Below are positions 1-32,000 of a stretch of 32,000 nt of DNA, in pieces; within the stretch, counting starts at the first letter, position 1; each line of letters starts with the position of its first letter. The position numbers and the translations under genes are program-made. This DNA comes from Pseudoalteromonas tetraodonis (GTDB lineage Bacteria; Pseudomonadota; Gammaproteobacteria; Enterobacterales; Alteromonadaceae), in NCBI RefSeq assembly GCF_002310835.1, contig NZ_CP011041.1, positions 900,001 to 932,000 on the forward strand. Reading direction: 5' to 3'. Below the pieces are notes generated by a model. It made no database searches. It had not been told where the DNA came from and was given only the letters and a program-made list of their open reading frames with translations.

Positions 1-120
1 TTAACAACTTTTTGCACAAACATACCAGGTTTTAGCTGTGTAGTAGGAATGGTTTTCAAAGTGAACTCTAATTAACAAATATGATTAGAGAAAGTAACAA
101 ATAAATTCACATTTAGAAAT

Positions 121-150
121 AAAAAAAGGCATCAAATTGATGCCTTTTTA
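121..150. terminator. Bidirectional rho-independent terminator just downstream of putA
   Basis: AAAAAAAGGCATCA-aat-TGATGCCTTTTT: a GC-containing stem with an A-run on one side and a T-run on the other, 20 nt past the putA stop. Confidence 0.7.
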
Positions 151-169
151 ATTAAATGATGACTATTTT

Positions 170-3100
170 CTATTCATCATCTTCAACAAGCGTCATCAAC
201 GAGGTGTTACCGCCTGATGCCGTTGTATCGATACTGATTGTTTTTTCAGTAATTAAGCGCTTAATTAGCGTGTCGTAATACTCTGAGCTGATCACTGGCA
301 GTATTGCGCCTTTACGTTGTGCAAGCTGTTGGCTGAAGTAGCCTAAGCGAGAAGAACGTGCAGCAACTACCGCACCCGCTAAGTGAGGGTGTGCCAATAT
401 AGCTTGTAACTGGTTTGGTTTAGCTACTTGGAAAACACCTTCAGCAACGCCGGTTGCAATAAACTTATCTCTAAAGGCAACCGCTTCGTCGTAAAATATT
501 TCAGATGCAACAGTAATTACCGTATTACCAGCCGCTAGTGCGGTAATAATAGACAGTGCCCAAAAGTTAAATGAGGTGCTTTTATCTGCGTAACAAACCA
601 CACAACCCCGAGCTTCAAGGTGAAGTGTATTCGACTCACCTGTTGGCCCTGGCAATGTTGTATATTTACGCATGTGCTTTTCTAAGCGGTTTAACTGAGC
701 GCGAGCATCGGCAAGTGTTAACGCTAAATCGTCCGCGAGGTCGTCAATAATTTCAACCGTCGCTACTTTCGCTAATAACTGACGTACCGCAGAAACACGG
801 TCATTCAGTGGCGTTGCACGCCAGATTTTTTCATCGCGCATAGAGTTAACCATCAGCTTTTCTACTTGCTCATTTGCGCCACTGTAGTGGTGTAAATCAA
901 GCTCATCTGGCGTTAGGTTAGTCATTTGTACGTTATCTGGTGATGCTTTTTCTTTTATTAGGCGTTGTAGATAGTTTGGTCCACCGGCTTTAGGGCCAGT
1001 ACCAGAGAGTCCACGGCCACCAAACGGTTGCACGCCAACAATGGCACCAATCATATTACGGTTGATGTATACGTTACCTGCACGCGACATTTTCGCTAAA
1101 TGTTCACAACGTTCTTCAATGCGAGAATGAATACCCATTGTTAAGCCGTAACCCGTGTTGTTGATTTGGTCGACAACACTATCAAGCTCACTCGATTTAA
1201 AGCGGATAACATGCACACACGGGCCAAATACTTCACGTTTCAATACCGATAAGTCTTTAATTTCGTATAAACGTGGTGCAAAGAAAAATGCGCCATTTTC
1301 GCTGTTATCAGGAATTTTACACTCATAGTGAAGTGTTGCATTACCCTTGAGGTATTCAACATGGTCGTTGAGTGTTTTAAGCGCTTTTTCATCTATTACT
1401 GGGCCTACGTCTGTAGAGAGTAATGATGGGTCGCCAATATGCAACTCAGCAAGTGCGCCTTTAAGCATATCGATAATGCCATCAGCTACGTCTTCTTGAA
1501 TAAAGAGTACGCGTAATGCTGAACAACGTTGACCCGCACTTTGGAAACCAGAACTGATAACATCATCAACAACTTGCTCAGGAAGCGCTGTTGAGTCAAC
1601 AATCATACAGTTTTGGCCGCCAGTCTCTGCAATTAAAGGCACCTGAATATCGTTACGTGCCGCTAATGTTTGCGAGATAAGCGTGCCCGTTTCAGTTGAA
1701 CCTGTAAACATAACAGCTTGAATACGCTCATCAGGAACAATGGTTTTACCTACTTCGCTACCGCGAGCAATGACAGGTTGTACAACGTGCTCAGGTAAAC
1801 CAACTGATAGCATTAATTCAATGGCACGTAGTGCGATTAAGCTGGTTTGCTCTGCTGGTTTTGCAATAACCGTGTTACCAGTAACAATGGCCGCTGCAAC
1901 TTGACCCAAGAAAATAGCGAGCGGGAAGTTCCATGGGCTAATACATAAAATAACACCGCGGGCTTCAAAGCGTTCATCTTGCGCAAGCTCTTCAGCACGG
2001 GCTGCGTAGTAACGACAAAAATCAACGGCTTCACGTACTTCATCAATACCATCTTGTGCTACTTTACCTGCTTCTTTAATACAGATAGCAACAAGCTCAT
2101 CGTGATGGCGCTCTAAAATATCAGCAACGCGACGTAATAAATTGGCGCGCTCTTTTACCGGTGTTTGTGACCATGATTCAAATGCGGTTTCAGCGTTGGC
2201 TAGCAACACTTTCATTTCATCACTATTTTGTAATTTTATATGGCCAATAATTTCTTTATGGTTTGCAGGGTTTTTAACTGCCAGCGCGCCCTCTGGTACT
2301 TGGCTTTCATCAATTAAATGCTCTTCAAACCAAGTATCTAAATTTTCTTTAAACGGGGTGATCACGTTAATATCAGTTAAGTCCATACCTTTTGAATTGG
2401 CACGTTCTTCACCGTATAAATCAATTGGCATTTTTATCTGTGTGTTGTATTTATTACGTAAACCTTGCAGTGTTTCAACAGGATCTGGCAATAATGCTTC
2501 AACCGGTTGTGTGGTATCTACAATGGCATTTACAAATGACGAGTTAGCGCCGTTTTCTAGTAAACGACGCACAAGGTAAGCAAGTAGGTCTTCGTGTTGG
2601 CCGACCGGTGCGTATACGCGGCACTGAATTTTTTCTTCATCAACGATTTGGTCAAATAAAGATTCACCCATACCGTGAAGACGTTGGAATTCAAAACCTT
2701 GGTTATCACCTTTGGCCACTTCTAAAATAGTCGCTGCGGTGTAGGCGTTGTGTGTTGCAAATTGCGGGTAAAGTACATCACGTGCTTCGAGCATTTTAAT
2801 CGCACACGCTTTATATGATACATCCGTGGTTGCTTTACGGGTAAACACCGGGAAGTAATCTAAACCATCTTGTTGTGTGGTTTTGATTTCTGTATCCCAG
2901 TATGCGCCTTTTACTAAACGCACCATCATTTTGCGACCCACACGGGTTGCTAGGTCGGTTAGCCATTCAATAACAAAAATAGCGCGTTTTTGATAAGCCT
3001 GAACTGCTAAACCAAAACCTTGCCAATCGCCTAAATCGTCATCGCTAAATACTGCCTCAATAACATCAAGAGAAATATCTAAACGGTCAGCTTCTTCTGC

Positions 3101-3973
3101 ATCAACAGTAAAGCCGATATCGTATTTTTTAGCGGCAAGGGCTAGCTCTTTTAGTTTTGGAACGATTTCTTCCATTACACGCTCTCTATGAGTGAACTCA
3201 TATCGAGGGTGAATAGCCGATAACTTTACAGAAATACCTGGGCTTTTTATTGGACCACGGCCATTTGCGGCTTTACCGATAGCATGAATCGCATTCATGT
3301 AACTATCAAAGTAACGCTTGGCGTCTTTCATTGTGCGAGCACCTTCGCCTAGCATATCGTAAGAATATACATAGCCTTTTTGCTCTTTTTCAGCAGCACG
3401 CTCAATCGCTTCGTTAATGGTACGACCCATTACGAACTGTTTGCCCATTATCTTCATAGCAAAGTTAACAGACTTACGTATAACTGGCTCGCCTAAACGA
3501 CCAATGGTTTTTTTGAGTATGCCAAACTGTTGCTCTTTAGTCTTATCGTTATAGTTAACCATTTTACCGGTTACTAATAATCCCCAAGACGAGGCATTAA
3601 CGAATAAAGAGTCACTACTACCTAAGTGAGAGCTCCAATCGCCGTTTGCTAATTTATCACGTATTAATGTTTCTTGAGTTGCTTTATCAGGAACACGAAG
3701 CAGCGCTTCGGCTAAACACATTAATACCACACCTTCTTCACTCGATAGTGAAAATTCATTTAATAGCGCATCAACACCGCTTTGACCGTCTTGGTCTTTA
3801 CGAATGTTTAAAACTATTTGGCGAGCTCTTTCCCATGCACGGCTTCGTGCTTTAACACCGACTTCTGCAAGTGGTAAAATGTGATCAATAACCGCATTTT
3901 CATCTATACGGTAGAAGTCACGGATCTTTTGTCTGATCGGACAAGTCGTTGTTAAATCGCCATTGAATAACAT
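170..3973 (-). CDS. putA: Bifunctional proline dehydrogenase / L-glutamate-gamma-semialdehyde (P5C) dehydrogenase PutA
   Basis: Long ORF collinear with E. coli PutA: LLNEFSLSSEEGVVLMCLAEALLRVPDK, VRLVKGAYWD, YLVRRLLENGANSSFVN, ISPWNFPLAIF, FTGSTE, GQRCSA and GLSGTGPKAGGP. The ORF track starts at TTG 3979. I prefer ATG 3973, which lies 6 nt after a GAGGG Shine-Dalgarno. The N-terminus lacks the ribbon-helix-helix DNA-binding domain of enterobacterial PutA. Confidence 0.97.
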   Translation of the reverse strand: MLFNGDLTTTCPIRQKIRDFYRIDENAVIDHILPLAEVGVKARSRAWERARQIVLNIRKDQDGQSGVDALLNEFSLSSEEGVVLMCLAEALLRVPDKATQETLIRDKLANGDWSSHLGSSDSLFVNASSWGLLVTGKMVNYNDKTKEQQFGILKKTIGRLGEPVIRKSVNFAMKIMGKQFVMGRTINEAIERAAEKEQKGYVYSYDMLGEGARTMKDAKRYFDSYMNAIHAIGKAANGRGPIKSPGISVKLSAIHPRYEFTHRERVMEEIVPKLKELALAAKKYDIGFTVDAEEADRLDISLDVIEAVFSDDDLGDWQGFGLAVQAYQKRAIFVIEWLTDLATRVGRKMMVRLVKGAYWDTEIKTTQQDGLDYFPVFTRKATTDVSYKACAIKMLEARDVLYPQFATHNAYTAATILEVAKGDNQGFEFQRLHGMGESLFDQIVDEEKIQCRVYAPVGQHEDLLAYLVRRLLENGANSSFVNAIVDTTQPVEALLPDPVETLQGLRNKYNTQIKMPIDLYGEERANSKGMDLTDINVITPFKENLDTWFEEHLIDESQVPEGALAVKNPANHKEIIGHIKLQNSDEMKVLLANAETAFESWSQTPVKERANLLRRVADILERHHDELVAICIKEAGKVAQDGIDEVREAVDFCRYYAARAEELAQDERFEARGVILCISPWNFPLAIFLGQVAAAIVTGNTVIAKPAEQTSLIALRAIELMLSVGLPEHVVQPVIARGSEVGKTIVPDERIQAVMFTGSTETGTLISQTLAARNDIQVPLIAETGGQNCMIVDSTALPEQVVDDVISSGFQSAGQRCSALRVLFIQEDVADGIIDMLKGALAELHIGDPSLLSTDVGPVIDEKALKTLNDHVEYLKGNATLHYECKIPDNSENGAFFFAPRLYEIKDLSVLKREVFGPCVHVIRFKSSELDSVVDQINNTGYGLTMGIHSRIEERCEHLAKMSRAGNVYINRNMIGAIVGVQPFGGRGLSGTGPKAGGPNYLQRLIKEKASPDNVQMTNLTPDELDLHHYSGANEQVEKLMVNSMRDEKIWRATPLNDRVSAVRQLLAKVATVEIIDDLADDLALTLADARAQLNRLEKHMRKYTTLPGPTGESNTLHLEARGCVVCYADKSTSFNFWALSIITALAAGNTVITVASEIFYDEAVAFRDKFIATGVAEGVFQVAKPNQLQAILAHPHLAGAVVAARSSRLGYFSQQLAQRKGAILPVISSEYYDTLIKRLITEKTISIDTTASGGNTSLMTLVEDDE

Positions 3974-4060
3974 AAGCAACCCTCAGGAGTGTTAAGACTT
4001 AGGGTAATTGTTAATTACCGCTAAATGTTGTTGGTGTAAAGCGTGCATTCTAATTAAAAT

Positions 4061-4077
4061 CCAGCAGAATATGCTGG
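4061..4077. promoter_or_regulatory. Candidate Lrp-family (PutR) operator in the putA/putR divergent intergenic region
   Basis: Palindrome CCAGCA-GAATA-TGCTGG. The inner 15-mer CAGCAGAATATGCTG matches the Lrp consensus YAGHAWATTWTDCTR at 13 of 15 positions by my hand alignment. It lies between the two divergent start codons. Confidence 0.45.
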
Positions 4078-4142
4078 TTAATTTTGCCGTTTTACGATAA
4101 TTTACAGGGCATATTATTAACTTATCCATATAAAATACTGAT

Positions 4143-4625
4143 ATGACTAATCCGAATAGATTACGCCTGCTTGATCGTATCGATATATCAATTTTAGACG
4201 TTTTGCAGCGCAATGGTAGAATTTCAAATGTTAACCTCGCAAAACAAGTGAATTTAAGTCCTAGTCCTTGTTTAGATAGAGTTAAACGTCTGGAGCAAGA
4301 AGGCTACATTGAGGGATATTTTGCAAAGTTAAGCGAGGAAAAGCTCAATCAAAGCTTAGTGGCGCATGTGCAGGTATCATTAGTCACCTCAAATACAGCG
4401 GTATTTAAAGTGTTTCGCGAACACATTCTTAAAATTAAGCAGGTTGTTGAATGTGACATGGTAGCGGGTGGTTACGACTATTTATTAAAAATTCGCGTCT
4501 CTAATATGGATGAATACAGAGAAGTATTAGGTGATTTGGTTGATATTCCAGGGGTGGGTACACACCACACTTACATGGTAATAGAAAAAATCAAACAGGA
4601 TCCTGGACTGCGTTTAGATATGTAA
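4143..4625 (+). CDS. putR: Lrp/AsnC-family transcriptional regulator, probable proline-responsive activator of putA
   Basis: 160 aa. It has an N-terminal HTH (LDRIDISILDVLQRNGRISNVNLAKQVNLSPSPCLDRVKRLEQEGYI) followed by a RAM/AsnC_trans_reg ligand domain. It is divergent from an RHH-less putA, the arrangement known for PutR in Agrobacterium, Rhodobacter and Vibrio. The symbol is assigned by context only. Confidence 0.85.
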   Translation: MTNPNRLRLLDRIDISILDVLQRNGRISNVNLAKQVNLSPSPCLDRVKRLEQEGYIEGYFAKLSEEKLNQSLVAHVQVSLVTSNTAVFKVFREHILKIKQVVECDMVAGGYDYLLKIRVSNMDEYREVLGDLVDIPGVGTHHTYMVIEKIKQDPGLRLDM

Positions 4626-4656
4626 CCTTTGAGTACATTATTGCAGGTATAAAAAA

Positions 4657-4704
4657 TTGCAGGCATAAAAAAAGCATCTTTCGATGCTTTTTTTATGCCT
4701 GCAA
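4657..4704. terminator. Extended perfect-palindrome bidirectional terminator between convergent putR and ygiM
   Basis: TTGCAGGCATAAAAAAAGCATC-tttc-GATGCTTTTTTTATGCCTGCAA: a 22-bp perfect stem that includes the A-run and T-run. Confidence 0.8.
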
Positions 4705-4716
4705 TATAGGTGGCGC

Positions 4717-5322
4717 TTACGCCCAACCTTCATAGCGTTTTCTGCGTGATAACACAATAGTTAAAATAATTCCTAAGAACAAACCTAAAAATGCAATAGC
4801 ACCACCATAAGTGAGCAGCTGACGCTTTTCTTTAGCACTGGTTGCTTGCTTTAATTGTTGTTCTTGAGCAAGCGAGTCTTGTAATTGACTTATTTGTGCT
4901 AACAGCTGAGCATTTTGTTCGGTTAGCTGTGAGTTTTGTTCTTGTAGTTCAGGTAATTCTACTTGCGCTTGGCGTAATTTATTTTGCATAGCGCTAATTT
5001 CGCTGTTAAGCGCTTGATACTGCTGCTTTAAACCAGCTGATTCGCTGATGAATTTAGCCTCTACCCAGCCTTCACTGTCTTTATCATCTTTAACTTTTAT
5101 AAAACCGTTTTGTTCATCAGATAATAAAGTCAGTTGCGTGCCTGCATCTATAGAACCGAGTAAGCGATAGTCTTTACTGGCGCCTGAACGCATAAAAGTA
5201 TACAAGTTATCGATTATATAAGCTGTTTTAGCATTAGTAGGCGGCGTTGATTGAGCTTCCTCTGCTTGGCTCATAAACGGGGCGGCTGTTAAAAGCAGCC
5301 ATAGTAAACAGTGTTTTAGCAT
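4717..5322 (-). CDS. ygiM: Signal-peptide-bearing bacterial SH3-domain protein with coiled coil and C-terminal TM anchor (YgiM family)
   Basis: 201 aa. Features are a signal peptide (MLKHCLLWLLLTAAPFMSQA), an SH3b-like segment (MRSGASKDYRLLGSIDAGTQLTLL...GWVEAKF), a Q-rich coiled coil and a terminal TM helix followed by RRKRYEGWA. It is divergent from ygiF, as in E. coli. Confidence 0.85.
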   Translation of the reverse strand: MLKHCLLWLLLTAAPFMSQAEEAQSTPPTNAKTAYIIDNLYTFMRSGASKDYRLLGSIDAGTQLTLLSDEQNGFIKVKDDKDSEGWVEAKFISESAGLKQQYQALNSEISAMQNKLRQAQVELPELQEQNSQLTEQNAQLLAQISQLQDSLAQEQQLKQATSAKEKRQLLTYGGAIAFLGLFLGIILTIVLSRRKRYEGWA

Positions 5323-5534
5323 TTATCTACCTTGTTAATCTAGCAGTGTCCGTTGTGAACGTGATTTTTATTTCGCATAAGTATATAGATAGTATGGATT
5401 TAATAGTTTAATAGCAAGATAGATATTGTAACCAAAGCATTTTGCTTGCGTGTTTATGACTAAAAAATTTGCAATATAGGTCTGCTTTGTTTATTTTGAG
5501 CACTTATTAATTTTAAGGGTAATCCGCAAGCCTA

Positions 5535-7055
5535 ATGGATACTGAGATAGAACTGAAGTTTTTGGTATCAGATGACGTCATTCCACTGATCCCCTCGTTA
5601 ATTACTCAATTTGCAAAAACAGTCACAAACAAGCCTTCTAAAAGTTTGCAAAATGCTTATTTTGATACGCCAAGCAGAGAGCTGAGAGCACTCGATATTG
5701 GTTTTAGAACGCGTTGTACAGACGAGCGCTGTGAGCAAACAATTAAGCTTGCAGGAGACGTGGTGGGGGGATTACATCAACGTCCAGAATATAACCTTCC
5801 CATAGAAACACACCGACCTAATTTAATGGCGTTTGATTCATCAATTTGGCCACACGGCATGCAAATTGATGTTATATCACAAAACCTCTACCCTATATTT
5901 AGTACTAATTTTATCCGCCGTACGTGGTTAATTGAAACGCAAAATGGTGCCAAAATTGAAGTGGTATTAGATAAAGGTGAAGTGGCCGCCTCGGGTAAAG
6001 TGGAGATTATTAGCGAGCTTGAAATAGAGCTCGTCGAAGGTAGCCGGGATGAGCTATTTGCTTTAGCAGATAAATTAATAAGCCAAAACAGTGTGCGCTT
6101 GGGGCTTTATTCAAAAGCAGCAAGAGGCTACCGCCTAGCGGATAACACACCGTTACAACCGAGTAAATCTATCGGTTTTGTTAAACTTACTAAGCAAGCC
6201 ACTCAAGAGCAAGCACTTATTGAAGCCATGGGCTTTGGTATTCGCTTTGTGCAAAAACATGAGCAATGCTATTTTGATAAGCCAAGTTTAAAAACATTAA
6301 AACGTGTGACCGACGGTATTAGTTTAATTCGTCATAACTTTTGGTTATTTGATGATATTGTCAGTAAAGACAGCACCGAGAACCTCAGAACGGAGCTAAA
6401 GTGGTTATTGAGTGAATTAGCATGGGTTGAAAATGCCATTCAGTTAAAAACTTACACTTCTAAGCGCCATGCTTTTTATAAAAAAATAAACAGTGCGCCC
6501 GCCTTAGCTCAAGTTATTAACGATTTAAAAGAGTTACAACCGAGTATTGATGATATTTTTGCGCTTTTTCATAGTGCGCGTTACAACCGTTTATTGCTGA
6601 GCTTAACAACATGGCTGATAAATAAGCAGTGGCGTAAAGACTGGAGCCAAGCAGAGCTACAAAACGCTGAGCAGCCCGTTATTAATATTGCTCATCGTTT
6701 ATTTGATAAAGATTGGAAAAATTTACACCGCTTATTGCCTAAAGAGCAAAGTTTAGCGGGCAATGATTATTTAAATTTTCGTACTCAGTTAGAAAATAGC
6801 TTACTCAGTGGTAACTGTTTAGGTGCACTGTTTAATAAAGATGAACGATTAGAATTTAGGCTTCCTTGGCTCGATATTTCTCATGGCATGTATGAGCTAA
6901 GCACGCTTGATTATTTAAAACAGCTGTGTGGCGGTCAAGAAGATGCTCAACTAGCAAAAATACAACTATGGTTGGAACAAAAGTCTGACTTTTTAGTCAG
7001 TGCCATGGAGCAAAGTCGACACGCTTCATTTGATACAGAACCGTATTGGCTTTGA
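5535..7055 (+). CDS. ygiF: CYTH + CHAD domain protein (inorganic triphosphatase YgiF family)
   Basis: 506 aa. It has the N-terminal CYTH signature EIELKF (ExExK) and a second acidic strand, ELEIELVEG. The long helical C-terminal half is typical of CHAD. Confidence 0.88.
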   Translation: MDTEIELKFLVSDDVIPLIPSLITQFAKTVTNKPSKSLQNAYFDTPSRELRALDIGFRTRCTDERCEQTIKLAGDVVGGLHQRPEYNLPIETHRPNLMAFDSSIWPHGMQIDVISQNLYPIFSTNFIRRTWLIETQNGAKIEVVLDKGEVAASGKVEIISELEIELVEGSRDELFALADKLISQNSVRLGLYSKAARGYRLADNTPLQPSKSIGFVKLTKQATQEQALIEAMGFGIRFVQKHEQCYFDKPSLKTLKRVTDGISLIRHNFWLFDDIVSKDSTENLRTELKWLLSELAWVENAIQLKTYTSKRHAFYKKINSAPALAQVINDLKELQPSIDDIFALFHSARYNRLLLSLTTWLINKQWRKDWSQAELQNAEQPVINIAHRLFDKDWKNLHRLLPKEQSLAGNDYLNFRTQLENSLLSGNCLGALFNKDERLEFRLPWLDISHGMYELSTLDYLKQLCGGQEDAQLAKIQLWLEQKSDFLVSAMEQSRHASFDTEPYWL

Positions 7056-7747
7056 TGGCTAAGCACTTTTGCACGCTTAACTTGTTGCAAAAGTGCATTA
7101 TTCTATCGCTTTTGTGTTTTGTTACAAATGTGTATTCACAGCCCTCTTGGCAGCTTTACGAGAGTAAACAGGGGGTGAGTATTTATTTTCAGCGTTTGAG
7201 CGATGATACCTTGAAAATGAAAGCTGAAACGGTGGTTGAAAATACCACAGCAGAAGATTTAATCGCCTTACTCAGTGATACCGATGCTGCTCCCCGCTGG
7301 ATAGAAAATATTGCTAAAGTAAAATTACTGAAATATTTAAGCCCCTCAGAAAACCTTGTTTACAGCTTTATTGACTCCCCTTGGCCCGTTGCAAATAGAG
7401 ATTTAGTCACGTATTCGTGCTATACAAAACGCAGCGCGTTGCAAACTCAACTTAGTATTCATGCCCGTCCTGATTTTTTACCTCAAACTAAAGGGGTAGT
7501 AAGAATAAGCACATTAGATGCGACGTGGTTACTGACTCAGCAAGCGAATAACTTGCATATTGACTATCAGGTTTATGCGTTACCAGGCGGAAGTATACCC
7601 AATTGGCTAAATAACCGAGTCGCTCTCAAAAGCACCTTTAACACGCTAATAAATTTAGCTGAAATACTTGCTACTAAGCAGTACACAGCAAAGCCAACCG
7701 TCATCCGTACTGGGGATTGCACACATGGCGAATTGCCGCGGTTATAA
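7055..7747 (+). CDS. Secreted START/SRPBCC (lipid-binding fold) domain protein
   Basis: Signal peptide (ILSLLCFVTNVYSQ), then START-like motifs: W..YESKQGVSIY, APRWIENI and SPWPVANRDLV. I place the start at ATG 7055, which overlaps the ygiF stop as TGATG. The ORF track starts at TTG 7046. Confidence 0.8.
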   Translation: MAKHFCTLNLLQKCIILSLLCFVTNVYSQPSWQLYESKQGVSIYFQRLSDDTLKMKAETVVENTTAEDLIALLSDTDAAPRWIENIAKVKLLKYLSPSENLVYSFIDSPWPVANRDLVTYSCYTKRSALQTQLSIHARPDFLPQTKGVVRISTLDATWLLTQQANNLHIDYQVYALPGGSIPNWLNNRVALKSTFNTLINLAEILATKQYTAKPTVIRTGDCTHGELPRL

Positions 7748-7749
7748 GC

Positions 7750-7778
7750 AAAAAAGTGACCTAAGTGGTCACTTTTTT
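7750..7778. terminator. Bidirectional terminator between the START gene and the S10 peptidase gene
   Basis: AAAAAGTGACC-taagt-GGTCACTTTTTT. Confidence 0.8.
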
Positions 7779-7800
7779 AATTGTTATAAGCGCATAATCA

Positions 7801-9318
7801 TTAGTATTTAGCGGATTGACCGTCTTTAGGTATAGACTGTTTTATAAACTCGCGTAAATCGTTGTTAGAGCTTTCTAAATCTGCATGACGTAGGTACATC
7901 ATGTGGCCACTGCGGTAGCCTTTAAAGCTCAATCTATCTTGCATTTTGCCACTTGGATCTAGTTGCCACATTGTGTATTTAGCATCAAAGTAGTTTGTTG
8001 CACCATCAAAATAGCCCGCCTGAACCATCACATTTAAATACGGATTTTGAGCCATAGCTAAACGCAAGTTTTCACCGGTATTGTTTCCGCTTCTATCCCA
8101 TGGGTGAACGTTACCAAATAAGTTATATTTGATGTCGGTTTTGTAATTAAGCTCTTCACGCAGGTAGTAGTTAATTGCAGGGGTAAAAGAGTGCAGCCAC
8201 GATGTAAGCTCTGCCCAGTAATCTGGTGATTCACCGGCATCGCGCTTATCAATCCCTAAATAACGAGAATCCAGACGACCAACCATTTGTCCGCGTTCAC
8301 GTAATAGCTCTTTCCAAAAAAATTGTGTCGGGATGTCTAAGTTATTTTGGCTAACAAATGTTTCAGATAGACCTGCATATTTGGCCATTTTTTTAATAAT
8401 ACGACGTTTTTCATCTGGGGCAATAAATCCGCCTTTTGCAAGCGCGGGAGTGAGCTCATTAACGGTAAACTGTTCCACTTCAGGTAATAGCTCGTCTAAG
8501 TCTTTAGCTTGTAAATCAGCGCTTAATGCCTTGTGGTACCAGGCTGTAGCTGCAAAGTAAGGTAAGCGGTTAGCGGCTTTTACAGGACCATCGCGCTTAA
8601 TACCAATATCGGTAGGTGAAACGAGTACAACACCGTTAATGTACATCCATTGACTATTTTGTAGCTCATGCGCTAAGCCTGATACACGAGTGGTACCATA
8701 GCTTTCACCAATTAAAAATTTAGGAGAGCGCCAGCGTTCATTGCGAGATACAAAAGTATTAAGCCACTCTGCTAGATATTTTATATCGGCATTCACACCA
8801 AAAAATAACTCTTTTTGTTTATCCTTTGGTAGAAGGTTACCATCTTTATCTTCAACGACACGCGAATAACCCGTGTTTACAGGGTTTACGTAAACGATGT
8901 CGGCTACGTCTAAAACCGAGTAAGGGTTATCTTTAACACCGTAAGGTTGAATAGGGTAGCCTTCGTCGTCAATTTTTAAAACGCGTGGGCCGGTGTATGC
9001 TAAATGCATCCAAACTGACGCTGAGCCTGGGCCACCATTGAATGAAATAAGTAATGGGCGCTTTGTTCTATCATCGACCTTATCGCGCGTGTAGTAAGTG
9101 TATTGAAGGGTTGCGATGGCGTCTCCCTTGTCATCCCATACCGGTTGTGTGCCAGTTGCTACTGTGTAAGAAAATCGTTCATTATTTATTTTTGCTTTGT
9201 GCTGGGTAACCACTTTACTGTCAATATCAATGCGACGTTGATTATCGGCAAACGAGGCGCTACTTAGGGTGAGCGCAATAGCGGCAATGGGTAAAAATAG
9301 ACTTCGACTAAATTTCAT
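7801..9318 (-). CDS. Secreted peptidase family S10 (serine carboxypeptidase-like)
   Basis: 505 aa with a signal peptide (LPIAAIALTLSSASFA). Motifs are the oxyanion-region NGGPGSAS, the nucleophile GESYG(T) and a C-terminal catalytic His in SGHMMY, all in the order typical of S10. Confidence 0.85.
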   Translation of the reverse strand: MKFSRSLFLPIAAIALTLSSASFADNQRRIDIDSKVVTQHKAKINNERFSYTVATGTQPVWDDKGDAIATLQYTYYTRDKVDDRTKRPLLISFNGGPGSASVWMHLAYTGPRVLKIDDEGYPIQPYGVKDNPYSVLDVADIVYVNPVNTGYSRVVEDKDGNLLPKDKQKELFFGVNADIKYLAEWLNTFVSRNERWRSPKFLIGESYGTTRVSGLAHELQNSQWMYINGVVLVSPTDIGIKRDGPVKAANRLPYFAATAWYHKALSADLQAKDLDELLPEVEQFTVNELTPALAKGGFIAPDEKRRIIKKMAKYAGLSETFVSQNNLDIPTQFFWKELLRERGQMVGRLDSRYLGIDKRDAGESPDYWAELTSWLHSFTPAINYYLREELNYKTDIKYNLFGNVHPWDRSGNNTGENLRLAMAQNPYLNVMVQAGYFDGATNYFDAKYTMWQLDPSGKMQDRLSFKGYRSGHMMYLRHADLESSNNDLREFIKQSIPKDGQSAKY

Positions 9319-9622
9319 AAGTGACCCTTTTTATTTTATGTACTGCAGTTATAGCGATATTTGAGTAAAAAACAAAAGTAATGAGACTAGCTGCCGATAA
9401 TAATCGTTGAGTTTATGTAATTAAGATTAATCTGATCACAGCAAACAGGCGAAATATGCTTGATGTGTATACCGCAATGTAAGTTTAAGGCGATTAAAAA
9501 ATTTAATTATTAATTAAGTTTTTAAGTAGTTGGTCGCTTTACTTGTTTCTATATGGATGATTGAAAGTGATTTCTTTTTAGGTTTATAACCTTAAAGAGT
9601 GAGCGCAAATAAAAGGGAGTTT

Positions 9623-10048
9623 ATGCAACGGGTTTTAATTGTTGAAGATAATATTAGGGTACAGCAGGTACTCAAACATACTGCTGCTCAATACCTTGAT
9701 GTTTTGGTTGATTTTGCCTCGTCACTTACTCAATGCAAACAACTCCTGAGCCAAACAAGTTACTCACTCGCCTTAGTTGATTTGCCACTTAGTGGACAAA
9801 GCGATATGGATGTTGCTCGCTATATTTTATCGCAAGGTATCCCTACGCTATTAATGACAACGCAATTAGAAGAGTCCACGCGCTTAAAAATACTGGAATT
9901 AGGGATTATTGATTACATTATTAAAGATAACCGCGATTCTTATCTTTACGCTATTAAATTAGTTGCACAGTTACTGCGTAATCAAGGGCGTAAGGCGCTA
10001 ATTGTTGATAATTCCTTGTTAAGCAGTAGTTTGAATAGGGTCTGTTGA
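9623..10048 (+). CDS. Response regulator, 5' fragment: a complete REC1 plus the first strand of REC2, then read-through into the inserted element
   Basis: MQRVLIVEDN (acidic pocket), LALVDLPL (phospho-acceptor Asp) and DYIIKD (Lys) define REC1. ALIVDNS then begins a second receiver. The frame enters the element at 10037 and stops at TGA 10046-10048. The start is chosen at ATG 9623, after AAGGGAG. The ORF track uses GTG 9599. Confidence 0.8.
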   Translation: MQRVLIVEDNIRVQQVLKHTAAQYLDVLVDFASSLTQCKQLLSQTSYSLALVDLPLSGQSDMDVARYILSQGIPTLLMTTQLEESTRLKILELGIIDYIIKDNRDSYLYAIKLVAQLLRNQGRKALIVDNSLLSSSLNRVC

Positions 10049-10301
10049 TCTTTCAGGGTTAAATTTGTTCAATCTAGGGGCGATTTAATCGCGGCGCGAG
10101 GTTTGTAACCTAGTGGGCTAAGTAAAAATCGAGCAACAAAGAGTAAATTGCCCCTAGGCAGAACCCTTCGGGCAGCGTGTGTTTGGCATTTATGCTACGT
10201 TATCGCCTATTTATGGGGAGTAACCACACTACATAGACTCTGTCTTGCCTAAAAACCAAACACACAGCTGCAAATTTAACCTCGAAAGATAAACAGACCC
10301 T
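10037..10301. mobile_element. Non-autonomous inverted-repeat element (MITE-like), non-coding and highly structured
   Basis: The terminal inverted repeats are GGGTCTGTTGATCTTTCAGGGTTAAATTTG (10038-10067) and CAAATTTAACCTCGAAAGATAAACAGACCC (10271-10300), which pair at 27 of 30 positions. Internal local hairpins form at 10074-10087/10144-10157 and at 10172-10186/10256-10271. There is no ORF inside. G+C is about 44% by my count. Removing 10037-10301 restores the response-regulator frame. Confidence 0.7.
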
Positions 10302-10307
10302 CAGCAA

Positions 10308-10670
10308 ATGCTCGAAAAACAGTTATTTGATGTTATTACTGCTGATAATAGCGCTCAAGCATTGCATATACTTAACCATAATAGGGCAATTAAGTTAGTC
10401 ATTACTAATCATAATTTAACTGATATGAATGGGTTTGAATTAATTAGAGCAATTCGAAATGTTAAAAGTCGTGAGCAATTAGCTATTATTGGTCTGGCCG
10501 ATGTATATAGTTATGGTGTTGCCACGCAGTTTATTAAATCGAGTGCAAATGACTTTTTAACTAAGCCCTTTACTCATGAAGAGTTTCATTTTCGAGTGGT
10601 AAAAACTATGGAATCGCTATGGCTGGGTGAAGCTATAAGAGCTGATTTATCCCTCGACGCGACTGAGTAA
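10308..10670 (+). CDS. Response regulator, 3' fragment: the remainder of REC2, a pseudo-receiver
   Basis: Receiver fold with LTKPF (conserved Lys), but Asn at the phospho-acceptor position (LVITNHNLTDMNG). There is no Shine-Dalgarno before ATG 10308. It is in frame with the 5' fragment once the element is removed. Confidence 0.7.
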   Translation: MLEKQLFDVITADNSAQALHILNHNRAIKLVITNHNLTDMNGFELIRAIRNVKSREQLAIIGLADVYSYGVATQFIKSSANDFLTKPFTHEEFHFRVVKTMESLWLGEAIRADLSLDATE

Positions 10671-10752
10671 GTCATCATGCTTAAAAAATTAATCAGTACT
10701 TAGAACGTTTTGCAGCGGGTCACTAGAGATGACGTCTTGCTTTTAGTTATCT

Positions 10753-10800
10753 CGCACCAATGCAGTATTTTGTTTAAAAAAAGCGCACCTAAATGGTGCG
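10753..10800. promoter_or_regulatory. Candidate NtrC enhancer sites upstream of glnK
   Basis: A strong site, CGCACCTAAATGGTGCG (10784-10800), has a perfect GCACC-N5-GGTGC core matching TGCACCANNNTGGTGCA. A half-site, CGCACCA, begins at 10753 about 31 bp upstream. The sites sit about 60-110 bp upstream of the sigma54 motif. Confidence 0.5.
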
Positions 10801-10807
10801 CTTTTTT
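10776..10807 (+). terminator. Rho-independent terminator after the response-regulator gene, overlapping the NtrC-like site
   Basis: AAAAAAAGCGCACC-taaat-GGTGCGCTTTTTT. Confidence 0.6.
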
Positions 10808-10861
10808 GTTTTATATATTATTTATTTTTTTAAGTTTATGTTTTTATTATTAATTTAAAAA

Positions 10862-10877
10862 TGGCACAAAGGTTGGA
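10862..10877 (+). promoter_or_regulatory. Candidate sigma54 (-24/-12) promoter of glnK-amtB
   Basis: TGGCAC-AAAGG-TTGGA compared with the consensus TGGCAC-N5-TTGCW. The -24 GG is present and the -12 element reads GG instead of GC. It lies about 50 nt upstream of the glnK start, and an AT-rich tract separates it from the NtrC-like sites. Confidence 0.55.
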
Positions 10878-10925
10878 TTGTATAGAGGAAATACAATAAC
10901 AAGCTAGCGTCCTAAGGGGGCCTTT

Positions 10926-11264
10926 GTGAAAATGATCAGTGCAATAATAAAGCCATTCAAACTAGATGATGTGCGTGAAGCACTCGCTGATTTAGGCATC
11001 GAAGGAATGACAGTGGTTGACGTTAAGGGATTTGGACGTCAAAGAGGGCATACTGAGTTATACCGTGGTGCTGAATATCAGGTTGACTTTATACCTAAAA
11101 TTAAACTTGAAATTGCTACTCGTAGTGAAAATTGCCAACGCGTTGTAGAAACCATTACCAAAGTCGCTGGAACGGGCAAAATTGGTGACGGCAAAATTTT
11201 TGTTTACGACCTAGACCAAATCGTCCGTATTCGTACTGGCGAGCTTGATGATGATGCAATTTAA
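10926..11264 (+). CDS. glnK: Nitrogen regulatory protein P-II (GlnK)
   Basis: 112 aa. MKMISAIIKPFKLDDVREAL, and a T-loop GFGRQRGHTELYRGAEY with Tyr51. GTG start 6 nt after AAGGGGG. It lies immediately upstream of amtB. Confidence 0.95.
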   Translation: MKMISAIIKPFKLDDVREALADLGIEGMTVVDVKGFGRQRGHTELYRGAEYQVDFIPKIKLEIATRSENCQRVVETITKVAGTGKIGDGKIFVYDLDQIVRIRTGELDDDAI

Positions 11265-11273
11265 GGGGGCAAC

Positions 11274-12503
11274 ATGGAAAATACAATTATAGAGCTGAAG
11301 TTTTCGCTCGATACGTTTTACTTTTTAATGTCTGGCATCTTAGTCATGTGGATGGCAGCCGGTTTTGCAATGTTAGAAGCGGGTTTAGTGCGCTCTAAAA
11401 ATACCACAGAAATTCTAACTAAAAATATCGCGCTTTATTCTATCGCGTGTACTATGTTTTTGTTGATAGGCTACAACATTATGTACGTAGATAATGTTGA
11501 AGGCGGTGTTATTCCTTCGTTTGGTGGCCTAATAGGTAGCCAAGCGGCAGATGCTAATCATTCGTTAGAGTCTGACTTTTTCTTCCAAGTAGTGTTTGTT
11601 GCAACGGCCATGTCTATCGTATCTGGCGCCGTAGCGGAGCGTATGAAGTTATGGGCTTTCTTAGTGTTTACTGTAGTACTAACAGGATTAATTTACCCAA
11701 TTGAAGGTTACTGGACATGGGGTGGCGGCTTCTTATCTGAATTAGGCTTTGTTGATTTTGCAGGCTCTGCAATTGTACATGCAACGGGTGCGGCTGCAGC
11801 GCTTGCGGGTGTAATACTACTGGGTGCACGTAAAGGTAAATATGGTAAAAATGGTGAAATTTACCCAATTCCAGGTTCAAACTTGCCACTTGCTACATTG
11901 GGTACGTTTATTTTATGGATGGGTTGGTTTGGCTTTAACGGCGGATCACAGTTATTAATTTCAGATAAAGAAAACGCAACAGCGGTAGGTCAAATATTAC
12001 TTAATACCAATGCTGCTGCAGCTATGGGGGCAATTTCAGCCTTGTTCTTATGTAAACTTTTATGGGGCAAAGCCGATTTAACCATGGTACTTAATGGTGC
12101 ACTTGCAGGCTTAGTGGTTATTACTGCAGACCCATTATCACCATCACCACTAATGGCGTGTTTATTTGGCTTACTAGGTGGCTCATTAGTGATACTTAGT
12201 ATTGTCGCACTGGACAAAGCGAAGATAGATGATCCCGTGGGTGCTATTTCTGTTCATGGTGTGTGTGGCATCCTAGGTATCGTGCTAGTACCTGTTACTA
12301 ATGCTGAGGCCAGCATTGTTAATCAGTTGATTGGCCTACTATGTATTATTGGTTTTGTGTTTATTGCTTCATTCATTGTATGGGCAATCCTCAAGCAAAC
12401 CATGGGTATTCGTGTTACCGAAGAAGAAGAGTTAAACGGTATGGATCAACACGATTGTGGTATTGATGCTTATCCAGAGTTTGTATCAGTTAGAAGTAAT
12501 TAA
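11274..12503 (+). CDS. amtB: Ammonium transporter AmtB
   Basis: 409 aa polytopic membrane protein. Amt signatures are FAMLEAG, DFAGS.VH and WFGFNGGS. It starts 9 nt after the glnK stop. Confidence 0.95.
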   Translation: MENTIIELKFSLDTFYFLMSGILVMWMAAGFAMLEAGLVRSKNTTEILTKNIALYSIACTMFLLIGYNIMYVDNVEGGVIPSFGGLIGSQAADANHSLESDFFFQVVFVATAMSIVSGAVAERMKLWAFLVFTVVLTGLIYPIEGYWTWGGGFLSELGFVDFAGSAIVHATGAAAALAGVILLGARKGKYGKNGEIYPIPGSNLPLATLGTFILWMGWFGFNGGSQLLISDKENATAVGQILLNTNAAAAMGAISALFLCKLLWGKADLTMVLNGALAGLVVITADPLSPSPLMACLFGLLGGSLVILSIVALDKAKIDDPVGAISVHGVCGILGIVLVPVTNAEASIVNQLIGLLCIIGFVFIASFIVWAILKQTMGIRVTEEEELNGMDQHDCGIDAYPEFVSVRSN

Positions 12504-12526
12504 TTAAAAGTATTGTGTGTTCAATC

Positions 12527-12553
12527 AAAGCCCTACTCTGTTAGGGCTTTTTT
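12527..12553 (+). terminator. Rho-independent terminator after amtB
   Basis: AAAGCCCTA-ctctgt-TAGGGCTTTTTT. Confidence 0.8.
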
Positions 12554-12556
12554 GAT

Positions 12557-12627
12557 TTCAGGGGAGGTTAATTTTTCAGGTGCTAGAGTAATGTGATAAG
12601 CTCCTCGCGTTAAATTAACCTTCGGAA
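12557..12627. repeat. About 70-bp palindromic element resembling the inner part of the 10037-10301 terminal repeats
   Basis: Arms are TTCAGGGGAGGTTAATTT (12557-12574) and AAATTAACCTTCGGAA (12612-12627), with a perfect 10-bp core AGGTTAATTT/AAATTAACCT. Compare the MITE arms TTTCAGGGTTAAATTT and AAATTTAACCTCGAAA. Confidence 0.4.
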
Positions 12628-12641
12628 TATATTACACTTAA

Positions 12642-14975
12642 ATGGCTGAAAAAAAGAAAACATCGACCAGTAAACCCTCGACTAAGCGCGCTACTAAGTC
12701 ATCTAAATCATCGGCGCGAAAAAGTGCGACTAAAAAAACTTCAAGCACCACAAAACGGCCACTTTTTAAAACGTTGTTTTCTATTTTTTGGAAACTGAGT
12801 CTGGCGACGTTTATCGCCATTGCACTTTATTTTATTTACCTTGATGCAAAAATAACTCGCCAGTTTGAAGGTAATAAATGGCAACTTCCGGCACAAGTAT
12901 ATGCCCGCTCAATGACTTTTTTTCCAGGCCAGTTTTTATCAGAGCAAGAAGTTTTATGGGAGCTTAAGCGCTTAAACTACACGGCGGTTAATCGCTTAAG
13001 CCGGACTGGGCAGTATATTAAAACAGCCAATAGTATTAAGATTTTTCGTCGTGACTTTGAATTTTATGATGGTTTAGAGAGCGCTCATGTTATTGAATTG
13101 CGTTTCTCTGGAGAGAAGGTAGTCAGTATTAAAGATAAGTTTGGCCGTCGCTTAAACACTGCCAGATTAGAGCCTGTACAAATAGCCCGTATTGGTAATG
13201 ACTCAAAACAAGATAGAGAGTTTGTACCATTAGATAAATTTCCTGACATGCTTAAAAATACCTTATTAGTAGTTGAAGACCGCGATTTTTATGATCATCA
13301 CGGTGTATCGGTATTTTCAATTTTACGCGCTTTGTATACCAATATTCGCGCAGGGCGCACCGTGCAAGGGGGGAGTACATTAACCCAGCAGCTGGCTAAA
13401 AATATTTACCTTACCCGTGAGCGTTCGTTAGTGCGTAAAATTAATGAAGCCTTTATTGCGCTTATTCTTGATTACCGTTACTCAAAAGATCAGATTCTCG
13501 AAGCCTATTTAAACGAAGTGTACTTAGGTCAGTCATACAACCAAGGAGTACATGGAATGGGGCTGGCCGCCGAGTTTTACTTTGCCAAACCTGTTGATGA
13601 ACTCGAGTACGACCAAATTGCCTTGCTGGTGGCTATGGTTAAAGGCCCATCTTATTACAATCCTAGACGTTACAAAGAACGTGCGATGGAGCGTCGTGAC
13701 CTAGTGCTGCGTTTAATGGTCGATAACAAACTTATTTCTACTAAAGAGTATAGAGCCTCGTTAAAGCGCGCAATTGATATTGCACCAATGAAAGCCAGCT
13801 TGCAAAAGTCTTATCCAGGTTACTTAGAGTTGGTTAATCGCGAGCTTAAACAGCTACTACCCGATCAAGACGTATTGGATGCGGGTGTGCGTGTATTTAC
13901 CTACTTCGATTTACAAAAACAAACCGCGATGGAAGAGTCGATTCAGGCCAGTTTACCTTATTTAGAAAGACGTCCAAATACCAAAGAGTTAGAAGCGGCG
14001 ATGATCTCCGTTAATGTTGAAAAAGCCGGTGTATCAGCGTTAGTCGCTGGACGTGATGTACGCTACTCAGGATTTAACCGCGTGCTCGATACCAAACGAA
14101 ATATTGGCTCATTAGTTAAACCTGCAGTGTATTTAAGTGCACTGCAGCTTCCTCATTATAACTTAGCGACGTTACTTGATGACTCGCCTGTTCAAGTCAC
14201 CAACGAGGAGGGTAACGTATGGCAGCCAGAAAACTTTGATCATCAATACCGTGGTGCCATGCCTCTTTATAAAGCATTTAGCCACAGTATTAATATTCCG
14301 GCAGTTAACTTAGGGCTTGATGTAGGCGTGGATAAAGTGGCTAACACGCTCAGGGGATTAGGAGCTAAAGGCTATATTAATGAATACCCATCGTTATTAT
14401 TAGGGGCTATTGAAATGTCGAGCTTTGAAGTGGCGCAGCTTTATACCACGATTGCAGCAGACGGTGAATACAGAGAGCTGACGTCTATTTCTGCGTTAAC
14501 CGATTCTGTTGGTAAAGTACTTTATAAGCACAAAGTAATTAACGAGCAACGCTTTGATAAAGATGCCATGTACATGACCAAATATGCTATGAAGCGAGTA
14601 ACTAAAGATGGCACCGCTAAGCGCTTAAACTTACATTTTCCGTCAATCCAGTTGGCAGGTAAAACAGGCACCAGTAATGAATTACGCGACAGCTGGTTTG
14701 CTGGATTTGATCAAAATACAGTGACGGTTGCATGGATAGGCCGTGACGATAATAAAAGCACCGGCTTAACTGGCAGTGTTGGCGCGCTTGAAACCTATAT
14801 TCGTTATTTAAAACCGCTAAACCCGCAAGCAATTGCCGATACGCGTCCGCCTTCAATTAGGTGGGCATTTGTAAATGAGCAAACTGGGAAGCAAGCACCA
14901 CCGGGCTGTGGCAAAGTGATTCAACTGCCACTTAGAGCCAGTGAGTTTAAACCAAGACTAGAATGTATTCGTTAA
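12642..14975 (+). CDS. mrcB: Penicillin-binding protein 1B (bifunctional glycosyltransferase/transpeptidase)
   Basis: 777 aa. It has a basic Ser/Thr/Lys-rich cytoplasmic tail, one TM helix, GT51 motifs (EDRDFYDHHG, GGSTLTQQL, RKINE), the transpeptidase SxxK (SLVKP) and KTGT. Confidence 0.95.
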   Translation: MAEKKKTSTSKPSTKRATKSSKSSARKSATKKTSSTTKRPLFKTLFSIFWKLSLATFIAIALYFIYLDAKITRQFEGNKWQLPAQVYARSMTFFPGQFLSEQEVLWELKRLNYTAVNRLSRTGQYIKTANSIKIFRRDFEFYDGLESAHVIELRFSGEKVVSIKDKFGRRLNTARLEPVQIARIGNDSKQDREFVPLDKFPDMLKNTLLVVEDRDFYDHHGVSVFSILRALYTNIRAGRTVQGGSTLTQQLAKNIYLTRERSLVRKINEAFIALILDYRYSKDQILEAYLNEVYLGQSYNQGVHGMGLAAEFYFAKPVDELEYDQIALLVAMVKGPSYYNPRRYKERAMERRDLVLRLMVDNKLISTKEYRASLKRAIDIAPMKASLQKSYPGYLELVNRELKQLLPDQDVLDAGVRVFTYFDLQKQTAMEESIQASLPYLERRPNTKELEAAMISVNVEKAGVSALVAGRDVRYSGFNRVLDTKRNIGSLVKPAVYLSALQLPHYNLATLLDDSPVQVTNEEGNVWQPENFDHQYRGAMPLYKAFSHSINIPAVNLGLDVGVDKVANTLRGLGAKGYINEYPSLLLGAIEMSSFEVAQLYTTIAADGEYRELTSISALTDSVGKVLYKHKVINEQRFDKDAMYMTKYAMKRVTKDGTAKRLNLHFPSIQLAGKTGTSNELRDSWFAGFDQNTVTVAWIGRDDNKSTGLTGSVGALETYIRYLKPLNPQAIADTRPPSIRWAFVNEQTGKQAPPGCGKVIQLPLRASEFKPRLECIR

Positions 14976-14978
14976 ATA

Positions 14979-15022
14979 GTAATGCATAAAAAAAGCCCGA
15001 AAGGGCTTTTTTTATGCATTAC
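14979..15022. terminator. Extended perfect-palindrome terminator after mrcB
   Basis: GTAATGCATAAAAAAAGCCC-GAAA-GGGCTTTTTTTATGCATTAC: a 20-bp perfect stem with a GAAA loop. Confidence 0.85.
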
Positions 15023-15166
15023 TTTAGCTAAGAGGCTTGTAAGATATCTGGGTTTTTATTTTCATAGTAAAAGAACTATCTAGCCCTTTCAATGTAATTT
15101 TTTTAAGTTTTTCTGTTAATTAAGTGTTTATTTTGTTTGCATTTTTGTTTTACGGGAATATTATAA

Positions 15167-15185
15167 ATATGCCTTTAAGGCATAT
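15167..15185. promoter_or_regulatory. 19-bp palindrome 28 nt upstream of the TonB-dependent receptor start (candidate operator or 5'-UTR hairpin)
   Basis: ATATGCCTT-T-AAGGCATAT has perfect 9-bp arms. It is flanked by imperfectly symmetric TTATAA/TTATAA. Confidence 0.35.
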
Positions 15186-15212
15186 AATTATAATTTCAAA
15201 CAGGGATAAATA

Positions 15213-18200
15213 ATGAAATCAATATTTAAGAAAAGTATAACGGCTATTGCCGTATCAGCATCCTTAGGTCTAGCATTACCTGCTGTTGCATCTGATGTAA
15301 TAGGAACTGTTAATAATATTAATGATAATAGTTCTTACACTGTAAAAGTTAAAAACCCTGCAACTGGTTTAGAGCGTACTCTAAATATCTCTAGTGAAGG
15401 TACCTTTCGTTTTGCCTCCCTGCCTACAGGTAGTTACGAGATACAAATATTAAAAGGCGATGCTGTAGTTGCTGAAGACCGCGTTAGAGTCTCTTTAGGT
15501 GCCAATTCAAAAGCTAACTTTGACCTAAACAGTTTCGATTCTTCTGGCCCAGAGGTAATTCAAGTCGTTGGTGCTCGTATTTCATCAATAGATCTTTCAA
15601 CAGCAGATTCGGGCCTAGTTATTACAGATGCTGAAATTGACAGAATGCCAATTAATCGTGATTTGACATCAGTTGCATTATTAGCACCTGGCGCAGTAAA
15701 AGGCGATAGCGCGTTTGGTAATACAGCATCATTTGGCGGTTCCTCTGTTGCAGAAAATGCGTGTTATATTAATGGATTAGAAGTTACTAATACTCGCCAA
15801 GGCTTAGGGTGTGGTGAAGTTCCGTTTGAATTTTATGATCAATTTCAAGTTAAAACAGGTGGTTATTCAGCCAAGTTTGGTCGAGCTACTGGTGGTACTA
15901 TTAATACAACTACAAAAGGTGGTACTAACGAGTGGGAATTTTCTGCTGTAGTTCAGTACCAACCTGATTCTTTGCAAGAAGAGGGCAGCATTTCTCGTGG
16001 CAATAATGGAGCAGGTCAAATTTTCAGAGATGAAAGCTATGACTCTGATAACAAGACTGACGTTACACTTGCCGTTGGTGGCCCACTTATTGAAGACACA
16101 CTTTTTTTCTATGGTTTAATAAACCCTCGTGATACTGAGTCGTCTTATACTTGGGGTGGAGATGAATTTTCACCGAACGATCAGTACCGAGAAGAATCTG
16201 CATCTGGCGGAGATAATTTATTCTGGGGTGGTAAACTCGATTGGGATATTAATGAAAACCATCGCTTAAGCTATTTTGCTTATTCAAATCGTCGTGATAT
16301 TGAACGTTCTGTTTATGATTACAACAACGGTGTTATAGGCGACCGCAAAGATGGTGCATTACTTAAGCGTGGTGGCGAAGCGCAAAGCTTGAGTTACACA
16401 GGTGTACTAACTGAAGATTTAGTTGTCACAGCAATGGCTGGTACAATTGAGACTGAGTATGAAACGCAATCAGAAAACTTAATTTGCCCAAGTATTACAG
16501 ATTCTCGTGGTACTTCTAATCCAATCACTGGTTGTGGTGCTGGTGGTAGCTTTGGTGCAAATAATGATGAAAATACTCAGTACCGCCTTGATATTGAGTA
16601 TGTTTGGCAAGACCATCAGATTAGCTTTGGTATCGATTATCAAGAGCGTGAATCTGAGCGTGTGAGTCGTCCTATCGGTGGCCACAGTTATGATTACCGT
16701 ACACTAGCGGCTAACGGCAGTTTTCAAGCTGATAATGGCGCATTAACAAACAATACTGGTAATGTATTGCAATACGTTGAAGATCGAGTGTTTGATGGTG
16801 GCGGTAGCTTTAAGTCAGAGCTTACGGCTTATTACATAGAAGATAATTGGCAAGTAACAGATGATTTTGCGGTAACTGTTGGCTTACGTATAGATGAGTT
16901 TGATAGTTGGGGCACAACAGATAAGCTACTTACAAGCTTCAAAACGGATGTTGCTCCTCGTTTAGGTTTCACGTGGGATCCAACGAGCACTGGCGACACT
17001 AAAGTATATGGTACTTATGGACGTTATTACTTACCTGTTGCAAATAACACTATTTTTCGTGCTGCTTCTGGGGTAAGTGATATTACTACTGCTTACACGT
17101 ATACGGGTGTTGATGCAACGACAGGAGCACCTACAGGTTTGGCTCCTTTGGCGGATACTCTTGGCTCAGGCGGTTTAGCAAACTCACAACAAGTAAGTGG
17201 TGTTCCGGTTATCCCAGAAAAAGATATTTTCCAAGCGCAAGAAGCCGAACCATTTTCAAAAGATGAATATATTTTAGGTGTACAGCAAGCACTAAATGAT
17301 GAGTACACTGTTGGTATTAAAGGTGTTTATCGTGAAGTTGCTACTGCATTAGATGATTACTGTGGTCGTTATGCTTACCCATATTGTGTGATGATTAATC
17401 CTGGTTCATCTTCTAGCTGGTATAGTGATGGTTACTATTGGAATGGTACTGATTGGGGTGATTCAAGCTTTGATAACGACGGTGTTCCAGATGAAGGTTC
17501 ACTAACGACTTACTCTGCCGACACTATTGGTTTACCTAAGGCTAATAATGAATATACCGCCGTAGAGTTTAACTTAAATTATCAGGCTGATACGATTCGT
17601 TACCAGTTTGGTTATACATGGGCACGAAGTGTTGGTAACTTTGAAGGTGCTGTTAAATCCGATATTGGCCAAGCTGATGCGGGTATTACACAAGACTTCG
17701 ACTTCCCAGCTGTAATGGATGGCTCTCAGGGTTATCAACCTAATGATCGTCGTCATACATTTAAATTCTTTGGTAGTTGGGAGCCAGTTGAAAACTTGAC
17801 TGTAGGTTGGAATGCAACATTACAAAGTGGTCGTCCTAAAAGTTTATTCGGCCAAGGTTACCCGTCAAAAGATCCAAATCTAAATGGTGGTTGGGGTGAT
17901 ACTTTCTACATTTACACAAATGAGTGTCCTGATACCAATGGTAATGGTGAATGTGAGCAAGAAGAAAAAATCTATGAGAAGCATGACCGTGGTACAAATG
18001 GTCGTACACCATGGACATTTAACTTAGATTTATCTGCTGCATATGACTTTACTGTTTCAGATATTGATATGAGAGCATCAATCAATGTGTTCAACATATT
18101 AAATAGTCAGTCAGAAGCGTCTGTAAATGAGCATTACGAGCAAAATGAAGGCGAAGTTAATGCTTACCATGACGCTGCTTACTCTTGGCAGACTCCACGT

Positions 18201-18233
18201 TATGTTCGTATAGGGTTTGAAGCTCGATTCTAA
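15213..18233 (+). CDS. TonB-dependent outer-membrane receptor with an N-terminal carboxypeptidase-regulatory-like domain (Oar-like)
   Basis: 1006 aa. In order: a signal peptide, a CarbopepD_reg-like beta-sandwich (GTFRFASLPTGSYEIQI), a TonB-box-like segment (EVIQVVGARIS), a plug (INRDLTSVALLAPG, FGGSS..EN), a long barrel, and a C-terminal aromatic residue (...IGFEARF). Confidence 0.9.
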   Translation: MKSIFKKSITAIAVSASLGLALPAVASDVIGTVNNINDNSSYTVKVKNPATGLERTLNISSEGTFRFASLPTGSYEIQILKGDAVVAEDRVRVSLGANSKANFDLNSFDSSGPEVIQVVGARISSIDLSTADSGLVITDAEIDRMPINRDLTSVALLAPGAVKGDSAFGNTASFGGSSVAENACYINGLEVTNTRQGLGCGEVPFEFYDQFQVKTGGYSAKFGRATGGTINTTTKGGTNEWEFSAVVQYQPDSLQEEGSISRGNNGAGQIFRDESYDSDNKTDVTLAVGGPLIEDTLFFYGLINPRDTESSYTWGGDEFSPNDQYREESASGGDNLFWGGKLDWDINENHRLSYFAYSNRRDIERSVYDYNNGVIGDRKDGALLKRGGEAQSLSYTGVLTEDLVVTAMAGTIETEYETQSENLICPSITDSRGTSNPITGCGAGGSFGANNDENTQYRLDIEYVWQDHQISFGIDYQERESERVSRPIGGHSYDYRTLAANGSFQADNGALTNNTGNVLQYVEDRVFDGGGSFKSELTAYYIEDNWQVTDDFAVTVGLRIDEFDSWGTTDKLLTSFKTDVAPRLGFTWDPTSTGDTKVYGTYGRYYLPVANNTIFRAASGVSDITTAYTYTGVDATTGAPTGLAPLADTLGSGGLANSQQVSGVPVIPEKDIFQAQEAEPFSKDEYILGVQQALNDEYTVGIKGVYREVATALDDYCGRYAYPYCVMINPGSSSSWYSDGYYWNGTDWGDSSFDNDGVPDEGSLTTYSADTIGLPKANNEYTAVEFNLNYQADTIRYQFGYTWARSVGNFEGAVKSDIGQADAGITQDFDFPAVMDGSQGYQPNDRRHTFKFFGSWEPVENLTVGWNATLQSGRPKSLFGQGYPSKDPNLNGGWGDTFYIYTNECPDTNGNGECEQEEKIYEKHDRGTNGRTPWTFNLDLSAAYDFTVSDIDMRASINVFNILNSQSEASVNEHYEQNEGEVNAYHDAAYSWQTPRYVRIGFEARF

Positions 18234-18267
18234 TCAACAGAATAACGATTCAATAGCGTTAAAAAAC

Positions 18268-18293
18268 AAAAAAAGCCCGAAAGGGCTTTTTTT
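18268..18293. terminator. Bidirectional terminator between the convergent receptor gene and hemL
   Basis: AAAAAAAGCCC-GAAA-GGGCTTTTTTT. It is identical to the mrcB terminator over a 31-nt span except at one position. Confidence 0.85.
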
Positions 18294-18321
18294 ATGGGTA
18301 AGCGTTTTTAAAAACTAAACG

Positions 18322-19602
18322 TTATAGCTTAGCAAAAGCGCGCTCTGCCGCTTCAATCGTTGCTTGAACTTCTTGCTCTGTGTGCGCAGCACACACAAAA
18401 CCAGCTTCAAACGCTGAAGGCGCTAAATAAACCCCTTCTTCAAGCATTAAGTGGAAGAACTTTTTAAAGCGCTCTAAATCACATTCAGTGGCTTGTTTGT
18501 AAGTAGTTACTTTTTCTGCATCGGTGAAGAAAAAGCCATACATACCGCCAGCGTAGTTAGTCGTTAAGGCAATACCTGCTTTTTTAGCTGCGGCTTCAAA
18601 GCCTTCACAAATCGCTTTACTAATGGCTTCTAACTTATCATGCACGCCAGGTGCGCTTAGTAGTTCAAGTGATTTTAAGCCTGCTGCCATCGCAATAGGG
18701 TTACCTGAAAGTGTACCCGCTTGATAAACAGGGCCCACAGGGGCTATGTAATCCATGATTTCTGTTTTACCACCAAACGCGCCTACTGGCATGCCACCAC
18801 CAATTACTTTACCTAAACAGGTTAAGTCTGGTTTGATGTTGTAATACGCTTGAGCGCCACCAAGGGCGACACGAAAACCTGTCATTACTTCATCAAAAAT
18901 AAGCACGGATTGATACTGATCACATACTTCACGCAGACCTTCTAAAAAGCCGGGTACTGGTGGAATACAGTTCATGTTACCGGCAACTGGTTCAACAATA
19001 ATACACGCGATTTCATCGGCGTACTTGGCAAAAATCGCTTTCACTTCTTCAATATTGTTAAACGAAACGGTGAGTGTGTGCTTAGCTAAATCTTCAGGAA
19101 TACCTGGAGAGTTAGGTACACCCATAGTTAATGCGCCAGAGCCGGCTTTTACTAGTAATGAGTCTGCATGGCCGTGGTAACACCCTTCAAATTTTAAAAT
19201 TTTGTCACGACCAGTAAAACCACGGGCTAAACGAATTGCACTCATTGTTGCTTCAGTACCAGAGCTCACCATGCGTACTTTTTCGATTGATGGTACTAGC
19301 TCTTTTACTTTTTCAGCCATTAAAATTTCAGCTTCAGTAGGCGCTCCGTAGCTTAAACCATTTTCTACCGCGTCATGTACTGCTTGTTTAATTTCAGGGT
19401 GATTGTGGCCCATAATCATTGGACCCCAAGAGCCTACATAATCGATGTAACGGTTGCCATCAGCATCAAATGTAAACGCGCCCTGTGCTTTAGTAATAAA
19501 CAGCGGAGTACCACCTACACCATTAAATGCACGCACTGGCGAATTTACTCCACCAGGAATAGAGTCTTGAGCTCGTTTAAATAAGTCTTGGCTAATTGTC
19601 AT
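18322..19602 (-). CDS. hemL: Glutamate-1-semialdehyde 2,1-aminomutase
   Basis: 426 aa. [36 protein letters not shown] and the PLP-Lys region CLGKVIGGG. Confidence 0.97.
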
Positions 19603-19640
19603 GAAAAATCCTATTGTTTTATCACTTTAAAATTAAAAGC

Positions 19641-20657
19641 TTAGCTGTCGCGTTTGCGGCTAAACCAAGGAACGCTTACTTCATACTGCTCGACTTTGTT
19701 TTCTACGCCGAGGGTTAAAGCAAACAGTGCCATACGAATGAGGACGCCATTTTGTACTTGGCGGAATATCGCTAGATTGTCGTTAGCATTTAAGTCGTTA
19801 TCAAGTTCGTTTGCCTCTAGGCGACTATCGCGAGGAAGCGGGTGCATTAATACTGAATTAGGTTTGCAATGAGTATTATAAATAGACTGGCTAATTCTAA
19901 ATCCACCACGATACTTATTAGCTTCTTCTTGTGATGGAAAACGCTCTTCTTGGATTCGTGTTTGATAAACGATATCGGCTGCTAAGTTACCTTCCATTTT
20001 ATCTACCAGTTCAATTTTATGTCCTGCATTTTCAACCGCAGATAAAATTGAGTCAGGCATTTGCAAGCCATTAGGGGCAACCATCGAAAACTTAATGTCT
20101 TTGTAATGACACAGTAACTTAGAGAGTGAGTGAACAGTACGGCCATATTTTAAATCGCCGACTAGCGCAATATGCATACCATCGATATTTTGATCGAAGC
20201 GGTTAAGTTCACGCTCAATAGTTAATAAATCAAGCAGTGCTTGGGTAGGGTGCTCATTGGGTCCATCACCACCGTTTATTACTGGTACGCTGCAACCTGT
20301 TGCAAATTCAGCTACCGAGCCTGAGTCAGGATGGCGCATAGCAACAGCATCAGCATACGCTGAAATAACTCGTGCGGTATCATAAAGTGATTCGCCCTTA
20401 GCAAGCGCAGAGCTTTGCATGCCGGTGGTTTCACGAACTAGTCCACCGAGTAAGTTAAACGCAGTGCCAAAACTAACACGAGTACGTGTACTGGGTTCAA
20501 AAAACAGATTTGCTAAAATCGCGCCTTCAAGCACGTTGGTCCGCTTTTGTTTTTTAGCGTATGGCTCCATTTTTTTTGCCACAGCAAATATGCGTTCAAT
20601 ACAGTCTCGGTCGAGTTGATTAACAGAGAGTATATTTTCACCTTGGAAACTGAACAT
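19641..20657 (-). CDS. pyrB: Aspartate carbamoyltransferase catalytic chain (E. coli-like PyrB type, with no adjacent pyrI)
   Basis: 338 aa. FFEPSTRTRVSF (carbamoyl-phosphate site), HPTQALLD, VGDLKYGRTVHS, TRIQEERF and HPLPR. It lies 38 nt upstream of hemL on the same strand. Confidence 0.85.
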   Translation of the reverse strand: MFSFQGENILSVNQLDRDCIERIFAVAKKMEPYAKKQKRTNVLEGAILANLFFEPSTRTRVSFGTAFNLLGGLVRETTGMQSSALAKGESLYDTARVISAYADAVAMRHPDSGSVAEFATGCSVPVINGGDGPNEHPTQALLDLLTIERELNRFDQNIDGMHIALVGDLKYGRTVHSLSKLLCHYKDIKFSMVAPNGLQMPDSILSAVENAGHKIELVDKMEGNLAADIVYQTRIQEERFPSQEEANKYRGGFRISQSIYNTHCKPNSVLMHPLPRDSRLEANELDNDLNANDNLAIFRQVQNGVLIRMALFALTLGVENKVEQYEVSVPWFSRKRDS

Positions 20658-20678
20658 GGGGGTTATTCCTAGTTATTC

Positions 20679-20718
20679 AAAAAGGCGCGATAATCCACAA
20701 AGGAGCACGCAATCGCGC
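20679..20718 (-). promoter_or_regulatory. Leader hairpin followed by a U-tract upstream of pyrB (candidate attenuator)
   Basis: The minus strand reads GCGCGAT-(20 nt)-ATCGCGC-C-TTTTT. This ends about 20 nt before the pyrB ATG, with AGGA in between. A TATAAT hexamer (20726-20721) lies just upstream. Confidence 0.35.
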
Positions 20719-20769
20719 GTATTATACAAACTTAGTATGCGACTTGGCAGCGTAATTTATAAGCTTTTG

Positions 20770-21204
20770 CTAAAAGCTTGGCTTAATAATCGCCAAAGCG
20801 ACAATAACGAGTAGCGCTAAAACAGGTAGCTCGTTGAAAATGCGATAAAACCGATCGCTTTTAGTATTTCTATCGTGTTTAAAATCAGCTAACAATTTGA
20901 AACAGTAGCCATGATAAATATATAAAATAATCACCAGCACGAGTTTGTAATGCAGCCACATGCTGTAACGAAACCATTCTCGGCCGTATTCAACAATAGT
21001 CAATACGCCAAATACTGCGGTAAGCACCGCAAAGGGTGTAACAAAATAAAGTAGCCGACGTTCCATTACTTTTAGCATTGAGTTACACGATTTTTCTTCA
21101 CTCATAGCGTGATAAACAAAAAGTCGAGGTAGGTAAAAAATACCGGCAAACCAAGCAATCATAAAAAATACGTGCAAGGTTTTGTAGATTAATAATGCGC
21201 TCAT
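20770..21204 (-). CDS. hemJ: Protoporphyrinogen IX oxidase, HemJ family (4-TM membrane protein)
   Basis: 144 aa. The family-typical N-terminus is YKTLHVFFMIAWFAGIFYLPRLFVYH, and there are four predicted TM helices. Confidence 0.85.
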   Translation of the reverse strand: MSALLIYKTLHVFFMIAWFAGIFYLPRLFVYHAMSEEKSCNSMLKVMERRLLYFVTPFAVLTAVFGVLTIVEYGREWFRYSMWLHYKLVLVIILYIYHGYCFKLLADFKHDRNTKSDRFYRIFNELPVLALLVIVALAIIKPSF

Positions 21205-21220
21205 ATTGTTCTCATTATTG

Positions 21221-22903
21221 TTAAAGTAGACTGTTACGTATGGTTAAAATATGGTGGATTTGATCCCACCTTAGTAATCCCATAATTTGTTGATTATCTA
21301 ATAAGTTATATACATAAAGTGCACCACTGCGTTTATCATTCAAAATTTCAAATGCATCTGCAAGGGTGGCTTGGCTGCTAATACCTTGTAAGCTAATGTA
21401 TTTTATATTGACCGCCTGATCAGACATTAAACTTAAGTCATATTCAGCTAGGCGATAACCATTTTCTTCATCAAATACAATTAATGGTGTTTGGCTGTCC
21501 ATGGCATCTAAACTGTTTTTTATTTGCTCTTTATCGTCGGAGTAGAGCAGTTTAAAGTCTTCATCCATGTCATCCATCACTCCTACTTTCTGTAAGGCTT
21601 CAGTGGCGGGAGAGACATGATAGGGAAGCCCTTGAAAGTCTAATTGCTGTAAAAATATGGAGCGGTTACCAAATACCTGTAAAGCTGTAACGTAGGCGGT
21701 AGTAATGACGATCATCGCAGGCACAATAATTTCCGGTGACGAGGTCAGCTCCATCACAGTGGTCAGTGCCGCTAAGGGGGAGTGTAGTGTGGCCGCTAAT
21801 AATCCTGCCATGCCCAGCACCCCGTAAGTGCCGGCTATATCGGTGCCGGGGCTAATAAATTGAGCAAAAAATGCCATTAAAGTACCGGTTAAAACGCCCA
21901 GCCCAATAACCGGACCTATCAACCCACCAGGAATACCTAAGCCAATAGCAAATAAGGTGGCTAATAACTTAGCAATTAAAATAGTAGTGAGTAGTTGAAT
22001 ATTTTCAGGTGACTCAACCGCAATAGTGATAGCGCTCATACCCGAGCCCATTGCTTGTGGAACTGCATAGGCAATTAAGCTGGCAATACACCCTGCAATC
22101 ATTAAACGTGGAAACATACTAAGTGGTTTAAAGGTTTTAATAATTAACATTAAATTCTGATTAAAAGCATAAGCCACCGCGCCTAATCCCATGCCGCATA
22201 AAATTAAATAGGGGTAATGCCACCCACTTAAGGGGGCAATGGTTATTAGCGCAAGTTCTGAGCCCTCACCAAATACAAACTGTGTTGCTAATGCGCCGGT
22301 AACGGCTGCGAGCATAATCGGCACAAAAATATGTACTTTGTATTCTCTGAGCACCACTTCCATTACAAAAATAACCGCAGCGAGGGGGGTGTTGAACGAT
22401 GCAGCAATGCCCGCGGCAACACCACAACCACTGAGGGTACGCATAGCGTTGTGGGGTAAGTGTAGTTTATTTGCTAATATGCTTGCCCCCGCTGCTCCCA
22501 TATGAACTGAGGGGCCTTCGCGGCCAACAGAAAAACCGCTGATCAGTGCCAGCGCGCCGCCTACAAACTGGTTAACCGTATTATAAAGTGGCATTTGCCC
22601 GTAATGACGTTTTATTCTGTGTATTACAAAAGGGATACCCAAGCGGTAATGTTTAAAGCCGGTAAAAGCCGCAAATGTGGCTATCAGAAGTGCAGCAATC
22701 AAAGGCATTAATACCCGTTCTAGGGTAGGGAGAGTAGTAAAGTCGTCAGGGGTTTCTAAAAATAAGCTTTGAAAAAATAAAATGGTTAGGCGAAACAGTA
22801 TAATGAAAAATGCAGCAATTAATCCGGCACTTACGCCCAATAAGCATAATTGTACGGATGTTTTTGGTTTTGCTAATCGACGTCTCAGTCGCTCAAGCCA
22901 CAT
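21221..22903 (-). CDS. ClC-family chloride channel / H+-Cl- exchanger with a C-terminal cytoplasmic (CBS-like) extension
   Basis: 560 aa. Selectivity-filter motifs are GREGPSVHMGAA and GIPGGLIGP. A soluble tail of about 130 aa follows the membrane domain. It sits next to erpA, as E. coli clcA does. Confidence 0.9.
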   Translation of the reverse strand: MWLERLRRRLAKPKTSVQLCLLGVSAGLIAAFFIILFRLTILFFQSLFLETPDDFTTLPTLERVLMPLIAALLIATFAAFTGFKHYRLGIPFVIHRIKRHYGQMPLYNTVNQFVGGALALISGFSVGREGPSVHMGAAGASILANKLHLPHNAMRTLSGCGVAAGIAASFNTPLAAVIFVMEVVLREYKVHIFVPIMLAAVTGALATQFVFGEGSELALITIAPLSGWHYPYLILCGMGLGAVAYAFNQNLMLIIKTFKPLSMFPRLMIAGCIASLIAYAVPQAMGSGMSAITIAVESPENIQLLTTILIAKLLATLFAIGLGIPGGLIGPVIGLGVLTGTLMAFFAQFISPGTDIAGTYGVLGMAGLLAATLHSPLAALTTVMELTSSPEIIVPAMIVITTAYVTALQVFGNRSIFLQQLDFQGLPYHVSPATEALQKVGVMDDMDEDFKLLYSDDKEQIKNSLDAMDSQTPLIVFDEENGYRLAEYDLSLMSDQAVNIKYISLQGISSQATLADAFEILNDKRSGALYVYNLLDNQQIMGLLRWDQIHHILTIRNSLL

Positions 22904-23141
22904 GCTTTATTTCCCCGTAGCATTTTTAGGCGTCAAGTTTATCAAAATAGTCTAGGGAAGTCCTTGAGATTTTTAACAACCGATTAATTTAAATTAAATT
23001 TATAGTATATTGATTCACAGAACAGATTAAACGCGTATTGTTTTAATTAAAGCTTATAAACGCGAGCTTACTATACTTGATTAAAACACTCAGGTATTAG
23101 ATAATCTGGTGCATTAGTATAAAGGTATTGAGGGTTATAAA

Positions 23142-23480
23142 ATGTCTGGAGAATTACCCATTAAGTTTAGCGACGCAGCCGCTGTGCGTGTTAAACAGTT
23201 AATCGACGAAGAAGAAAACCCAGATCTAAAACTGCGTGTTTATGTCACAGGCGGTGGTTGTTCAGGTTTTCAATACGGTTTTACTTTTGATGAAAAAGCG
23301 AATCCTGGCGATTTAGAGATTGTTAAAAACGGGGTTACCTTAGTCATTGACCCAATGAGTATCCAGTATTTAGTTGACGGTGAAGTAGACTACACCGAAG
23401 GGTTAGAAGGGGCACGCTTTTTTGTCTCTAACCCTAATGCCACAACAACGTGTGGCTGTGGCGCTAGTTTTAGCGTGTAA
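23142..23480 (+). CDS. erpA: Iron-sulfur cluster insertion protein ErpA (A-type carrier)
   Basis: 112 aa, collinear with E. coli ErpA: [31 protein letters not shown] and C-terminal CGCGASFSV. Confidence 0.97.
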
Positions 23481-23495
23481 AGATACCGTTATTTG

Positions 23496-23527
23496 AAAAA
23501 AAAACCGCTTAATTAGCGGTTTTTTTA
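23496..23527. terminator. Bidirectional terminator after erpA
   Basis: AAAAAAAAACCGCT-taatt-AGCGGTTTTTTT. Confidence 0.85.
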
Positions 23528-23538
23528 TGTGTTTAAAA

Positions 23539-23727
23539 TCATAACTCAGTTGGTCTGTATTCTGTTATTTGCATTATTAACACAAAAAAACCAAGTACGA
23601 ATGCAGAGAAAGCTAAAATATAGATAAAGCCTTTTTTACCCTGTTTGATTGGAATTGCATAATGGCGCAAAAAAAAGTACCAGCCCAAGCATAAAATAAT
23701 AGGCAGTAAAAAAAGTAGTCTAAACAT
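23539..23727 (-). CDS. Hypothetical small membrane protein with two predicted TM helices
   Basis: 62 aa. Two hydrophobic stretches (LLFLLPIILCLGWYFFL and FIYILAFSAFVLGFFVLIM) are separated by a basic loop (KQGKKG). AAGG lies 7 nt before the ATG. I recognise no family. Confidence 0.5.
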   Translation of the reverse strand: MFRLLFLLPIILCLGWYFFLRHYAIPIKQGKKGFIYILAFSAFVLGFFVLIMQITEYRPTEL

Positions 23728-24041
23728 GATTTAGCCTTTTTAAGCAAATAATAAGTTAATAATAAACGGCTTATATTTAAATGAAACAAAAAAGTTATAA
23801 AATATTTAACCTTATTCAGAGTTAGTAAATATTTGTTGTTAAACTTTAATCGCATAATTACTAATTAATCATTCAGATCAACGATGAATGGTATATAATG
23901 TATCCAAGAGTGAAACGGGCAAGGTTTCATTTTTCACAATAATAAAGTGTTAATACATATTTGAGCGTTTTTATTGGTTGAATTGTAAGCGTTTACACTG
24001 CGCTTTAGTGAGTGGTTGTAGGTTTACAGTGTTGGCGATTT

Positions 24042-24051
24042 TAAGCGCTTA
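24042..24051. promoter_or_regulatory. Perfect 10-bp palindrome upstream of the XRE gene (candidate auto-operator)
   Basis: TAAGCGCTTA, 38 nt upstream of ATG 24089. A related AAGCG...CGCTT pair lies at about 23987-24006. Confidence 0.3.
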
Positions 24052-24088
24052 GCTATATGTATATTTAAACAACGAGTAGGAGTTGTAT

Positions 24089-24328
24089 ATGATGGGTAAA
24101 ACCGTATCTTCGGAAGAAAATGCAAAATTAACAAAGTGGCTTAAAACTAAGCGCCATGAAAAAGGCTACACCATGCGCAGCTTAGCGCAAATCTTGGGTA
24201 CGCCACATTCTTTTATTGGCAAAATTGAAAATCAGGAACGTCGTTTAGATGTAATTGAGTTTGTTCGCTACTGCAATGCATTAGAAGTCGACCCGTATGA
24301 AGCATTAAGCTTAATTAAAGCTGACTAA
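24089..24328 (+). CDS. XRE/Cro-C1-family helix-turn-helix transcriptional regulator
   Basis: About 79 aa. The HTH_3 core is GYTMRSLAQILGTPHSFIGKIENQERRLDVIEFVRYCNAL. I place the start at ATG 24089, 6 nt after AGGAG. The ORF track uses TTG 24083. Confidence 0.85.
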   Translation: MMGKTVSSEENAKLTKWLKTKRHEKGYTMRSLAQILGTPHSFIGKIENQERRLDVIEFVRYCNALEVDPYEALSLIKAD

Positions 24329-24396
24329 CGCTTTCTTTTTGGCTGTAATCGTAAAGCTAAATTAGCGTCTACAGCCAATACTAGTGCAGGGATGCA

Positions 24397-25776
24397 TTAG
24401 GTATTTTTATGATAATTTTGCTCTAGTGAATATAGTTTGTGCCTAATTAGAAATAAAAACACTAATGAGGGTAAAACCATAAGCGCAGTTAATACAAAGA
24501 ACAATGACCAATTCCCCATTAGCCAATCATCAATAACCACGCCACTGTAACTCGATAATAACGTACGCCCTAAGTTGCCCAATGATGCCAATAGCGCATA
24601 ATGAGTAGCGCTAAACGCTCTGTCACACAGCATAGATATAAAAGCAACCATTGCCACTAAAGACCAAGCTTGGGTAAAGCCATCAACTACAATTGCCATT
24701 GCATATAAGTGCTCTTGTGGACCAGCTAAGGCAATCCAAGAAAACATTAAGTTAGATGCTGCCATGGCTACGCCACTAATAAATAAGCCTTTCACAATGC
24801 CATATTTATGGTTAAAAATACTGCCCAAAAAGGCAAATACAATGGTAATTAACCCCGTGCCGAGTTTTGAGTAATTTGCTATTTGCGTATTACTAAAGCC
24901 AACTTCTTTATAAAATACAATCGACATCCGCGCTAAAAATGCTTCACCAATCTTAAATAAGAAAATAAACGCCAGCAGCGCCAACGCGGTTTTAACGCCA
25001 TTTTTAGCAAAAAAGGTTTTAAACGGATCAACCACGGTAACGCCTAGCCATGCGAGCGTTTTTGTCAGTGGTGTTTGTTTAGTTGCGGCGAGTTTTTCAA
25101 GATAAACACGTTCTAGTTCGGCATGTACGGCTTCGCGATTTGATTGTGGCTCTTTAGCCCAAAATACACAGCTAATTAATAACAGCATAATCGCGGATAA
25201 AAAATAATACACCTGTGGCCAGTCAATATTTGGCATATCAGCCATGTAAAAAGGCACAGCTCCTAATAAAGCATAGCCAGTCCACCAACCTGAGGTGGCC
25301 ATTGCAGCAGCCGCAGTGGCTTTGTGAGATTCATTTTCACTAAGGGTGTCTATTCGAAAGGCGTCAATTGCAATATCTTGCGTGGCAGAGGCTATGGCGA
25401 TTAACAAGCAAAGTGCGGCGGCAACCGCTAGGTTTGCTTTCAAATCAAGTCCTGCAAGTAGCAATGTGCCAAGCAAAATAAAGCTTTGGCAAAACAGTAT
25501 CCAACTACGGCGCTGACCAAGCCAATTATATAAAAAGGGCAGTTTAGTGCGGTCTATTAAAGGTGACCATAAAAAGTTGATGCTGTAGGCACCAAACACA
25601 ATGCCAAATAGGCCAATCATGCTGCGGCTCAAACCTTCATCTTTAAGCCATGCCGACATTACTGAGCCAATTAATACCCACGGAAAGCCACTGCTCATTC
25701 CAAATATAAAAACATTAATCAAACGTTTATCTTTAAAATAAGAAAAGTATTCGCTAACAGAAAGTGTGCTATTCAT
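24397..25776 (-). CDS. ampG: MFS muropeptide permease AmpG
   Basis: 459 aa with 12-14 TM helices. The AmpG-like N-terminus is FIFGMSSGFPWVLIGSVMSAWLKDEG...LWSPLIDR. It lies downstream of yajG, as in E. coli. Confidence 0.88.
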   Translation of the reverse strand: MNSTLSVSEYFSYFKDKRLINVFIFGMSSGFPWVLIGSVMSAWLKDEGLSRSMIGLFGIVFGAYSINFLWSPLIDRTKLPFLYNWLGQRRSWILFCQSFILLGTLLLAGLDLKANLAVAAALCLLIAIASATQDIAIDAFRIDTLSENESHKATAAAAMATSGWWTGYALLGAVPFYMADMPNIDWPQVYYFLSAIMLLLISCVFWAKEPQSNREAVHAELERVYLEKLAATKQTPLTKTLAWLGVTVVDPFKTFFAKNGVKTALALLAFIFLFKIGEAFLARMSIVFYKEVGFSNTQIANYSKLGTGLITIVFAFLGSIFNHKYGIVKGLFISGVAMAASNLMFSWIALAGPQEHLYAMAIVVDGFTQAWSLVAMVAFISMLCDRAFSATHYALLASLGNLGRTLLSSYSGVVIDDWLMGNWSLFFVLTALMVLPSLVFLFLIRHKLYSLEQNYHKNT

Positions 25777-25829
25777 AGGGGCTCATTGGCTTATACAAAG
25801 AGCAGCTAAGGCTGCTCTTATTAAAAAAG

Positions 25830-26450
25830 TTATAAAGGAACTTGCTCAAGCACCTTAATATTTAATATAACGACCGGTTTTTCGGGTACAAAGTTGTAGC
25901 CAATTTTGTCATTAAATCCGGTTTTTACAGCCATGATTTTATCGAGTGTTTCATAGCCTTCCATCACACTGCCAAACACTGCAAATCCCCAATCACGGCC
26001 AGGGTTTAAATGATCGTTATCATCCATATTAAAAAAGAACTGACGCGTTCCTGAGTGTGGTTCACGGTCTTGATAAGCCATCGCAATGCTATACATATCA
26101 TTTGTTAAGCCGTTACCGCTTTCATTAAAAATAGGGTCGTTTTCATGTAGGCCATCGTAATCTTTATCATAACCACCGCCTTGAATTACAAAGTCACGAT
26201 CATTTTCTACGTCGCGTTCTACACGATGAAACACACTACCTTGATAGCTTTTATCCGACACGTACGTTAAAAAATTATTGACAGTAATAGGAGCTCTTGA
26301 TCGGTCTAATTCAACCACAATGCTGCCCAACGATGTCACAATTTCTACCCGAGGAAAAATGTTATCTTTTTGCACAAAACGACCCTCTTGAGCCGCTAAG
26401 CTACTAACGCTAAATAATAAGCTTACGCAGATTAAAAAAAGTTGCTTCAT
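25830..26450 (-). CDS. ppiA: Periplasmic cyclophilin-type peptidyl-prolyl cis-trans isomerase
   Basis: 206 aa with a signal peptide. Cyclophilin motifs are FHRV...FVIQGGG, SIAMA and FGSV.EG..TLDKI. Confidence 0.85.
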   Translation of the reverse strand: MKQLFLICVSLLFSVSSLAAQEGRFVQKDNIFPRVEIVTSLGSIVVELDRSRAPITVNNFLTYVSDKSYQGSVFHRVERDVENDRDFVIQGGGYDKDYDGLHENDPIFNESGNGLTNDMYSIAMAYQDREPHSGTRQFFFNMDDNDHLNPGRDWGFAVFGSVMEGYETLDKIMAVKTGFNDKIGYNFVPEKPVVILNIKVLEQVPL

Positions 26451-26452
26451 TG

Positions 26453-27013
26453 TTAACCTTCTAAAAATGCAATTAATTCTGGGTCAGATACAATGCGGGT
26501 AATTAACTGCTCAGTCAACTTATTGAGCTGACCTTCAACTTTTGCCCTATCGTGACCAAGCGGACCAGATAAATTAGCATTACCGCTGTAGCGTTTACTA
26601 AAATTACTGGTCGGGCGAATCACCCGCACTTCAAACTCAATCTTGGCTTCACTGGTATGGCTCATTAGCGTTTCTGTAACTACCGCTTGCAGCGTGTGAA
26701 TATCTAACTCAAAACGCAATTGCGCTAAATTAGAAATGCTGGCGCCATTGCGACTCAGTGCACTGTCTAGCGCACTTTTAACCGATTCAGTAATACCCGT
26801 ACTGGCAATGGTTTTGGTTTTGCTCGATTCAATTAGCTTTAAGGTTGCACTGTCACCACGTAAATCAATCACGCTGGTGTTTAAGCTGCTGTTTATTGAG
26901 CTTATTTGACCACTTTTATACACAGGGTTGAGAATAAGCTGATTAGGCTGATTGGCACACCCCGAAAAAACCACTAATGTACAACAGCTCAATAATGCTT
27001 TTAAGAGTTTCAT
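26453..27013 (-). CDS. yajG: YajG-family outer-membrane lipoprotein
   Basis: 186 aa. The lipobox is VVFSG-C. Size and position next to ampG match E. coli yajG. Confidence 0.75.
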   Translation of the reverse strand: MKLLKALLSCCTLVVFSGCANQPNQLILNPVYKSGQISSINSSLNTSVIDLRGDSATLKLIESSKTKTIASTGITESVKSALDSALSRNGASISNLAQLRFELDIHTLQAVVTETLMSHTSEAKIEFEVRVIRPTSNFSKRYSGNANLSGPLGHDRAKVEGQLNKLTEQLITRIVSDPELIAFLEG

Positions 27014-28162
27014 TTATAACGTCCCACTATTTTTAGTTGCGCTGAGTACCACAAACTTTTTATTAGAGCCTAATAAAGTACAGTTACCAAACATACGGTT
27101 TAGTTTGTCGTGGTAATCTAGATGGCGGTTACCAATAATACGCAGCTCGCCACCTTCTTTTAATGTGTCTTTTGCTTGCTTGAACATTTGCCATGCTATG
27201 TGGTCGGTAACCGCTTGTGCTTGGTGAAATGGCGGATTACACAATACAATATCAGCGCTTTTACGTTCAAAGTCAGTTAAACAATCATTCTCTATAAAAG
27301 TACATTGTTCAAACTTGTCTTCCATGTTTAATTCAATGTTGAGTCGAGCTGATTCAACCGCCATATATGATTCATCAACAAAGCTAATATGAGCATTAGG
27401 ACAGCGCGCTAATGTCATTAAACCAACCACGCCATTACCACAGCCTAAATCTATAATATTTTTGGCTTTATTTGTTTGTGGCAAATAATTAAAAAAGAAG
27501 CGCGCACCTATATCAAGTGAATCACGTGAAAACACATTGGCATGATTGCTTATTGTAAAATCAGTGCCTTCGAGTGGCCAGCTGACTGGGAAATCTGCGC
27601 CTTTATAACCGCCAGCGGCTTGGCTAATAATTAAGCGTGATTTTTTTACTGCGAGGCTTGTTTTCGTCTCACCAATAAAATCTTCAAATGCTTTAATCGT
27701 AGAGTTATGCACGTCTTTAGTTTTTGCTGCGCCAATAACCGGTGTACCGGGCGCCAGTACTTCGCTTAATTCAGATAACTGATATTGTAAAAAAGCCAAT
27801 GTGCGTGGTACTTTTACCAACACTAGGTCTACTTGTTCGGGCAAAGCCGATAAACTATCAAGCTGGCTAAACGCAGTTGCTGCAATTTTGTTTTGCGCTA
27901 AGTTATGAGCCGCCGCCTGATGGCTAATATAAGAGTCGTTTACTGAACAAACAGTTAATTGTTGTTTGCTAAAATAACAGCTAAGTGCACCAAAGCTGTC
28001 GTTTAAGATCAGTAACGAGCGACAATCAGGGTAGTGTTCATTAACATAGTCAATGAGGTATTCGTCTGCTGAATCCCACGCTTGTAAGCTGCGGTTTTTT
28101 TGATCCAAAGGAAAGCGTTCAAGAGTAAAGGTGTTATCGCCGAGCGTAGCTTGCGTAGTCAT
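27014..28162 (-). CDS. rlmG: 23S rRNA (guanine1835-N2)-methyltransferase RlmG
   Basis: 382 aa, collinear with E. coli RlmG: LQAWDSADEYL, ILNDSFGALSC, HANVFSRDSLDIGARFF, DLGCGNGV, LCNPPFHQ, NRHLDYH and FGNC...NKKFVVL. Confidence 0.93.
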   Translation of the reverse strand: MTTQATLGDNTFTLERFPLDQKNRSLQAWDSADEYLIDYVNEHYPDCRSLLILNDSFGALSCYFSKQQLTVCSVNDSYISHQAAAHNLAQNKIAATAFSQLDSLSALPEQVDLVLVKVPRTLAFLQYQLSELSEVLAPGTPVIGAAKTKDVHNSTIKAFEDFIGETKTSLAVKKSRLIISQAAGGYKGADFPVSWPLEGTDFTISNHANVFSRDSLDIGARFFFNYLPQTNKAKNIIDLGCGNGVVGLMTLARCPNAHISFVDESYMAVESARLNIELNMEDKFEQCTFIENDCLTDFERKSADIVLCNPPFHQAQAVTDHIAWQMFKQAKDTLKEGGELRIIGNRHLDYHDKLNRMFGNCTLLGSNKKFVVLSATKNSGTL

Positions 28163-28205
28163 AATAGTTTAATGATCGGTAATCAAATGATAGGTAAATT
28201 CTAAC

Positions 28206-28805
28206 ATGCAACCGCCAAACGCCAACCCCCAACTGTTACCAAATGGCTTTTCTTATCAAAGTAGGGTGCTTAGTGCGCAAAAAAGCCTCGGTTTATTTTA
28301 TTATTTGCAGCAAAACTTAAATTGGCAACAACCAAATATCACGGTGTTTGGCAAAACGGGGCCAATACCAAGGTTGCAATGTTTTATCAGCGAAGAGAAT
28401 CTTGAGTACGGCTATTCTGGGCATAAACTCGATTTAGAGCCTTGGCCAGACGTATTACTTGCTATGCGAACACGTTTAGAAAATTACCTACAGCAACCGT
28501 TTAATTCAATTTTGGTTAATTACTATCGAGATGGCCACGATAGTATGGGCTGGCATAGTGATGACGAAGCTGAGCTTGGCCCTGAGCCTACCATAGCCTG
28601 TGTATCGCTTGGCTCAGAGCGATTATTTAAACTTAAACACAAAGTAAGCAACAGCATTACTAACATTAAATTACAAAGTGGTAGTTGTTTAATAATGAGC
28701 GGACAGAGCCAACAAAATTACCAGCATGCGCTACCAAAACAAACAACACTTAAACACCCGCGGATCAGTTTAACGTTTCGCTATATTAATAATGGTTTCA
28801 GTTAA
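28206..28805 (+). CDS. alkB: AlkB-family Fe(II)/2-oxoglutarate-dependent dioxygenase (nucleic-acid demethylase)
   Basis: 199 aa. NSILVNYYRDGHDSMGWHSDDE (HxD), QHALP (distal His) and RISLTFR (2OG-binding Arg). Confidence 0.85.
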   Translation: MQPPNANPQLLPNGFSYQSRVLSAQKSLGLFYYLQQNLNWQQPNITVFGKTGPIPRLQCFISEENLEYGYSGHKLDLEPWPDVLLAMRTRLENYLQQPFNSILVNYYRDGHDSMGWHSDDEAELGPEPTIACVSLGSERLFKLKHKVSNSITNIKLQSGSCLIMSGQSQQNYQHALPKQTTLKHPRISLTFRYINNGFS

Positions 28806-28873
28806 ATAGCATTAGCCATGGTGTAGCCGCAGTTGTTATAGTAACCATATAACTGAATTTTGAGGGTGGTTTT

Positions 28874-29185
28874 ATGTCAATGCAACAACAAATACGTGAC
28901 AAGCTAGCAAATGCTATTGCGTGTAAGCATTTAAATGTTATTAACGAAAGCCATATGCACAGTGCAGGCACTGAATCACACTTTAAAGTGATTGTAGTTA
29001 GTGAGGAATTTGCTGGTAAGCGATTATTGCAGCGTCATCGTCAAATTAATGAAATTTTAAAAGATGAGCTGGCAAATCATATTCATGCGCTTGCGATGCA
29101 CACTTATACTCCTGAGGAATTTACAGAGCACGACGGCGAAGCGCCGCAGTCACCTAATTGCATGGGCGGCTCAAAAGTTGGATAA
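28874..29185 (+). CDS. bolA: BolA-family protein
   Basis: 103 aa. The BolA core is ESHMH...SHFKVIVVSEEFAGKRLLQRHRQINEIL....IHALAMHTYTPEE. Confidence 0.9.
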   Translation: MSMQQQIRDKLANAIACKHLNVINESHMHSAGTESHFKVIVVSEEFAGKRLLQRHRQINEILKDELANHIHALAMHTYTPEEFTEHDGEAPQSPNCMGGSKVG

Positions 29186-29216
29186 CAGGTATAGTGAATT
29201 GGTTTGAGCAGTGAGT

Positions 29217-29239
29217 AACTGATCAGATCAGTTTTTTTT
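29217..29239 (+). terminator. Rho-independent terminator after bolA
   Basis: AACTGAT-cag-ATCAGTTTTTTTT. Confidence 0.7.
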
Positions 29240-29293
29240 GTTTTAGCCTTTAAACTAGCGCTAATTTTTATTGTAAAAGATATAGGATGATCA

Positions 29294-30487
29294 ATGGTCA
29301 TTAAGCCTAAAATTCGCGGATTTATCTGCACCAATGCACACCCAGTAGGCTGTGCAGAGCATGTACAAGAACAAATTAATTATGTTAAGCAGCAAGGGGC
29401 GTTAAAAAATGCACCTAAAAATGTATTAGTTATTGGTGCGTCTACAGGTTATGGCCTAGCGTCTCGCATTACCGCTGCATTTGGTGGTGGCGCTAAAACA
29501 TTAGGTGTTTTCTTTGAAAAAGAAGGCACTGAGCGTAAAACAGGCTCTGCGGGTTGGTATAATACGGCGGCGTTTCAAGCAGCCGCTGAAGCTGAAGGTT
29601 TATGGTCAAAAAATATTAATGGTGATGCGTTTTCTAACGAAATTAAACAAAAAGCAATCGACACCATTAAAGCTGAATTAGGTAAAGTTGACTGTATTAT
29701 TTACAGCTTAGCGTCACCTCGTCGTACTGATCCAAATACCGGCGAAGTGTTTTCTTCAACGCTTAAGCCAATTGGTAATGCGGTAACCACTAAAAACTTG
29801 AATACGTCAAAGCGTGAAATTGATGAAGTAACTGTTGAAGCGGCAAACCAAGACGATATCGACAACACCATTAAAGTAATGGGTGGCGAAGATTGGGAAA
29901 TGTGGATTGACGCACTTAAGAACGCTGATGTACTCGCAGATAACTTTAAAACCACGGCTTACACTTATATTGGTAAAGAACTAACGTGGCCAATTTACGG
30001 TCATGCAACAATTGGTAAAGCCAAAGAAGATTTAGACCGTGCCACTGCTGCTATTAAAGCTGCTACCCAAGATTTAAATGGTGAAGCCTACGTTTCATCG
30101 CTTAATGCGGTTGTTACTCAAGCAAGCTCTGCAATTCCAATCATGCCACTTTATATTTCTGCCTTATTTAAAGTGATGAAGGCTGATGGCACGTATGAAG
30201 GCACCATTGAGCAAATTCATGCGCTATTTAGTGAGAACTTATATGGTGATTCACCTCGCTTTGATGAGGGCGGGCATTTATTCCAAAACTATAAAGAACT
30301 GGAAGATGATGTTCAATCTCGCGTTCAAGCCATTTGGGATAGTGTAGATACAAACTCAATTGATGAATTAACCGATTATATTGGTTACCATAATGAATTT
30401 TTACGCTTGTTTGGTTTTGGTATTGACGCGGTTGATTATGAACAAGATGTAAATCCTGTTGCACCTATTGCTAATATGATTGACTAA
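29294..30487 (+). CDS. fabV: Enoyl-[acyl-carrier-protein] reductase FabV (triclosan-refractory type)
   Basis: 397 aa. The N-terminus MVIKPKIRGFICTNAHPVGC is near-identical in pattern to Vibrio FabV. Also present are VLVIGASTGYGLASRI (Rossmann) and YSLASPRR. Confidence 0.95.
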   Translation: MVIKPKIRGFICTNAHPVGCAEHVQEQINYVKQQGALKNAPKNVLVIGASTGYGLASRITAAFGGGAKTLGVFFEKEGTERKTGSAGWYNTAAFQAAAEAEGLWSKNINGDAFSNEIKQKAIDTIKAELGKVDCIIYSLASPRRTDPNTGEVFSSTLKPIGNAVTTKNLNTSKREIDEVTVEAANQDDIDNTIKVMGGEDWEMWIDALKNADVLADNFKTTAYTYIGKELTWPIYGHATIGKAKEDLDRATAAIKAATQDLNGEAYVSSLNAVVTQASSAIPIMPLYISALFKVMKADGTYEGTIEQIHALFSENLYGDSPRFDEGGHLFQNYKELEDDVQSRVQAIWDSVDTNSIDELTDYIGYHNEFLRLFGFGIDAVDYEQDVNPVAPIANMID

Positions 30488-30511
30488 CTTGTCGCTGATA
30501 ACGCATTTTTG

Positions 30512-30537
30512 AAAAAGTCGCCTTGTGCGGCTTTTTT
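30512..30537 (+). terminator. Rho-independent terminator after fabV
   Basis: AAAAAGTCGC-cttgt-GCGGCTTTTTT. Confidence 0.75.
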
Positions 30538-30716
30538 GTTTTTTAGCTTTGATTTAAAAAAATATTTGCTAATTGTTGGCTAATTTACCACTTTGGTCTA
30601 GCTTGTATTTTATTAATTGTTAATTACAAAACTAAATAAACGTTTCTCTCGTATAATTTTCATAAATACACTCGCATAGTCAGCCACAATAATGTTAAAA
30701 TCAAAGTAATATGTGA

Positions 30717-32000
<1,284 letters not shown>

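Follow-up and report, generated by a model that had tools for sequence, protein, structure and literature searches.

The window analysed here, a stretch of 32,000 nucleotides of the Pseudoalteromonas tetraodonis sequence NZ_CP011041.1, contains a response-regulator gene that is split by a 263-bp element at 10038-10300. According to the ORF list, the 5' fragment of the gene (9623-10048, plus strand) encodes the first receiver domain (REC1) and the first ~12 residues of the second (REC2), after which it runs through three element-encoded codons (R-V-C) and ends at the stop codon TGA at 10046-10048. Direct reading of the sequence places an AGGGAG Shine-Dalgarno-like motif upstream of its ATG at 9623, and Pfam Response_reg spans residues 4-108 of its product. 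The 3' fragment (10303-10670, plus strand) holds the remainder of REC2, and its annotated ORF (10308-10670) starts at an ATG at 10308, upstream of which no Shine-Dalgarno-like motif was found by direct reading. This fragment covers Response_reg profile positions 17-107 only, the first 16 receiver-profile positions being absent. A 141-aa product and a 120-aa product, exact matches to the 5' and the 3' fragment respectively, are annotated in P. tetraodonis GFC.

In-silico deletion of 265 nt yields a single 260-aa REC-REC ORF, in agreement with the frame of about 260 aa that an initial sequence-only reading of this DNA had proposed. The restored protein carries two Pfam Response_reg stretches and the insertion point lies ~12 residues into the second of them, at codon 138 of the 260-aa gene, in a TTAA site. 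The frame is restored because 263 + 2 nt were inserted into an intact gene. Other P. tetraodonis strains carry uninterrupted 260-aa orthologues at the same locus and in the same gene neighbourhood, as expected from the proposal that relatives would hold one continuous REC-REC gene. The nearest empty allele reads TTTGATTAAGCAAATG, and the filled allele reads TTTGAATA and TCAGCAAATG with the 263 nt between them; around the target, the empty allele is TTTGAT-TA-AGCAAATG. The filled site exceeds the empty site by 265 nt (263 + 2), and the DNA flanking the filled and empty alleles is 98.0-98.7% identical. The insertion site is thus polymorphic (filled/empty) within one species, in natural populations. 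A recent event had been suggested from the otherwise intact gene halves, and this is only partly right, since two metagenome contigs carry this filled allele with a flanking gene that has already diverged by up to 12/783 nt. Because the stop codon falls three codons into the element and the 3' fragment has neither strand beta-1 nor a ribosome-binding site, the split gene is most likely a null allele, as judged from its domain boundaries. Disruption of a gene by a mobile element is in itself an ordinary kind of event.

Architecture of the inserted element

The element is bounded by 30-nt terminal inverted repeats that were recovered by a repeat search, the left repeat GGGTCTGTTGATCTTTCAGGGTTAAATTTG at 10038-10067 (plus strand) and the right repeat at 10271-10300 (minus strand), which differ by 3 mismatches and therefore pair at 27 of 30 positions. 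In 100 shuffles, no terminal pair as good as this one arose. The outer 17 nt of the left repeat, GGGTCTGTTGATCTTTC, are presumed to form the transposase-binding end. The longest ORF within the element is 35 aa, which upholds the earlier description of it as non-coding, and a sequence scan of the window copy revealed no promoter-like or terminator-like site.

Between the terminal repeats, the consensus fold of 47 copies places two hairpin arms and a small junction hairpin. Arm H1 (10068-10163) consists of a base (10068-10071 with 10160-10163), a middle helix (10075-10090 with 10141-10156), an upper helix (10093-10104 with 10126-10137) and a tip (10111-10113 with 10118-10120). Arm H2 (10173-10270) has a base (10173-10184 with 10258-10270), an inner helix (10194-10207 with 10236-10248) and a tip (10217-10218 with 10224-10225). 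The junction hairpin CCCTTCGGG (10164-10172) lies inside the highly conserved motif GAACCCTTCGGGCAGC, and in 10 copies UA takes the place of its CG pair. The repeat search likewise reported internal inverted repeats at 10067-10090/10141-10164 and 10177-10195/10247-10265. At minimum free energy the window copy folds into a multi-branch junction that the terminal stem closes (-106.7 kcal/mol, z = -8.6), and the fold of the opposite strand is just as stable (-107.5 kcal/mol, z = -8.65). The termini, hairpins and ORF boundaries that had been noted from the letters were all recovered at their claimed positions, and the multi-branch fold was reproduced on recomputation.

Copies, hosts and target site of the family

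The same terminus was found in at least 120 loci of Vibrio, Pseudoalteromonas, Colwellia, Psychromonas, Thalassotalea and others. Among the loci listed there are 75 complete copies of 262-312 bp, with a mode of 264 bp, and other forms include shortened copies, solo ends and 46-103-bp deletion derivatives. Because the loci were gathered by an exact end pattern, the slow substitution seen in the outer repeats is partly a product of this construction. One Pseudoalteromonas chromid carries the element in 21 places, the nearest copies there being 90-92% identical, and extra modules are tolerated at the hairpin tips and at one stem base. Terminal repeats without a transposase gene, multiple dispersed copies, and a target duplication with filled and empty sites are among the features by which miniature inverted-repeat elements (MITEs) are recognized, and all three occur here. 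The proposal that this is a MITE-type non-autonomous element is accordingly borne out by its many copies, its lack of an ORF and the filled/empty polymorphism. No published description of the family was found in the literature searched (by end sequence, for MITEs of Pseudoalteromonas, Vibrio, Colwellia and Shewanella, and for ISSod6). Copies of the family break assemblies at contig ends and are not annotated in public records.

The flanks of the complete copies follow the pattern YTA-element-TAR, with YTA on the left in 65/75 and TAR on the right in 58/75 copies. The left/right combinations include CTA/TAA (18 copies), TTA/TAG (14), CTA/TAG (14) and TTA/TAA (6). This pattern indicates that the family duplicates a 2-bp TA within a YTAR target, rather than 3 or 4 bp, because the left and right trimers are unequal. 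Duplication of 3 bp (TNA) or 4 bp (YTAR) was considered and rejected, since left-hand flanks are not tied to particular right-hand ones. In the window copy the left target dinucleotide at 10036-10037 is TA, as in 68/75 complete copies, and the right one at 10301-10302 now reads TC, a position at which 63/75 copies have TA and 5/75 have TC. The duplication is therefore imperfect here (TA/TC), and there is one further flank change. The flanks had previously been taken to show no clear target duplication; judged against the family and the empty site, the TC is a decayed TA duplication.

Copies are rarely found within genes. After in-silico restoration, the site was spanned by a 120-aa ORF in 2/57 copies, versus 67.5% of random TA sites, and we read this depletion of genic copies as selection against genic insertion.

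Ends shared with ISSod6-like insertion sequences, and rival origins

A potential autonomous partner, which was found only through a 36-nt end query against plasmids, is ISSod6, an 879-bp insertion sequence (IS) on the megaplasmid of S. oneidensis MR-1 that reads TTA-GGGTCTGTTGATCTTTCGAG...AAAGATCAACAGACCC-TAA. ISSod6 encodes a 252-aa DDE transposase with Pfam DUF4096 and DDE_Tnp_1 domains, which scores 278.6 bits against NCBIfam transpos_IS5_3 (cut-off 110). This is an enzyme of the IS5 family, in which ISSod6 presumably belongs to the IS427 subgroup. The outer 16-20 nt of the MITE repeat are identical to the ends of ISSod6. The right end of the window copy, which corresponds to the ISSod6 left inverted repeat (IRL), matches ISSod6 positions 1-20 at 95%, and MITE right ends match positions 1-30 at up to 29/30. 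Insertion sequences with TA-GGGNNTGTTGATCTTT ends occur in Pseudoalteromonas, Aliivibrio, Vibrio, Alteromonas and Psychromonas, and in eight loci (one of them with the right end only) the IS copies are flanked by (Y)TA and TA(R), as are the MITEs. The chromid of Pseudoalteromonas sp. HL-AS2 carries both, the MITE in 7-8 places and the IS in 5. The Pseudoalteromonas and Vibrio IS copies seen have the ends GGGCGTG or GGGGCTG, not GGGTCTG.

Comparison of the MITE with four of these insertion sequences by blastn-short found no similarity of the MITE core to the IS interior beyond the terminal ~30 nt, and for this reason the element, which on this comparison shares only its ends with the IS, is what is usually termed a type II MITE. 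The MITE and the ISSod6-like elements have in common an identical outer repeat, GGGTCTGTTGATCTTT(C), in some copies a left-end similarity that reaches ~30 nt, flanking TA dinucleotides within YTAR, and marine gammaproteobacterial hosts. They differ in that the MITE is 263 bp long and without a transposase, compared to ~880 bp for the IS, and in that its core is unrelated in sequence, its repeats extend to 30 nt and two hairpins lie in its interior. ISSod6-like insertion sequences are known from Shewanella, Vibrio, Alteromonas, Pseudoalteromonas and Psychromonas.

With the ISSod6 transposase as query, tblastn found no transposase across ~900 kb of copy-bearing loci, nor in the 32-kb window, no autonomous element was found within the at least 120 copy-bearing loci, and loci without a nearby partner end contained no transposase ORFs. 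We therefore propose that the element is mobilised in trans, for which its presence/absence polymorphism and its joint occurrence with ISSod6-like insertion sequences give indirect support. It is highly probable that a 263-bp MITE broke the response-regulator gene and that it belongs to a large family sharing its ends with ISSod6-like IS5-family insertion sequences. In such a scenario, an ISSod6-like DDE transposase encoded elsewhere would bind the terminal repeats and insert the element at a TA, duplicating the dinucleotide; the right TA would afterwards have mutated to TC, and the flank base at -3 would have changed from T to A.

Other origins can be weighed against this one. Members of the IS630/Tc1-mariner superfamily insert at TA in CTAG-like targets and duplicate the TA, and the TA duplication in a YTAR context seen here would also suit a MITE of that type. 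There is a precedent in RUP, a TA-flanked bacterial MITE that has been attributed to IS630-Spn1 (PMC2229807). The present element, however, has the same ends as ISSod6, and both Pfam and NCBIfam assign the ISSod6 transposase to the IS5 family; ISSod6-like IS5 elements have the same TA flanks, and no IS630-type element with the MITE ends was met among the elements found, all of which makes an IS630-type origin very unlikely. Derivation from Tn3, as a Tn3-derived inverted-repeat miniature element (TIME), had been suggested by the sequence-only reading from the outer heptamer GGGTCTG, which it likened to the outer end of Tn3-family inverted repeats. This heptamer is the only feature in favour of the idea, and the size of the duplication (2 bp, not 5 bp) refutes it. 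Moreover, the 30-nt repeats match ISSod6-like IS5-family elements over 17-30 nt and not the ~38-bp repeats of the Tn3 type, and there is no Tn3-type transposase or resolvase nearby, such that we give a Tn3 origin almost no credence. Published TIMEs (PMC4133298) resemble the MITE in being small, non-autonomous and bounded by inverted repeats with the outer GGGTCTG common to both, but have a 5-bp duplication and Tn3-type repeats where the MITE has a 2-bp TA and IS5-type ends.

An explanation that involves RNA would have the element removed from the transcript as an intervening sequence (a self-splicing intron or similar), with the 260-aa protein still being made. The restoration of the frame upon removal of 265 nt and the highly structured nature of the element are consistent with this idea. 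Frame restoration is nevertheless trivial for an insertion of 263 + 2 nt, the copies are overwhelmingly intergenic and lie in both orientations, no Rfam intron or ribozyme is matched, and terminal inverted repeats with a TA duplication are the signatures of a transposon. Splicing is, in our estimation, extremely improbable.

Conservation and possible roles of the branched fold

The branched structure of the MITE is well supported across the family. In the 47 copies, 96.7% of cells were paired, versus 84.6% in shuffles and 36-45% with slid partners; both-sided changes were present in 32/64 pairs, versus 23 in shuffles and 12-18 with slid partners; and the covariation score was 0.341 versus 0.124. 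Compensatory changes affect 20/27 pairs of helices 3-5 (H1) and 6/11 basal pairs of H2. The junction and loop motifs GAACCCTTCGGGCAGC, CGTTATCG and CTGCCTTG are nearly invariant across genera. By these comparative measures, the branched fold is an unusually well conserved family trait that is kept by compensatory changes across genera.

The suggestion that the element might be a structured-RNA module holds in so far as the fold is real and conserved in this manner, but not with respect to a transcribed strand. Where a pair is predicted whichever strand is folded, G-T and A-C mismatches are equally frequent (87:87), and the mean folding energies of the two strands of the copies are -97.1 and -97.0 kcal/mol. 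An apparent strand-specific RNA signal on the plus-strand fold (140 G-U versus 37 A-C cells) is discounted as an artefact of one-strand folding, because the excess is gone on pairs common to both strands. Copy orientation was 15 versus 8 in co-directional gene contexts (not significant) and 9 versus 9 in others. Neither the window nor 18 diverse copies gave a match at gathering score in Rfam 15, introns and ribozymes included, and permissive thresholds returned chance-level matches only (E ~1-8). There is thus no evidence for a strand-specific RNA, since the mismatches are symmetric, the orientation is unbiased and Rfam is not matched.

Several known families provide a context for this structure. 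The Correia/NEMIS, ERIC and RUP elements (PMC2229807) are likewise bounded by terminal inverted repeats and TA termini, lie mostly between genes and only occasionally disrupt one, and give transcripts for which very stable folds are predicted; in addition, the ends and TA target of RUP link it to a specific IS. Unlike the ~264-bp family, whose fold is a three-way junction with a pair of covarying arms and whose hosts span several families of Gammaproteobacteria, these elements are ~100-170 bp long, form one long stem-loop and are each confined to one genus or family. The CIR repeats of Caulobacter and Brucella (PMC2229807) likewise have two independently folding arms with a linker and a phylogenetically conserved fold, but they are without terminal inverted repeats or a demonstrated target duplication and show no sequence relationship to the present family.

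Both internal hairpins, together with the conserved junction, would be a family trait kept along proliferating lineages, and the branched fold would not have evolved at the response-regulator locus. Its retention could reflect either selection on source copies or a strand-symmetric self-correction of palindromes. Compatible with the origin favoured above, and adding a function to the MITE, is the idea that the element has been co-opted as a structured module, in which the three-way junction works either as RNA (e.g., as an RNase III substrate, a transcript stabiliser or a small RNA) or as DNA, single-stranded or cruciform, that its own propagation requires. Pairing and covariation above the shuffled and slid controls, near-invariant motifs at the junction and loops, and the tolerance of extra modules at hairpin tips and one stem base are consistent with such a role, and transcripts of bacterial MITEs are known to affect neighbouring mRNAs (PMC2229807, PMC10969869). 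Against it stand the equality of the two strands, the non-significant orientation bias relative to genes, the lack of a promoter-like or terminator-like site in the window copy, the lack of Rfam matches in that copy and the 18 diverse ones, and the observation that within subfamilies the stems change almost as fast (4.2%) as the unpaired positions (5.3%). Furthermore, template-switch correction of quasi-palindromes can yield compensatory changes without selection. We therefore consider co-option unlikely, although distinctly less so than the rival origins discussed above.

The puzzle presented by this family is that an element without a transposase keeps two hairpins through compensatory changes and with no strand preference. 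There is a small chance that the three-way junction itself is under selection as something that the element requires, whether it serves as a cofactor of folded DNA or RNA in transposition by ISSod6-like IS5 transposases or as an exapted host module spread across marine Gammaproteobacteria; if true, this would make the family an unusual, structure-dependent MITE and not a passive deletion derivative. For P. tetraodonis GFC, the finding explains two adjacent 'response regulator' annotations as the halves of one 260-aa REC-REC gene. More broadly, it defines a ~264-bp MITE family with an identifiable IS5-family partner, the recognition of which would allow marine genomes to be annotated, and their pseudogenes called, more accurately.

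The insertion at 10038-10300 and the divided receiver gene

The element that splits the receiver gene is a MITE copy of 263 bp (10038-10300), bounded by 30-nt inverted termini with three mismatches between partners; such a pair arose in 0 of 100 shuffles. Repeat searches and folding show two local hairpin arms, H1 (10068-10163) and H2 (10173-10270), separated by a CCCTTCGGG mini-hairpin (10164-10172). The 265-nt stretch folds as a multi-branch junction (-106.7 kcal/mol, z = -8.6), and its complementary strand is equally stable (-107.5 kcal/mol, z = -8.65). The ORF list contains no ORF of more than 35 aa within the element, and a scan of this copy found no promoter-like or terminator-like sites. 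The termini (27 of 30 positions paired), internal hairpins, branched junction and lack of an ORF described by the sequence-only reading are therefore all upheld.

Deletion of 265 nt restores, as had been proposed, a single 260-aa ORF with two receiver (REC) domains. Other P. tetraodonis and Pseudoalteromonas strains carry this continuous REC-REC gene, as that reading had expected of relatives; its product is 98% identical to the joined sequence, and its neighbourhood is that of the window (S10 peptidase upstream, P-II and ammonium transporter downstream). One empty-site strain has flanks 98.0-98.7% identical to the window, with the alignment running to 10033 and resuming at 10303. The nearest empty allele reads ...AGTAGTTTGATTAAGCAAATG, and the filled allele in the window reads ...AGTAGTTTGAATA[263 bp]TCAGCAAATG; the filled site has thus gained 263 + 2 nt, at the TA of a TTAA target. 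The target duplication had been thought missing, but TA is present on the left and its right copy has changed to TC (A>C); position -3 is A in place of the T of the nearest empty allele. These two substitutions fall within six nt abutting the element (10030-10037, 10301-10306), against approximately 1.5% divergence elsewhere.

The type-strain genome shares its filled allele unchanged with two metagenome contigs, L124 and L125 (316/316 nt across the element and both junctions, 10012-10327), although their receiver-gene sequences show 4 and 12 differences from the window over 783 nt. Hence, the filled allele segregates in natural populations and is not entirely new: the site is polymorphic, but the "recent event" first suggested must be qualified by host-gene divergence of up to 12/783 nt. 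Two explanations offer themselves: stronger conservation of the element than of its host gene, or shuffling of the flanks by recombination.

The upstream ORF ends at TGA 10046-10048, and translation of the receiver gene would thus terminate three codons inside the element, the insertion point lying approximately 12 residues into the second receiver domain (Response_reg profile match). The downstream ORF (120 aa, from ATG 10308) matches Response_reg profile positions 17-107 only and is without the first strand of that receiver; direct reading of the sequence upstream of its ATG found no Shine-Dalgarno-like motif. The two products exactly match ATD02439.1 / WP_244186371.1 and ATD02440.1 / WP_244186372.1, respectively, of P. 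tetraodonis GFC. The simplest view is that the locus is a null allele whose halves were annotated as two separate genes. [quoted passage not shown] A polar effect on glnK/amtB is unlikely, since they are separated from the receiver gene by that gene's own strong intrinsic-terminator-like hairpin (10777-10807; 13 pairs, then a run of T). The window copy has S219 in the SGANDF motif of the 3' fragment (coordinate given as ~10277), where all listed homologues have glycine, which is one hint of relaxed constraint; codon 20 of the joined gene encodes Thr, where the homologues listed have Ile. Both residues may reflect decay following disruption. The disrupted gene (9623-10670 joined) has no output domain and looks like a paralogue or derivative without a GGDEF domain, because the majority of its Pseudoalteromonas homologues (~59% identity) are PleD-type diguanylate cyclases of 406 aa with a REC-REC-GGDEF architecture.

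Distribution, target site and putative partner insertion sequences

Searching one genome per species with the exact end pattern GGGTCTGTTNATCTTTCNNGGTTAA identified at least 120 loci, confirming that the suspected mobile element is multi-copy. Hosts among the matches listed are Vibrio, Pseudoalteromonas, Colwellia, Pseudocolwellia, Psychromonas, Thalassotalea, Litorilituus and Celerinatantimonas, together with a Francisellaceae MAG and two short Psychrobacter contigs. The latter (L027 and L117, 332 and 559 bp) bear Pseudoalteromonas-type copies, which may represent horizontal transfer or assembly contamination. A single Pseudoalteromonas chromid can hold the element at as many as 21 places, all of them unannotated, and the best matches on these chromids are 90-92% identical to the window copy. 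Subfamilies (>=88% identity) track host genus (Pseudoalteromonas, two Colwelliaceae groups and Vibrio). Complete small elements occupy 75 of the loci listed (mostly 262-312 bp, mode 264 bp), the remainder being contig ends, truncated copies or remnants of 46-103 bp. These deletion derivatives (L022, L018, L048, L044, L051 and L136:262-312) are barely more than two terminal repeats, and one, in Vibrio sp. PP-XX7, directly adjoins the left end of an ISSod6-like IS, with a TA common to both. Longer copies (276-277, 290 and 311-312 bp; e.g., L052, L003 and L007) contain extra modules of 12, 26 or 47-48 nt at hairpin tips or bases, leaving the remaining fold intact. Another copy precedes an FMN riboswitch by 12 nt (RF00050, 120 bits; L087:1980-2408).

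Complete copies are flanked by TA on the left in 68/75 cases and on the right in 63/75. Flanking trimers are YTA on the left (65/75) and TAR on the right (58/75), and all four combinations are freely found, which indicates a 2-bp TA duplication in a YTAR target and rejects duplications of 3, 4 or 5 bp. The window's TTAA site is consistent with YTAR, and its TC is unexceptional, since the right TA has decayed (TC, TG, GA) in 12 of the 75 copies. For only 2 of 57 copies would a 120-aa ORF span the restored site; among randomly chosen TA positions the proportion is 67.5%.

Plasmid sequences searched with 36 nt of the end gave a 20/20 nt match on the Shewanella oneidensis MR-1 megaplasmid, adjoining a gene annotated 'IS5-like element ISSod6 family transposase'. 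This ISSod6 is 879 bp long, with perfect 16-nt repeats GGGTCTGTTGATCTTT between flanking TTA and TAA, and its 252-aa product matches DUF4096, DDE_Tnp_1 and NCBIfam transpos_IS5_3. ISSod6 probably belongs to the IS427 subgroup of IS5, whose duplications are 2-4 bp. Most MITE copies agree with ISSod6 positions 1-20 at their right end, and in Vibrio copies the agreement reaches 29/30 positions. Related ISs, with transposases 64-79% identical, occur in Pseudoalteromonas sp. HL-AS2, Aliivibrio salmonicida, Vibrio alginolyticus, Vibrio spp., Alteromonas and Psychromonas, and have ends GGG(C/G/T)(G/C)TGTTGA(T/C)CTTT... between TA flanks; the HL-AS2 chromid holds MITE copies and five IS copies together. 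MITEs and ISs have ends and TA flanks in common, whereas the end/interior comparison found no similarity past the ends. The Tn3 derivation proposed from the outer termini is rejected, both by the 2-bp duplication and by the match of the ends to those of ISSod6. Since no ISSod6-like transposase is present in the 32-kb window or in the copy-bearing loci, mobilisation must presumably occur in trans. One IS5 transposase, WP_024600859.1, is annotated as the same protein in HL-AS2 and Aliivibrio salmonicida, which implies recent horizontal spread. On the HL-AS2 chromid (L131), approximately 240 nt separate an ISSod6-like IS from a TnpB-family RNA-guided endonuclease gene.

Conservation and meaning of the branched fold

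Bacterial MITEs that have TA flanks, fold stably and lie mostly between genes form a known class (PMC2229807), and both the type of object and the type of event are already known; no description of this family appeared in the literature searched. The branched fold is a family trait. For 47 copies of 258-268 nt, RNAalifold predicts that the terminal stem closes a structure made up of arm H1, a mini-hairpin of two pairs and arm H2, with changes on both sides in 32 of 64 consensus pairs (23 in shuffles, 12-18 with partners slid). Paired cells reached 96.7%, against 84.6% in shuffles and 36-45% with partners slid, and the covariation score was 0.341, against 0.124 and at most 0.08; the observed values of these measures were attained in 0/500 shuffles. 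Stem sequences vary by subfamily (AGGGGC/GCCCCT, AAAAGC/GCTTTT, AAAACG/CGTTTT, CTATGC/GCATAG), and junction and loop motifs are near-invariant across subfamilies.

The fold from which the sequence-only reading raised a structured-RNA module is real and conserved, but the strand preference expected of an RNA does not appear. An excess of G-U over A-C (140 vs 37) came from folding one strand and is rejected as an RNA signal; 85 pairs predicted from both strands gave 87:87. Mean folding energies of the copies are -97.1 and -97.0 kcal/mol on the two strands, and neither this equality nor the mismatch symmetry among family copies gives evidence of a strand-specific RNA. Orientations relative to flanking genes are ++ 15, -- 8, -+ 9 and +- 9.

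Within subfamilies, the rate of change is 4.2% in paired and 5.3% in unpaired columns (odds ratio 0.79, p = 0.026), and 2.3% in the outer repeats, a low value partly forced by the exact-end selection of loci. Resident copies may decay almost neutrally, with pairing kept along lineages still proliferating or restored by template-switch correction of quasi-palindromes, an established process. We consider it improbable that the transposase-less element functionally requires its junction; the remaining interest of the family lies in a compensated, strand-symmetric three-way junction carried by an element without a transposase.
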